37,917 nt of DNA from Patescibacteria group bacterium (lineage in GTDB: Bacteria > Patescibacteriota > Saccharimonadia > Saccharimonadales > OMJO01), in contig JBBTTS010000014.1 of NCBI GenBank assembly GCA_038064135.1, positions 2,036 to 39,952 on the forward strand. Direction: 5' to 3'. This document shows positions 1 through 37,917 of this stretch, one piece after another. The position numbers and the translations under genes are program-made. Positions within the stretch are counted from its first letter, which is position 1, and every line of letters starts with the position of its first letter. The notes beneath the pieces are model-generated. The model ran no database searches and was not told the DNA's origin. It saw nothing but the letters and a program-made list of their open reading frames with translations.

Positions 1-1
1 T

Positions 2-178
2 GACTGTTTGATTTCCACAAATATTATTGAGTCGGGCCTGGATATCCCCAATGTCTCGTTGGTAGTTAATTATTCTACACCAGAATCATACGACGACTAT
101 GTACACCGGATTGGCCGAACAGGTCGGGCTCAGCAAATTGGCAATGCCTTGACCTTCGTTTTAGGTTATTCCTCATAA
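2..178 (+). CDS. DEAD/DEAH-box RNA helicase, C-terminal fragment (5' end outside window)
   Basis: Frame 2 reads ...[49 protein letters not shown]...* ; contains helicase motif [10 protein letters not shown]; TAA stop at 176-178. Confidence 0.8.
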
Positions 179-186
179 ATTAATTC

Positions 187-564
187 TTGCACAGAAGCCA
201 ATTAAGAGTATTATTCAAAATTGTGAGAGATAATACCCAGGATGACTTTGAACATCAGGCTGGAACTGGTGAAGGAATTAACCCAGAAGTATTCGGCGCG
301 TCAATAATTCCATTTCCTGATCTTTTGGGCAGAAAATTACGAACCCTTACGAATGACGAAGTAGAGGCTACCTTCGCGACCGATCAAGGTGTGCACAAGC
401 TACACCCAGAAGATGTAGAGCTTAGTCATGGTGAAACTCAAGGCACCTTTTTAGTACGACATAAAAAATTAGGAATTATACTGGGTGCGATGACGGGTGC
501 CGCAGTATTAGGAGTTGCAAGTACCGTAGTTTATAAACGACGTCAAAATTCTTCAGGGAAATAA
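187..564 (+). CDS. hypothetical protein with C-terminal TM anchor (non-ATG start, weak)
   Basis: 125-codon ORF, with no in-frame ATG until codon 101; hydrophobic C-terminal segment LGIILGAMTGAAVLGVASTVVY followed by KRRQ; 12-nt convergent overlap with the next gene. Confidence 0.3.
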   Translation: MHRSQLRVLFKIVRDNTQDDFEHQAGTGEGINPEVFGASIIPFPDLLGRKLRTLTNDEVEATFATDQGVHKLHPEDVELSHGETQGTFLVRHKKLGIILGAMTGAAVLGVASTVVYKRRQNSSGK

Positions 565-2049
565 GCTGTTAATAAATTGGAAACGCTTTTGAGCCGCGGC
601 ACTAGTAGCAGAACCGTCGGATAATCCTTTTGTAGTGTAGAAGTAGTCGTTTAAGGTTATTTCTTTGAATCCCACAAAGGTGTTTCCGGTGTAACTATTA
701 CCTACGGCCGATAATGAAGTGGAGCATGATGTTGAAGATGGCAAAATTGTGTCAAACCTAAAGTCATTTCCGAAACAGTGAGCGTTTGTTTCAGCTCCTG
801 AAACACCCAAGAACCCCCAATGCTGGATCACTTTAAAGCGGGGCATTTTGTCGCGAAAATCAATTAGTGCTTGACGATACCAATTCCCTTTAGCAGCTGG
901 AGCAGCAGCTGTTTGTGCAGCGGTATGCGGCGTATTGCAGTTTGGCGAGACACAAGGATAGTACTCACTAGAACTCCATTCAGCAACAAGTAAGGGTTTG
1001 TTACCTTTGGCTTGTTTTGGTTCTGTTGCACCGTTTAATTTACGGACATTTCCTTTACAAACAGGGTTATTAGTGACTGTGCAGGCAACACCTGTAAAAT
1101 CGCGAGTAGCCCATTGATACCATCCCGTTTGTCCACCTTTTTGTGTGCCGTCAGGGTTTTTGTTCATTGTGACTTGTTCTATGGTTAGCCAATTACTAGG
1201 GTTTTCGTCGGTGAAGAAATTATACGGGTCTACCCCGTTGAAGTCAGTGCATTGATCACCAGGATAAATTTCAGCACCACGCGAGTTATTCGACCAATAA
1301 TGCGGAATTGGTACTGCGACTGTTGAGAACTTGGCTTTGGTTGCGCCCTTCGTCTTAAATAGTTCATAGATTGCGCAAACCATATCACCATAATCTTGTC
1401 CTGTATTCCCGCTGCCAGCGGTGGCGTTAAACTTACCACTAGCTTCTGGTTCGTGCTGGACTGTAACAATAAATGGCCCGGGCATATCTCTTTGCATATT
1501 AGTTGCCAAATTTTCAATGCGTTGTCTTTTTTTCGATCCGACGGTTCGAAGTTCGTCAGAAATTGCCTTCCACGTTCCCCAGCCGTTTTGAATATTCCAA
1601 GAAGTATGAACAACATAACCTTTATTCGCATAACTAAGCTCTTTTGAAAAACTAATTTCAGTATCTGGGTTTGACGGCATTGAGGAGTTAAATAGTCGGA
1701 TAACATCGAATTGTCTACCTAAAGCTGCTTCTGCCTGAGTGGTCTTTGTGTCGCTTTCGTCATGGCGGTTCGAGCCAAACAGGATGCCAGCTGCTGGCGG
1801 CGGGGGTGTGGCTGATTGATTAAATTGCACCAAAGAGCCTCCCGAGGCAGTTGTATCGGAAATTTTTAAAGCAGGCGTGGCTACGGTGCCCGATTCAGCT
1901 TCGCTTGATGTAGAATTTGTTGCAGCACGGGAGTTTATCAAGAACGCAATACCTACAAAAGCAAACAATGCGCAGAAAATATATACTTCTTTTCGGAATA
2001 ATACTTTTTTAAGATTTGTCATAATTTGCTTTTTAGCCATAACCCTCAT
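553..2049 (-). CDS. secreted/membrane-anchored clan GH-A-like glycoside hydrolase (GH26/GH5-like)
   Basis: N-terminal hydrophobic anchor VYIFCALFAFVGIAFLI. Candidate acid/base motif VTVQHEPEA and nucleophile-like LLVAEWSS are spaced as in (beta/alpha)8 clan A hydrolases. Many Cys, consistent with export. Confidence 0.55.
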   Translation of the reverse strand: MRVMAKKQIMTNLKKVLFRKEVYIFCALFAFVGIAFLINSRAATNSTSSEAESGTVATPALKISDTTASGGSLVQFNQSATPPPPAAGILFGSNRHDESDTKTTQAEAALGRQFDVIRLFNSSMPSNPDTEISFSKELSYANKGYVVHTSWNIQNGWGTWKAISDELRTVGSKKRQRIENLATNMQRDMPGPFIVTVQHEPEASGKFNATAGSGNTGQDYGDMVCAIYELFKTKGATKAKFSTVAVPIPHYWSNNSRGAEIYPGDQCTDFNGVDPYNFFTDENPSNWLTIEQVTMNKNPDGTQKGGQTGWYQWATRDFTGVACTVTNNPVCKGNVRKLNGATEPKQAKGNKPLLVAEWSSSEYYPCVSPNCNTPHTAAQTAAAPAAKGNWYRQALIDFRDKMPRFKVIQHWGFLGVSGAETNAHCFGNDFRFDTILPSSTSCSTSLSAVGNSYTGNTFVGFKEITLNDYFYTTKGLSDGSATSAAAQKRFQFINSLFP

Positions 2050-2135
2050 GTTTTACGTAAATATTAGCATATCTACGGTCTATTTTTAAAATCAAAGAAT
2101 AGTAAATTAAACGTAGGCACATTAGAATATTAATT

Positions 2136-2633
2136 ATGGCTGGTTATAAAGGGCACATCGCTGGGGCTGTTGGAGTAAACATGGCCTACGTGCTAACACT
2201 GACTGTTTTGCCGTGGGATATTTTAGACAATACCGGTGGATTATTTGCTAGCTGGCAGTTTTTAGCTGCTTTGTTCGTAATTTCGATGTTATTTGGATTG
2301 TGGCCCGATATCGACACAAACTCGAGGGGGCAGGATATTTTTTTTGGGGCGGCTTTTTCGGCTAATATTATTTTAATTTGGCAAGGCTATATCGAAGCAT
2401 CGGCCTATTTAGGATTAATGGCCATGACGCCAATAATCGGCAAACATCGTGGCTGGACGCATAGCAAATGGGCGATGGTTTTTATCCCATTACCAGTAGT
2501 TTTAGTTTCATATTTTTACAGACCTGAAATGTTAGTCACGGCATTAGTTATATATGGTGCAGCGGTTTCGGGTTATTTTAGTCATTTACTTTTGGATGGA
2601 CGCATCACAAGGCTAATTAGAGTCAAAACCTGA
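2136..2633 (+). CDS. membrane-bound metal-dependent hydrolase, YdjM/DUF457-like
   Basis: Starts MAGYKGH, has WPDIDT and WTHS and a C-terminal SHLLLDG; multi-TM. This pattern is typical of the LexA-regulon YdjM family. Confidence 0.7.
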   Translation: MAGYKGHIAGAVGVNMAYVLTLTVLPWDILDNTGGLFASWQFLAALFVISMLFGLWPDIDTNSRGQDIFFGAAFSANIILIWQGYIEASAYLGLMAMTPIIGKHRGWTHSKWAMVFIPLPVVLVSYFYRPEMLVTALVIYGAAVSGYFSHLLLDGRITRLIRVKT

Positions 2634-2696
2634 GGCAGGGATAAGCTTCCCAATTACACTTGCCAAGACGATGCTCTCGTGCCACTATAAATATAA

Positions 2697-3758
2697 GTGA
2701 AAACGCTAAAGCTTGATGGCAAGCAACAAAAGGCACTCAACTTCGCCGTTATCGGGGCTCTAGTTGTTGGTTTTATTATATTAAGACGTTATTTGGCAAT
2801 CATTATTACAGCCGCAATTGCTGTTTACATTTTTTATCCAATTTTTAATTGGCTAAAGAAAAAAACCAAACGTGAAGGTGCTTCGGCCGCCTTAACTTTG
2901 GTCTTAGTGCTTTTGCTTGCAATAGTCCCACTTACACTTTTAATACTGGTAACTTTGCAGCAATTTTCTGATGCGATATCCAATGCTATAAACTATATAG
3001 CCTCAAATAACCTTGGGGTAGTGGCGCAAAGCTCCATAGATTCTGTAAACGTGTTCTTAGAAAAAATAACTTTTAACACCCTTCATTTAGATTATGAAAC
3101 CTTAAAAAACTTTTTCTCTACTTATGGAAGCACAATCGCATCTTTTTTTGTTAATTTCTTACGCACTTCACTTGGAAGTGTTCCTGGCATGATCACCAAT
3201 TTAATACTTTTTGTTTATGTTTTTACAGCCTTAATGCTCCACCACCAATCTTTAATTAAATATGCTAAAGATCTAAACCCGCTAGGTAACGAAGTCTCAA
3301 ATTTGTATTTTTCACGGGCTGCGGCCATGACTAAGGGAATGGTTAGGGGGCAATTTATTATTGCTTTTGCTCAAGGTATCACTGGAGCTTTTACACTTTG
3401 GGTGGCTGGAATTGAGTTTTTTGCACCCATGGCATTAATATTGAGTTTATTATCAATAATTCCACTTGGTGGCGGAATTGTAACTGTACCGATTGGGTTA
3501 ATATTAGCCTTAACGGGTAATTTTTGGGGTGGTATTTTTGTTTTGGCATCACACTTTTTAATTGTTACCAACATAGATAATTTACTACGTCCAATATTAG
3601 TACCAAAAGAAGCAAGGTTAAACTCGGCCCTAACTATGCTTTCGGTGTTTTCGGGTATAGCATTGTTTGGATTTCTGGGAATTGTAATTGGCCCCGTTTT
3701 AATGATATTAATTGTTACGACAATAAACGTATATCTACAAACCAAGACAGCTAGTTAA
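2697..3758 (+). CDS. AI-2E family transporter (PerM/UPF0118)
   Basis: GTG start; about 8 TM segments; family-typical NIDNLLRPILV segment near the C-terminus. Confidence 0.85.
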   Translation: MKTLKLDGKQQKALNFAVIGALVVGFIILRRYLAIIITAAIAVYIFYPIFNWLKKKTKREGASAALTLVLVLLLAIVPLTLLILVTLQQFSDAISNAINYIASNNLGVVAQSSIDSVNVFLEKITFNTLHLDYETLKNFFSTYGSTIASFFVNFLRTSLGSVPGMITNLILFVYVFTALMLHHQSLIKYAKDLNPLGNEVSNLYFSRAAAMTKGMVRGQFIIAFAQGITGAFTLWVAGIEFFAPMALILSLLSIIPLGGGIVTVPIGLILALTGNFWGGIFVLASHFLIVTNIDNLLRPILVPKEARLNSALTMLSVFSGIALFGFLGIVIGPVLMILIVTTINVYLQTKTAS

Positions 3759-3805
3759 TTAAAGTTCAGCTTTGGCTCAGATGCTTAGATTATAGTGATG
3801 ATCAC

Positions 3806-3831
3806 CCAAATATTGCGGCCGCAATATTTGG
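3806..3831. promoter_or_regulatory. 26-bp perfect palindrome CCAAATATTGCGGCCGCAATATTTGG (operator or terminator-like hairpin)
   Basis: Read directly; it is self-complementary over all 26 nt and centred on a GCGGCCGC octamer that is unusual in AT-rich DNA. It lies between the AI-2E gene and the secreted helical protein gene. Confidence 0.4.
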
Positions 3832-3861
3832 CACTAATATTTTCTTTACAAAAGGAGGCGT

Positions 3862-4356
3862 ATGAAAATACATAAATCAGCTCTTGTTAGCACAGGCATT
3901 GCCGGCATAATTGGCTTATCTACACTTGGTATTGCAGGATTTGCCGCAGCAGAAACAAACGGTAGTAGTCTAGCTGACAAAATAGCTCAAAAATTTAACC
4001 TTAAACCCGAAGAAGTTCAAAAAGTTTTTGCCGAACATCGAGACGAAAAACGCGCAGAGCATCAACAGGTAATGGCCGACAGACTTGCCCAAGCTGTCAA
4101 AGAAGGCAAAATAAGTCAAGAACAAGCCGATAATTTAACCGAAAAACTTAAAGAGATGCGTGATTTTATGGATAGCTTAAGTGACAAAACTCATCAAGAG
4201 AGGCAAGAAGCAATGAAATCCAAGCACGAAGATTTTCAGCAATGGTTAAAAGATAATAATATACCAACCGACTTGTTGCCAAAAGGTGGTCCTGGATTTC
4301 ATCACCGTAGACACATGGGCCCAGATATTACGAACAACGAAGTAGGCAATACCTAA
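3862..4356 (+). CDS. secreted helical Lys/Glu/Gln-rich protein (possible Spy/CpxP-like periplasmic accessory)
   Basis: SD AAAGGAGG 5 nt upstream; signal/anchor ALVSTGIAGIIGLSTLGIAGFAAA; charged helical body with an ISQEQA motif; sits directly upstream of the two-component pair. Confidence 0.6.
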   Translation: MKIHKSALVSTGIAGIIGLSTLGIAGFAAAETNGSSLADKIAQKFNLKPEEVQKVFAEHRDEKRAEHQQVMADRLAQAVKEGKISQEQADNLTEKLKEMRDFMDSLSDKTHQERQEAMKSKHEDFQQWLKDNNIPTDLLPKGGPGFHHRRHMGPDITNNEVGNT

Positions 4357-4464
4357 ATAAGCCACTAACTAAAAAGACCCTTAAAATATTCAGAGGCTGC
4401 TACCCCTAGTGGTCTCTGTTTTTTAAGCTACTTTTCAGCTAGAATTAATATTCTAAAGACAATA

Positions 4465-5145
4465 ATGAGAATATTAATTGTAGAAGATGAGCATAAAATT
4501 GCAAACGCCCTAAAACGAGGGCTGGAACAGCAGGCTTTTGCTGCTGATGTTGCATATGATGGCGACGAGGGTTTGTCACTTGCCAATTCAGAACCGTATG
4601 ATCTAATTATTTTAGACAGAATGTTACCGGGATCCATTGACGGCATCGGAATATTAAAAGAACTTCGAGAAAAATCCAATCACATGCCAGTTCTTCTTTT
4701 AACCGCAAAAGACAAAATTTTAGACAAGGCTTACGGCCTAAACAGCGGAGCGGACGACTATTTAGTAAAACCATTTGCCTTTGTTGAATTTATCGCCAGA
4801 GTTCGAGCATTACTGCGAAGACCTAAAGAGGCCGTCGACGACAAACTAGTTTATAAAGAATTAAAACTAAACCTCCAAACAATGCAAGCAAGCCGAAACG
4901 GAAAGTATATTGATTTATCTGTAAAAGAATTTGCACTACTGGAATATTTAATGCGTAACCCCGAAAAGGTAATTAGCAAAAATCAAATTATTGGGCACGT
5001 TTGGAATTATGATGCCGACGTTTTGTTGAATACCGTAGAAGTTTATATCGGTTATTTACGAAAGAAAATAGATAAACCATTTGGTGGTACAAATTATATT
5101 AATACCCGGCGCGGATTTGGTTATATTTTTGGCGAGTCTAAATAA
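4465..5145 (+). CDS. OmpR-family response regulator
   Basis: MRILIVEDE..., receiver Asp in IILDRMLPG, winged-helix C-terminus ...TRRGFGYIF. Confidence 0.95.
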   Translation: MRILIVEDEHKIANALKRGLEQQAFAADVAYDGDEGLSLANSEPYDLIILDRMLPGSIDGIGILKELREKSNHMPVLLLTAKDKILDKAYGLNSGADDYLVKPFAFVEFIARVRALLRRPKEAVDDKLVYKELKLNLQTMQASRNGKYIDLSVKEFALLEYLMRNPEKVISKNQIIGHVWNYDADVLLNTVEVYIGYLRKKIDKPFGGTNYINTRRGFGYIFGESK

Positions 5146-6150
5146 ATGTTCCAGAATACAATTGTAAAACTAACTGGACTGTATCTGGCCATAATTATGA
5201 CTATTAGTTTGTTTTTTAGTGTCGCTGTATATCAATTATCGGTTAGTGAATTTAATCGCGGTTTTCGCATGCACCATGAATACATTCAATCATCCCCTGA
5301 AGTTAGAGCTTTTCCATTTTTACGTCAGCAATTAATTGAGCTTAGACGTCAGGAATTAATTGAAGCAAAAACTAGAGTGCTGCAACGACTCTTCGTAGTA
5401 AATATGCTTATCTTGGCTGGCGGCGGCTATTTAAGCTATATTTTGGCTCGAAAAACACTGGCCCCAATTGAAAAATCTCATCATGAACTTCAAAGATTTA
5501 CAGCAGATGCAAGTCACGAGTTAAGAACGCCACTTGCTGCAATGCGTACCGAAAATGAAGTAGCTTTGATGAATAAGAATCTAAAGCTGAGTGATGCTAA
5601 AGATCAACTAAATAGTAATCTAGCTGAAATAGAGCGGTTATCAAGTTTGACCGACAGATTATTGAGACTAGCAAGGGGCGAAGAATTGTCAAACAAGGAT
5701 TCCGTAAAGTTAATCGAAGTAGTGAATAACGCCCTAATAAATACATCAAGATTGATTAAATCTAAAAACCAAAAAATAATAATCAATATTCCTAAAAACC
5801 AAAAAATTATCGCAAGCGCCGGTGCACTGGCAGACTTAATAACGATTTTGATCGATAACGCTAGTAAATACAGCCCAGAAAAAAAGTCCATAATAATTAG
5901 CAGTAAACAATTCAAACATACTATTGAACTAAGTGTTAAAGATGAGGGAATTGGTATTACGGAACAAGACTTACCAAATATTTTTGAGCGATTTTATAGG
6001 GCTGATATAGCCAGAACAAATACAGATTCCATCGGTTATGGATTAGGATTGTCTATAGCAAGACAAATAGCAGACACGCAGGGAATTTCAATTTTTGTAA
6101 AAACCAGGCCAAAGTTAGGCTCTACTTTTTATCTGCGGATTCCCAACTAA
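5146..6150 (+). CDS. sensor histidine kinase (HisKA + HATPase_c)
   Basis: ATG immediately follows the regulator's stop; H-box FTADASHELRTPL; N box DNASKYS; G boxes DEGIGI and GYGLGLSIA; N-terminal TM segments. Confidence 0.9.
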   Translation: MFQNTIVKLTGLYLAIIMTISLFFSVAVYQLSVSEFNRGFRMHHEYIQSSPEVRAFPFLRQQLIELRRQELIEAKTRVLQRLFVVNMLILAGGGYLSYILARKTLAPIEKSHHELQRFTADASHELRTPLAAMRTENEVALMNKNLKLSDAKDQLNSNLAEIERLSSLTDRLLRLARGEELSNKDSVKLIEVVNNALINTSRLIKSKNQKIIINIPKNQKIIASAGALADLITILIDNASKYSPEKKSIIISSKQFKHTIELSVKDEGIGITEQDLPNIFERFYRADIARTNTDSIGYGLGLSIARQIADTQGISIFVKTRPKLGSTFYLRIPN

Positions 6151-6206
6151 GCAATAAATTAGCCGAGAACGAACGTGCTTGTTATACTTGATAATATAAA
6201 GCGCTT

Positions 6207-6737
6207 ATGAAAAAGGTGATATTACTATTTATCGGACTCGTTTTGTTGATTTTCGGTGGATTTATATATGTTATAAGTTCGACAATCAACACCGATTTAC
6301 CTTCTACAGCATTACCTCCAGCTAGGCTTTATAAAGTTGCCTGCGAAGTATTCACACTTCAAGATGCTAAAATTTTTTCCGAACCAATAATCGAAAAACT
6401 TTCAGCAGGGGGTGCAAATACAATAGCCGACGGTAAAGCCGACACAACATGTAGTTATGGCCTGATTTCTAATACAAAATTTCCACTTAGTATTACAATC
6501 AAACTACATGACTCTACCGCCGAAATTGCAAAAGAAAAATTTCAGCAATCGAAAAGCGCATTTCCAATAACAGTTCAAGATTTAGGGCAAGATGCTCATT
6601 GGCAGACCGATTCAGCCCAGTTAAATGTTTTAAAAGGTCAATACTGGTTAGTGGTAAGTGCTGGGGCAGGTGACCCTAAGTTAAGGCAGATGGATTTACC
6701 GGTTCGAATTGCCCAACACATTTTAAGCAAACTTTAA
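6207..6737 (+). CDS. hypothetical exported protein
   Basis: N-terminal signal/anchor VILLFIGLVLLIFGGFIYVI; no recognisable catalytic motif. Confidence 0.55.
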   Translation: MKKVILLFIGLVLLIFGGFIYVISSTINTDLPSTALPPARLYKVACEVFTLQDAKIFSEPIIEKLSAGGANTIADGKADTTCSYGLISNTKFPLSITIKLHDSTAEIAKEKFQQSKSAFPITVQDLGQDAHWQTDSAQLNVLKGQYWLVVSAGAGDPKLRQMDLPVRIAQHILSKL

Positions 6738-6738
6738 T

Positions 6739-7368
6739 ATGTTAAATTATTCGAAAATTAGTAAAGTACCTAAATATAATTTTTCAGCCGTGTTATTGCT
6801 GGTGGCATTTATAATTTTAATGTTTACTACTGCGCTAGCTGGTTATGTAGGGCGATATGAGTTTGAAGATAAATTTCTTGTCTTTGTTTACAATTGGCCA
6901 ACTTGGCTTAATTCATTTTTCGTAATATTAACTTATGGTGGTAGCATTTTTGCTGCAGCCGGATTAAGTATCTGGCTTTCATTAAGACGATCTTTAATAG
7001 TAATATTTTTTGTTGTTAGCACCGTTGTTACTTATTTCTTGGTAGAGGCTATGAAGCAGGCAATTGCGCGTCCCCGCCCATTCGAAACTTTAGCACCCGA
7101 AATTGTTGCACGCGATTTACAGGCTTACGGATTCGGATTTCCTTCGGGGCATGTAGCAATCAGTGTTGTCATTGCCTACACCTTGCATAGATTGTACCCA
7201 AAAGTATCATGGGCATTTTGGGTTGGATTCGTGACATTTGTTGGGTTATCACGTATATACCTAGGTGTTCACGATTTGTTGGATATTTTAGGAGGCGCTT
7301 CTCTTGCTTTGGTAATATGTGTTGCAGCTGAAATTTTGATAGTAAAATCAAACAAACTTCGTTATTAA
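6739..7368 (+). CDS. PAP2-family phosphatase (undecaprenyl-diphosphatase-type)
   Basis: All three acid-phosphatase motifs are present: KQAIARPRP, PSGH, SRIYLGVHDLLD. Confidence 0.85.
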   Translation: MLNYSKISKVPKYNFSAVLLLVAFIILMFTTALAGYVGRYEFEDKFLVFVYNWPTWLNSFFVILTYGGSIFAAAGLSIWLSLRRSLIVIFFVVSTVVTYFLVEAMKQAIARPRPFETLAPEIVARDLQAYGFGFPSGHVAISVVIAYTLHRLYPKVSWAFWVGFVTFVGLSRIYLGVHDLLDILGGASLALVICVAAEILIVKSNKLRY

Positions 7369-7429
7369 TATCTTGCATTATCATGTTGCCAAGCATATGC
7401 TAAATGGTAGGAAGTGTGAGGCTTCCATT

Positions 7430-7455
7430 AACCCCGGGATTCCCCCGGGGTTTTT
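7430..7455 (+). terminator. rho-independent terminator
   Basis: AACCCCGGG-attcc-CCCGGGGTTTTT: GC stem followed by a T5 run, after the PAP2 gene. Confidence 0.75.
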
Positions 7456-7494
7456 AGGTTGTTTAATATTTTTATTTCATTAAAATCTATAGTA

Positions 7495-8508
7495 ATGGCA
7501 AGTTATTGGCACGTTATTGTGTACTCGATGTTGGGCGGTGTAGTGTCGCTGGTTGGCGGCATACTACTGCTCAGAAGAGAAAAATCGGCCAAGGCTTTAG
7601 CAGAATATGCCACTCCTTTTGCAGCAGGCGCACTGCTAGCAGCAGTGTTTTTAGATCTTTTAAAAGAGGGGGTAAACGATGGTGAGGCAGAGAATGTACT
7701 ACTTGCGGCACTTGGCGGAATTTTGGTGTTTTTTGTTGCAGAACGGTTTCTGCACTGGTTTCACCACCACCACGAACATGAGGGAAAGCTCACTGACCCA
7801 ACAACAGGGTTAATTGTGTTGGGTGACACACTTCATAACGCGCTAGATGGCGTGGCAATTGCCGCAGCATTTTTGATTAGCGTTCCAACTGGAATTGTTA
7901 CAACTCTGGCAGTAGCTGCGCACGAAATTCCACAAGAAATTGGCGACTTTGGCTTGCTTCTGCATAAAGGCATGTCTCGTAACAAAGTTTTATTGGTTAA
8001 TATTATCAGTGCGCTTGCTACAACCTTTATGGCAGTGATCACTTTTGCACTCGGTAGCACCGAGTCATTACCAAATGGAATATTGTTAGGCGTGAGTGCT
8101 GGGTTTTTATTGTACATTGCAATGAGCGACATCATCCCTTCTATTCATGAAAACGCGCCCAAAAAAAAGCTTCTAGACTGGCAACCAATATTGCTGATAA
8201 TTGGCGTGGTAGTTGTAGGGTTGATGATAAATGTTACCCACAAATATATTGACGTTGGTCACGGCGGCGCAACCTCGAATCAGCTGATCGATGTCGGTGG
8301 TGGCTATACATGTCCAGCCGAAACCGAGAGAGTACTTGAAAGCTTTCCGCCACAGTGCGGGCTGCGAGATGGCACGATTGTGCCAGCGCAAAAAAGCAGA
8401 ATTCCAGATTTGTTTAATATTTGCACAAATGGTCAATGCAATCAAATCGAAGACGAAAAAGCTGGTATTTGCCAAATCGGCCCCAGCAGCCCCTGCAACG
8501 CCGAGTAG
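7495..8508 (+). CDS. ZIP-family metal transporter (ZupT-like) with Cys-rich C-terminal extension
   Basis: ZIP signature HEIPQEIGDFGLL, His-rich loop HWFHHHHEHEG. The ATG at 7495 is preferred over the TTG at 7459, which abuts the terminator. The last ~70 aa contain 6 Cys beyond the final TM. Confidence 0.85.
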   Translation: MASYWHVIVYSMLGGVVSLVGGILLLRREKSAKALAEYATPFAAGALLAAVFLDLLKEGVNDGEAENVLLAALGGILVFFVAERFLHWFHHHHEHEGKLTDPTTGLIVLGDTLHNALDGVAIAAAFLISVPTGIVTTLAVAAHEIPQEIGDFGLLLHKGMSRNKVLLVNIISALATTFMAVITFALGSTESLPNGILLGVSAGFLLYIAMSDIIPSIHENAPKKKLLDWQPILLIIGVVVVGLMINVTHKYIDVGHGGATSNQLIDVGGGYTCPAETERVLESFPPQCGLRDGTIVPAQKSRIPDLFNICTNGQCNQIEDEKAGICQIGPSSPCNAE

Positions 8509-8626
8509 ACTTAGCGATATTCAATATTACATTGTTAACGTACAACTATAAAAACCTACAGGTTATTAAAATTGTATAGAATTTATAAGGGTTATGCAGA
8601 CGGTTAAGCCAGTTATCAGTGTTAGC

Positions 8627-8635
8627 TGGTATAAT
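8627..8635 (+). promoter_or_regulatory. extended -10 box TGGTATAAT, 6 nt upstream of the rmuC ATG
   Basis: TGnTATAAT read directly; no SD between the box and the ATG at 8642. Confidence 0.45.
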
Positions 8636-8641
8636 TAATGT

Positions 8642-9703
8642 ATGCTAATTGCGATTGTGATTTTGGGGGTTTTGAATGCGTTGCTGCTGTTTTATTTATT
8701 GCGTAAACAAACTCAGCCAAAAGCTGACGAACAGTCGAGCCTTATGCTGAAACAAGATATAACTACGCTAACCGAAAGTGTAACTCTGCTAAAAGACGGA
8801 CTTCACAAACAAATCAATGATAGGCTAGATAAAAGCAATGCTCAGATGTTAAAACAATTTCAAAGCAGCGCCGAGATCATTAAAGACGTTACTCAAAAAC
8901 TCACCAACCTAGAGCGCACAAACCAGCAAGTGGGCGACATTGCTAACGAACTAAAAGGATTGCAAAACGTGCTTGCTAACCCAAAACAGCGTGGAGTGCT
9001 GGGCGAATTTTATCTGGAGCAAATATTGCAAAACCTTTTGCCTGCGGGAACTTACGAGTTGCAGCACAAGCTATCCGACGGTACGATTGTTGATGCCGTG
9101 ATAAAGCTCGATAATAAGCTGCTACCTATTGATAGTAAATTCTCGCTCGAAAACTATAATCGCCTAGTGGTGGCCAAAGCCGAGGAGCGACCAGCGCTCG
9201 AAAAACAGTTCAAAGAAGATCTTAAAAAACGCATCGACGAAACCGCCAAATATATTCAGCCCAAAAAAGGCACTCTTGAGCAAGCCTTAATGTTCATACC
9301 CAGCGAGGCAATATACTATGATCTTTTGGCAAACAAAGTAGGCCAAACAGGTGTAAATGGCCGTGACCTTATGCAATATGCAGCTGTTGAAAAACGCGTG
9401 ACCATTGTCGGGCCAAGTACTTTAAGTGCCATGTTGCAAATTGTCAGCCAAGGCCTCAAAAGTCTAGAAATCCAAAAAGATACCGAAATTATTCGCAACA
9501 ACGTGGAGCAATTGGGTAAGCACCTGCGTGGCTACGAGGGCTACATGCAAAAGCTTGGTAACAGCCTGGGAGCAACCGTGGGGCACTATAACAACGCACA
9601 CAAAGAGTTAAAGCGAGTTGATAAAGACGTGGTCAAAATAGCCGGCGGCAACAGTGAAATGGAGCCATTACTGCTAGACAAGCCAAGGGATGATGTGGAG
9701 TAA
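8642..9703 (+). CDS. rmuC: DNA recombination protein RmuC
   Basis: N-terminal TM, long coiled region, family-typical NPKQRGVLGEFYLEQIL and LMFIPSEA segments. Confidence 0.9.
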   Translation: MLIAIVILGVLNALLLFYLLRKQTQPKADEQSSLMLKQDITTLTESVTLLKDGLHKQINDRLDKSNAQMLKQFQSSAEIIKDVTQKLTNLERTNQQVGDIANELKGLQNVLANPKQRGVLGEFYLEQILQNLLPAGTYELQHKLSDGTIVDAVIKLDNKLLPIDSKFSLENYNRLVVAKAEERPALEKQFKEDLKKRIDETAKYIQPKKGTLEQALMFIPSEAIYYDLLANKVGQTGVNGRDLMQYAAVEKRVTIVGPSTLSAMLQIVSQGLKSLEIQKDTEIIRNNVEQLGKHLRGYEGYMQKLGNSLGATVGHYNNAHKELKRVDKDVVKIAGGNSEMEPLLLDKPRDDVE

Positions 9704-10343
9704 AATGCCAAAAATTACCAACGGAACTAAAAAACCAACCCTGCCCAAAATCTTGAGTATTAAATGGTTTAGTGTGTTACTAATTATCGTAGGAATTGTA
9801 GGTATTGTTGCCTCAGTGCAACTGACCATCGACAAAATCCATGTTTTAAAAGACCCAAGCTTTGATCCGGCTTGTAATATAAATCCAATATTTAGCTGTG
9901 GCTCGGTGATGAAAACCGCGCAAGCCGAAATCCGTGGCGTTCCTAATACACTTGTTGGATTAGCTACATTTCCAATTCTAATAACTATTGGTGCTGTAAT
10001 GTTGTTTGGTGCACGAATGAATCGCAGATTTTGGCAATTATTCCAGCTGGGAGTGCTGGGTGGACTAGGCATGGTAATTTATCTATTTTTTCAGGGTGTT
10101 TACCGCATAAACGCGCTATGTATTTACTGCGTAGCAACCTGGGTAGCAATTTTGCCTTTGGTTTGGTACACGACACTTTGGAATCTTTCAAACGGTCATA
10201 TTGTGTTAACAAAGAAATATCAAAAAGCGAAAGATTGGGTAATTACGCACCACGGAGATGTTATTTTGGTCGTGTACATAGGATTGGCAGTGGCAATCTT
10301 GGAACATTTTTGGTACTATTTTGGCCCACTACTCGGATTCTAA
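9690..10343 (+). CDS. vitamin K epoxide reductase (VKOR) family protein
   Basis: Loop Cys pair CNINPIFSC and TM-embedded CIYC redox motif in a 4-5 TM protein; overlaps the rmuC end by 14 nt. Confidence 0.8.
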   Translation: MMWSKMPKITNGTKKPTLPKILSIKWFSVLLIIVGIVGIVASVQLTIDKIHVLKDPSFDPACNINPIFSCGSVMKTAQAEIRGVPNTLVGLATFPILITIGAVMLFGARMNRRFWQLFQLGVLGGLGMVIYLFFQGVYRINALCIYCVATWVAILPLVWYTTLWNLSNGHIVLTKKYQKAKDWVITHHGDVILVVYIGLAVAILEHFWYYFGPLLGF

Positions 10344-10347
10344 ATAC

Positions 10348-10836
10348 TCAGGGTTTGTCCATCTCCCACGGAAAGTTAATCCAAATATCTTCAGCATACT
10401 CCCCCACAAAATCGACATATTCAGTTGATTCTTCAGGGCTCATTTTTGAGTAAACAACAGCAATGTTTGCGTCTGGGTATGTATATCGAAGATATCTAGC
10501 TGTACCACCAGTGTCAAGCACATCATCTACAAACAACGCGCCTGCTCCGGTAGGGCTATTAAGTTTTGGTCTTTTAGTTACATTCATTTCAGTTGATGAC
10601 TCTGTTCCATCGCTATTTTTAACGTAACTCTTTAAGTCTATAGTTTCTGTCCTACTCCAATGTACCATCCTGGATATGAATCCCATTGGATTGAGTCCAC
10701 CTCTCGTTACAGCCACTAAATCAACCACAACCAACCCCGAGCCCAATATTTCATAGCCGATTTCTTTGCTTATTCTTTGGATTTCATCGTGAGATGGACA
10801 ATATTTTCCGTCTACCATAAACTCTGGGTTCGTCAT
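10348..10836 (-). CDS. purine phosphoribosyltransferase (xanthine-guanine PRT-like)
   Basis: PRPP loop FVDDVLDTGGT, AVTRGGL, and a C-terminal DIWINFPWEMD resembling the Gpt motif DTWIEQPWDM. Confidence 0.8.
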   Translation of the reverse strand: MTNPEFMVDGKYCPSHDEIQRISKEIGYEILGSGLVVVDLVAVTRGGLNPMGFISRMVHWSRTETIDLKSYVKNSDGTESSTEMNVTKRPKLNSPTGAGALFVDDVLDTGGTARYLRYTYPDANIAVVYSKMSPEESTEYVDFVGEYAEDIWINFPWEMDKP

Positions 10837-10875
10837 ATGCCCACTATAGCTCGGACTTTTGTAAAAAGAAATTGC

Positions 10876-12186
10876 TTAAGATTTGATTAGGTCGATTGTT
10901 AGGGCGGCCGTCCAACTGAAATTTTTTGCTCCGGCGGGTTCACCAGTAAATGGATTGAAGTATTCGTTAAAACCAGCGTTATTTACTAGTTCTATAGTGT
11001 TTTCTTTTAGCGCCTCGGCATGATCATCAAAGCCGAATCGTTTAAGTCCATCGATGATCAGCCAGTTTGTGTTTATCCAGGTTGGACCTTGCCAGTAACC
11101 AGTCGGCCTAAACCACGTAGAATTAACGGGTACAGTAGGAATTGGGTAATTAGTACCAAATTGATGCCTGTTTTCCAATAAGCGCACCAAACTTTTGGCG
11201 CGCTGTTTATCTACCACACCCGCGTAAAGTGGTAATAATGTTGAAATTGTCGGCTCTTTAATTAGTTTGTGGGTAATAAAATTTCTTGAATAGTACTGGT
11301 TTGCGTATGGATCCCAAAGCTGCTCTAAGGCATCTTCAGATTTTTTAATTTTTTCTTTGAAATCATCAGGCAAATCGCGCTGAAGTGTTTTAGCTATTTC
11401 AGACAGTAGCTGATTAGCTCTAATAAATATGCAGTTGAAGGCCAAATCTTCGATTGCAAATAAAGAGTGGTTTAAGATTTTATCAATATCGTAGTTTTTT
11501 CGGCGTAATCGCCGCTGGGTGCTGAAAAAAATTAATGCATCGGTGGTGTCAAGGCGTTGTTCGGCCGGAATTCTATGCGTGTCTCGGCGAAAAAGCGTAA
11601 TTATTGGGATAAGGCCTAATGCTCTGATGGTTCTGATCCAAAGTGGCATTTGGTGTTGATGCATTTCACTCATCCAGGACGGTGTATTATCGAGACCAGT
11701 TTCCCAGGGGTGAATTTGTAAAACCAAACCTTCGCCATGTGGATCACGCTCGCGAAATAGCCACTGGTGGTACGCCAAAAGTTTAGGATACATTACACCG
11801 TACCAGCTACGTTTTTCGCTTGCGGGTAGTTTTTGGCCAACTCTCACTACGGCTTCGGCCAACATTGGTGGCTGGGTGATACCACTGGTGTTAAATTTAT
11901 CAGGTGAATTTGGGTTTAACCAGCTTCGCCAAATACTCCAGCGATCACGTCGGCCACCGCTTAATATCATGTTTGGCAACATCCCATTGGCCCATTGTCC
12001 ACGGAATAAACTAGTAAGTTCTTGTTTGGCTCTGTCTACATCGTAATGTCGTTGACCAATTGCTACAAAACAACTGTCCCATAGCCACTGATGTGGGTAA
12101 AGTCCCTCAGCTGGCTTGGTAAATTCACCCTGATCGTTCGCCAATAGAACAGCTTTTGCGTCCTCGAAAAGCTGGGCCTCATCCAT
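10876..12186 (-). CDS. (alpha/alpha)6-barrel glycoside hydrolase, GH63/MGH1-like
   Basis: YPHQWLWDSCF, HPWETGLDNTP and GYWQGPTWINTNW segments are characteristic of GH63-like glucosyl/mannosylglycerate hydrolase-type enzymes (recalled from memory). Confidence 0.7.
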   Translation of the reverse strand: MDEAQLFEDAKAVLLANDQGEFTKPAEGLYPHQWLWDSCFVAIGQRHYDVDRAKQELTSLFRGQWANGMLPNMILSGGRRDRWSIWRSWLNPNSPDKFNTSGITQPPMLAEAVVRVGQKLPASEKRSWYGVMYPKLLAYHQWLFRERDPHGEGLVLQIHPWETGLDNTPSWMSEMHQHQMPLWIRTIRALGLIPIITLFRRDTHRIPAEQRLDTTDALIFFSTQRRLRRKNYDIDKILNHSLFAIEDLAFNCIFIRANQLLSEIAKTLQRDLPDDFKEKIKKSEDALEQLWDPYANQYYSRNFITHKLIKEPTISTLLPLYAGVVDKQRAKSLVRLLENRHQFGTNYPIPTVPVNSTWFRPTGYWQGPTWINTNWLIIDGLKRFGFDDHAEALKENTIELVNNAGFNEYFNPFTGEPAGAKNFSWTAALTIDLIKS

Positions 12187-12201
12187 GGCTTTAGTATACC
12201 A

Positions 12202-12723
12202 CTAGCTTTTTAATAGGGATGGGAAGTTTTTTCGGAACTTTGCTAGCTTTGGGTTAATGATAATTTGGCAATAGCCTTGCTCGGGGTTTTTGTTGAAATA
12301 ATCTTGATGATAATCTTCGGCAGGATAAAATTTTTCTAGCAGCTTTAGCTCGGTGATGACCTTGTTGTCCCAGTTAGCTTGGGCTCGGTAGAACGCAGCA
12401 TCGACTTCGGTTTTTTGATCGGGTCGGTATAAAACAATCGAGCGATATTCTGGACCCACATCGTTTCCCTGACGATTGGGTGTGGTCGGGTCGTGCGTGG
12501 CCCAAAAAACGTCTAGAATGGTCGTTAAGCTCATTATTCCAGAGTCAAAAGTTACTTCAACAACTTCAGCGTGTCCAGTAGGTTGCTCATGAATACTTTC
12601 GTATGTTGGGTTTGCTTCGCTGCCGCCAGCGTATCCACTTACAACTTTATCGACACCTTTCATCTGCTGGTACAAAGCATCCAAGCACCAAAAACATCCA
12701 CCACCTAAAACTATGCTTTGCAT
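12202..12723 (-). CDS. msrA: peptide-methionine (S)-S-oxide reductase
   Basis: Catalytic GGGCFWC near the N-terminus, EYHQDY-like YHQDYF near the C-terminus. Confidence 0.95.
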   Translation of the reverse strand: MQSIVLGGGCFWCLDALYQQMKGVDKVVSGYAGGSEANPTYESIHEQPTGHAEVVEVTFDSGIMSLTTILDVFWATHDPTTPNRQGNDVGPEYRSIVLYRPDQKTEVDAAFYRAQANWDNKVITELKLLEKFYPAEDYHQDYFNKNPEQGYCQIIINPKLAKFRKNFPSLLKS

Positions 12724-12774
12724 ATCTCAATTATAAAGTATAAAGATTTAAAATTATGTATATATACTCTAGAT

Positions 12775-13272
12775 TTAACGGAAATTAGTGAAGCTGAGGG
12801 GGAAGTCGAAGTCTTGGTTTTTAAGTAGTTGCATGACGGCCTGAAGGTCATCCTTGCTGCCACTCGTCACTCGCACTTCTTCGCCCTGAATTTGGGTTTT
12901 TACTTTTGGGAACTTTTCGCGGATGAGGGAAGTTATTTTCTTGGCTTTTTCTTGGCTGAGACCTTTCAAAAACGGCACTTCCTTGGTTGTTCTCAGGTTA
13001 CTTTCCACAATTTCTTTAGAAATATCGAGTGTTTTTTGGCTTTGGCCCCGGGTAGCAAGTTTTTTACGAAAAATATCCAGAATTGCGTCTATCTGCCAGT
13101 CACCATTGCCAGTCACCTTGATACCGGTTTTATCTGCGTCAAGCCACTCTAGTGCAGCAGGTGTGCCTTTAAAATCATAGCGGTTGTCTATTTCACGGCA
13201 AGATTGGTCGAAAACGTTGTTCATTTCGGCCACGTTGTAATCGCTTACAACATCAAAACTAAAATTTACCAT
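12775..13272 (-). CDS. yajQ: YajQ-family nucleotide-binding protein (UPF0234)
   Basis: MVNFSFDVVSDYNVAEMNNVFDQSCREIDNRYDFKG is the canonical YajQ N-terminus. The start is placed at the internal ATG (13272) rather than the track's 13326. Confidence 0.88.
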   Translation of the reverse strand: MVNFSFDVVSDYNVAEMNNVFDQSCREIDNRYDFKGTPAALEWLDADKTGIKVTGNGDWQIDAILDIFRKKLATRGQSQKTLDISKEIVESNLRTTKEVPFLKGLSQEKAKKITSLIREKFPKVKTQIQGEEVRVTSGSKDDLQAVMQLLKNQDFDFPLSFTNFR

Positions 13273-13311
13273 GTACATAGAATACAGGTTTATGTAAGAG
13301 TGGTCAAAAAA

Positions 13312-13320
13312 TGGTATAGT
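13312..13320 (+). promoter_or_regulatory. extended -10 box TGGTATAGT, 10 nt upstream of the ATG at 13331
   Basis: TGnTATAGT read directly in the 58-bp divergent region between yajQ and the 292-aa ORF; no SD. Confidence 0.4.
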
Positions 13321-13330
13321 ATACACTCAC

Positions 13331-14209
13331 ATGGCTCAAAATGGTAATTTGTTATTAGATATTGAACGTGCGGTTTTTGAAAAAACGCGTGAGTATGAAG
13401 ATCCTAATAATATCGAAGAATTACGAACATACCACGTATTTAAACATGGTCCCCAAGTTGCACAAGAAGCTAAAGCATCTGACGAGGTTGTTTGCATAAG
13501 ACCGGCGACTGAACGCCACGCAATGATTGCTATCGCATTAGCACACGACATAATTCCACCTTCGTTTGCAATAGATATTGATACAAATCGTCCTTGGCCA
13601 TTTACTTATAAGCGAATTCAAATTTTTGATGGATTGTCGGAATTAGCAAGTTTTGATTGGTTCAAAAACCTTTTCGGTGATAGATTTGATGAAGATACCT
13701 TTAATTTTATACACGATGGATTTGTTGCGACCACAACATCAATCAGCAAATCTGGTGAAATTCAACAGTCTAAAATAATGACCGCCAAAAACCCAAAGGC
13801 GGCATTTATTATTGCTAAAGCAGATATTTTAGGACATCAATTTACAGCACTCCCGCGGGAACAAATAGACTGTAATTTGCGTTTTTGGCTAGAGCAATAT
13901 CCTGATTTTGTAGCAAAACTTTATGATCCAAATTTTGTTTTAAATAGCGAGGTTTATCAGTTTGTCCGTGAGCAAATTTCAAAAATACCCGAAAACGCAA
14001 TTAAATTTTATAAGCAACAATTAGATTTATTTATAAAAGATGGCAAAGAGGTTTTTTGCTTGGCAGACTTAAAAGCCTTAGAAGCTCGATTATTTTTAGC
14101 AAACACGACACCATTTAAAACCTTTGATCACCCAGATTGGCCTTGGGTTAAGGATAAAGATTCATTAATCCGTCGATTAAGATCAGCCATTGGAATCAAA
14201 TTAAACTAA
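13331..14209 (+). CDS. hypothetical protein (possible degenerate HD-like fold)
   Basis: 292-aa ORF with normal composition. The only hint is H...ALAHD (ERHAMIAIALAHDI); no firm family call. Confidence 0.55.
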   Translation: MAQNGNLLLDIERAVFEKTREYEDPNNIEELRTYHVFKHGPQVAQEAKASDEVVCIRPATERHAMIAIALAHDIIPPSFAIDIDTNRPWPFTYKRIQIFDGLSELASFDWFKNLFGDRFDEDTFNFIHDGFVATTTSISKSGEIQQSKIMTAKNPKAAFIIAKADILGHQFTALPREQIDCNLRFWLEQYPDFVAKLYDPNFVLNSEVYQFVREQISKIPENAIKFYKQQLDLFIKDGKEVFCLADLKALEARLFLANTTPFKTFDHPDWPWVKDKDSLIRRLRSAIGIKLN

Positions 14210-14272
14210 AAAACTTCAAGTTTTATTTTTAAATTTGATTCAATTTAGAGACTCGGGACTATAATTCATATT

Positions 14273-14281
14273 TGATATAAT
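14273..14281 (+). promoter_or_regulatory. extended -10 box TGATATAAT, 10 nt upstream of the pheS ATG
   Basis: TGnTATAAT read directly; a second TATAAT lies ~15 nt further upstream; no SD before the ATG at 14292. Confidence 0.45.
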
Positions 14282-14291
14282 TGACTTCGAC

Positions 14292-15317
14292 ATGTCTTAT
14301 CAAAATGCCAAAATTGCTGAAGTTGGCCAGCAACTCATGGGGCGCATAACAACCGAAGGAAAGGCTGTACTGCGAAGTCCAGTATTTAGAGCGTTGTTTG
14401 GAGAGTTAAAAACGCTACCCCCAGAGCAGAGGGGCAGTTTTGGTAAAGAGCTCAATCAGCTAAAAAATGAGTTAGAAGTAGCCGTTAAATCAGCGACAAA
14501 TCCTGAGCAAGCCCTTCCACCTATCGATGTAACGGCACCATTTGATATTAATGTGTCTGCCGATAGACGCCCAAGCCTTTTGCCAACGCAGCAAGGCAGC
14601 CGCCATCCACTATTGACCGAACTGGACACCATACTCGACATTTATAATCGCATGGGTTTTACAGCGATAGAGTCGAGGCAGTTAGACGACGACTATCATA
14701 TGTTTGCCAGCCTTAACTTTCCCGAGGGACACCCTGCGCGCGACGATTTTGACACTTTTATGACCGAAGAAGGTTTAATTGCGCCGGCTCACACTAGCAC
14801 CATGCAAAACCGCGTGTTAGTACAACACAGAGCCAACCTAGAGCAAGGCGAACCAATCGCCGTTGTTATTCCAGGTCGTGTTTTCCGTAACGAAGATATC
14901 GACGTTACGCATGAGCATACATTTTATCAGCTGGAGGGCGTATACGTCGGTAAAGGCATAAATGTTGGAAACCTCATCGCAACTCTAAAAGCCTTTATGA
15001 GCGAGTATTTTGGCCAAGAGTTGAACGCTAAACTGCAGCCGTTTTATTTTCCGTTTACCGAGCCTAGTTTTGAGTTTGCCATAGAACGGCCAGAGATTTT
15101 GCGTCGCGGCAATACCGAGGCGGATATGTGGTTAGAGCTTTTAGGTTGCGGCATGATCCACCCCAATGTGTTGAAAGAGGCTGACATCGACCCTAACATT
15201 TATACTGGATTTGCTTGGGGCGGTGGCATAGAGCGCTTAGTGATGATGAAAAACCAAATAGAAGACATCCGCCATTTCGAAAGCGGTAAACTAGACTTCC
15301 TGAGGCAATTCAAATGA
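14292..15317 (+). CDS. pheS: phenylalanine--tRNA ligase alpha subunit
   Basis: Class II aaRS motifs: HPARD, FRNEDIDVTHEHTFYQLEG, GFAWGGGIERL. Confidence 0.97.
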   Translation: MSYQNAKIAEVGQQLMGRITTEGKAVLRSPVFRALFGELKTLPPEQRGSFGKELNQLKNELEVAVKSATNPEQALPPIDVTAPFDINVSADRRPSLLPTQQGSRHPLLTELDTILDIYNRMGFTAIESRQLDDDYHMFASLNFPEGHPARDDFDTFMTEEGLIAPAHTSTMQNRVLVQHRANLEQGEPIAVVIPGRVFRNEDIDVTHEHTFYQLEGVYVGKGINVGNLIATLKAFMSEYFGQELNAKLQPFYFPFTEPSFEFAIERPEILRRGNTEADMWLELLGCGMIHPNVLKEADIDPNIYTGFAWGGGIERLVMMKNQIEDIRHFESGKLDFLRQFK

Positions 15318-15319
15318 AA
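15301..15319 (+). repeat. junction repeat copy 1: TGAGGCAATTCAAATGAAA
   Basis: pheS 3' end (..LRQFK*) overlapping the next ATG as ATGA. Confidence 0.9.
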
Positions 15320-15652
15320 ATTGTTGAGAAAATATCGGTAGCGGAGCTCGAAGAAATGGCTCAAAAAATGGATGGAAACTTGGTAAAAGCCGATGTGGAC
15401 GTAGTTAAAAAAATAGTGATTATCGATATGCCTATGCACTTTGAGGGTGAGCAAGAGTTATTAAAAGATGGTTCTAAGCAGAAGGATCTTTGGGGAATCA
15501 ACTTGTTGCCAGCGAAGTATGGTACGGATGATTTTATTGTTTATAACTCGATGATAAACATTAAGCCTCTTGTAAATCCAAGTATGAGTGTTTTATCAGA
15601 AGATATTCGCCAACAGATAAAATCGATCATCAAAGAGGTTGTCCATGAGTAA
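15314..15652 (+). CDS. small hypothetical protein (resembles CPR-enriched DUF5674-type proteins, from memory)
   Basis: ATGA overlap with the pheS stop; 112 aa; GSKQKDLWGINLLP...YNSMINIKP segment. Confidence 0.6.
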   Translation: MKIVEKISVAELEEMAQKMDGNLVKADVDVVKKIVIIDMPMHFEGEQELLKDGSKQKDLWGINLLPAKYGTDDFIVYNSMINIKPLVNPSMSVLSEDIRQQIKSIIKEVVHE

Positions 15653-15959
15653 CTACCACACAAATTCATTGAAGAATGCTGACGTATTTACAGTTATGGG
15701 CTCTGTGTACGCCGAGGTGGCTCGATACGATTCTGCAATAGGAGCCGATCAAGCCGATCAAGCCGATCAAGCGATTTTAAGAGCAATGGAACTGATTGAT
15801 TTTTCTCAAAACTTAAATACATTAAACGCTGCCCAAAAGATGGAAATTGATAGGTTTGGATCGCTATTGAAAGACCGAGCTAAGTTGCGAGAGAATAGTA
15901 ACTTTGATGACTATCTAATGCCATTTGCGTTGGCGGCGAGAATGAGGCAATTCAAATGA
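15645..15959 (+). CDS. small hypothetical protein with ADQADQADQ repeat
   Basis: ATG at 15645 with AAAGAGG 6 nt upstream (the track starts at the TTG at 15639); overlaps the previous stop; ends ..MRQFK* inside junction repeat copy 2. Confidence 0.5.
   Translation: MSNYHTNSLKNADVFTVMGSVYAEVARYDSAIGADQADQADQAILRAMELIDFSQNLNTLNAAQKMEIDRFGSLLKDRAKLRENSNFDDYLMPFALAARMRQFK
15744..15770 (+). repeat. perfect 9-bp x3 tandem repeat GCCGATCAA
   Basis: Read directly; in-frame, encodes ADQADQADQ. Confidence 0.9.
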
Positions 15960-15961
15960 AA
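15943..15961 (+). repeat. junction repeat copy 2: TGAGGCAATTCAAATGAAA
   Basis: Identical 19-mer; identity extends to 20 nt (ATGAGG...) with copy 3. Confidence 0.9.
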
Positions 15962-16300
15962 GTTGTAAAAAGAAGTACCAATGATATCCAAAAAGAGGAG
16001 GCTCATGGTGGGAGCGGTGCCAGAAAAGTGTACGCGTCACCCGATCATCTAAAGAGCGCGCATTTTGAAATGATGACTCACGGATATTTACCAGCAGGTA
16101 AAACTTTTGATTGGCATGAGCACGTGGATACGGAGGAAATCATGGTTGTATTAAAAGGTATTGGTGAAGTTCACGATAAAGATGGTCAATATTCTTACGA
16201 GGCTGGTGACGTTTTTGTTTTTCCGACTAACACGCAGCACAAGATTCACAACCCCAGCAGCGAACAGCACGAAATGATATTTGTCAGGGTAAAAGTATGA
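15956..16300 (+). CDS. cupin-domain protein
   Basis: Cupin motifs WHEHVDTEE(x)VVLKG and GDVFVFPTNTQHKIHN. Confidence 0.8.
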   Translation: MKVVKRSTNDIQKEEAHGGSGARKVYASPDHLKSAHFEMMTHGYLPAGKTFDWHEHVDTEEIMVVLKGIGEVHDKDGQYSYEAGDVFVFPTNTQHKIHNPSSEQHEMIFVRVKV

Positions 16301-16316
16301 GGCAATTCAAATGAAA
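16298..16316 (+). repeat. junction repeat copy 3: TGAGGCAATTCAAATGAAA
   Basis: Identical 19-mer. Here its TGA is the cupin stop, and GAGG sits 8 nt before the ATG at 16311. Confidence 0.9.
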
Positions 16317-16976
16317 ACCGCAATTATTACTGGAGCAAGTGATGGAATCGGGGCTGCAATAGCCGAAAGATTGAGCTCAGACCATCAACTAATTCTTTGT
16401 GGACGTGATGAAGAAAAGTTAAAAGTGGTTAGTGAAAAGTGTGGTAACGCAAAATATTTTGCTTTTGATGTGAACAATGCAAAGCAACGAAATGATTTTT
16501 TTGATCAAGTTTCAAAAGTTGATACGTTAATAAACAATGCAGGTGTGTGGCACAAAGTTGGTGATCTAGAAACACTGAGTGATGAGAAAATTTTAGAGGT
16601 ACTCAATACTAATTTAGTCGCTCAGATACTTATTACCAGAGGGCTTTTACTAAAACTCAAAGAGTCTGTCGAAGGGGCAATTATAAATATAATTTCAAAG
16701 TCCGGTATTGTCGCACAAGCTGGCCAGTCCGTTTATACCGCTAGCAAATACGGGATGCGTGGTTTTACGGACGTCCTAAGGCAAGATTTAAAAGAATCCA
16801 GTATCCGTGTGGGAGCAGTATTTCAATCCGGCACAAACACTCAAATGTTTGCTAAAGCGGGCGATGAGTTTGCGGTAGAAACCTTTACGGAACCGAAGGA
16901 TCTTGCGGAGGTAGTAGCATTTATGCTAAGCCGTCCTGAAAAGTTATGGATAAATGAAGTCATGGTAGAGAAATGA
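16311..16976 (+). CDS. short-chain dehydrogenase/reductase (SDR)
   Basis: TGASDGIG cofactor motif, NNAG, catalytic YTASK. Confidence 0.9.
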   Translation: MKTAIITGASDGIGAAIAERLSSDHQLILCGRDEEKLKVVSEKCGNAKYFAFDVNNAKQRNDFFDQVSKVDTLINNAGVWHKVGDLETLSDEKILEVLNTNLVAQILITRGLLLKLKESVEGAIINIISKSGIVAQAGQSVYTASKYGMRGFTDVLRQDLKESSIRVGAVFQSGTNTQMFAKAGDEFAVETFTEPKDLAEVVAFMLSRPEKLWINEVMVEK

Positions 16977-19486
16977 AAGTTAGTTTAAACTGGGCGCAGT
17001 TTTATAGCAATGTCGATTTGAAGAGTATTGGCAAAGATGAGCTTTTGAAGCGTATCGGCGCACAACTTGGGGCTGTTGAAGATGTTGTAGAGTGGGGGCC
17101 GCGATACGACGGTATTGTGGTTGCTAAAGTTATCTCTTGCGAAAAACACCAGGCGGCCGACAAATTAAGCGTTTGTCGGATTGACGACGGTGGAGCCGTG
17201 CAAGACGTAGAGCGTGGCGACGACGGACTGGTGCAAGTTGTATGTGGTGCACCGAAGGTGGCTGAAGGCATGACCGTAGCGTGGATACCACCCGGAACCG
17301 TAGTGCCAAGCACCATCGACAAAGATCCGTTTACGCTAGAAGTTCGCGAAATTCGCGGCGCTAAAAGTAACGGCATGTTAGCCAGCGCGAGCGAGCTGGG
17401 CATCAGCGATAACCACGATGGCATACTAGAAATCAAAGAATCCGACGTGCTCACACCCGACCTTATGACTCTCGGAACGCCTTTTAAACAATTGTATGGC
17501 CTAGATGACGTGGTGTTTGACCTTGAGAACAAGATGTTTACCCACCGCCCAGACTGCTTTGGCATCTTGGGTGTAGCACGTGAGCTAGCAGGTATTTGCG
17601 GGCTGCAATTCAAATCACCAGATTGGTATACGCAGCCGATTACAATCGAATCAACAAGCCAACTTCCCTTTTCTTCAAGAAATGAAATACCAGAACTAGT
17701 ACCGCGTTTTATGGCACAAGTTGTCGAAGGCATACAAATTACCCAGAGTCCAACTTGGATGCTAGCCAGCTTTACAAGGACAGGGCTAAAACCAATTAAC
17801 AACATAGTGGATAGGTCTAACTATTACATGCAGTTAACGGCTCAACCGACCCACGCTTTTGACTACGACAAGGTCAAAGCGTTGTGTGGCGAACAAGTAA
17901 CAATCTTTCCGCGCTTAGCTAACGACGGAGAAGAGATAAAGCTTCTTGGAGGCAAAACTATAAAGCTAACCAACGAAGACATTGTGATTGCCACCGACAA
18001 ACAGGCAATCGCCTTGGCTGGTGTCATGGGTGGTGCCGAAACTGAGGTGGACGAAAACACCAAGAATATCATCATTGAGTGCGCCACATTTGATATGTAC
18101 GCCATTCGTCGTACCAGTATGCGCCATGGGCTATTTACCGACGCCGTTACTCGGTTTAACAAGGGTCAGAGCCCACTACAAAACCATGTTGTGTTAGCAA
18201 AACTGGTGAGCAACATGGTTAAGCATGCAGAAGGCAAGGCTGGCGAAGTTTACGATTCTAACCCAGACATCAAGCCCATGCCAGTAGTTAGCGTATCTAC
18301 AGAATTTATCAACCAAAGACTAGGCTCGTCTCTGACTACCGACGAAATAGCAGAAATGCTTCGCCGCGTTGAGTTCGAAGTGGGCCCAGAACTAGAAGTT
18401 AGTCCGCCATTTTGGCGCAGAGATATCGAGTTTCCGGAAGATATAGTAGAAGAAATTGGAAGGTTGTACGGCTACGATAAACTACCAGTGGCTTTGCCTC
18501 CTCGTGGCAGCAAGCCCGCAATTAAGTACGAGTTGTTAGAAAACAAGAAGCGACTTCGAAAGTTGCTGGCTGCTGCAGGCGCCAACGAAGTACTGACTTA
18601 TAGTTTTGTCCACGAAAACCTAATGCAAAAAGTTGGCCAAAATAAAGAAAATGCCTACCATGTCCGTAACGCCATAAGCCCCGATTTGCAGTATTACCGC
18701 ATGAGTCTGATGCCCAGCTTGCTCGACAAAGTTAATATGAATATTAGAGCTGGGTACGAGGAATTTGCTTTGTTTGAAATGAACAAAGTTCACAATAAAG
18801 ATCTGACCGAAGATGATTTGCCTATAGAAGAAAACCGCCTAGCGTTAGTCATTGCGGTTGACGACAAGGCTGCCAAGGCTAAAGCCGGAGCTGCATTTTA
18901 TCAGGCCAGACTCTACTTAGAGTGCGTTGCCCAGGCTTTTGGGGTTGAGTTAATCTATGAGCCAGCAACCACTCACGAACCCAAAATGGAAATCGGTAAG
19001 GCTGCAGTGGCACCGTTCGAACCACGGCGCAGTGCATATGTAAAAACTGTTGACGGTGAGTTGATAGCCGAATTGGGCGAATTCAAATCAACCACGCGCC
19101 AAAACCTTAAGCTTCCTTCATACACAGCTGGATTTGAGCTAGATATTGACCGGCTAATCGCACACGCCAAAAATCCGGTATACACCCCGCTTCCAAGATT
19201 TCCTAAGGTCGAACAAGATATAAGCCTACGGGTAAATAATGATGTCGCATTTGCTGATCTGCAAAGCTGTGTCGAGCAGGCTGTTATCGACCTGCAACCA
19301 GATCACAGCATTACATATGTCAACCCACTCGATATATATCAGAAAGCAGGCGAACCAGACAAACAAATTGCTTTTCGAATGAGTATCGCAAACTACCAGC
19401 GCACATTGACCTCTGAGGAAGTGAACACCTTGCTAGATAAGGCAGCCGAAGCGGCTAAGCAACAATTTGGTGCGGAGCGTATCTAG
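16973..19486 (+). CDS. pheT: phenylalanine--tRNA ligase beta subunit
   Basis: 837 aa; N-terminal tRNA-binding fold, B3/4 and B5 regions, C-terminal FDX-ACB-like end; ATGA overlap with the SDR stop. Confidence 0.97.
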   Translation: MKVSLNWAQFYSNVDLKSIGKDELLKRIGAQLGAVEDVVEWGPRYDGIVVAKVISCEKHQAADKLSVCRIDDGGAVQDVERGDDGLVQVVCGAPKVAEGMTVAWIPPGTVVPSTIDKDPFTLEVREIRGAKSNGMLASASELGISDNHDGILEIKESDVLTPDLMTLGTPFKQLYGLDDVVFDLENKMFTHRPDCFGILGVARELAGICGLQFKSPDWYTQPITIESTSQLPFSSRNEIPELVPRFMAQVVEGIQITQSPTWMLASFTRTGLKPINNIVDRSNYYMQLTAQPTHAFDYDKVKALCGEQVTIFPRLANDGEEIKLLGGKTIKLTNEDIVIATDKQAIALAGVMGGAETEVDENTKNIIIECATFDMYAIRRTSMRHGLFTDAVTRFNKGQSPLQNHVVLAKLVSNMVKHAEGKAGEVYDSNPDIKPMPVVSVSTEFINQRLGSSLTTDEIAEMLRRVEFEVGPELEVSPPFWRRDIEFPEDIVEEIGRLYGYDKLPVALPPRGSKPAIKYELLENKKRLRKLLAAAGANEVLTYSFVHENLMQKVGQNKENAYHVRNAISPDLQYYRMSLMPSLLDKVNMNIRAGYEEFALFEMNKVHNKDLTEDDLPIEENRLALVIAVDDKAAKAKAGAAFYQARLYLECVAQAFGVELIYEPATTHEPKMEIGKAAVAPFEPRRSAYVKTVDGELIAELGEFKSTTRQNLKLPSYTAGFELDIDRLIAHAKNPVYTPLPRFPKVEQDISLRVNNDVAFADLQSCVEQAVIDLQPDHSITYVNPLDIYQKAGEPDKQIAFRMSIANYQRTLTSEEVNTLLDKAAEAAKQQFGAERI

Positions 19487-19487
19487 C

Positions 19488-21248
19488 GTGATTCGGCTGC
19501 GTTGGCTTGCTTCGCTGGCGCTACTCGTAAGCTTTTTACTAACACCGTTGGTTGCTAGTGCAGATCTGCAAGATTTCACCATTACCAACTTCGATGCCGA
19601 CTATACACTGACCACAGAAGATCCCCAAGGGCTGTTAATAGTCAAAGAGCGTATCGACGTAGTTTTTACCAATAATAATCATGGGATTGAGCGGGCTCTA
19701 CCAGATAAGTATAAGGGCAAAAAACAGAACATTAGTAATATTCAAGCCTCCAAGGCAGACGGCAGTGCTTGGCCATTTAGCACCTACACTACCAATGATA
19801 ACTTGGTAATACGAATTGGCGACCCAAATCAGACAGTAACTGGCCCGCAAACATTTATAATTAACTACCAACAAGAGAATGTAATTAGTTTTTATGATGA
19901 CCACGATGAACTTTATTGGGACATTAACGGCGACCAATGGGCACAGCCCTTTACTAAAGTCACTGCAAACTTCCATTTGCCCACCGCAGTAAAATTAAAC
20001 CAGACCAAATGCTTTGCCGGCAAGTACGGCGAAAGTTCGCAGCAATGTAGTGTTTCAAAAACAAGTGACGGTATAAAAGTCGAAACGCTAAGAGCACTCC
20101 AGCCATACGAAACCTTGACTGGGTTAATTAGCATACAAAAAGGCAGTTTTGCCCAACCAACTAGGGTTGATTGGCTGAAAGAAAACCTCAAAAATATATT
20201 ATCGTTTTTGGCGTTGCCGATACTAGTTTTATTGCCTAGTTTTCGGTATTGGTATAAAAATGGCAAAGATTCAAAAGGTCGAGGCGTTATTGTTTCTCAG
20301 TATGACGCACCTGACAAATTGCGACCAGCAGAAGTTGGGACATTAGTTGATTACCGAGTAGACAACAGAGATATATCGGCAACAATTATAGACCTAGCAA
20401 TACGCAAATATTTAAAGATTATTGAAACCAAAAAAGATAGATTTTTGTTAAAAGACAAGTTGACATACGAGTTTGAGCTAATAAATCCAAGTACCACAGG
20501 ACTAAAAAGCTATGAACGAGATATTTTATGGGGAATATTCGGCGCCAAAACCGAAGTTGACATCCAGGTGGGTCAAATAGTCAACGTCAATGATTTAAAG
20601 GGCAAGATGTACAAAGTCATTCAGGAAGTCCGAGAAACGGTTAGTTTGTCTTTGGCTCAAGAAGGATATTTTAATGGAAGCCCCCTTAGGGTGGCTGGAA
20701 AGCTTTTTCTTGTCGTAACTGCTGTAGTCATCTCATTATTTGTTTTTGGCGCTATTTTGGGAATATGGTATGTTTTTGGCGGTTTAATAACCACGGCGTT
20801 CTTGATAATCTTTGCAATGTTGATGCCCAAAAGAACCGAAAAAGGAGTGATGGCAAAAGAACATATTGAAGGTCTGAAGCTATATTTGTCAGTTGCCGAA
20901 AAAGAAAGATTAAAGATGCTTCAGAGCCCGGATTCTCCCTACGCAAAAAAATCTTTAGGGCCGAAGCGAACCGTAGAATTATTCGAGAAATTGTTGCCAT
21001 TCGCCGTAGCCCTAGGCGTAGAAAACGCTTGGGCAAAACAGTTTGAAGACATCTACAAATCACCTCCTGATTGGTATAGCGGAAATTGGACTACCTTTAA
21101 TGCGTTGGTTTTTGCCAACAGTTTGTCGACCTCGTTAAATACAATGGGTGCTAATTTTTCACCACCAAGTAACTCTGGCAGCAGTGGATTTTCGGGTGGC
21201 GGAGGCTTCTCCGGCGGTGGTGGTGGAGGTGGTGGTGGTGGCTGGTAG
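19488..21248 (+). CDS. DUF2207-domain membrane protein with poly-Gly C-terminus
   Basis: The GTG at 19488 gives a signal peptide IRLRWLASLALLVSFLLTPLVASA (the track's GTG at 19467 overlaps pheT). Large exported domain, TM cluster, and a C-terminal SGSSGFSGGGGFSGGGGGGGGGGW typical of DUF2207. Confidence 0.8.
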   Translation: MIRLRWLASLALLVSFLLTPLVASADLQDFTITNFDADYTLTTEDPQGLLIVKERIDVVFTNNNHGIERALPDKYKGKKQNISNIQASKADGSAWPFSTYTTNDNLVIRIGDPNQTVTGPQTFIINYQQENVISFYDDHDELYWDINGDQWAQPFTKVTANFHLPTAVKLNQTKCFAGKYGESSQQCSVSKTSDGIKVETLRALQPYETLTGLISIQKGSFAQPTRVDWLKENLKNILSFLALPILVLLPSFRYWYKNGKDSKGRGVIVSQYDAPDKLRPAEVGTLVDYRVDNRDISATIIDLAIRKYLKIIETKKDRFLLKDKLTYEFELINPSTTGLKSYERDILWGIFGAKTEVDIQVGQIVNVNDLKGKMYKVIQEVRETVSLSLAQEGYFNGSPLRVAGKLFLVVTAVVISLFVFGAILGIWYVFGGLITTAFLIIFAMLMPKRTEKGVMAKEHIEGLKLYLSVAEKERLKMLQSPDSPYAKKSLGPKRTVELFEKLLPFAVALGVENAWAKQFEDIYKSPPDWYSGNWTTFNALVFANSLSTSLNTMGANFSPPSNSGSSGFSGGGGFSGGGGGGGGGGW

Positions 21249-21264
21249 CCAAGAAATTCTACTG

Positions 21265-21293
21265 TTGGAATAAATTGATAAAAATTGTATAAT
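21265..21293 (+). promoter_or_regulatory. candidate sigma70 promoter TTGGAA-17-TATAAT
   Basis: Perfect -10 at 21288-21293 with 17-nt spacing to TTGGAA; located just after the DUF2207 stop and facing the ORF-poor region. Confidence 0.4.
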
Positions 21294-21418
21294 ACTACAG
21301 CTTTTGGTCGAGAAATGCTCCCAAATAGCACCTTAACAGGTACAGAATCATAGTATTTTAGTGATTGCGCATGTAACCGACTTATTAAAATTTTGATTTG
21401 TTAGCTACATGTGTAATC

Positions 21419-21486
21419 TAGGACGTATTTGGAAGGATTATGGTCTTATGTCCTAAAGTCCGAGAGTTCGAGTCTCTACGACCACT
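21419..21486 (+). other. structured leader element: 6-bp stem (TAGGAC/GTCCTA) followed by a T-arm-like hairpin and tRNA 3'-end-like tail
   Basis: GAGAG-TTCGAGT-CTCT(A) hairpin at 21462-21478, then CGACCAC. There is no matching 5' acceptor strand or anticodon arm, so this is not a tRNA. Confidence 0.3.
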
Positions 21487-21634
21487 TGTTCTGATTGGTT
21501 CACAAAAATGCTGTTCACAGCTAAGTATACCACCCGGTAATACTAGGGCAACAATGTTTACTTAGTCATTATGGACGACGTAGTAGCCAGCAAAATGTTA
21601 CCCCGATCCCTACTCACCCAAGGAGGTGATTTAC

Positions 21635-21787
21635 ATGACCTTTCGAGGTCGATGCGGTGGTCGCAAGAACCGTCCGTCGGCTTGCCCAAAATGTAAGGGT
21701 AAGTTGTCTAACGCATTTGGGAAGTTGACTTGCAGTCATTGCGGCAACTCGGGCACATGCCCAGGCTGTCCCGACTGCGGTCGGTAA
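21635..21787 (+). CDS. 50-aa basic, Cys-rich (8 Cys) zinc-ribbon-like mini-protein
   Basis: Too short for the ORF track. Preceded by AAGGAGGTGAT (11 nt perfectly complementary to the 16S 3' tail) 4 nt before the ATG. Translation: MTFRGRCGGRKNRPSACPKCKGKLSNAFGKLTCSHCGNSGTCPGCPDCGR, with CPKC, CSHC and CPGCPDC. Confidence 0.6.
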   Translation: MTFRGRCGGRKNRPSACPKCKGKLSNAFGKLTCSHCGNSGTCPGCPDCGR

Positions 21788-21914
21788 CCCGAGGGGGCGT
21801 GACAGGACTATGAGAACAATTTGTGCCCCAAAAGGCCTTATTTTCACTTGTACCTGTTACGTCACCAATGTAAATTTACAAAAAATATTAAGTTTTTATT
21901 GTTGACGTCGGCTA

Positions 21915-21943
21915 TTGATTAATAGGTAAAAACGTTGTAAACT
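21915..21943 (+). promoter_or_regulatory. candidate promoter TTGATT-17-TAAACT
   Basis: Spacing and hexamers read directly; AT-rich context upstream of the tRNA-like element. Confidence 0.3.
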
Positions 21944-22096
21944 GGTCATCGTAATTGTGGTTGAGTTTAATTCGATTCCCCTGTTACGAACGTTGACAGA
22001 TGAAGAAACTACCCATTGAAAATGTTCCATGGGACGGTGCTGTTTGAAAATATAAAGTAGTTAAACAATACCGTCTCTATGATGAGGCAAATTTCA

Positions 22097-22175
22097 CGGG
22101 TAGAGCCAAAGTATCTGGGTTGCGGGCGCGACACTTGATATGGTTGGTAAGTTGGTTCGATTCCAGCCTACCCGA
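22097..22175 (+). ncRNA. tRNA-like element (acceptor stem, D-arm-like and T-arm intact; no anticodon arm)
   Basis: CGGGTAG/CTACCCG perfect 7-bp acceptor plus A73; T-arm GTTGG-TTCGATT-CCAGC; D-like GCCA-AAGTATCTGGG-TTGC. The 27 nt where the anticodon arm should be has no 5-bp/7-nt-loop solution. Confidence 0.45.
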
Positions 22176-22192
22176 CGAAGGGGTATTGGATT

Positions 22193-22214
22193 AGCAAAAA
22201 AGACGTTTTTTGCT
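22193..22214. terminator. A6/T6 hairpin AGCAAAAAA-GACG-TTTTTTGCT (weak, possibly bidirectional terminator)
   Basis: 9-bp perfect stem read directly, 18 nt after the tRNA-like element. Confidence 0.35.
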
Positions 22215-22223
22215 TCTTCAAAA

Positions 22224-22486
22224 CCCTTCGGGGGAGTATCGGACCAATACGGGTCCCCACCTCGCCGAGGTTCGATACTCCCACCTTCGCGGAGTGCTTG
22301 ACAAATCGTTATTACGGTTCACGCCCCCCTTTCGTGGATCGGTGGTCGTCAAGCACTCCGCATTAAACCGGCCCCCCAAAGAGCCGGAAACTGGGGAGCG
22401 GGGAGCGCCAAGCAAATCAACCTAAGCATTGGGCTGGAATGCAAAGGTTGGAGTAGCTTTGGCTGCCCCCCGCTTCCCTTCGAATA
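22224..22486 (+). ncRNA. unassigned GC-rich structured RNA: four consecutive helices with 5-7 nt linkers
   Basis: H1 22232-22241/22273-22282 (10 bp perfect, encloses GGACC/GGTCC). H2 22290-22302/22348-22360 (13 bp perfect) plus an inner 9-bp stem with loop CCCCCCTTT. H3 22368-22372/22383-22387. H4 22393-22478 (an 86-nt hairpin). Four G-U pairs on the plus strand would be A-C mismatches on the minus strand. Confidence 0.5.
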
Positions 22487-22605
22487 GGACAACCATTTTG
22501 CCCTTTAACGGCTAAATAAATCTTCATCTGTCCTTCTCTCTTAGCGTATTTAATTAAGTACTCTGAGCCAGAAGAAATTAAATTAACATGTTAAGCTTAA
22601 TTTAA

Positions 22606-24378
22606 ATGAAGCAAATTATTAAAATATTAAGTACCGCAAAACACCTTTGGCGTTACTATCTAGCTATAGGTGTCTTCACGGTATTTCTCAGCATATTAAC
22701 CCTTTCGCAGCCCATGTTCAGCGGCTGGGCTATAGACGAAATGCGAAAAGGCACATCGGCGCGGGTTGACTATGTAGTGATGCTGGCCATAGCAATTTTT
22801 GTTATTGATCTAATGCACAATTTGTTTAGCAACATCAGTGGATACTTGGGCGACCAAATGGCCGTTAAATTAAATCGGTCACTCAGCCTTAGCTACTACA
22901 AACATATACTTAGCTTGCCGCAAGGATATTTTGACACCGAGCTTTCCGGCAAAATAATCAATCGACTCAATCGTTCCATATTGCAAATCACAAATTTTAT
23001 GCAGATGATGAGCAATAACTTCTTGCAGTTTATTTTCAGTACTATTTTTTCACTGGCCATTGTTGCAATTTATAGTTGGCAAGTAGCCCTAATGTTGTTT
23101 GCTCTTTATCCAATTTACATATGGATGACTTTTCGAAGTAGCGGTACATGGCAGGCTTATCAGGCAAAAAAGAATCATTTTACAGATGTGGCTAGCGGTA
23201 GGTTTGCCGAAGCAATTAGCCAAGTAAGGGTAGTTAAAAGTTTTATCCAAGAAGCACGCGAACTTACCTTTTTCGATCATCTGCAGAAAAAAGTGGTTAA
23301 AACTAACGCGCCACAGTCGAAGTTTTGGCACGTACGTGACGTGCAGCGGCGACTGGTTTTAAACGTAATATTTTTAGCGGTTTACATTTATATTTTTAAG
23401 GGTGGCGCAACGGGCCAATTTACACCCGGTCAAGTTGTGGCACTGATTTTGTACGCATCTCAAATTAGGATACCGATATTCACGATTAGCTTTTTAGTGG
23501 AAAATACTCAAAAAGCCGTAGCCGACAGTAAAGATTACTTCGAAATATTAGAATTAAAACCAGAGATAAAAGATACTCCAAATGCCAAAAATATAAATGT
23601 AATTGCCGGAAGTATCGAGTTTAAAAATGTTGGATTTAGTTATGACAATAAACAAACCGTACTTAGAGATATTTCCCTAAAAATCAAGCCAGATAGTAAG
23701 GTAGCACTAGTCGGCGAAAGCGGTGAAGGTAAAACAACGCTTACAAATTTACTTATGAGATTATATGAACCCAGGCTTGGTAGTATTTCAATTGATGGCC
23801 AGGATATATCACAAGTAACTCAAAATAGCCTAAGGTCGCAAATCGGTGTAGTTTTTCAGGACCCGGCGCTATTTAGTGGCACAATTTTCGAAAATATAGC
23901 TTATTCTAATTCAAATGCTACAAAATATGACGTAATTAAGGCAGCCAAGGCCGCCAACGCTGACGATTTTATTGAACAGTTCGAAAATGGATATGATACC
24001 GAGATTGGTGAGCGTGGCTTAAAACTGAGTGGTGGACAAAAGCAGCGAATTGCAATTGCCAGAGCACTCTTGAAAGACGCGCCAATATTAGTGCTCGACG
24101 AAGCCACCAGTAGCTTAGATAGCAAAAGCGAAGCCATGGTGCAGGAAGCTTTAAAACGACTTATGAAAGGTCGGACAACCATTATAATCGCCCACAGACT
24201 AAGTACAATTCAGCATGTGGACCAGATTGTAACTATAAAAAATGGCAAGATTGATGAAGTTGGGTCACCAAGCAAACTGTCAAAATCTGATGGCATTTAT
24301 GCTCAACTACTTGAACTGCAACAAACCAAAAACGAAACCACCAAAAAGAAGTTGCGTGCCTACGATATTGCTAGCTAG
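22606..24378 (+). CDS. ABC transporter, fused permease/ATPase (MsbA-like type I exporter)
   Basis: Six-TM N-terminal half; Walker A GESGEGKTT, signature LSGGQKQR, Walker B ILVLDEATS, H-loop IAHRLST. Confidence 0.93.
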   Translation: MKQIIKILSTAKHLWRYYLAIGVFTVFLSILTLSQPMFSGWAIDEMRKGTSARVDYVVMLAIAIFVIDLMHNLFSNISGYLGDQMAVKLNRSLSLSYYKHILSLPQGYFDTELSGKIINRLNRSILQITNFMQMMSNNFLQFIFSTIFSLAIVAIYSWQVALMLFALYPIYIWMTFRSSGTWQAYQAKKNHFTDVASGRFAEAISQVRVVKSFIQEARELTFFDHLQKKVVKTNAPQSKFWHVRDVQRRLVLNVIFLAVYIYIFKGGATGQFTPGQVVALILYASQIRIPIFTISFLVENTQKAVADSKDYFEILELKPEIKDTPNAKNINVIAGSIEFKNVGFSYDNKQTVLRDISLKIKPDSKVALVGESGEGKTTLTNLLMRLYEPRLGSISIDGQDISQVTQNSLRSQIGVVFQDPALFSGTIFENIAYSNSNATKYDVIKAAKAANADDFIEQFENGYDTEIGERGLKLSGGQKQRIAIARALLKDAPILVLDEATSSLDSKSEAMVQEALKRLMKGRTTIIIAHRLSTIQHVDQIVTIKNGKIDEVGSPSKLSKSDGIYAQLLELQQTKNETTKKKLRAYDIAS

Positions 24379-24459
24379 AAAAACTACAACATTTTTAATA
24401 TCCTCCAGCTACAACAAGTAAGCTATACTAATAATCACAAATTAAGGAGGGAACCTTTC

Positions 24460-25014
24460 ATGGCAAAACCGCACCAAAGGGTATTTGCGTTGATTACCGC
24501 AATCTTATTTTTTGCTACTACTATTGCATTTAGCGCGTTGGTGGTGTGGCAAATCCGTAAAGATCAACAAGCCGAAAAGAAGGCAAATAGCACTACACAA
24601 AACGAACAATCACAACAAAATAATCAAAGCCAGGAGGGCAAATTGCAAGGCACTAAACTCGCGGACTTTACACCACAAACAGAACCAATCACGGAACTTA
24701 AAATTATCGATTTAACTGTTGGTACGGGTGACGAAGCCAAAGAAGGCGGCAGTGTGACGGCCCATTATACTGGGGCGCTGGTTGCTGATGGAAATATTTT
24801 TCAAAGCTCCAAAGATACTGGTCAACCATTTACATCAGCATTGGGTGGACTTATAGAGGGTTGGCAAAAAGGCATACCAGGCATGAAAGTAGGCGGCAAG
24901 CGTAGGCTAGTAATCCCCTACACCCAGGCATATGGTGAAGCTGGTCGTCCAGATGGCGGAATCCCAGCCAAAGCCGATTTAGTATTTGATATAGAGTTAA
25001 TATCAGTGCAGTAG
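24460..25014 (+). CDS. membrane-anchored FKBP-type peptidyl-prolyl isomerase
   Basis: SD AAGGAGGG; N-terminal TM; FKBP core VTAHYTGALVADGNIFQSS...GWQKGIPGMKVGGKRRLVIP...DLVFDIELISV. Confidence 0.9.
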   Translation: MAKPHQRVFALITAILFFATTIAFSALVVWQIRKDQQAEKKANSTTQNEQSQQNNQSQEGKLQGTKLADFTPQTEPITELKIIDLTVGTGDEAKEGGSVTAHYTGALVADGNIFQSSKDTGQPFTSALGGLIEGWQKGIPGMKVGGKRRLVIPYTQAYGEAGRPDGGIPAKADLVFDIELISVQ

Positions 25015-25114
25015 TAAACACAACATATAGGGTATTGCATAAGCATATACACACCATATATACTGAATGGTAACCTCACAAAAATTAATAAAAAATCAAA
25101 TAAGGAAGGAAGAT

Positions 25115-25363
25115 ATGATCAAAAACATCACCATCTTTACCACCAATACCTGTGCGTATTGCGGTATGGTTAAAAAGTGGTTAGGAGCAAAGGGCTATGC
25201 TTACGAAGAAGTTAATTTAGACAGCGCGCCCGAAAGACAAAAAGAAGCCTTTGAATTAAGTGGGCAATTGGCCGTGCCTGTAACAGTGGTTACTAAAGAG
25301 GATGATTCAAAGGAGGTTATAGTGGGCTATAACCTAGCCCGACTGGCCCCCGCCGTCAGTTAG
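25115..25363 (+). CDS. glutaredoxin-like protein (NrdH/YruB type)
   Basis: ATG at 25115 behind TAAGGAAGGAAG; ITIFTTNTCAYCGMVKKWL with a CxxC motif; ~82 aa thioredoxin fold. Confidence 0.85.
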   Translation: MIKNITIFTTNTCAYCGMVKKWLGAKGYAYEEVNLDSAPERQKEAFELSGQLAVPVTVVTKEDDSKEVIVGYNLARLAPAVS

Positions 25364-25382
25364 CGTTTCTGGCAGGCATTGC

Positions 25383-25454
25383 GGTCTTTTCGCTCCGTGT
25401 GCTCGTGCGCAGTGCCGTTTGCATAGCTTACTGCGCGTCTCGCGGTAAAAGACC
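25383..25454. other. GC-rich nested inverted repeats between grx and trxB
   Basis: Outer GGTCTTTT/AAAAGACC (8 bp) encloses inner GCGCAGT/ACTGCGC (7 bp, 16-nt loop); no trailing T-run on either strand. Confidence 0.4.
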
Positions 25455-25561
25455 ACACTACCTCACCAAATTCCGTTAATTTGTCATCATTTTAGTATTT
25501 CGTTGTTCTCGCGGAAAATAAGAGAATACTTTATACTAACAATTAATTAGTTGGGGAGTTT

Positions 25562-26518
25562 ATGACTGAGGATACAAAAATTCACGACGTGGTGATGATC
25601 GGGGCCGGGCCGGCAGCTCTGAGTGCGGCAATTTACACTACTCGTGAAGACCTTGACACAGTGTTGTTCGAAAAAGGTGTGATTGGTGGGTTAGCTGCAA
25701 TAACTGACTGGGTAGACAATTATCCAGGGTTTTCTAAAGGAATTTCGGGCCTGGATTTATCCGAAGAACTCCGCATGCAGGCCGAACGATTTGGGACCGA
25801 TATACGACTTGGTGAAGTCACCGAAATAATTGATGAAGGAAAGACCAAATTTCTCAAGACAACAGATGGCGATGTTCGTGCAAAGGCCGTACTGATTGCC
25901 ACAGGTAGTGATTATAAAAAACTAGGCATCCCTGGCGAGAAAGAATATTACGCCCGCGGCGTACACTATTGCGCAACATGCGACGGTGCGTTTTACCGCG
26001 ATAAGCGACTGGTTGTGGTGGGCGGCGGTAATTCGGCATTACAAGAAGCAATCTTTTTAACTAAATTTGCCAGCAACATTGATCTGTTGGTTCGTGGTGA
26101 TAAGTTTAGAGCCAGCGAAGTTCTACAAAAAGAATTATCAAAACATGCTGATAAAATTTCGGTTCATATGAATACTACCACCGATGAAATTGTAGCCGGA
26201 GAAGATAAACTAGTAACTCATGTAATTGGCACCGACAAAATAACAGGTAAGCGGGTTAAGTTCGATACCGACGGCGTATTTATTTTTATTGGACTATTGC
26301 CAAATACTCAATTTTTACAAAACTCCAAAGTAGAATTAGACGAAGTCGGCATGATTAAAACGGACCCGAATTTGCAAACCACTATTTCTGGAGTTTATGC
26401 GGCTGGTGATGTAAGAAGCGGTGCTACTATGCAAATAGCTAGCGCTAGCGGCGAAGGCGCAACCGCTGCATTAATGATTCGAAAATACCTAGAAGAACAA
26501 GAAAGGCAAGCTAGCTAG
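25562..26518 (+). CDS. trxB: thioredoxin-disulfide reductase
   Basis: GAGPAALSAA FAD motif, redox-active CATCDG, GGGNSALQEA NADPH motif. Confidence 0.95.
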   Translation: MTEDTKIHDVVMIGAGPAALSAAIYTTREDLDTVLFEKGVIGGLAAITDWVDNYPGFSKGISGLDLSEELRMQAERFGTDIRLGEVTEIIDEGKTKFLKTTDGDVRAKAVLIATGSDYKKLGIPGEKEYYARGVHYCATCDGAFYRDKRLVVVGGGNSALQEAIFLTKFASNIDLLVRGDKFRASEVLQKELSKHADKISVHMNTTTDEIVAGEDKLVTHVIGTDKITGKRVKFDTDGVFIFIGLLPNTQFLQNSKVELDEVGMIKTDPNLQTTISGVYAAGDVRSGATMQIASASGEGATAALMIRKYLEEQERQAS

Positions 26519-27028
26519 ATGGCTACCGACAAAGATAGTCTTTTTGAACTTTGCTTGGCACATTCCAGCGCAGAACGGGCCATAAAGAGCTCTATGAACA
26601 AGGCTTTAGAAAGATATGAACTAACACTATTAGAATGGTTATTAATTTGTGTGGTCAACACTTTTGGGAGTAACGGCTTAAGTATGACAGCGGTTTCAAC
26701 GGCGTTAAATATTAATCTTGCGCAAACAAATGTGCTTGCTATTAGACTAGTAAAGCGCCGGTTAATTAGGCAAAGGACGCAGCGCCACGACAGGCGTACC
26801 AGGCATCTTATCATTACCGCCAAGGGTAAATTTATTTGTGAACGTAGTAAGTCGCAAATAAAAACAATTCAGAGGATGATTAATTCAGAATTTACTAAAG
26901 ACGAATTAAATGCATATATTCAAGGGCTTGAAAGAATGAGTCATGCTGTAACTTCCGGTCAACCGGCACGCATTGCCGCAGAGGTAATCATTACACCAAA
27001 ATTAACTGCCGCAACCGAAGATAATTAA
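26519..27028 (+). CDS. MarR-family transcriptional regulator
   Basis: ATG directly after the trxB stop; winged-helix pattern LTLLEWLLI...LSMTAVSTALNINLAQTNVLAIRLVKRRLIRQ...DRRTRHLIITAKG. Confidence 0.75.
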   Translation: MATDKDSLFELCLAHSSAERAIKSSMNKALERYELTLLEWLLICVVNTFGSNGLSMTAVSTALNINLAQTNVLAIRLVKRRLIRQRTQRHDRRTRHLIITAKGKFICERSKSQIKTIQRMINSEFTKDELNAYIQGLERMSHAVTSGQPARIAAEVIITPKLTAATEDN

Positions 27029-27035
27029 ACGGCTA

Positions 27036-27734
27036 TCAAATTTCCTTATAGCCAGGGAAAAAATCGGTTACTAAATTTTCTGGCGGCACACCGGCCAGCT
27101 TCAAATCATAAAAAAGTTGTTCTATCATCGTTTCTGGCCCAGAAAGATACACTAAATGTTCTTTTTTAATTGACGGAAATACCATTGGGGAATTTAAAAT
27201 TCCGGTTTTGCCACGCCAATTTACCGGGTCGCTAACCACAATTTCCAAATTAGCCGCCGACCTTATTTCTTTTTCAAAAACAATTTCATTTTCGCTATGT
27301 ACCCCATACATTACATCAATGGTGCGCTTTTCGTTTTGCGATACCGTCCATCTAAGCATGCTATGTACAGGCGTAATACCGATTCCGCCAGCAACCATTA
27401 GTAGTGGCCTTAAATTATTTTTTGGTAGAACAAAATCACCCATGGCGTCGGTAAGCTTTACGGTTTGTCCGATATTTAAAAGCCAAAGAGCACTTTTGAG
27501 CGAACTGCTATTTTGGGTAGAAAATTTAGTAGTTATGGTAAGTAATTCTTCACTAGGCGAGCTAGAAAGTGTAAACCATCTTTTAATTCCACGGTCATCG
27601 GGTTCTTTGTGGAACAGAATCAACTCAATAAATTGGCCAGCAATATAATGAAAGCCGGGCGGTTTTTGAAAGCTAAAGCTTATGATTTTGTCGTTCAGTG
27701 GTTCAACTTTTACCAGTTCTACATCGTACATCAA
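27036..27734 (-). CDS. FNR-family FAD/NAD(P)-binding oxidoreductase
   Basis: RWFTLSSSP (RxYS-type FAD motif) and MVAGGIGITP (NAD(P) motif); no TM segment. Confidence 0.8.
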   Translation of the reverse strand: MMYDVELVKVEPLNDKIISFSFQKPPGFHYIAGQFIELILFHKEPDDRGIKRWFTLSSSPSEELLTITTKFSTQNSSSLKSALWLLNIGQTVKLTDAMGDFVLPKNNLRPLLMVAGGIGITPVHSMLRWTVSQNEKRTIDVMYGVHSENEIVFEKEIRSAANLEIVVSDPVNWRGKTGILNSPMVFPSIKKEHLVYLSGPETMIEQLFYDLKLAGVPPENLVTDFFPGYKEI

Positions 27735-27749
27735 AAATAGTATAAACCT

Positions 27750-28445
27750 TTATTTGGTGAGTAAATCTATCAATTCTTTTGGTTTATTGGTTGCAATTGT
27801 CACACTTGGATAAATTGCATTAATAATTTTGGCAATTACAGAAAAATTAACGGTGTATACCATAAGTTCTATCTTCCAGCGACGCGCCAACCAAACAACA
27901 ATCGGGTTAATTGCCATCCAGTGCGTGCCGATTCCATAAAATCCATATGACCGAGCAATTTTTAAGCAGTGCAGGGGCCGCCAAAAAGTCAGGCTGAAGC
28001 AAGGAATATTTAATTGCAAAGCATGAAATTTAGCTAGCTCATCGTAGTTAAATGATAATACACTGACATTTGAAAAATTATTATTGCGAGCAAATTCATT
28101 AAGCTGAACTGACCAGTTTTTAGCCTTTGCCTCTATAAAAACGTGTTTATTTTTGCGATATTTCAGAGCGTCTTTTAAGGATGGTGGTGGTAAGCCGTCT
28201 TTTAGGGTGACGTTTTTGGTTAGCCACTTAAGTGAATTTTTAGAAATTTTTCCACGTATTCCAGCGGTACGCTTAAAACTGGCATCGTGACTAATAATAA
28301 ACTGACCACCGCTAGTTAAACGTATATCGAATTCGATAGCGTATATATTTAGTTCAGTTGCTTTTTGAATAGCCGTTTGACTGTTTTCAGGTGCGTCATT
28401 GCTTGCTCCGCGGTGTGCAATTACTTTTGGACCAGAGGGAGTCAT
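27750..28445 (-). CDS. glycerophosphodiester phosphodiesterase (GDPD family)
   Basis: HRGAS..APENS and EFDIRLT motifs at the N-terminus. Confidence 0.85.
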   Translation of the reverse strand: MTPSGPKVIAHRGASNDAPENSQTAIQKATELNIYAIEFDIRLTSGGQFIISHDASFKRTAGIRGKISKNSLKWLTKNVTLKDGLPPPSLKDALKYRKNKHVFIEAKAKNWSVQLNEFARNNNFSNVSVLSFNYDELAKFHALQLNIPCFSLTFWRPLHCLKIARSYGFYGIGTHWMAINPIVVWLARRWKIELMVYTVNFSVIAKIINAIYPSVTIATNKPKELIDLLTK

Positions 28446-28446
28446 T

Positions 28447-28929
28447 TTATTGTTTTAAGTCGCCAATTTTTAAGCTTTGCAGCTCAGAGCTGGCATTTGT
28501 ACTATGTGGGGTGCCACTTCCCACGGCTTCACCGTCTTCGGTTTTGCGTTCGGTAAACAAGCTTGTTCCATCTGTGCCGCAAGCACGAATAATTTCATCT
28601 CCACCCGGGTGTCGGCCGATGAATTTGGTTAAGTCATAAACTTGGTCTTCGATTATTGTCCAGCAGTCACTTTTAGAATTATGTTTAATAACGTCATCTT
28701 TGGTAAAGAATTTAATTTCTTGTTCTATCTGATCACCATTGGATGAGTTTTGATTGATTTCTGAGTTAGATTGATTAGAGGTCCGTTGTGTAGAATTGTT
28801 CGATTTTTGGTCTTTGTTGCCTGTAAAGAACACAATTCCGGCAACAACTATGACGCCAGCCACCAACGATACTACAATTAGCATTTTATTAGACTTATTT
28901 TGTGGTGCTTGGGTTGGCTCTAGGTCCAT
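28447..28929 (-). CDS. membrane-anchored cytochrome b5-like heme-binding domain protein
   Basis: N-terminal TM, Asn/Ser/Gln-rich linker, then DCWTIIEDQVYDLTKFIGRHPGG....PHS with both candidate axial His residues. Confidence 0.72.
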   Translation of the reverse strand: MDLEPTQAPQNKSNKMLIVVSLVAGVIVVAGIVFFTGNKDQKSNNSTQRTSNQSNSEINQNSSNGDQIEQEIKFFTKDDVIKHNSKSDCWTIIEDQVYDLTKFIGRHPGGDEIIRACGTDGTSLFTERKTEDGEAVGSGTPHSTNASSELQSLKIGDLKQ

Positions 28930-29022
28930 CTTTTCTCCTTAAATTATTCCATATAATTATGACACAGATGAAATTTACTGGCCAGTACGCTATACTTTAG
29001 CGTGAAGTAAAAGGAGCAAATA

Positions 29023-29553
29023 ATGGGCTATCCATTTAATAAATTGACGTTTGGTAAAGACGGCGAGCACGTAACGACAGTTATAGAGATACCGAAAGGT
29101 TCGATGCTAAAAGCGGAATGGAGTCGTAAAGACGAATATTTTGTACTTGATCGCATAGAGCCTGGCATATTTGCTAAGCCAACCAACTACGGCTTCATTC
29201 CTCAAACTTTAGACGAAGACGGTGACGAACTCGACACCTTGGTGATCACATCCGAGCCATTGCCTATGGGGCTTGTAGTGGAAGCTCGCGTTATTGGCAT
29301 GGTTGATTTTGTAGACGATGGCGACAATGACCATAAAATTATCGTTGTTCCAACCGACGATCGTCACTATGGCAAAATAACCGGCTACAAAGAGTTGGGC
29401 GAACAAGCCATCAAGCAAATCGAGCATCACTTCAACCACTACAAAGACCTAAAGAGTGGTGGTACTGAAGTGCGGGGCTTTGCTGATGCCAATGAGGCCT
29501 GGAAGATTATCCGTGAATGCTCCGAGCGAGCCCAATCCGACAAGTGGTGGTGA
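29023..29553 (+). CDS. ppa: inorganic pyrophosphatase (family I)
   Basis: YGFIPQTLDEDGDELD, DHKIIVVP, HFNHYKD are canonical family I PPase segments. Confidence 0.95.
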   Translation: MGYPFNKLTFGKDGEHVTTVIEIPKGSMLKAEWSRKDEYFVLDRIEPGIFAKPTNYGFIPQTLDEDGDELDTLVITSEPLPMGLVVEARVIGMVDFVDDGDNDHKIIVVPTDDRHYGKITGYKELGEQAIKQIEHHFNHYKDLKSGGTEVRGFADANEAWKIIRECSERAQSDKWW

Positions 29554-29577
29554 GAATACCGTGTGCCTAATTAGACG

Positions 29578-29606
29578 TTGACCAGATATCGTCTTACTCG
29601 TACAAT
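29578..29606 (+). promoter_or_regulatory. sigma70 promoter TTGACC-17-TACAAT for gap
   Basis: Hexamers and 17-nt spacer read directly, 47 nt upstream of the gap ATG; flanked by CCTAATT/AATTAGG inverted repeats. Confidence 0.55.
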
Positions 29607-29652
29607 TAGGTTATTGATTTCTGCTTAAGCTAAAACTGGGGGTTGGGTATAT

Positions 29653-30831
29653 ATGAAGACAAAAGTTGCAATAAATGGATTTGGCCGAATCGGGCGGAAC
29701 ACTTTTAAGATCGCCTTTGAACGCTCCGACCTAGAAATCGTAGCTATTAATGACTTAACCGACACAAAAACCCTGGCGTATCTGCTAAAACACGACAGTA
29801 CTTATGGTACTTACAGCCATCAGGTTGAGTTTGATGAAACCAATATTATTGTTGATGGTAAAAAAATTCCTATTTCAGCCGAAAAAGACCCAACCAAATT
29901 ACCCTGGAAGCAATTGGAAGTTGACGTAGTAATCGAATCTACCGGCCGATTTACGCAAAAAGAAGATGCTGGCCAACATCTGACGGCTGGTGCAAAAAAA
30001 GTTGTTATCTCGGCACCAACCAAAAGTGCTGATGTTGATACTTTAGTGCTGGGGGCTAACGAAGAGAAGTTAGATCAAGCTGGCGATATTGTTAGTAACG
30101 CAAGTTGCACAACCAACTCTGTAGCCGCAGTTATGGCGATTATGGAAGAATCGTTTGGGGTCGAAAAGGCCATGTTAACCACCGTCCATAGTTATACTGC
30201 CAGCCAGGTATTGCAAGATGCACCAGCCAAAGATTTACGCGAGGCCCGAGCCGCCGCCGAAAACATCGTACCAACCACTACAGGCGCGGCTATAGCTGTT
30301 ACATTGGCCCTACCGCAACTCAAAGATAAATTTGATGGTTTGAGTATTCGCGTGCCTAGCCCAGTGGTTAGTCTTAGTGACATAACACTTGTCCTTAAGC
30401 GCGAAACTACTAAAGAGGAAATAAACCAAGTATTCAAAGACGCTGTCAAAGAAGCCTATTTTCAGGGTATTTTAGATGTCAGCGAAGAACCTTTGGTGAG
30501 CAAAGATTATGTCGGTAATAGTCATAGTGGAATCATAGATTTGCTTTTAACAAATGTAGTCGGTGGCAATTTAGTAAAAGTTGTCGTGTGGTACGACAAT
30601 GAATGGGGTTACAGCAATCGACTAGTAGAAATGGTAGCTGACCTTGGTAAAATCCTGTCAAATTCTTCAGCTAATGCATCAAATCCTGTAGTTGGAGAGA
30701 CGGACACAACAGTTAATCAGCCGATCGAAAATGACCAAACTGCACCGCCATTAGTTCCTGCGACCGAAAAAGCTAACGAAGTTACAATCCAGCCTGCAGC
30801 ACCGGGTTTGCAAAATCAGATCCTATCATAA
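29653..30831 (+). CDS. gap: type I glyceraldehyde-3-phosphate dehydrogenase with ~55-aa low-complexity C-terminal tail
   Basis: INGFGRIGR, catalytic SNASCTTNS, WYDNEWGYSNR; followed by an Asn/Ser/Pro/Thr/Gln-rich tail. Confidence 0.95.
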   Translation: MKTKVAINGFGRIGRNTFKIAFERSDLEIVAINDLTDTKTLAYLLKHDSTYGTYSHQVEFDETNIIVDGKKIPISAEKDPTKLPWKQLEVDVVIESTGRFTQKEDAGQHLTAGAKKVVISAPTKSADVDTLVLGANEEKLDQAGDIVSNASCTTNSVAAVMAIMEESFGVEKAMLTTVHSYTASQVLQDAPAKDLREARAAAENIVPTTTGAAIAVTLALPQLKDKFDGLSIRVPSPVVSLSDITLVLKRETTKEEINQVFKDAVKEAYFQGILDVSEEPLVSKDYVGNSHSGIIDLLLTNVVGGNLVKVVVWYDNEWGYSNRLVEMVADLGKILSNSSANASNPVVGETDTTVNQPIENDQTAPPLVPATEKANEVTIQPAAPGLQNQILS

Positions 30832-30853
30832 AGAAGGTTATTAAAAACTATTT

Positions 30854-31297
30854 ATGAAAATATTCATCGGCTCCGATCATAACGGTTTTCATATGCGAGG
30901 AGAACTTGTCCAATATATAAAAAGAGCCGGTTATGACGTCGAAGACGAAGGTGAAAAGCGCCAAGACCCACAAGATGACTTTCCGGTGGTGGCCCGCCGG
31001 ATAGTCAAAGATATCCTGGGTAGTAATGACGATGACCCAAGAGGGATTTTAATATGTGGTAGTGGTCAAGGAATGTGCATGGCCGCTAATCGATTTCGTG
31101 GAATACGTGCCGCATTGGGCTACGACATGGCGACCGTTCGCGACGCCCGAAATGACGACAATAGTAATGTACTTTGCTTGCCAGCTAAAACTTTAGCCAA
31201 AGACAAATCTAGGGTAATTGTTGAAACTTGGCTCAACACCCCATTTGCTGGTGCCACGAGGTTCAAAAGGCGTATCCAGGAACTTGATTCTTTATGA
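30854..31297 (+). CDS. rpiB: ribose-5-phosphate isomerase B
   Basis: MKIFIGSDHNGF, GILICGSGQGMCMAANR, NSNVLCLP. Confidence 0.92.
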   Translation: MKIFIGSDHNGFHMRGELVQYIKRAGYDVEDEGEKRQDPQDDFPVVARRIVKDILGSNDDDPRGILICGSGQGMCMAANRFRGIRAALGYDMATVRDARNDDNSNVLCLPAKTLAKDKSRVIVETWLNTPFAGATRFKRRIQELDSL

Positions 31298-31929
31298 TTG
31301 ATGTTTGCCCAACAATTACGGCTACCGATTTACACGAATACCGCAAACAGATGGAATTGGTAGAGGGTTTTGCTACACGAATACATATAGACTGCATGGA
31401 CGGCGATTTTACCCCAACAAAGTCGCCGGACTTATCTCAAGCTTGGTGGTCAGAAAACGTTCGAGCCGACATACACTTTATGTATCGCTATCCGCTAGAT
31501 TATTTGGACACATTGATTCGGCTAAAGCCTAAATTAGTAATTGTTCAGGCCGAAGCCGAAGGAAATTTTAGACATTTAGCCAATCAACTTCATAAAAATC
31601 ACATAAAAGTTGGGGTTTGTATATTGCCAGAAACTGATTTGATCGTAATTAAACCGGCTCTCAGTTGGATAGATCATGTGCTAATATTTTCTGGAAAACT
31701 TGGTTATCACGGTGGAGTTGCCAATTTAGGTTTGCTTAGTCGAGCAGAAACTTTAAAAAAATGGAAAAGCAATGTCGAATTGGGTTGGGACGGCGGAATA
31801 AATGAAAATAATGCTAAACAACTTATCACAGGCGGTATTAGTGTCCTAAATGTTGGGGGGGGAATTCATAGCTCTGGCGACCCTGCGGCTGCATATAGAA
31901 CACTGCTTTCACTCACTGATTTACAATAA
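31294..31929 (+). CDS. rpe: ribulose-phosphate 3-epimerase-like protein
   Basis: IHIDCMDGDFTP matches the HxDxMDGxFVP metal site; TIM-barrel length; 4-nt overlap with rpiB. Confidence 0.72.
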   Translation: MIDVCPTITATDLHEYRKQMELVEGFATRIHIDCMDGDFTPTKSPDLSQAWWSENVRADIHFMYRYPLDYLDTLIRLKPKLVIVQAEAEGNFRHLANQLHKNHIKVGVCILPETDLIVIKPALSWIDHVLIFSGKLGYHGGVANLGLLSRAETLKKWKSNVELGWDGGINENNAKQLITGGISVLNVGGGIHSSGDPAAAYRTLLSLTDLQ

Positions 31930-31970
31930 TCGCTTATGTTACACTAAAGCCTATAAATATAGAGGGAAAA

Positions 31971-32825
31971 TTGAAAAAGTTAACGCTAGAACAGCTCGAA
32001 CTTAAAGCCACCGAAATACGCGAAGACATTATTCGTATGCTCGAACATGCTGGCAGTGGTCATAGCGCCGGGCCGCTTGGTCTGTCTGATATATTTACAG
32101 CACTATATTTTGATGTGCTTAAACACGATCCGCATAAGCCAGATTGGCCGGATCGCGATATTCTGCTTCTTAGTAATGGGCATTGTGTACCTGTTAGGTA
32201 CGCTGCAATGGCGCACGCTGGTTATTTTGATCGTAAAGAATTATTGACGTTGAGGCAGTTTGGATCGCGACTTCAGGGTCACCCCGAGCGCGAAAAATTA
32301 CCAGGCATTGAGCACACTAGTGGCCCGCTAGGCTGTGGCTTGAGCCAAGCATGTGGTATGGCGCTGGCTATGCGAATGGACCTGCAAACACATCGTTGGG
32401 TTTACGTGGTGATGGGTGACGGCGAACTAGATGAAGGAAATGTTTGGGAAGCAGCTATGCTTGCTGCAAAATACAAGCTCAACAATATTATCGGCATTAT
32501 CGATAGAAACAACATTCAAATTGATGGCCCTACCGAAGTTGTTATGCCATTAGAAGATTTAAAAGATAAATGGGGAGCCTTTGGCTGGCACGTTATCGAA
32601 GTTAACGGCAATGACATCGAAGCAGTAATCGATGCTTGTGCTATGGCCCGGGCTGTCGTTGAAAAACCAGTCATGATTATCGCTCACACCATACCGGGAA
32701 TGGGTGTAGATTTTATGGAGTATGACTTTCACTGGCACGGCATGCCACCAAATCACGAACAGGCCAAAGAAGCTCTGCATGATCTTCGAACTCTGAAGGG
32801 TAAAATCAGGAGCGAACATGAATGA
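31971..32825 (+). CDS. transketolase, N-terminal (TPP-binding) subunit
   Basis: TTG start after GAGGG; GSGHSAGPL, GHPE, GDGELDEGNVWEA. Confidence 0.93.
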   Translation: MKKLTLEQLELKATEIREDIIRMLEHAGSGHSAGPLGLSDIFTALYFDVLKHDPHKPDWPDRDILLLSNGHCVPVRYAAMAHAGYFDRKELLTLRQFGSRLQGHPEREKLPGIEHTSGPLGCGLSQACGMALAMRMDLQTHRWVYVVMGDGELDEGNVWEAAMLAAKYKLNNIIGIIDRNNIQIDGPTEVVMPLEDLKDKWGAFGWHVIEVNGNDIEAVIDACAMARAVVEKPVMIIAHTIPGMGVDFMEYDFHWHGMPPNHEQAKEALHDLRTLKGKIRSEHE

Positions 32826-33795
32826 GATGCATTTGGTTAAAGACGTTCAAGTTAAAGGCCTAGCAACTGAGCCGATTCGAAAAGGTTTTGGAAGGGGCTT
32901 ATTAGTGGCTGGACAACAAAATGCCAATGTGGTCGCAGCTTGTGCTGATTTGACCGAATCTACCCAGATGCATTTGTTTCGGGATGAATATCCGGAACGA
33001 TTTGTGGAGATTGGTGTTGCTGAGCAAAATTTGGTTACGGTAGGGTCGGGGCTGGCGGCTATGGGAAAAATACCATTCGTGAGTAGTTATGCAGCATTTA
33101 GTCCGGGGCGAAACTGGGAACAAATACGTACAACAATATGCTTAAATAATCAGCCAGTCAAAATTATTGGTAGTCATGCGGGAATTTCGGTTGGCCCAGA
33201 TGGTGCCACTCATCAAATGCTGGAAGATATTGCTTTGATGCGGAGCCTACCAAACATGGTAGTTTTAGCCCCTTGCGACAGCATTGAGGCCGAAAAAATG
33301 ACTATGGCAATGGCAAACGACCCAAGGCCTAATTATATGCGCCTAGCACGCGAAGCCACACCCGTGTTCACTACCCCAAATACTCCATTAGAAATCGGCA
33401 AAGCATATATATTTGAGCCCGGTAATGATGTAACAATAATTGCCACAGGCACTATGACATATCAGGCGCTTTTAGCTGCTCAAAAATTGTTTAAAGAAGG
33501 TATAGATGCCGAAGTTCTGCATGTACCAACAATTAAGCCGCTAGACATTGAAACAATACTTAAAAGTGTGCGCAAAACCCGCGCAGTCGTGACAGCTGAA
33601 GAAGCCCAAATCAATGGTGGTTTGGGCGGAGCAATCGCTGAGCTGCTTGGTGAGGAATTGCCCATTCCTCTTCAGCGAGTTGGAGTGCGGGATCGCTTTG
33701 GCGAATCGGGAAAACCTGAGGAGCTAATGGATCATTTTGGTCTTAGTGACAAAAACATCATGCTGGCCGCCCACATTGTTAACGATAAAAAGTAA
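32818..33795 (+). CDS. transketolase, C-terminal (pyrimidine-binding) subunit
   Basis: FVEIGVAEQNLV, GPDGATHQMLEDIA; 8-nt overlap with the N-terminal subunit. Confidence 0.93.
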   Translation: MNEMHLVKDVQVKGLATEPIRKGFGRGLLVAGQQNANVVAACADLTESTQMHLFRDEYPERFVEIGVAEQNLVTVGSGLAAMGKIPFVSSYAAFSPGRNWEQIRTTICLNNQPVKIIGSHAGISVGPDGATHQMLEDIALMRSLPNMVVLAPCDSIEAEKMTMAMANDPRPNYMRLAREATPVFTTPNTPLEIGKAYIFEPGNDVTIIATGTMTYQALLAAQKLFKEGIDAEVLHVPTIKPLDIETILKSVRKTRAVVTAEEAQINGGLGGAIAELLGEELPIPLQRVGVRDRFGESGKPEELMDHFGLSDKNIMLAAHIVNDKK

Positions 33796-33806
33796 GTCTT
33801 TAGAAT

Positions 33807-34433
33807 CTAATTTTCGCCAAAAATTCTTTTTCGAAGTGTTAATAAACGAACAAAAATAATTAAAGTGTGTAAACCAATAAAAGTAATTCCAGAACCCATC
33901 AATATATGCACCAATGCCGAAATGCTAAAAAATAATTCGCCGGCTTGGTAAAACAAGCCTCCTGCAAGCGGTATTAATACACCTACTAAAGTCAACGTAT
34001 ATATAAAAAGTACAATTCCGGAACAAAATCGAAAAATGGCTTTAGATAAAAAATTTCGAAGCGGTGATGAAACATCAACACCTTTCGGGTGTAAATACTT
34101 GGTATATGCCAAGTCATTGCCAAATTCGGTAGAGAAATTGATTCCCAGCCAAACAAATATATAAACCATTAGCCCAATCATTCCCCAAAACACCACGACT
34201 ACCAAGTTTCTGGCAGCCAAATCACCGACTAGCTGAGACAACATATCGTTAATGGTGGTTAACACCGAATCGCTAAAATTAAAATCTTTCGGGGTAAATA
34301 GCAGCTCCCTAACATAACTACTTAACGAACTAAATGCTAATAAAATTGTCGAGACAGTATAGGTAAATAGTCCGATTCCTGTAGGCAAGAGCCAGGCTAA
34401 AATTTGATAAAATTTTGTCGAAGATTTAGGCAT
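33807..34433 (-). CDS. hypothetical multi-pass membrane protein
   Basis: 208 aa with ~5 hydrophobic segments; no motif recognised. Confidence 0.55.
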   Translation of the reverse strand: MPKSSTKFYQILAWLLPTGIGLFTYTVSTILLAFSSLSSYVRELLFTPKDFNFSDSVLTTINDMLSQLVGDLAARNLVVVVFWGMIGLMVYIFVWLGINFSTEFGNDLAYTKYLHPKGVDVSSPLRNFLSKAIFRFCSGIVLFIYTLTLVGVLIPLAGGLFYQAGELFFSISALVHILMGSGITFIGLHTLIIFVRLLTLRKRIFGEN

Positions 34434-34487
34434 ATCTATACCTTATTATATGCTATGCTTATAAGCGTTAGCAATTAGTCAAAATAT

Positions 34488-35402
34488 ATGTCACTATCAC
34501 TTAGGCAAATCCGCGAAAATTGTCAGGCAGCCAGAGATGCCATGGAACGCGCCCGTCAACAACAGTTTGCACTCGGGGCTTTTAACCTCGACAACCAAGA
34601 AACACTTCGTGCAGTTGTGGGTGCTGCAAAAGCAAAACAGGCTCCATTAATGGTAGAAGTCAGCCAGGGCGAGGTAGAAGCACTTGGTCTAGAAAATGTT
34701 CGTGATATGGTTGACAATTATATACAAGAATTTGGCGTGGAAATGTATATTAATTTAGATCACAGTCCAAGTATTTCCGACGCAATTGCCGGTATAGAAG
34801 CAGGGTTTGAATTTATTCATATTGATATTTCGCAAGCTAATCACGATGCCAGCGAGCAGGATATCATAGATCAAACCAAAGAAGTGGTCGAATATGCCAA
34901 ACTCACAGGTGCCTTGGTGGAAAGCGAACCTCATTATTTTGGCGGAAGTAGCAACCTGCACACCGAATCGATTAACTACGAAGAAATTAAAAAGACTTTC
35001 ACAACACCCGAAACTGCACGAACATTTGTTGCCGCAACCGGTATCGACACTTATGCTGCAGCAATCGGAAATTTACATGGCCAGTACCCCGTACCTAAAG
35101 TACTTGATCTTAATCTTCTACAGCAAATCCGCGGCACAATTGAATGTAATATAAGTCTACACGGAGGCAGCGGCACACCTGGTAATTATTTTATGGATGC
35201 GGTCAAAATTGGTGTATCTAAAATTAATATAAATTCTGATATGCGGGTAGCTTACCGAAAAACTCTCGAAAAAAAATTAGCTGAAAACCCAACCGAATTT
35301 GCTGTAATAAAACTAATGGATGATGTTATTTCCGCTGTTCAGTCAGTTGTCGAAGAAAAAATAGATATGTTTAATGCTGCAGGCAAGGCTGTGATAAAAT
35401 AA
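34488..35402 (+). CDS. fba: class II fructose-bisphosphate aldolase
   Basis: LDHSPS, IHIDIS, LHGGSG, KININSDMR metal and phosphate-binding segments. Confidence 0.9.
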   Translation: MSLSLRQIRENCQAARDAMERARQQQFALGAFNLDNQETLRAVVGAAKAKQAPLMVEVSQGEVEALGLENVRDMVDNYIQEFGVEMYINLDHSPSISDAIAGIEAGFEFIHIDISQANHDASEQDIIDQTKEVVEYAKLTGALVESEPHYFGGSSNLHTESINYEEIKKTFTTPETARTFVAATGIDTYAAAIGNLHGQYPVPKVLDLNLLQQIRGTIECNISLHGGSGTPGNYFMDAVKIGVSKININSDMRVAYRKTLEKKLAENPTEFAVIKLMDDVISAVQSVVEEKIDMFNAAGKAVIK

Positions 35403-35423
35403 CTGCAATAAAGATGGTGGGCA

Positions 35424-36425
35424 ATGTCTAGAATTGATGTGTTAAGTATTGGTGATGTAGTAACCGACGCGTTTATTCGGTTATTCGATGACCGAGCCGA
35501 GGCGTATAAAAACGAGCAAGGTAAGTGGCTGGCAATGCCTTTTGGAACAAAAATTCCGTTCGATCATGCCGAAATAATAGAAGGTGTTGGCAACGCTGCA
35601 AATGCAGCAGTTAGTTTTGCAAGACTTGGCTTAAATAGTGGATTAGTAAGTAATGTTGGTAGTGACCAATATGGTCGAGACATATTAAGGGCGTTAAATG
35701 AACAAGATGTCGATACGAGGTTTGTTCACATAAACCCCAAAAAAATAAGCAATTACCACTATGTTTTGTGGTATAAAGAAGAACGTACAATTTTAATTAA
35801 ACATGAAGAGTATGACTATCATTGGCCCAGGTTTCGTGAATCCGATATACCGAAATGGATTTACTTCAGTTCAATTAGTAAAAACGCTCTCGAGAAGTAT
35901 CATGACCGAGTATCTGATTGGCTTGCAGAAAATCCCGAGGTAAAATTTGCCTTTCAGCCGGGCACGTTTCAGATGGAAGCAGGCGTGGATCGTCTAAAAG
36001 AGTTGTATGCACGCTCGGATGTTTTAGTGTTTAACTGTGAAGAGGCAGCCGCAGTTACTGGCGGTAATCACGAAGATGTTCACGATTTGCTAGATAAAAT
36101 GCACAATATTGGCGCAAAAGTTGCAGCCGTAACCGACGGGCCAGCAGGTGCATATGCCAGTGATGGAAATACCCGATTATTTATGCCACCTTATCCTGAC
36201 CCCGCACAGCCTAAGGAACGGACTGGCGCTGGTGACGCATTTACTTCAACCTTTGTAGCGGCTATTATCAAAGGTAATACAATCGAAGGTGCCTTGCAAT
36301 GGGCGCCTATAAATTCGATGAATGTCGTCCAACATGTAGGGGCTCAGGCTGGCTTATTAACCGAAAAAGAGTTGGCTGAATTATTACAAAAAGCTCCAGA
36401 ATGGTATCGACCACAACCTTTTTAA
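35424..36425 (+). CDS. PfkB-family carbohydrate kinase
   Basis: N-terminal GDVVTD, GNAANAA, C-terminal TGAGDAFTSTFVAA anion-hole motif. Confidence 0.85.
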   Translation: MSRIDVLSIGDVVTDAFIRLFDDRAEAYKNEQGKWLAMPFGTKIPFDHAEIIEGVGNAANAAVSFARLGLNSGLVSNVGSDQYGRDILRALNEQDVDTRFVHINPKKISNYHYVLWYKEERTILIKHEEYDYHWPRFRESDIPKWIYFSSISKNALEKYHDRVSDWLAENPEVKFAFQPGTFQMEAGVDRLKELYARSDVLVFNCEEAAAVTGGNHEDVHDLLDKMHNIGAKVAAVTDGPAGAYASDGNTRLFMPPYPDPAQPKERTGAGDAFTSTFVAAIIKGNTIEGALQWAPINSMNVVQHVGAQAGLLTEKELAELLQKAPEWYRPQPF

Positions 36426-37030
36426 GAATCTACTAATTTATTTTTAAATTTATACATACCTACTACACCAAGTACAGTACTGGCAATTAATCCAAGATTT
36501 CTAGCGGCTTTTCCATGGGGTTTTTCTACTAGCGGCGACATACCAAACGCTAACGCGGTCATTAGTCCGGCGGCTTTAAGTTTATTTATATAAATTGCGT
36601 CTGTTCGCTTACCTTCTGCCTCGGCCAGATTTCGTATTTTGGCCATAGATATTTCACGCCAACTACTAATGGCAATTACACCGCCAACAATGGCGGCTGA
36701 AGCTAAATTTCCATCCACGATGTCCCTTGCAGCTGTAAAACCTAGCAGACCAAAAGTGAGTCTACGATCGGCTTCGTGGTCCTTAACGCTTCCTTCGACA
36801 GTTGTTGGCTCTTCTAATATTTGTGCAGCCCGACGTGCCAAGTCGCCATCGAGCCGGTCAGTAGTTGCAACGCCAGCTGTGGTAATAGCTAACGGCCAAT
36901 TAGGCCCAAATAGCAAAAACGCTGGACCTAGTAATAAGCTGGAATTTGCTCTGATATCTGAAAGTGCATTAGCGATACTGCGGAGTTTTTCAGCTTCGTT
37001 AAAATTTTGTTCTTCCAGAGTAGTAATCAT
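36422..37030 (-). CDS. membrane protein with CDP-alcohol phosphatidyltransferase-like motif
   Basis: DRLDGDLARR...GSVKDHEAD approximates DG(x2)AR...G(x3)D(x3)D but with a longer spacer (12 instead of 8). Confidence 0.45.
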   Translation of the reverse strand: MITTLEEQNFNEAEKLRSIANALSDIRANSSLLLGPAFLLFGPNWPLAITTAGVATTDRLDGDLARRAAQILEEPTTVEGSVKDHEADRRLTFGLLGFTAARDIVDGNLASAAIVGGVIAISSWREISMAKIRNLAEAEGKRTDAIYINKLKAAGLMTALAFGMSPLVEKPHGKAARNLGLIASTVLGVVGMYKFKNKLVDS

Positions 37031-37115
37031 TTAATGCTAACTCTAAAGACATGGGTGTTATTGTGCAAGCACAAGCTTTACCCCGGGACGCTAGTGTTAT
37101 ATGCTTAAGTTAACT

Positions 37116-37917
37116 ATGAGTACACTTTTGGCAGACTTGCTGCAAGCCAGGCAGCCTCAATTTGGGTTAGCTGTAGATCATCTAGAACTTTCCAGCGGTC
37201 GTACTAGCCAGGACGTAAGACTAATGGCCGACATTGTGGCTAGTGCTCACAATAAAACTAAACAACTAGGCCTAGACCCGATGGACACTACGGCCCAAGA
37301 ACTTTATGGTGCATTAATGAACTTAGCCGCTCTTCATGATCAGTTTTTACTGCTTCGTTTGGGACTAAATCCATCAACTAGCGAAGCGGAACTGAATAAA
37401 AACATTTTAATTCTGGTTGGTAAACTTGGCATAAATAAATCTTGTTGGGCTATTAAACATAGTGTTATGAAGCGAATAATAAAATCTCATCCTCCGAAAA
37501 AAGTAATGAAATTTTTAGGTTTTAGGTCGATAGATTCTATGTTAAAACGCGAAGAAATATCCAAAATTCTGCTTTGTTCGCGAAAAGTAGAAAGCACCAA
37601 ATGGTTTGACGGACTTTTCAAGTTATATCACAAACTACAACCCAACGATTTTGAAATTCGATCGATTGAATTTATATATTTAAGTGAAATGTTCCAGGGC
37701 GAATCATTTAATATAAATAGTCCAACAACAAATGTTTTTGCAGCAAAAGAGCTGGGATGTATAGGCCTATCCTCAGTTGGCAAAAAACTGAAAACTGGCC
37801 AAACTATTGCTACTTTGACACTTGTACTGCACGCCATTAATGAAGTTCGCTTGTACAGTTCATATTTTAGGCATTTACAAACTAAAAGTAGTTTTGGTAA
37901 AAGCATTGTAGCCGTGC
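37116..37917 (+). CDS. hypothetical protein, 3' end outside window
   Basis: ATG at 37116, open through the window edge (267 codons read by hand: MSTLLADLLQARQPQFGLAVDHLEL...). It is not in the supplied track because it has no stop. Confidence 0.6.
   Translation, partial: MSTLLADLLQARQPQFGLAVDHLELSSGRTSQDVRLMADIVASAHNKTKQLGLDPMDTTAQELYGALMNLAALHDQFLLLRLGLNPSTSEAELNKNILILVGKLGINKSCWAIKHSVMKRIIKSHPPKKVMKFLGFRSIDSMLKREEISKILLCSRKVESTKWFDGLFKLYHKLQPNDFEIRSIEFIYLSEMFQGESFNINSPTTNVFAAKELGCIGLSSVGKKLKTGQTIATLTLVLHAINEVRLYSSYFRHLQTKSSFGKSIVAV

Follow-up and report, generated by a model that had tools for sequence, protein, structure and literature searches.

The pheS/pheT overlap of Saccharimonadales as a recurrent insertion site for small co-oriented genes, with copies of the coupling junction at some cassette boundaries

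The junction between pheS and pheT, the genes for the two subunits of phenylalanyl-tRNA synthetase, is a recurrent insertion hotspot with variable cassettes in Saccharimonadales, and the 19-mer that is repeated at the locus described here is the junction at which pheS and pheT ancestrally overlapped in this group. In the window, by which we mean the whole 37.9-kb stretch of DNA that was analyzed, pheS and pheT, which usually overlap, are parted by four small accessory genes (Table 1). We consider it on balance probable that cassettes turn over at this site by homologous and microhomology-mediated recombination, with selection keeping a Shine-Dalgarno/start module before each gene through to the essential pheT.

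The gene calls, the junction distances and the three exact repeats reported in the initial annotation were all borne out by the sequence. The five junctions from pheS to pheT are spaced by -4, -8, -4, +10, and -4 nt, and TGAGGCAATTCAAATGAAA occurs exactly three times on the plus strand (15301-15319, 15943-15961, and 16298-16316). No further match was found in the window with up to three mismatches allowed; at the same threshold shuffled sequence gave a mean of 0.02 matches, and three matches were reached in 0/100 shuffles. Copies 2 and 3 have 20 nt in common (ATGAGGCAATTCAAATGAAA, at 15942 and 16297), and the cupin and pheT genes share a start sequence, ATGAAAGTT. HMM searches placed three of the four inserted ORFs in Pfam families. 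The fourth, ORF2, is predicted to form a four-helix bundle, and its AF2 model (pLDDT 91) had no significant match in the PDB. Judged by its position, the TATAAT box upstream of pheS is the likely -10 element of a near-leaderless pheS operon transcript; the same geometry recurs 5' of pheS in relatives and 5' of other genes in the window, and a consensus promoter scan found no promoter excess within the insert.

Table 1. Features of the pheS-pheT locus in the window
Feature	Position	Strand	Remarks
TATAAT box	14276..14281	+	10 nt 5' of the pheS ATG; read in sequence
pheS (phenylalanyl-tRNA synthetase alpha subunit)	14292..15317	+	PF01409 E=3e-72; C-terminus ..DFLRQFK*
Module copy 1 (J1), native pheS 3' end	15301..15319	+	(C)TG AGG CAA TTC AAA TGA
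DUF5674 gene, 112 aa	15314..15652	+	PF18924 E=2e-22
ORF2, 104 aa	15645..15959	+	no Pfam family
Module copy 2 (J2), ATGAGGCAATTCAAATGAAA	15942..15961	+	ORF2 coding tail MRQFK* and cupin Shine-Dalgarno/start
Cupin_2 gene, 114 aa	15956..16300	+	PF07883
Module copy 3 (J3), ATGAGGCAATTCAAATGAAA	16297..16316	+	TGA is the cupin stop; rest intergenic, non-coding
SDR (short-chain dehydrogenase/reductase) gene, 221 aa	16311..16976	+	PF00106 E=2e-43
SDR stop/pheT start ATGA overlap, AAATGAAAGTT	16971..16981	+	read in sequence
pheT (phenylalanyl-tRNA synthetase beta subunit)	16973..19486	+	PF03483, PF17759, PF03484, PF03147, PF01588

In each module the GAGG Shine-Dalgarno sits in what is, in coding copies, an Arg codon, and in copies 1 and 2 an ATGA stop/start overlap closes the unit. 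Copy 1 encodes the PheS C-terminus (..LRQFK*) and its ATGA overlaps the DUF5674 start, while copy 2 encodes the ORF2 tail (..MRQFK*) with an ATGA overlap with the cupin start. Copy 3 is a non-coding relic that serves as the ribosome-binding site of the SDR gene, to which it gives GAGG, an 8-nt spacer, and ATG. Direct repeats bracket both the cupin gene (20 nt; left arm J2, right arm J3) and the DUF5674-ORF2 pair (19 nt). That the 19-mer is the ancestral coupling junction, as had been supposed, was confirmed in relatives: in several of them, including L036, L039, L050, and L046 (where pheS is coupled straight to pheT via CTGAGGCAATTCAAATGAAAATTAGC), the J1 sequence joins pheS to pheT with no gene between, and the consensus [CT]TGAGGCA[AG]TT[CT]NNATGA is present in the 35/74 species-level loci with pheS and pheT ≤5 nt apart. 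The module is not a general initiation cassette, since in ~1.07 Mb of loci searched additional plus-strand copies lie only within pheS-pheT gaps. The pheS and ORF2 tails differ by 4.67 mismatches within genomes and 6.37 between genomes (permutation p=0.012, from a small sample, n=15), with an exact match in the window and L088 and one mismatch in L095 and L089; the demands of the PheS C-terminus, Shine-Dalgarno, and spacing may largely account for copies 1 and 2 being identical.

About 100 related loci were surveyed, and insert states were counted on 74 species-representative relatives, the counts covering the pheS-pheT junction alone. PheS is 56-80% identical to the pheS products of 80+ Saccharibacteria loci. 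The overlap is retained in 35/74 species and inserts are present in 36/74, loci with and without an insert are interleaved in PheS clustering, and close relatives differ in which cassettes they carry. The 36 inserts, of 153-4223 bp, hold 1-7 co-oriented small genes, mostly overlapping enzyme genes (PNPOx, alpha/beta-hydrolase, HIT, SDR, GDSL, NUDIX, and others), with 81 plus-strand ORFs and 5 minus-strand ones that are probably shadow ORFs, coding coverage of ~100%, and overlap at 94/117 junctions. The slot 3' of ORF2 alone is occupied by at least nine different genes in 15 loci: in the window the order is ..ORF2-cupin-SDR-pheT, in L089 ..ORF2-47aa-149aa-pheT, in L085 ..ORF2-NUDIX-(cupin relic)-pheT, and in L086 pheS-126aa-DUF5674-ORF2-GNAT-cupin-pheT. 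Serial capture at the pheS-pheT junction, the original interpretation, therefore stands as far as a recurrent insertion site is concerned, but not in its claim that each capture duplicated the junction. A second copy of a locus's own 20-nt junction within the gap (≤4 mismatches) was found in 0/80 GTDB loci, and since most relatives' insertions lack a duplicated junction, duplication is not the rule of the process.

Nor are the four genes four recent captures, for DUF5674, ORF2, and SDR have long occupied the gap, and do so in many lineages. DUF5674 is the first half of a conserved DUF5674-ORF2 pair, and its orthologues (65-80% identity) lie directly 3' of pheS in L043, L061, L062, L065, L085-L089, and L092-L101. 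The last 5-6 codons of ORF2 duplicate the pheS tail, the C-terminus YLMPFAxAARMRQF[KS] is common to 24 ORF2 homologues (54-100% identity), and in the minimal loci L095 and L098 this tail is coupled straight to pheT. Copy 2 is an old coding tail that the ORF2 family as a whole conserves. SDR orthologues lie directly 5' of pheT in L090, L092, and L093 (58-72% identity) and also within the gap in L043, L059, and L094 (61-68%); in L091 one gene, SerHyd, lies between SDR and pheT. The SDR-pheT joint, at which the pheT start was initially noted to share sequence with the copy-2 ORF start, is not a full copy of the module: it is an ordinary ATGA overlap that is conserved in L090 (GAAAAATGAAAGTA) and L092. 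The cupin has 332 homologues across Saccharibacteria (72-82% identity), which sit at other genomic sites in tight arrays of different genes, and in L086 it lies directly 5' of pheT. The window and L086 cupins align as far as GTAAAA(GT/AC)ATGA and diverge beyond, and by this alignment the breakpoint falls exactly at ATGA. No relative was found in the direct pre-insertion state, in which ORF2, the module, and SDR would follow one another with no cupin.

Comparable scars occur in other gaps. L089 has a third module copy, TTATGAGGCAATTCAAATGAAG, which is non-coding (position 6454), the upstream stop lying within ATGAGG. L091 has a non-coding copy 5' of the Ser-hydrolase gene (position 813), another before the SDR gene (position 116), where it forms the in-frame end, KRQSK*, of an upstream ORF, and a weak relic 5' of pheT (15/21 matches). 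In L085 the last ~36 nt of the cupin gene, with GTGAGG and ATGA, are kept as the pheT ribosome-binding site.

We propose that the pheS/pheT overlap acts as a recombination hotspot at which small promoterless genes, always co-oriented and nearly always with ATGA-type joints, would be gained, swapped, and lost. The 19-mer doubles as the PheS tail (LRQFK*) and as the Shine-Dalgarno, spacer, and ATG of whichever gene comes next, and because the pheS tail is the ribosome-binding site of the downstream gene, duplicating the overlap can spare both genes; by the other route, the insert would supply a different Shine-Dalgarno. Module copies would be the scars left by insertions, copy 2 that of an old DUF5674-ORF2 insertion, later fixed as the ORF2 coding tail, and copy 3 a non-coding scar from the joining of the cupin before an SDR gene already bearing the module. 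The native ends of the cupin are ATGAAA... and ...ATGA, with the joint placed at the (A)TGA microhomology. The likely process would be natural transformation, or else recombination within the genome, with homology in pheS, ORF2, or pheT as the anchor and one illegitimate microhomology joint (homology-facilitated illegitimate recombination, HFIR), after which selection for pheT expression would sieve the outcomes; recombination between copies, now and then, may hold them alike. In Saccharibacteria comEC-dependent natural transformation is documented (PMC10633639), and HFIR uses microhomology of 3-10 bp (PMC6382021). Because the inserts are co-oriented, promoterless, and ATGA-joined, we infer, together with this recombination pathway, that they form a transcription unit with pheST and are translated by coupling.

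A different account is that of an old, vertically inherited operon, in which relatives differ by losses only and the 19-mers reflect purifying selection for the best Shine-Dalgarno/spacer/start and for the PheS-like tail, not recombination at the junction. The long residence of three of the genes and the conserved ORF2 tail agree with it, as does the native composition of the cassettes, whose GC falls inside the normal range of the window, and even the SDR of L091, only 71% identical, is preceded by a module matching at 20/22. Moreover, cassette identities follow those of the flanking genes (in L086 79% for DUF5674, 78% for ORF2, and 82% for the cupin vs 80% for PheS; in L090 72% for SDR vs 74% for PheT), and therefore vertical inheritance from an ancestral operon with more genes, followed by differential loss, fits as well as gain does. 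We nevertheless regard losses only as rather unlikely. Copy 3 is non-coding and still matches copy 2 at 20/20, although selection for GAGG-N8-ATG leaves eight spacer bases free and the sequences upstream of other window genes are quite different. The variety of genes in the post-ORF2 slot, the unlike gene orders of L090 and L091, and the location of the cupin elsewhere in most Saccharibacteria genomes also speak against it, and the partial gene relic in L085 is a mark of replacement, beyond mere loss. Gene conversion of copy 3 from copy 1 or 2 over an unrelated SDR ribosome-binding site, with concerted evolution only, would accord with the covariation of pheS and ORF2 tails within genomes, but such a site has no homology for starting conversion, and 19-20 nt does not exceed the shortest length at which homologous pairing is usually efficient. 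As the sequence and spacing upstream of the L090 SDR differ from those in the window and the homology with L086 breaks exactly at ATGA, we find this origin quite improbable.

It is highly improbable that the module is the attachment site of an integron-like site-specific system with its recombinase encoded elsewhere in the genome. The locus does resemble integron arrays (IntI/attI/attC/Pc) in its promoterless, co-oriented single-gene units behind one upstream promoter, in the 19-20-nt repeat at three cassette boundaries (with more boundary copies in L089 and L091), and in content that varies between relatives. However, no integrase or recombinase was found in the 38-kb window, and neither these nor mobility genes were found among the gap genes of the 36 loci; attI and an imperfect-palindrome attC are lacking, and the module is neither palindromic nor structured. 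The repeat is absent from most cassette boundaries of relatives, acts as a ribosome-binding site, and is fully accounted for as the 3' coding end of pheS, an essential gene. The array is seated in an essential operon, that of an aminoacyl-tRNA synthetase. The initial comparison with integrons thus holds for the outcome and fails for the mechanism; the locus is not an integron. That the repeat is an artefact of assembly or annotation is scarcely conceivable, given an identical structure in nine contigs, which come from four or more samples and assemblers, and the strong Pfam support for the ORFs. Across several samples, gene order and the three module copies are unchanged in 9/9 contigs with the exact cupin protein and in 7/7 with the exact PheS protein, and no strain-level polymorphism in order was seen among these contigs.

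The proposed cassette turnover can be set beside several known systems. Comparative-genomic work on HGT hotspots was reportedly carried out by Oliveira and colleagues in 2017. Homologous recombination in flanking DNA maintains integration hotspots bounded by core genes ('genomic islets'), and the present locus is like them in having variable accessory genes between two core genes in many genomes, with exchange that flanking homology can allow and no need of mobility genes. It is unlike them in that the flanks overlap and are translationally coupled subunits of one enzyme, and in that insertions lie on the same strand, precise to the gene and free of spacers, and in some cases leave duplicated junction modules. 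A one-sided homologous anchor with a 3-10 bp microhomology joint, here at (A)TGA, is shared with HFIR in natural transformation (de Vries & Wackernagel 2002; Prudhomme et al. 2002; Meier & Wackernagel 2003; summarized in PMC6382021), as is the natural transformability of the host group (PMC10633639). By contrast, the match at pheS-pheT comes from sequence comparison alone, and because the microhomology is the generic ATGA stop/start overlap, selection after the event could mimic the same picture. Direct repeats flanking an insert (20 nt for the cupin, 19 nt for DUF5674-ORF2) recall transposon target-site duplications, but they are far longer than is typical, neither a transposase nor terminal inverted repeats accompany them, and what was inserted is a unit of precisely one ORF. 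With classical ATGA/TAATG translational coupling the locus shares a GAGG 8 nt 5' of an ATG that overlaps the upstream TGA; it departs from it in that one coupling module recurs, identical to the base, at three joints in a row, serving at one of them as coding tail of an unrelated protein and at another as non-coding DNA.

The pheS and pheT genes in the window are separated by four co-oriented genes that are packed end to end, with joints from pheS through pheT of -4, -8, -4, +10, and -4 nt, and the string TGAGGCAATTCAAATGAAA occurs exactly three times along this array. The initial annotation had described both the copies and the gene order accurately, and their positions and joints were reproduced here. 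No further copy was found in the 37.9 kb with up to three mismatches, for which shuffled sequence gives a mean of 0.02 matches to the 19-mer, and copies 2 and 3 have 20 nt in common. Gene order and copies were unchanged in all contigs with the exact cupin protein (nine) and in all with the exact PheS protein (seven), and since several samples and assemblers agree on this structure it is not an artefact; no strain-level polymorphism was found among these contigs, which were obtained from Hainich groundwater. All 80 loci recovered with the window PheS (56-78% identity) come from Saccharibacteria (TM7, Saccharimonadales), which is thus the group of the window.

Features of the pheS-pheT array and its surroundings in the window
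Feature	Position	Strand
pheS	14292-15317	+
DUF5674 gene	15314-15652	+
ORF2 (104 aa)	15645-15959	+
DUF5674-ORF2 pair	15314-15959	
cupin_2 gene	15956-16300	+
SDR (short-chain dehydrogenase) gene	16311-16976	+
pheT	16973-19486	+
Module copy 1	15301	
Module copy 2	15943	
Module copy 3	16298	
Tandem repeat inside ORF2	15743-15772	
DUF2207 membrane protein gene	19467-21248	
Region without ORF of at least 100 aa	21249-22605	

On comparison with relatives, the repeated module is the 3' end of pheS, coding for the conserved PheS C-terminus LRQFK*, because the direct pheS/pheT joints of related loci carry the 19-mer. Specifically, where the two genes overlap in relatives the junction reads [CT]TG AGG CA[AG] TT[CT] NNA TGA, with the second pheT codon next, and the direct joint of one of them (L046), CTGAGGCAATTCAAATGAAAATTAGC, contains the 19-mer of the window. 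The module ends in an ATGA stop/start overlap and places GAGG 8 nt before the next ATG. As read from the sequence, this coupled-gene geometry is present at each copy, copies 1 and 2 having the ATGA overlap and copy 3 a gap of 10 nt, and the Shine-Dalgarno/start-overlap arrangement of the window joints matches that of translationally coupled overlapping genes. The 51-nt segments around the copies are no more structured on either strand than shuffled sequence (z -0.02 to +1.35), no inverted repeats were found at the junctions, and no Rfam family was found within or near the insert. Across some 1.07 Mb of related loci, additional plus-strand copies of the motif are confined to pheS-pheT gaps and the remaining matches are just two loose ones on the minus strand; hence neither there nor in the window is the 19-mer a general translation-initiation cassette, the outcome that would have spoken against the initial annotation. 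A phage link was also considered and rejected, as the eight exact matches in IMG/VR fall in three unrelated coding contexts and are at chance level.

The comparison of relatives proposed in the initial annotation shows that the gap is occupied in many species and that close relatives differ by single genes. Among 74 species-representative genomes with pheS and pheT on one contig, the two genes are ≤5 nt apart in 35, are separated by 36-111 nt in three, and enclose inserts of 153-4223 bp in 36. The inserts are tiled to about 100% by 81 ORFs on the plus strand, with five on the minus strand that are probably shadow ORFs. Joints overlap in 94 of 117 cases, mostly by 4 nt, and a further eight are spaced by 0-15 nt; in 29 of the 36 loci the first inserted gene has taken over the overlap with pheS. 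The 81 gap ORFs represent 38 Pfam families, including PNPOx-like proteins (10), alpha/beta-hydrolases (10), HIT (9), SDR (8), GDSL lipases (5), Ser-hydrolases (4), asparaginase (3), and DUF5674 (3), with NUDIX, ADH, and others also among the cargo. When the genomes are ordered by PheS similarity, those with and those without an insert are intermixed, which argues for many independent changes. The pheS/pheT gap therefore resembles a core-gene-flanked integration hotspot, in which the same conserved pair encloses content that varies between genomes. The short spacers of three loci (L025, 36 nt; L060, 111 nt; L066, 61 nt) are non-coding and may be scars of imprecise cassette loss. One 3.1-kb insert (L069) has as its first gene after pheS a T5orf172/MUG113 (GIY-YIG-like) domain protein (7999-8625), the sole nuclease-like or mobile-element-like gene seen among the gaps.

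Content of the pheS-pheT gap in the window and its close relatives
Locus	Gene order
Window	pheS - DUF5674 - ORF2 - cupin - SDR - pheT
L086 (PheS 80%)	pheS - 126 aa - DUF5674 - ORF2 - GNAT - cupin - pheT
L085	pheS - 126 aa - DUF5674 - ORF2 - NUDIX - 36-nt cupin 3' relic - pheT
L089	pheS - DUF5674 - ORF2 - 47 aa - 149 aa - pheT
L088	pheS - DUF5674 - ORF2 - 54 aa - ...
L092/L093	pheS - DUF5674 - ORF2 - alpha/beta-hydrolase - SDR - pheT
L090 (PheS fragment 92%)	pheS - spacer - Ser-hydrolase - SDR - pheT
L091	... - SDR - Ser-hydrolase - pheT (order of L090 reversed)
L095, L098	... - DUF5674 - ORF2 - pheT

From the gene orders of the close relatives, the DUF5674-ORF2 pair and the pheT-adjacent SDR are long-standing residents. 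The slot behind ORF2 is highly variable, with at least nine different genes in 15 loci. The SDRs of L090 and L091 are each about 71-72% identical to that of the window, yet the order of Ser-hydrolase and SDR is opposite in the two, and copies of the junction module precede both genes in L091 only, not in L090. The 149-aa gene of L089 was compared with the 126-aa gene after pheS in L085 and L086 as a possible case of a gene that moved with its module, and the two are not homologous.

Copy 2 of the module is, by comparison with its homologues, old and now protein-coding. YLMPFAxAARMRQF[KS], or a sequence close to it, forms the C-terminus of all 24 ORF2 homologues (54-100% identity), and in L098 the ORF2 tail CTGAGGCAGTTCAAATGAAGGTTAGT continues straight into pheT (MKVS), reproducing the ancestral pheS/pheT junction. 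In the simplest reading, the founding DUF5674-ORF2 insertion would have duplicated the junction, and the last five or six pheS codons would then have become the C-terminus of ORF2. The predicted ORF2 structure is a four-helix bundle (pLDDT 91) in which this tail forms a helix end within the bundle; the model is of a generic kind and gave no significant fold match among PDB structures. The window and L088 each have identical pheS and ORF2 tails (both ..TTCTCATGA in the latter), and a single mismatch separates the two tails in L095 (both ..TTCGCATGA) and in L089. Over 17 nt, the two tails differ by a mean of 4.67 mismatches within a genome versus 6.37 between genomes (permutation p=0.012, n=15), which, for a small sample of a strongly constrained sequence, hints at concerted evolution or at repeated re-creation of the repeat. 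The DUF5674 and ORF2 genes, which overlap by 8 nt, are a conserved pair located exclusively next to pheS at every locus seen (L043, L062, L085-L089, L092-L101), and a functional link to PheRS is conceivable. Neither protein has an NCBIfam match or a PDB sequence match that would indicate its function, the single-sequence structure model of DUF5674 (pLDDT 40) is too poor for use, and a metagenome scan with an ORF2 profile returned eight loci. The window ORF2 also contains a 9-nt tandem repeat, AGCCGATCA x3, that encodes ADQADQADQ, where its homologues have a single, non-repeated loop.

Copy 3, as judged from the cupin 3' end, is a non-coding relic. The cupin genes of the window and L086 align up to GTAAAA(GT/AC)ATGA, past which L086 runs into pheT and the window runs GGCAATTCAAATG into the SDR gene. 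With module copies on both sides, the cupin gene therefore lies between the arms of a 20-nt direct repeat. At other loci (L086, L111, L112, L069) the native ends of the gene are ATGAA(A/G)... and ...ATGA, which correspond to the module's right and left ends. The cupin is widespread and well conserved in Saccharibacteria (332 matches, 72-82% identity) and occurs in other genomes without the module, in other tight arrays with the same kinds of small enzymes. In one such genome (L111; 1772-3535 on the minus strand and 5001-10345) a cupin orthologue heads a tight array of cupin-NUDIX fusion, HD, hydrolase-APH, and methyltransferase, and the opposite strand carries, at a distance of about 1.5 kb, a gene for a 587-aa serine recombinase (Resolvase). 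Further module-like tails are found in the relatives. L089 has TTATGAGGCAATTCAAATGAAG behind its 47-aa ORF, the stop of which falls within ATGAGG, and this is identical at 19 of 19 positions to its own pheS tail, its own ORF2 tail having diverged. In L091, AAGAGGCAATCCAAATGAAAAC precedes an SDR 71% identical to that of the window and is the in-frame tail KRQSK* of an upstream ORF, and an intergenic TTGAGGCAATTTGTATG precedes the Ser-hydrolase gene. L085 retains the last ~36 nt of the cupin gene (EYEMIFVRIKK*, with GTGAGG and ATGA) behind its NUDIX gene, a clear example of cassette replacement in which the tail of the previous gene was left behind. This remnant would serve as the ribosome-binding site of pheT, supplying the Shine-Dalgarno and ATGA by the same principle as copy 3 with a different tail; the NUDIX gene itself enters the remnant and ends at an out-of-frame TGA there (2535-2590). 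The SDR-pheT joint of the window is an ordinary old overlap.

We now put forward a mechanism for the growth of the array. At this joint the same bases serve pheS and the gene that follows it, which limits the options for insertion. An insertion would keep pheS intact and the downstream genes, ultimately the essential pheT, translated only by duplicating the module or by bringing another Shine-Dalgarno, and examples of either kind occur. The pathway we infer is homology-facilitated illegitimate recombination (HFIR), with which a breakpoint at (A)TGA, partial tails left in place, and conservation on one side only are consistent. In HFIR a homologous anchor combines with a joint of 3-10 bp microhomology (PMC6382021); here the anchor would be pheS, ORF2, or pheT. 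The pathway would call for RecA and a naturally transformable host. DNA uptake and recombination dependent on comEC have been described in other Saccharibacteria (PMC10633639); the organism of the window is uncultured. It should be noted that the homology between the window and L086 ends at ATGA as expected of such a joint, and that selection for stop/start overlaps could mimic the same picture. Recombination between direct repeats of the module would in turn excise the intervening genes precisely and restore a perfect pheS/pheT overlap, which could account for the patchy distribution of DUF5674-ORF2. Thus, the core intuition of the initial annotation, that accumulating cassettes reuse the ancestral coupling junction, was right, whereas its four serial captures that each duplicate the junction are too simple, as most insertions in relatives leave no duplicate. 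Two duplications stand, one ancient and coding and one a relic flanking the cupin gene; the SDR-pheT joint does not belong with them. Indeed, no gap of the GTDB relatives contains a second copy of that relative's own 20-nt junction, so junction duplication is not general, and a search of the gaps for pheT 5' relics at ≤5 mismatches gave none, the candidate in L091 matching at only 15 of 21 positions.

Three other origins have to be weighed against this mechanism. The array has been likened to an integron, in which promoterless cassettes of one orientation are read from a single upstream promoter; the window genes are all co-oriented, with joints of -8 to +10 nt. Integrons are marked by an adjacent IntI-type tyrosine recombinase and by attC sites, imperfect inverted repeats that form hairpins at cassette 3' ends. 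Among the ~40 window ORFs, Pfam scans revealed neither an integrase or recombinase nor a transposase, and no integrase or transposase belongs to the 25 commonest of the 38 Pfam families in the 81 gap ORFs of 36 relatives. The module copies have no counterpart of attC hairpins; lacking an attC-like structure, and with no integrase in the window, the array is not an integron. Inside the insert, promoter-like and terminator-like sites show no excess over shuffled background. The direct repeats could also recall the target-site duplication of a transposon, which is short and of fixed length and accompanies a transposase and terminal inverted repeats. In the window the duplications are 19-20 nt and there is neither a transposase nor terminal inverted repeats, and a transposon footprint was rejected. 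Differential loss from a richer ancestral operon is a different matter. The GC content of the cassettes is inside the normal range of the window, and a foreign composition was rejected. The identities of the cassette proteins also parallel those of the flanks, so that differential loss stays a serious candidate explanation of some of the pattern. We rate the locus as a core-flanked recombination hotspot with putative microhomology joints, which would make it a variant of known hotspots. It is possible, if rather unlikely, that Saccharibacteria more broadly shuffle whole genes among coupled operons via ATGA joints and the pheS-tail module with no dedicated recombinase. The generic ATGA overlap and, at this locus, the longer pheS-tail module would then be both a recombination joint and a portable Shine-Dalgarno/start adapter, and the module copies, instead of being passive scars, would actively take part as substrates in excision, re-insertion, and gene conversion. 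Since the first genes of operons often appear leaderless in these genomes, an essential operon such as pheST would provide expression for accessory enzymes and act as their nursery. In a more general form of the idea, CPR genomes as a whole would shuffle ATGA-bounded genes among coupled operons.

Recognizable mobile elements are few in the tiny genomes of Saccharibacteria and other CPR bacteria, and for this reason the gain and reshuffling of their accessory genes are poorly understood. In about half of the sampled species, one to seven unrelated small-enzyme genes lie between the subunit genes of an essential enzyme with gene-precise overlaps, which points to a recombinase-free gene gain in which transcription and translation are obtained for free. 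The duplicated junction shows how an overlap is resolved upon insertion, one copy becoming the coding tail of ORF2 and another a bare ribosome-binding site. The pheS tail may offer a predictable site and sequence context for expressing inserted genes in Saccharibacteria, which are naturally transformable and have recently become tractable, and a 'broken' pheST operon should be regarded as normal in Saccharibacteria when they are annotated. Our literature searches found no papers combining pheS, pheT, and Saccharibacteria, no description of the hotspot, and no papers mentioning DUF5674.

Other features of the window were observed alongside the array. A TATAAT-like box lies 6-12 nt ahead of the ATG of many first genes, which lack a Shine-Dalgarno, as at 14276-14281 and upstream of 8642, 10876 (minus strand), 12202 (minus strand), 13331, and 33807 (minus strand), and the same geometry is found upstream of pheS in five relatives (L001, L021, L044, L061, L062). 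This arrangement suggests leaderless or near-leaderless mRNAs for these genes; internal operon genes instead have a Shine-Dalgarno located inside the upstream gene. The 1.36-kb region without a sizeable ORF, between the DUF2207 and ABC-transporter genes, stands out especially at 22080-22520; it has GC-rich patches (0.53-0.58), T-loop-like GGUUCGAUUCC motifs, and an extremely stable predicted RNA fold of -196.9 kcal/mol (z=-7.1 on the plus strand, z=-7.0 on the minus strand). No Rfam family reaches its gathering score here, and the standard ARAGORN scan calls neither a tRNA nor a tmRNA; candidate tRNAs with introns of 168-392 nt are called in relaxed intron mode only. The region may represent an undescribed structured RNA or intron-bearing tRNA genes. 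The DUF2207 gene, which encodes a membrane protein with the poly-glycine tail GGGGFSGGGGGGGGGGW, directly follows pheT in the window and is found behind pheT in many, not all, relatives.

Follow-up and report, generated by a model that had tools for sequence, protein, structure and literature searches.

Leaders and trailers of rRNA and tRNA operons pair in long-range helices, the processing stalks, which are cut by RNase III; the tufB operon is a bacterial case of a tRNA-mRNA co-transcript; and hok mRNA is under the same 5'-3' fold-back control as AapA1. In AapA1/IsoA1 (PMC5416894), 5'-3' pairing and a buried ribosome-binding site (RBS) prevent translation of the toxin mRNA until its 3' end is processed. 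tRNA-like processing signals are known as plant mitochondrial t-elements (PMC1920247) and as MALAT1 mascRNA (PMC8457004).

The locus described here is a gap in the window, that is, the whole 37,917-nt stretch of Saccharibacteria DNA that was analyzed. Sequence comparison indicates that it holds not one giant RNA but two tandem transcription units, A and B, each closed by its own long-range helix (P1), and that these exemplify a previously undescribed Saccharibacteria gene format, an RNA looped by pairing of its two ends. Like hok/Sok and AapA1/IsoA1, the units combine a small ORF with a long, highly folded mRNA, paired ends and a partly buried RBS, occur in tandem copies with a patchy chromosomal distribution, and have ORFs missed by annotation. 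In contrast to these systems, they carry soluble zinc-ribbon or charged peptides instead of membrane toxins, some have no ORF or one of 150–178 aa, and P1 is placed inward of the 5' hairpin and outside the closing hairpin, not at the very ends. As in t-elements, mascRNA and tufB, an acceptor/T-arm minihelix is retained in a longer transcript, leaving the anticodon region free to decay, but here not every family member has the module, which lies within a clamped domain and whose cleavage is putative. With the operon stalks the units share a leader-trailer helix that surrounds a structured RNA and in some cases a tRNA; they differ by the mere 11–15 bp of P1, by their cargo, a small-protein mRNA or a noncoding RNA (ncRNA), and in that cutting of the helix would be putative. 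Finally, the units resemble GOLLD, ROOL and OLE in their length of several hundred nucleotides, their many helices and their association with tRNA sequences. Unlike these RNAs, they vary greatly in their interior from lineage to lineage, the ends alone being shared by the whole family, and half of them are mRNAs. No Rfam 15 covariance model, including those of GOLLD, ROOL, OLE and HEARO, matched the window at gathering score. The analogy to GOLLD/ROOL drawn in the original prediction therefore fails as a matter of membership. The tRNA-like modules are cargo of the family and not neighboring tRNAs.

Two tandem units in a 1.36-kb gap

The gap stretches for 1.36 kb from the end of the DUF2207 gene (21248) to the start of the ABC exporter gene (22606), while the remaining gaps in the window are, as had been claimed, ~200 bp or less. 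The statement that 21249–22605 contains no credible ORF of at least 60 codons is fair, since the 65–92-aa ORFs that exist on both strands, confined to GC-rich patches, have neither an RBS nor a homologue and overlap one another. Composition is indeed patchy, with a GC content of 0.575 at 21600–21799 and 0.53–0.57 at 22100–22499 vs. ~0.38–0.45 in the surroundings. The region folds far more strongly than its shuffles, with z-scores of −7.8 for 22080–22500 and −10.3 for unit B in its entirety. The elements listed in the original prediction were recovered, i.e., the promoter at 21265–21293, the T-arm-like hairpin within 21419–21486, which we place at 21458–21482, the tRNA-like module at 22097–22175, the A6/T6 hairpin, and the four-helix array (Table 1). 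All five plus-strand TTCGA(D)(W) heptamers are where they had been reported, but their enrichment is modest (~0.6–0.9 expected from shuffled or observed window density; Poisson P ~2e-4 to 2e-3), and just two of the five lie within T-arm-like hairpins. The suggested Rfam and ARAGORN searches gave no explanatory match, in line with the claim that no known RNA family is represented: at E ≤ 10, Rfam returned only chance-level matches in the gap, and ARAGORN found no tRNA or tmRNA gene in the window. No recombinase, transposase or integrase genes are present in the neighborhood.

Unit A extends over ~21265–21908 and unit B over ~21915–22574, both on the plus strand. In neither did a scan find a canonical intrinsic terminator; given this and the weak promoter of unit B (8/12), the two could be co-transcribed.

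Table 1. Features of units A and B and of the ABC gene start, in window positions
Feature	Position	Strand	Evidence
Unit A promoter, TTGGAA-17-TATAAT	21265–21293	+	Consensus scan, 10/12
Unit A 5' hairpin, family motif GG(nn)GAG-loop-CTC-CC within a longer stem	21300–21329	+	Minimum-energy fold; 5'-end HMM at 21287–21345 (E=6e-7)
Unit A P1, 5' strand, TAACAGGTACA	21334–21344	+	Perfect 11-bp complement of 21849–21859; minimum-energy fold of 21300–21915
T-arm-like hairpin, 7-nt loop TTCGAGT (21467–21473), no acceptor stem or cloverleaf	21458–21482	+	Sequence; fold
Hairpin TCACC/GGTGA sequestering part of the RBS AAGGAGGTGA	21614–21629	+	Fold
Predicted 50-aa Cys-rich zinc-ribbon-type gene (MTFRGRCGG...CPGCPDCGR), unannotated	21635–21787	+	Homologues; pN/pS; RBS
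Unit A P1, 3' strand, TGTACCTGTTA	21849–21859	+	Complement of 5' strand; fold
Unit A closing hairpin, AT-rich, no clean T-run, at the relatives' terminator position	21860–21908	+	Fold
Unit B promoter-like site, TTGATT-17-TAAACT	21915–21943	+	8/12, below scan threshold; read from sequence
Unit B 5' hairpin (GGTTGAG...CCCC)	21949–21989	+	Consensus fold with L262; 5'-end HMM at 21955–22005 (E=5e-7)
Unit B P1, 5' strand, GACAGATGAAGA	21995–22006	+	Perfect 12-bp complement of 22521–22532; minimum-energy and consensus folds
Hairpin GGGACGGTG...TACCGTCTC between P1 and tRNA-like module	22031–22077	+	Hairpin at the same place in L001/L002
tRNA-derived module: acceptor CGGGTAG/CTACCCG, T-arm GTTGG-TTCGATT-CCAGC, rod-like arm replacing D and anticodon arms	22097–22175	+	Fold
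Hairpin GAAGGG...CCCTTC enclosing the A6/T6 hairpin	22177–22229	+	Fold
Four GC-rich helices (22230–22285, 22289–22361, 22368–22387, 22393–22478)	22230–22478	+	z = −7.8
Small hairpin ATTTtGCC...GGCtAAAT just 5' of the P1 3' strand	22494–22516	+	GGCTAAATAAATC motif common to L001/L002
Unit B P1, 3' strand, TCTTCATCTGTC	22521–22532	+	Complement of 5' strand; minimum-energy and consensus folds
Unit B closing hairpin, CTTCT-CTC...GAG-AGAAG, at the family terminator position	22533–22574	+	Fold; no canonical T-run by scan
ABC gene palindrome TTAACATGTTAA and −10-like TAAGCT 8 nt before the ATG, outside the units	22583–22597	+	Same in relatives without units

The locus had been portrayed as a single ornate, RNA-dense element. 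Its RNA density, promoters and tRNA-like modules stand, but the units are two and autonomous. One ncRNA of ~1.3 kb of the GOLLD/ROOL kind, with embedded tRNA-like modules, would account for those modules and the strong structure, and the lack of a strong terminator between the units would permit read-through. We nevertheless consider it very unlikely, because the two domains are closed separately and each has a promoter-like site, unit A is an mRNA, Rfam gives no match, and the units also occur singly: in the closest relative (L262), unit B follows the DUF2207 stop codon directly and is the sole unit, and one further relative has a zinc-finger unit alone.

The clamp helix and the unit family

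A direct DNA similarity search of the 1.36 kb against 79 syntenic loci found nothing, and the homology of the units emerged after aligning the two closest loci and inspecting motifs. Flank alignments reveal a common order consisting of a promoter, a 5' hairpin, a conserved linker (..ACG..CTTT), the P1 5' strand, the cargo, the P1 3' strand, and a closing or terminator hairpin. In related units, the promoter lies at a position equivalent to that in unit A, and a terminator is found where the closing hairpin stands. An HMM of the 5' end, built from 15 units, matches ~20 units, all on the plus strand and immediately upstream of the ABC orthologue. Family-wide conservation is limited to the ends, the interior not being conserved across lineages. 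About one-third of related Saccharibacteria have units upstream of the ABC orthologue, and tandem copies occur in this window and in L022. The same scaffold is found at a pheS/yajQ locus, with a membrane protein of 150–178 aa as cargo, and a compact 325-nt zinc-finger unit occurs in an unrelated context with no ABC gene. Within 1.27 Mb of related loci (~10 kb per genome), unit copies are found solely at the ABC and pheS/yajQ sites. A degenerate 17-nt motif scan of genome contigs was unspecific (120 chance matches), a metagenome scan with the ABC protein found no relative above 73%, and viral contigs searched with the 5' motif and the mini-protein gave no match.

P1 is a helix of 11–15 bp between the 5' leader (T[G/A]ACAG...) and the sequence just before the closing hairpin (...CTGT[C/T]C). 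It exists in ~20 sequence variants, with complementarity maintained, and since it joins the leader to the 3' end, 450–1000 nt of cargo are clamped in a closed domain. The covariation that the original prediction proposed to look for in syntenic relatives is there, for P1 as for the conserved helices of unit B. Across 27 units, 93.4% of P1 cells are paired vs. 72% in shuffles, and both sides have changed in 83 cells vs. 24 ± 4, a value that none of 500 shuffles reached, while slid registers pair in just 32–46%. In 17 of 20 units defined by the HMM, and thus free of selection on complementarity, the P1 partner scores at least 10.5/12, mostly beyond all 200 shuffled arms. Even the near-invariant core (ACAG/CTGT) covaries, as GCAG/CTGC in L204 and ACGG/CCGT in L263, and single-sequence and consensus folds recover P1 independently. 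G-U pairs are rare (2 of 351 cells), partly as an artefact of the unit-finding method. Such scarcity is also the expectation for a DNA-level inverted repeat. P1 is short for an RNase III site. The TTGACA in its 5' strand was rejected as a −35 box, as no consistent −10 box is seen by eye 17 nt downstream, and a CsrA site was rejected since GGA is not conserved.

The arms of P1, almost purely Watson-Crick, could instead be the inverted repeats of an invertible switch, a cassette recombination site or a MITE-like element, kept complementary by recombination. The core is conserved and the extension variable, as in recombination sites, cargo is swappable between genomes, presence is variable, copies can be tandem, and several contigs of relatives break inside the element. 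We judge this quite improbable. The tRNA-like modules and small ORFs are all oriented like the outside promoter and closing hairpin, so that units examined show a single cargo orientation, and 26 of 28 interior similarity pairs are co-oriented, the other two being internal palindromes. No transposase is nearby, nor the recombinase that an inverton would call for, and viral contigs are without matches. The arms, which vary and covary, are lineage-specific at the same chromosomal site, which fits vertical descent with compensation and not a transposase-bound repeat; the confinement of copies to two sites in the 1.27 Mb of related loci also speaks against a MITE or transposon. The inner helices of unit B, moreover, have accumulated RNA-type G-U substitutions.

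The position of the units, nearly always immediately 5' of the ABC gene and in the same orientation, with a closing hairpin in between, would suit a cis-regulatory leader (attenuator or riboswitch) of the exporter. In other clades the place is taken by different leader-like elements. One of these, a c-di-GMP-II riboswitch in L026, makes up, together with one tRNA, all Rfam matches in 10 related loci. However, a promoter-like box and a palindrome that belong to the ABC gene itself lie 8 nt ahead of its ATG regardless of the presence of units, the same arrangement being found in relatives without units (L003, L054, L055, L070, L073, L239), which argues that the units are not its leader. As ~2/3 of the orthologues lack a unit, the same scaffold exists away from any ABC gene, and the interior lacks the conservation expected of an aptamer, we regard this function as highly improbable.

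Cargo of units A and B

The Cys-rich mini-ORF of unit A, listed in the original prediction among the parts of the locus, is present behind AAGGAGGTGA. Far from being an oddity within an ncRNA, it is shown by its conservation to be a genuine gene for a small protein, which forms the unit's main cargo. It has its own ATG and a strong RBS (21620–29), and the arrangement CACC...GGAGGTGA likewise precedes homologous ORFs in L067, L012 and L267. The product aligns with a family encoded in equivalent units of L067, L012, L013, L017, L204 and L267, with an invariant CxxC...TCxxCxN...C pattern, a pN/pS of 0.25–0.48 and an excess of third-position changes. Word-indexed protein searches with the window peptide or the family alignment found no match, while exhaustive phmmer identified a called 49-aa protein (P0121) with 69% identity. 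At the locus of the closest homologue (L274) there is no clamp, the gene belonging to an ordinary operon in a GC-richer organism. A search for related loci with a four-sequence alignment added one (L273). The peptides of the units fall into basic, Cys-rich ones and charged, helical ones, and hydrophobic stretches are absent from both. Zinc-ribbon matches in Pfam are all subthreshold for the window protein (best, Zn_ribbon_6 at E=0.004), and the PDB yields only DnaJ (E=0.075). A second subfamily (L033, L016) resembles Anti-TRAP (PF15777) in having two CxxCxGxG motifs in 41–45 aa and matches PF00684 at 20–23 bits; unlike DnaJ and Anti-TRAP, all mini-proteins score below the Pfam cutoffs (23 vs. 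32.7 bits for PF00684). A word of caution follows for AT-rich genomes, where GC-rich, "RNA-like" patches can be Cys/Gly/Arg-rich mini-ORFs. Neither ARAGORN nor Rfam calls the T-arm-like hairpin of unit A a tRNA, and the closing hairpin is responsible for a spurious miRNA-like Rfam match.

A small ORF on a folded mRNA raises the question of a type I toxin-antitoxin system, in which the message would be untranslatable until 3' processing, an antisense RNA would act as antidote, and unit B would represent a copy that has decayed or lacks an ORF. The AapA1 mRNA works in this way (PMC5416894). Long-range 5'-3' pairing through P1, an RBS partly buried in the 21614–21629 hairpin, ORFs of ≤50 aa overlooked by gene callers, tandem copies in the window and L022, and patchy presence at a single locus among relatives are all consistent with it, as is a minus-strand promoter-like site at 21551–21524, antisense to the unit A leader. 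That site is one scan match in a total near chance (4 promoter-like sites in the region vs. 2.5 expected), and both a conserved antisense promoter and an antisense RNA are hypothetical. Since, in addition, the cargo proteins (zinc ribbon or charged helical peptide) are hydrophilic, in contrast to the typical hydrophobic membrane peptides, and the scaffold also holds a 150–178-aa protein, or no ORF yet under structural selection, such a system seems rather unlikely.

As for unit B, comparison with its orthologue in L262 points to a structured ncRNA, built around a degenerate tRNA and under structural selection as a plus-strand RNA. Zinc-finger remnants were sought in its three frames, and none was found. 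The two genomes share 83% identity in the ABC gene and ~71–81% in the unit B RNA (blastn, MAFFT), and of 157 predicted pairs none is broken and 17 are compensatory. A further ~15 pairs change only from G-C or A-U to G-U and would mismatch on the opposite strand. All pairs of the four GC-rich helices are retained, several via both-side changes or G-U, and the inner stem of the 22177–22229 hairpin is swapped by compensatory changes around a conserved GACG loop. At the aligned promoter position, L262 has TTGCAA-17-TATACT. Another pair of relatives, L001 and L002, differs by 16 compensatory pairs.

The tRNA-like module folds into a 7-bp acceptor stem, a 5-bp T-stem and a rod arm ending in a 4-nt loop. 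In L001 (a 65-bit tRNA-Lys) and L002, a bona fide tRNA occupies the aligned position. In L262 the acceptor and T-arm are nearly unchanged, while the rod arm differs in sequence and is still paired. In most relatives, anticodon loops are abnormal (ATT, 4-nt or 2-nt "anticodons," 8-nt loops), and stems are kept via compensatory changes. In the window, the module is no longer recognized as a tRNA, either by RF00005, even at E ≤ 10, or by ARAGORN. Its absence from the L067, L013, L017, L267 and L273 units means that it is not essential to the family. We rejected a tmRNA, as ARAGORN and Rfam are negative, the acceptor strands are just 79 nt apart and the unit A ORF has its own RBS and ATG; a permuted tmRNA is likewise negative in both searches. 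Integration-site scars were discarded too, since the T-arms have no sequence relationship to each other and an integrase is lacking.

The degenerate tRNA-like modules and the variation of the locus among relatives might suggest decaying junk, remnants of tRNA genes and an integrated element. This reading, which we find scarcely credible, is already largely refuted by P1 covariation, the conservation of unit B pairs and the pN/pS of the ORF: compensatory changes preserve structure, the ORF is under purifying selection, and there is neither an integrase nor any repeat relationship between the T-arms.

Possible mechanism and significance

Our analysis establishes the architecture of the units, their recurrence in relatives, the covariation of P1 and of the unit B inner helices, the plus strand, the coding status of the mini-ORF, and independence from the ABC gene. 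Taken together, the two units probably belong, as neighbors in tandem, to a family of small self-contained transcription units that is specific to Saccharibacteria. Each would be transcribed on the plus strand from its own promoter. Unit A would carry the 50-aa zinc-ribbon mRNA, with a decayed T-arm in its long leader and an RBS half-buried by a conserved hairpin, and unit B a noncoding cargo in which five or six GC-rich hairpins come after a tRNA-derived acceptor/T-arm minihelix. P1 and the end hairpins may shield the RNA ends and hold the cargo in a defined, translationally restrained fold. We have moderate to low confidence that the clamp stabilizes or gates the RNA. The minihelix might be retained because it is recognized by tRNA-processing enzymes (RNase P, RNase Z, CCA-adding enzyme), serving as a handle by which the leader is cut off the downstream RNA; this role, suggested by analogy to t-elements and mascRNA, is likewise held with moderate to low confidence. 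More tentatively, and on balance unlikely, the family could be a modular RNA "chassis," in which a 5' hairpin, a covarying clamp and a closing hairpin frame unrelated, exchanged cargoes (zinc-ribbon mini-proteins, a helical mini-protein, a membrane protein, tRNA-derived ncRNAs), with minihelices acting as processing handles or decoys for tRNA-directed enzymes. If true, this would amount to a hitherto unknown class of RNA-level gene cassettes, or to a novel type I-like conflict system whose effectors are nonmembrane proteins.

An apparently empty 1.36 kb of a very compact, host-dependent genome thus resolves into two defined genes, one of which is predicted to encode a conserved small protein largely overlooked by gene callers and protein databases. 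The RNA architecture, absent from Rfam, has unusually clean comparative support. An end-to-end clamp around small-protein mRNAs and tRNA-derived RNAs prompts the question of why tRNA relics have been kept. In Saccharibacteria, which are difficult to grow and whose RNA biology is poorly understood, the clamp raises testable questions about how transcripts may be stabilized, processed and gated.

The DUF2207-ABC gap and its two predicted transcription units

Between the end of the DUF2207 gene (21248) and the start of the ABC exporter gene (22606) lie 1357 bp that hold only overlapping ORFs of at most 92 aa without homologues, and two patches with a GC content of 0.53-0.58 versus ~0.40 in the surroundings. 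Rfam gave no match at gathering scores across the whole window and only chance-level matches at E<=10 in the gap region, and ARAGORN found neither tRNA nor tmRNA. Positions 22080-22500 fold with a z-score of -7.8. The window belongs to a Candidatus Saccharibacteria genome, since close relatives of the exporter all come from Saccharibacteria MAGs; an identical stretch occurs in Logan assembly ERR3858115.

Every element listed in the original prediction was found at or near its coordinates, which confirms the observation. The five T-loop-like heptamers are real (five versus ~0.6-0.9 expected), but the excess is modest and no more than two of them belong to T-arm-like hairpins. The earlier interpretation holds in part: its reading of the locus as RNA-rich, tRNA-like and novel is borne out, but there are two tandem units (A and B) rather than one, the first being an mRNA. 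On the minus strand, a promoter-like TTGCCC-16-TATACT with TG extension (21551-21524) points antisense into the unit A leader; the site may mark where an antisense RNA begins or have arisen by chance, a region scan having found four promoter-like sites versus 2.5 expected.

Features of the two units and of related sites (window coordinates unless a related locus is named)
Feature	Position	Strand	Remark
Unit A promoter	21265-21293	+	scan/sequence
Unit A P1 helix	21334-21344 with 21849-21859	+	complementarity, fold
Unit A ORF	21635-21787	+	preceded by AAGGAGGTGA at ideal spacing
Unit A closing hairpin	to ~21908	+	fold
Unit B promoter-like site, weaker	21915-21943	+	sequence
Unit B P1 helix	21995-22006 with 22521-22532	+	complementarity, fold
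Unit B end	~22574	+	fold
ABC palindrome TTAACATGTTAA	22583-22594	+	with -10-like box, few bases before ATG
pheS/yajQ scaffold	L254 1772-2489	-	P1 GACAGAATAGAGAA/TTCTCTATTCTGTC
pheS/yajQ scaffold	L260 6948-7700	+	P1 TGACAGAGTAGAG/CTCTACTCTGTCA

A common plan closed by the P1 helix

Direct DNA comparison of the gap with 79 syntenic loci (L numbers) returned nothing. The gap upstream of ABC is shorter than 100 bp in most genomes, and 0.6-1.5 kb and ORF-poor in about one quarter to one third; since the gene upstream varies (DUF2207, pheT, others), the extra DNA belongs with the ABC side. Several metagenome contigs (L262, L266, L024, L235) end within the element upstream of ABC; possible causes are repeats or tandem units, variation between strains, or poor coverage of this locus.

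Alignment of one well-sampled group, and then of the flanks of all gaps, yielded a common plan. Each unit opens with a promoter and the 5' hairpin GG(nn)GAG-loop-CTC-CC; a conserved linker then leads to T[G/A]ACAG and a variable run. After 450-1000 nt of cargo come the exact complement of that run, CTGT[C/T]C and, at once, a further hairpin, recognizable in many relatives as a clear intrinsic terminator. The long-range clamp helix thus formed, P1, exists in ~20 different sequence versions. When 27 units, chosen partly by complementarity, are aligned on a common anchor without gaps, 93.4% of cells pair versus 72% in shuffles, two-sided changes occur at 9 of 13 pairs, and double-change cells number 83 versus 24 +/- 4 (0 of 500 shuffles as high); slid registers pair at only 32-46%. 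Because this set had been picked partly by complementarity, we ran a second test on units defined by a 5'-end HMM alone: 17 of 20 have a downstream partner matching at least 10.5 of 12 positions, mostly above all 200 shuffled arms, and two of the three failures are anchoring errors of our script. Covariation extends to the "invariant" core (GCAG/CTGC in L204, ACGG/CCGT in L263), and P1 emerges unprompted from single-sequence thermodynamic folds and RNAalifold. These comparisons show that the end-to-end helix is under selection. A DNA switch is not evident, all cargo being co-oriented with the outside promoter and the neighborhood containing no recombinase gene; G-U pairs are nearly absent from P1, however, which leaves a DNA-level explanation a low probability.

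The units are autonomous. In L262, the nearest relative found (ABC 83% identical), unit B stands alone and begins immediately downstream of the DUF2207 stop codon, and its promoter (TTGCAA-17-TATACT) is better than the one in the window; L267 has only a zinc-finger unit between DUF2207 and ABC, L268 has neither, and L022 and L035 also carry tandem units. The comparative support for this interpretation is solid.

Two kinds of cargo

Unit A is shown by comparative evidence to be a small-protein gene. Homologous ORFs lie on the plus strand at the same place within units in L067, L012, L013, L017, L204 and L267; a second subfamily, CxxCxGxG, occurs in L033, L035, L229, L022 and L016. Differences among five genes of the first subfamily number 173/136/327 at the three codon positions, with a pN/pS of 0.25-0.48. 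An exhaustive phmmer search found a called 49-aa protein, 69% identical to that of the window; its gene lies in an ordinary operon, with no clamp, in a GC-richer organism. Pfam matches of the mini-proteins (zinc-ribbon, DnaJ-finger, Anti-TRAP) are all sub-threshold. A different mini-protein, charged and helical, occupies the cargo slot in the L023 group and L018. The phmmer search also recovered two 300-360-aa proteins (P0122, P0123) with three to five CPKCxGxL...VCExC zinc-ribbon repeats, Pro/Ala-rich linkers and a C-terminal transmembrane helix, 40-45% identical to the core of the mini-protein.

The ribosome-binding site is partly paired to an upstream CACC in unit A and in the L067, L012 and L267 units. 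A clamp with a buried ribosome-binding site has a known analogue in type I toxin mRNAs (PMC5416894). The type I toxin reading is the main rival; it is weakened by the solubility of the unit proteins and by conserved units without an ORF.

As for unit B, comparison with L262 indicates a selected non-coding RNA. None of the 157 pairs of the consensus fold is broken; 17 are kept by two-sided changes and ~15 are altered through G-U alone, which sets the RNA on the plus strand since such substitutions would give A-C mismatches on the other. In the tRNA-like module the acceptor stem and T-arm are almost unchanged, while the arm replacing the D and anticodon arms differs wholly in sequence with pairing kept. 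The A6/T6 hairpin has as its counterpart a hairpin that contains GC pairs around the same GACG loop. L001 and L002, the closest relatives at species level, share a ~750-bp homologous element with a real tRNA in place of the module and 16 compensatory pairs, five in one 7-bp stem. In eight further loci ARAGORN called unusual tRNA-like genes at the corresponding position, with anticodon ATT, 4-nt "anticodons" and 8-nt loops.

Aberrant tRNA-like genes lie at L002 1892-1967, L018 5341-5417 and L260 705-776, and ~500-590 nt upstream of ABC in L023, L061, L202, L205 and L206. Their cloverleaf stems are good, and in the L023 group compensatory changes preserve them, but the anticodon loops are abnormal: some have the anticodon ATT, some are 8 nt long and were called as the 4-nt anticodons "gaat" and "ttca", and one gives a 2-nt "ca". 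Upstream of the L001 element, a tandem array (70-3354) contains at least four paralogous ~300-aa genes (MTQFHYPLPE...LGVRPEVRG), one apparently frame-shifted.

Independence from the exporter and a proposed mechanism

We rejected the units as an ABC leader: ABC has its own -10-like box and palindrome, in genomes with and without units, and the scaffold occurs away from ABC. In a motif scan covering 185,579 genomes it reappeared, with 5' hairpin, intact P1 and closing hairpin, between the divergent genes pheS and yajQ, a second site at which the cargo encodes a 150-178-aa membrane-anchored protein with one transmembrane helix. In L260, two copies in opposite orientation flank a pheS-pheT-DUF2207 block. 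A protein-based scan added L273, where a compact zinc-finger unit of 325 nt has P1 and lies in an unrelated context. The units are not phage-borne by a search of viral contigs, which gave no hits. Our literature searches found no description of the clamped-unit family.

Other elements adjoin the exporter. The palindrome (C)TTAACATGTTAAG (22583-22597) overlaps a -10-like TAAGCT, which lies 8 nt from the start codon of ABC, and is conserved just upstream of ABC in L003, L054, L055, L070, L073, L239 and L017. The palindrome resembles an operator on a promoter that is leaderless or nearly so; in many relatives TATACT, TAAGCT or TACAAT precedes the ATG by 7-12 nt. In a different clade (L050, L215, L217, L028), a conserved leader ~60-130 nt upstream of ABC (GGAAGTGTGA..GTGGAGAC..CTTCCGTAAACYGGGCC....GCCCRGTTTTT) has the look of a small structured element with a terminator at its end; L050 also has repeated AAGCGGATTT motifs. 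The DUF2207-ABC gap of L026 contains a c-di-GMP-II riboswitch (3407-3490; 55.4 bits, above gathering score) before a ~330-aa ORF. The DUF2207 proteins of the clade have a conserved poly-glycine tail, ...GGGGGGGGGW (window 21180-21248; L260, L262, L003, L054, others).

We propose that the 5' hairpin, P1 and closing hairpin together would shield both RNA ends and keep the cargo folded in a defined way, restraining translation. The tRNA-derived minihelix may have been kept as a cleavage handle because tRNA-processing enzymes would still read it, a role with known analogues in t-elements (PMC1920247) and mascRNA (PMC8457004).

Follow-up and report, generated by a model that had tools for sequence, protein, structure and literature searches.

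A four-helix RNA array upstream of an ABC exporter gene lies within a probable rrn-style RNA cassette of Saccharibacteria

The locus and its elements

The DNA analyzed here (the window, 37,917 nucleotides, about 4-5% of the genome) carries two tandem copies of a structured unit between pheT/DUF2207 and an ABC exporter gene. The initial annotation described part of the downstream copy, 22224-22486 on the plus strand, as a compact array of four long helices, H1 to H4. Judged from the sequence, H1-H4 make up the 3' half of the interior of a larger unit on the plus strand, ~650 nt in length (~21915-22574), whose elements and downstream neighbor are as follows.

21915..21943, plus strand, putative sigma-70 promoter, read as TTGATT-17 nt-TAAACT
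21949..21989, plus strand, conserved 5' hairpin in a boxB-like position, family core GGTTGAG...CTCCC
21988..21998, plus strand, boxA-like sequence GAACGTTGACA, family motif G[CT]NCTTT[AG]ACAG at a fixed position
21995..22006, plus strand, 5' strand of P1, GACAGATGAAGA, a long-range leader-trailer helix pairing perfectly with 22521-22532
22031..22077, plus strand, long hairpin Ha, first of the elements enclosed by P1 (RNAalifold helix 3)
22097..22175, plus strand, degenerate tRNA-like element (RNAalifold helices 4-6)
22177..22229, plus strand, H0, a GAAGGG/CCCTTC helix around the hairpin 22193-22214 (RNAalifold helices 7-9)
22230..22285, plus strand, H1, a stem of 10-16 bp that carries a small branch inside it and includes a perfect 10-bp repeat
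22289..22361, plus strand, H2, a 13-14 bp stem enclosing a hairpin (about 22316-22340) with the loop CCCCCCTTT
22368..22387, plus strand, H3, a CCGGC/GCCGG hairpin with a C-rich loop
22393..22478, plus strand, H4, an 86-nt hairpin (RNAalifold helices 15-16)
22521..22532, plus strand, 3' strand of P1, TCTTCATCTGTC, partner of 21995-22006
22533..22574, plus strand, closing hairpin directly 3' of P1, terminator-like (RNAalifold helix 18)
22589..22597, plus strand, putative extended -10 of the ABC exporter promoter, TGTTAAGCT, outside the RNA

Direct reading confirmed the base pairing that had been described. In H1, GGGAGTATCG (22232-22241) and 22273-22282 are exact reverse complements (10/10 bp), as are CGGAGTGCTTGAC (22290-22302) and 22348-22360 in H2 (13/13 bp), a stem that grows to 14 bp with the pair G22289/C22361. 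H3 (CCGGC at 22368-22372 and GCCGG at 22383-22387 around the loop CCCCCAAAGA) and the H4 hairpin (22393-22478) were also found, and the four G-U sites named earlier are T/G, G/T, T/G and G/T, as claimed. The three-way junction proposed for the interior of H1 is one possible fold, but a rival 16-bp extended stem competes with it. The extended stem is a slightly closer fit to the changes seen in the closest relative, L081, where the pairs 22242/22272 and 22243/22271 show G-U to A-U and A-U to G-U. The helices are real, but the array is a domain within a larger closed structure. CCCTTC (22224-22229), with which the range opens, belongs to H0 as its 3' strand and pairs with GAAGGG (22177-22182), outside 22224-22486. 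P1, which closes the larger structure, has its arms 230 nt before and 35 nt after the range.

Comparison with shuffled controls, one of the checks suggested at the outset, gave an RNAfold energy of -130.5 kcal/mol for the 263 nt versus -91.6 +/- 4.9 for dinucleotide shuffles (z -7.9), and the minus strand of the same 263 nt gave z -6.3. Two perfect helices of >=10 bp within 263 nt were seen in 0/500 shuffles, and no second 263-nt tile in the window contained two such helices. For the whole interior of the unit z was -9.2.

The promoter, 3' end and processing sites of the unit are predictions, and the promoter fell below the 9/12 threshold in a promoter scan. At the same position L081 has TTGCAA-17-TATACT, and 20 other units have a TTGCAA-like -35 and a TATAAT-like -10. 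The 5' hairpin (RNAalifold helix 1) has 15 pairs common to the window and L081, and about 20 units carry its motif TTGGTTGAG...CTCCCAA, which has the variants TCGG/CCGA and ACG/CGT. Matches of the boxA-like sequence were counted against the rrn consensus GYTCTTTAANA (PMC5725501), which is gamma-proteobacterial and may not be that of this phylum: L012 and L023 match at 11/11 positions and most units at 9-10/11, and the window matches weakly, at 7/11 in this unit and 9/11 in the upstream unit. P1 is 12 bp long in the window and 9-16 bp among the units; 12 bp is short for a classical RNase III site. Ha has 14 pairs with 1 compensatory and 2 one-sided changes, and a long hairpin occupies the equivalent place in other units. 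About half of the related units have an equivalent closing hairpin (CGTCTCCCAAAG...CTTTGGGAGACG) followed by a T run. In the window the closing hairpin has no U tract and a terminator scan was negative, so read-through into the ABC gene is possible.

The tRNA-like element has a 7-bp acceptor stem (22097-22103 with 22168-22174), a discriminator A and a T arm (22153-22167) with the loop TTCGATT, of the GTTCGAnnC type, and an irregular long arm takes the place of the D and anticodon region. ARAGORN called 0 tRNA genes in the window, also at 85% thresholds, and the Rfam tRNA model RF00005 had no match at E<=10 in 21500-22700; a complete cloverleaf was rejected on these grounds, as was tmRNA, for which ARAGORN made no call and Rfam had no match. 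In L081 the acceptor and T arm are 100% identical and the middle is variable. Equivalent positions in L001, L018, L020, L023 and L072 exceed the Rfam tRNA threshold, with near-normal tRNA-Lys(CTT) in L001 and L018 (65-67 bits). Versions in other units are aberrant, with the anticodon ATT in L002, 8-nt loops and long anticodon stems, and in about half of the units a tRNA-like element is not detectable, though the frame and the extreme structure are retained.

The upstream unit of the window carries a small ORF at 21635-21787. About half of all units have an ORF of 41-52 aa after a perfect AAGGAGGTGATT Shine-Dalgarno sequence, and these ORFs group into recurring families; the window unit, L081, L001, L002, L082 and L034 have none. 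No similarity to H1-H4 was detected in the upstream unit or in any small ORF. A homologue search with the zinc-ribbon ORF of the upstream unit gave no candidates, and its searches against Pfam and NCBIfam gave only sub-threshold zinc-ribbon, DnaJ and anti-TRAP resemblances.

The ABC gene starts at an ATG at 22606 with no Shine-Dalgarno sequence, and the extended -10 lies 8 nt upstream of it. Many orthologous loci, some of which lack the unit, share the motif (A/G)TGTTAAGCTTT at 8-12 nt upstream of the ATG. The end of the P1 3' strand is 74 nt from the ATG in the window and 72-103 nt in 17 units; the exceptions are L022b (47 nt), L067 (202) and L082 (253), together with the upstream copy wherever two units lie in tandem.

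Conservation and distribution

The sole close relative of the window is L081, whose adjoining ABC protein (P0002) is 83% identical; L080 is the same genome as the window, with an identical ABC protein. Among the ABC homologues only P0002 yielded a true homologue of the element, and the loci of P0003 and P0005 (75%) have a unit with an unrelated interior. All helices are kept in L081 through compensatory changes. The two loci share 164 consensus pairs, 21 of which are changed on both sides, compared to 1-6 in slid controls, and shuffles reached this in 0/500 cases. Compensatory substitutions in homologs, on whose presence the initial annotation had made its case depend, are found, and they support a structured RNA that is under selection. 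Of the 66 pairs within 22224-22486, 7 have compensatory and 6 have one-sided changes. Neutral sites are saturated between the window and L081, with 36-39% identity at the four-fold degenerate sites of three flanking genes, and identity is 68% over the unit, 72% over 22224-22486 and 85% in the paired columns of 22224-22486.

The helices differ in how they have changed. H1 (RNAalifold helices 10-11; 20 pairs, 2 one-sided changes) is nearly identical in L081 and is the most conserved part. H0 has two-sided changes in 7/9 inner pairs and keeps the loop GAAGACGTT. In H2, 4/13 outer pairs have two-sided changes, and the inner stem is swapped (CACG/CGTG to CGCAA/TTGCG) with the loop CCCCCTTT retained. 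The H3 stem and its CCCCC run are the same in L081, where the loop is shorter. H4 has 25 pairs with 2 compensatory and 4 one-sided changes, and its apex is remodelled. A covariance model of H1-H3, built as had been proposed, matched the window and L081 but none of 38 other loci. H1-H4 have one homologue only, so covariation for these helices is a comparison of two sequences. Sister pairs in other lineages showed 14, 6, 33, 43 and 36 compensatory changes versus 0-6 in slid controls.

The assignment to the plus strand was borne out. Single mismatches in Watson-Crick helices of the 21 related units were G.T in 46 cases versus A.C in 17, the plus strand was more stable than the minus strand in 21/21 units, and the RNAalifold energy was -197.7 for plus versus -169.7 for minus. 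Indels of 9, 4, 4 and 1 nt separate the window from L081 and no ORF with a Shine-Dalgarno sequence was found in the unit 21915-22574, which argues that the unit is non-coding.

A blastn and nhmmer search of the 1.36-kb intergenic region against 79 ABC-orthologue loci gave no match, which left a first impression of no conservation, and the frame was recognized only by reading the orthologous intergenic gaps. The same frame with a covarying P1 is present at the same position in about 20 other Saccharibacteria species, with the promoter, 5' hairpin and boxA-like motif at fixed positions. In 20 units, two-sided changes affect 14/16 pairs of P1, with 72 double-change cells compared to 27.8 +/- 4 in shuffles (0/500). 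The interiors are strongly folded in all 21 units (z -3.2 to -14.4 versus -0.7 to +1.6 in coding controls), but they are hypervariable between species and cannot be aligned; conservation is confined to the frame. The existence of the frame and its distribution are established across these species, and its position is syntenic and vertically inherited. Units and tRNA-like elements all point the same way with respect to the ABC gene, and none is inverted. Several metagenome-assembled contigs (L008, L010, L014, L025) end in or beside a unit. Matches of the frame pattern in viral contigs (13) were all attributed to chance, since they lie in coding sequence with no promoter and with weak 9-10 bp repeats. 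The 3' strand of H1 had 0 matches in viral contigs, and its 3 matches in metagenome contigs were chance matches in high-GC DNA.

Searches with known families gave no class for the element. Rfam 15, which includes GOLLD, ROOL, OLE and raiA, had 0 matches at the gathering score in the window, and matches by E-value, including AbsR28 and a miRNA, were at chance level. In 17 related loci Rfam matched tRNA only, and no rRNA was matched in the window or in those 17 loci. A permuted tmRNA was considered and dropped. Y RNA was dropped as there is no Rsr or RtcB gene in the window, a retron as there is no reverse transcriptase, an integron attC site as there are no AAC...GTT cores and no intI, and a hok-like type I toxin mRNA as the small proteins are hydrophilic. 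No description of an element or RNA gene of this kind in Saccharibacteria was found in the literature.

Interpretation of the unit and alternatives

With moderate confidence, we read the unit at about 21915-22574 on the plus strand as one non-coding RNA gene, one of two tandem, Saccharibacteria-specific, rrn-style stable-RNA cassettes. In rrn operons the order of elements is boxB, boxA and a leader-trailer helix (PMC5725501; PMC10250234). The cassette has a comparable order, with a promoter, a hairpin (21949-21989, at the boxB position), a boxA-like sequence and a covarying leader-trailer helix (P1) around a structured RNA, and like an rrn operon it has tRNA or tRNA-like genes inside the transcript. 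However, it encloses about 500 nt of hypervariable RNA rather than 16S/23S rRNA, P1 is short (9-16 bp), some copies have small ORFs and the boxA-like sequence of the window is weak.

The initial annotation proposed two roles for the array, a long 5' leader or riboregulator of the exporter and an independent sRNA. The second is closer than the first, except that the array is not free-standing and forms one domain of an RNA gene of ~650 nt. A cis-acting leader, similar to an attenuator or riboswitch, that controls read-through into the ABC exporter gene would fit a unit that is on the same strand and always directly upstream of that gene, a distance from the P1 3' strand to the ATG that is usually 72-103 nt, a hairpin right after P1 that is a canonical terminator in about half of the units, and in the window a hairpin with no U tract that would permit read-through. 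We nevertheless consider this unlikely, since the unit has its own predicted promoter and closing hairpin and the ABC gene has its own conserved extended -10 before an ATG with no Shine-Dalgarno sequence. That arrangement is also seen in loci with no unit, which argues that the exporter is independent of the unit, and about three quarters of 77 orthologous loci have no unit, with pheT abutting the ABC gene in some. There is no shared sensor or ligand-binding core, as similarity of the interior, by sequence and by covariance model, ends at one sister genome and interiors are unalignable among species. Additionally, the upstream copy of tandem units does not adjoin the ABC gene, and several units hold their own ORFs with perfect Shine-Dalgarno sequences. 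These features suggest that the helices are probably not a leader of the exporter. The same ORFs raise the question of whether the units are structured UTRs of a locus for small Cys-rich zinc-ribbon proteins, perhaps exported by or working with the ABC transporter. The ORFs form recurring families in about half of the units, H1-H4 sit where other units have an ORF, and the locus is hypervariable and adjoins an exporter; the ORF-less H1-H4 copy would then be a regulatory or decayed paralogue of the upstream ORF-bearing copy. Against this, units with no ORF (window, L081, L001, L002, L082, L034) are still conserved and structured, L081 has an ORF-less unit alone, H1-H4 show no detectable similarity to the ORFs or the upstream unit, and the proteins are basic and zinc-ribbon-like rather than leader-peptide-like, with an exporter that has no peptidase domain. 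We regard this reading as quite improbable.

The series from near-normal tRNA-Lys(CTT) in L001 and L018 (65-67 bits) through progressively aberrant forms to the window, which retains the acceptor and T arm only, could mean that the unit is a relic of a Lys-CTT-like tRNA, in which the tRNA decayed and H1-H4 are a stabilizing or processing scaffold with no function of their own. This also seems unlikely: H1-H4 and their junctions are 72% identical compared to 36-39% at neutral sites, H1 is nearly invariant, and the 100% conservation of the acceptor and T arm between the window and L081 indicates that the tRNA-like element is not decaying freely. About half of the units, moreover, keep the frame and the structure with no tRNA-like element. 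The unusually long and perfect stems, the 12-16 bp inverted repeat that P1 forms around about 500 bp, and the breaks of L008, L010, L014 and L025 at or beside the unit would also suit a feature of the DNA itself, such as a cluster of palindromes of the MITE or REP type, a promoter segment that can invert between the repeats of P1, or a single-strand DNA origin. The excess of G.T over A.C mismatches (46 vs 17) and the greater stability of the plus strand (21/21) are unexpected for double-stranded DNA palindromes, and the position is syntenic and vertically inherited. An inverton was rejected as all units and tRNA-like elements share one orientation relative to the ABC gene and the window has no recombinase; transposase and relaxase genes are also absent from it. 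Copies of the helix arms elsewhere, which had been named as the sign of a MITE-like repeat, were not found at <=1-2 mismatches in the 38-kb window, in L081 or in the other loci (about 700 kb), and a MITE/REP repeat was rejected as well. A feature of the DNA alone is thus highly improbable.

If the rrn-style cassette reading is correct, NusB/NusE-type factors may bind the boxA-like site and allow Rho-resistant transcription of a long untranslated structured RNA, and the Nus factors would hold the leader near the polymerase until P1 forms once the trailer emerges. P1 and the long perfect hairpins could be substrates for double-strand RNases, and RNase P and RNase Z could recognize the tRNA-like element as a signal to cut. 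The product would be a stable RNA of about 300-350 nt (H0-H4), with contacts likely at conserved single-stranded parts (the loops CCCCCCUUU and CCCCCAAAGA and the H1 junction), and it may act in trans on a partner that is a G-rich RNA, such as Shine-Dalgarno regions, or a protein.

Several known systems share parts of this arrangement. Regulation through boxA has been described beyond rRNA (PMC5725501). As in the boxA-led suhB leader, the boxA-like sequence of the cassette follows closely on the promoter, and the long transcript is mostly untranslated. The role of boxA is modification of RNA polymerase through Nus factors, and it is also present in CRISPR-array transcripts. However, the suhB leader and CRISPR-array cases have no leader-trailer helix and no tRNA-like parts. 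In plant mitochondrial t-elements, the MALAT1 mascRNA and gammaherpesvirus tRNA-miRNA transcripts, RNase P and RNase Z cut at a tRNA mimic and free the flanking RNA. The cassette also has a mimic with an intact acceptor and T arm, no usable anticodon arm and hairpins after it, though these systems are eukaryotic, organellar or viral with no homology to the cassette, in which cleavage is a prediction. GOLLD and ROOL have tRNA genes or mimics nearby, and like GOLLD, ROOL, OLE and raiA the cassette has several hundred nt, many helices and no coding capacity. Those RNAs have conserved sequence cores, whereas the cassette conserves the frame alone and its interior turns over.

The actinobacterial 6C sRNA pairs with G-rich mRNA targets through C-rich loops (PMC6486639). 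Like 6C (RF01066) and RsaE/RoxS, the array has two hairpins whose loops contain five to six C in a row (GCCCCCCT in H2, GGCCCCCCAA in H3), namely the inner loop CCCCCCTTT of H2 and, in H3, CCCCCAAAGA with the preceding stem C. Both runs are conserved in L081, which suggests that they may pair in trans. RF01066 had no match at E<=10, the C-rich hairpins of the cassette sit within a far larger RNA, and across the wider family C-rich loops are a mild trait (12/275 apical loops vs 3-8 for other bases). A more speculative and rather doubtful extension of the cassette reading is that the units are fast-evolving, ornate RNAs specific to the phylum that are made on an rRNA-style production line, in which boxA brings Nus-type antitermination, P1 pairs leader with trailer and tRNA-like elements punctuate the transcript, and that act in trans through long perfect hairpins or C-rich loops. 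The hairpins or loops might be diced into small duplex RNAs, or might be sponges or regulators of Shine-Dalgarno regions, and an arms race, perhaps of the epibiont with its host or with phage, could explain why sequence turns over while structure is kept. If true, no functional regulatory RNA would have been described in Saccharibacteria before these; according to a preprint on the TM7x transcriptome (10.1101/2022.03.25.485537), validated small RNAs are lacking there.

In this reduced genome about 1.3 kb is devoted to two tandem RNA cassettes. Genomes of Saccharibacteria (CPR/Patescibacteria) are tiny and densely coded. The frame is conserved over many species around exceptionally strongly folded interiors (z down to -14) whose sequence is almost fully replaced between species. 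If it recruits the antitermination and processing machinery of rRNA, this would be a new use of that machinery for lineage-specific stable RNAs. The promoter, the GGTTGAG...CTCCC hairpin, the boxA-like motif and a covarying closing helix together give a signature with which other CPR genomes can be searched.

Structure and conservation of the helices

The array of four long helices (H1 to H4) at 22224-22486 on the plus strand has a folding energy of -130.5 kcal/mol over 263 nt, compared with -91.6 +/- 4.9 in dinucleotide shuffles (z -7.9). As first described, the arms of H1 (10 bp) and H2 (13 bp, extending to 14) are exact reverse complements, and re-reading reproduced the pairing of H3 and H4 and the four G-U positions. 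A stretch of 263 nt with two perfect helices of 10 bp or more occurred in 0/500 shuffles and in no other tile of the window. The helices of the initial annotation stand, but the first six bases of its range, CCCTTC (22224-22229), belong to a further helix, H0 (22177-22229), whose other arm, GAAGGG (22177-22182), falls upstream of that range. The inside of H1, read as a three-way junction, has an extended 16-bp stem as an alternative fold.

Searched by blastn and nhmmer against 79 loci around orthologues of the downstream ABC exporter (51-74% protein identity), the 1357-nt intergenic region had no match. Only one closer ABC protein (P0002, 83%) was found among 5.8 billion proteins, and the contig that encodes it, L081, has a clear counterpart of the entire intergenic region. 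Identity between the window and L081 is 36-39% at four-fold degenerate sites of three flanking genes, which equals saturation, 74-78% in coding DNA, 68% in the RNA unit and 72% in the helix array, where paired columns reach 85% and unpaired ones 54%. RNAalifold on both sequences gave 164 common pairs with 21 double-sided changes, against 1-6 with slid partners (0/500 shuffles); compensatory substitutions, whose absence the initial annotation had named as a refutation, are thus present. In H2, 4 of the 13 outer pairs are compensated, and the inner stem, CACG/CGTG in the window and CGCAA/TTGCG in L081, has been rebuilt with its loop, CCCCCTTT, kept. In H4 two changes are compensatory and four one-sided; H1 and H3 hardly vary. 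A protein-coding reading of the H1-H4 unit is ruled out by indels of 9, 4, 4 and 1 nt and by the lack of any ORF with a Shine-Dalgarno sequence. H1-H4 is thus selected structure, the covariation for the array coming from two sequences, the window and L081. A covariance model of H1-H3 found no further match in 38 other loci, and pattern scans of viral and metagenome collections returned chance matches only.

A recurring frame and its structured interior

Reading of the orthologous gaps upstream of the ABC gene revealed a recurring frame, which in the window encloses H0-H4 in a larger putative RNA gene (the unit, about 21915-22574). Directly after the upstream gene comes a strong putative sigma-70 promoter (TTGCAA-17-TATAAT-like), followed by a conserved 5' hairpin and by the motif G[CT]NCTTT[AG]ACAG, which overlaps the 5' strand of a long-range leader-trailer helix (P1). 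The P1 3' strand lies 305-1011 nt downstream of the 5' strand; in most units, 72-103 nt separate it from the ABC ATG. A hairpin stands directly 3' of P1 and, in roughly every second unit, has the form of a canonical terminator. Tandem double frames occur in the window and in two other loci (L022 and L035).

Features of the gap holding the helix array (1357 nt, between DUF2207, end 21248, and the ABC exporter, ATG 22606)
21265-21908, plus: upstream cassette copy with the same frame, the window's second unit
21265-21293, plus: its putative promoter, TTGGAA-17-TATAAT
3' of that promoter, plus: its hairpin, TTTTGGTCGAG...CTCCCAAA
21328-21340, plus: its boxA-like motif, GCACCTTAACAGG
21334-21345 with 21848-21859, plus: its P1
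21635-21787, plus: 50-aa Cys-rich zinc-ribbon ORF (MTFRGRCGGRKNRPSACPKCKGKL...CPGCPDCGR) behind a perfect AAGGAGGTGATT Shine-Dalgarno sequence
21859-21908, plus: its closing hairpin
21915-21943, plus: putative sigma-70 promoter of the unit with H0-H4, TTGATT-17-TAAACT, from sequence reading
21949-21989, plus: conserved 5' hairpin, core GGTTGAG...CTCCC, recurrent in orthologous gaps
21995-22006 with 22521-22532, plus: P1 of the unit with H0-H4, GACAGATGAAGA / TCTTCATCTGTC

The P1 arms of 20 units vary in sequence and remain complementary: 14 of 16 pairs have double changes, in 72 cells versus 27.8 +/- 4 when shuffled (0/500) and 10-24 in slid controls. The frame was present in about 20 of the 77 species sampled, only in the gap upstream of the ABC gene and always on the ABC strand. 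Family-wide, CTCCCAAG on the 3' side of the 5' hairpin is similar to CGTCTCCCAAAG on the 5' side of the closing or terminator hairpin, for example at L001 3280-3310 and 3925-3975, and from species to species a variant in one goes with a like variant in the other (CCCGA with CCCGA or CCCGG, TTCCCAA with TTCCCAA). This likeness could reflect a site for the same protein in both hairpins, or leader and terminator pairing with each other as an alternative fold.

The interiors between the P1 strands are unalignable between species, yet all are extremely structured, with z-scores of -3.2 to -14.4 versus -0.7 to +1.6 in coding controls and G+C above that of the genome. The unit with H0-H4 scores -9.2, and the upstream copy, unrelated to the helix array in sequence, -4.9. 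The common order is P1, a long perfect hairpin (up to 25-30 bp), often a tRNA-like gene, further hairpins, sometimes a small ORF, and P1.

Compensatory pairs in the interiors of sister units
L001/L002: 14; slid controls 0-2
L023/L061: 6; slid controls 0-2
L017/L067: 33; slid controls 2-6; alignment at 48-58% identity, less reliable
L012/L013: 43; slid controls 2-4; alignment at 48-58% identity, less reliable
L029/L022a: 36; slid controls 0-4; alignment at 48-58% identity, less reliable

A near-normal tRNA-Lys(CTT) is found in L001 and L018 (65-67 bits); at the other end of the range are tRNA-like genes whose anticodon reads ATT, whose loops have 8 nt or whose anticodon stem is very long. The element at 22097-22175 retains just a perfect acceptor stem and T arm, both identical in L081, and was not recognised as a tRNA. 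A T-arm-like remnant without acceptor stem at 21450-21486 in the upstream copy (GAGAGTTCGAGTCTC) looks like a further decayed tRNA-like element. The sister genes L001 3436-3510 and L002 1892-1967 have the anticodon loops TTCTTAA (Lys CTT) and CTATTAA (ATT), respectively; those of L023 and L061 have an 8-bp anticodon stem, which covaries (CTAGAAAC/GTTTCTAG vs CTGGAAAC/GTTTCCAG), and an 8-nt loop. To judge from their sequences, the genes of these two pairs are kept as structures and not as decoders.

The 50-aa ORF of the upstream copy had no homologue in a word-based search and sub-threshold domain matches only. Small-protein families were also seen in other units: a Cys-rich family A (L012, L013, L017, L067), a DnaJ CxxCxGxG or anti-TRAP-like family (L022, L035) and a third family (L018, L023, L061).

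Likeness to rRNA operons and alternative readings

Leaders of rRNA operons carry boxB, boxA (consensus GYTCTTTAANA) and a leader-trailer helix, which bring in the Nus antitermination complex and bracket the mature RNA (PMC5725501; PMC10250234). The frame has the same order of hairpin, G[CT]NCTTT[AG]ACAG and leader-trailer helix. The boxA match is 11/11 in two relatives, 9-10/11 in most units and weaker in the window copies (7/11 and 9/11), the consensus being gamma-proteobacterial. From this order we propose that the unit is an rRNA-operon-style stable-RNA cassette. Antitermination would protect the long untranslated transcript and help P1 to close; a double-strand RNase, with RNase P/Z at the tRNA-like mimic, would then release a stable H0-H4 RNA, whose invariant junctions and C-rich loops (CCCCCCUUU, CCCCCAAAGA) are candidate contact sites. 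Everything beyond a conserved plus-strand structure in a covarying frame we infer. The 6C sRNA pairs with G-rich targets via C-rich loops (PMC6486639), and the H1-H4 unit has similar loops but no Rfam match; across the wider family, C-rich loops are only mildly enriched. No Rfam family was matched, no description of such an element was found in the literature, and a TM7x transcriptome preprint gives no small RNAs as validated in TM7x. The individual parts are of known kinds. As far as we can tell, the combination of a conserved rrn-like frame, a hypervariable and extremely structured interior, tRNA mimics, optional zinc-ribbon ORFs and a fixed Saccharibacteria locus is undescribed.

The initial annotation proposed a plus-strand structured RNA from strand asymmetry. 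Single mismatches within Watson-Crick helices, in plus-strand letters, are G.T in 46 cases and A.C in 17, the plus strand is the more stable in 21/21 units, and the alifold energy is -197.7 for plus and -169.7 for minus. Promoter, tRNA-like genes, ORFs and terminators all run in the same direction. This asymmetry and common direction support a plus-strand RNA and argue against double-stranded DNA palindromes. A MITE-like origin of the inverted repeats had been raised as a counter-reading, but no helix arm has a second copy elsewhere in the sequence searched (~4-5% of the genome) and no inverted unit was found; MITE and inverton readings are therefore disfavoured. A dedicated 5' leader of the ABC exporter, suggested in the initial annotation, would be in keeping with the lack of a U tract in the window's closing hairpin, which could allow read-through into the ABC gene. 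It is nevertheless unlikely, since the unit has its own putative promoter and closing hairpin, most ABC orthologues lack a unit, units stand in tandem and no core is conserved among them.

The exporter may instead have its own start. In many orthologues, with or without a unit, a motif (A/G)TGTTAAGCTTT lies 8-12 nt before the ABC ATG (window 22589-22605; same place in L003, L004, L011, L017, L020, L054, L067, L070 and L073), and others have TATACT or TACAAT there. No Shine-Dalgarno sequence precedes the ABC ATG; the small ORFs in the units do have one, AAGGAGGTGATT. We read the motif as a putative extended -10 promoter, from which the ABC mRNA would start leaderless or nearly so. Alternatively, as the window copy is part of a palindrome, TTAAGCTTAA, this palindrome may be an operator.

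Locus and neighbourhood

The window (G+C ~42%) is ordinary chromosomal DNA of a Saccharibacteria (TM7) member, and the close relatives of its ABC protein all come from Saccharibacteria assemblies. It encodes pheS, pheT, a DUF2207 membrane protein, the ABC exporter, FKBP, glutaredoxin, thioredoxin reductase and glycolysis and pentose-phosphate genes, with no integrase, transposase, reverse transcriptase or Ro/RtcB genes. The DUF2207 protein of the window (21200-21248) and of several other species closes with a Trp after many consecutive Gly residues (...GGGGGGGGGGW*). The metagenome-assembled contigs L008, L010, L014 and L025 break off where the cassette ends on its 3' side or slightly within it: their first base lies 59-123 nt ahead of the ABC ATG, in L025 a few nucleotides 5' of the P1 3' strand. 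Such breaks suggest that strains are hypervariable here, or that assembly or coverage failed at the very stable hairpins.

A 24-nt junction between pheS and pheT (TGAGGCAATTCAAATGAAA) is present in three copies (15301-15324, 15943-15966 and 16298-16321), each containing a coding end ...RQFK, a stop codon overlapping the next ATG, and AAA. RQFK is the C-terminal end of two unrelated proteins. The arrangement looks like an insertion of additional genes (a short-chain dehydrogenase and ORFs of 112, 106 and 114 aa) between pheS and pheT in which their junction was duplicated.
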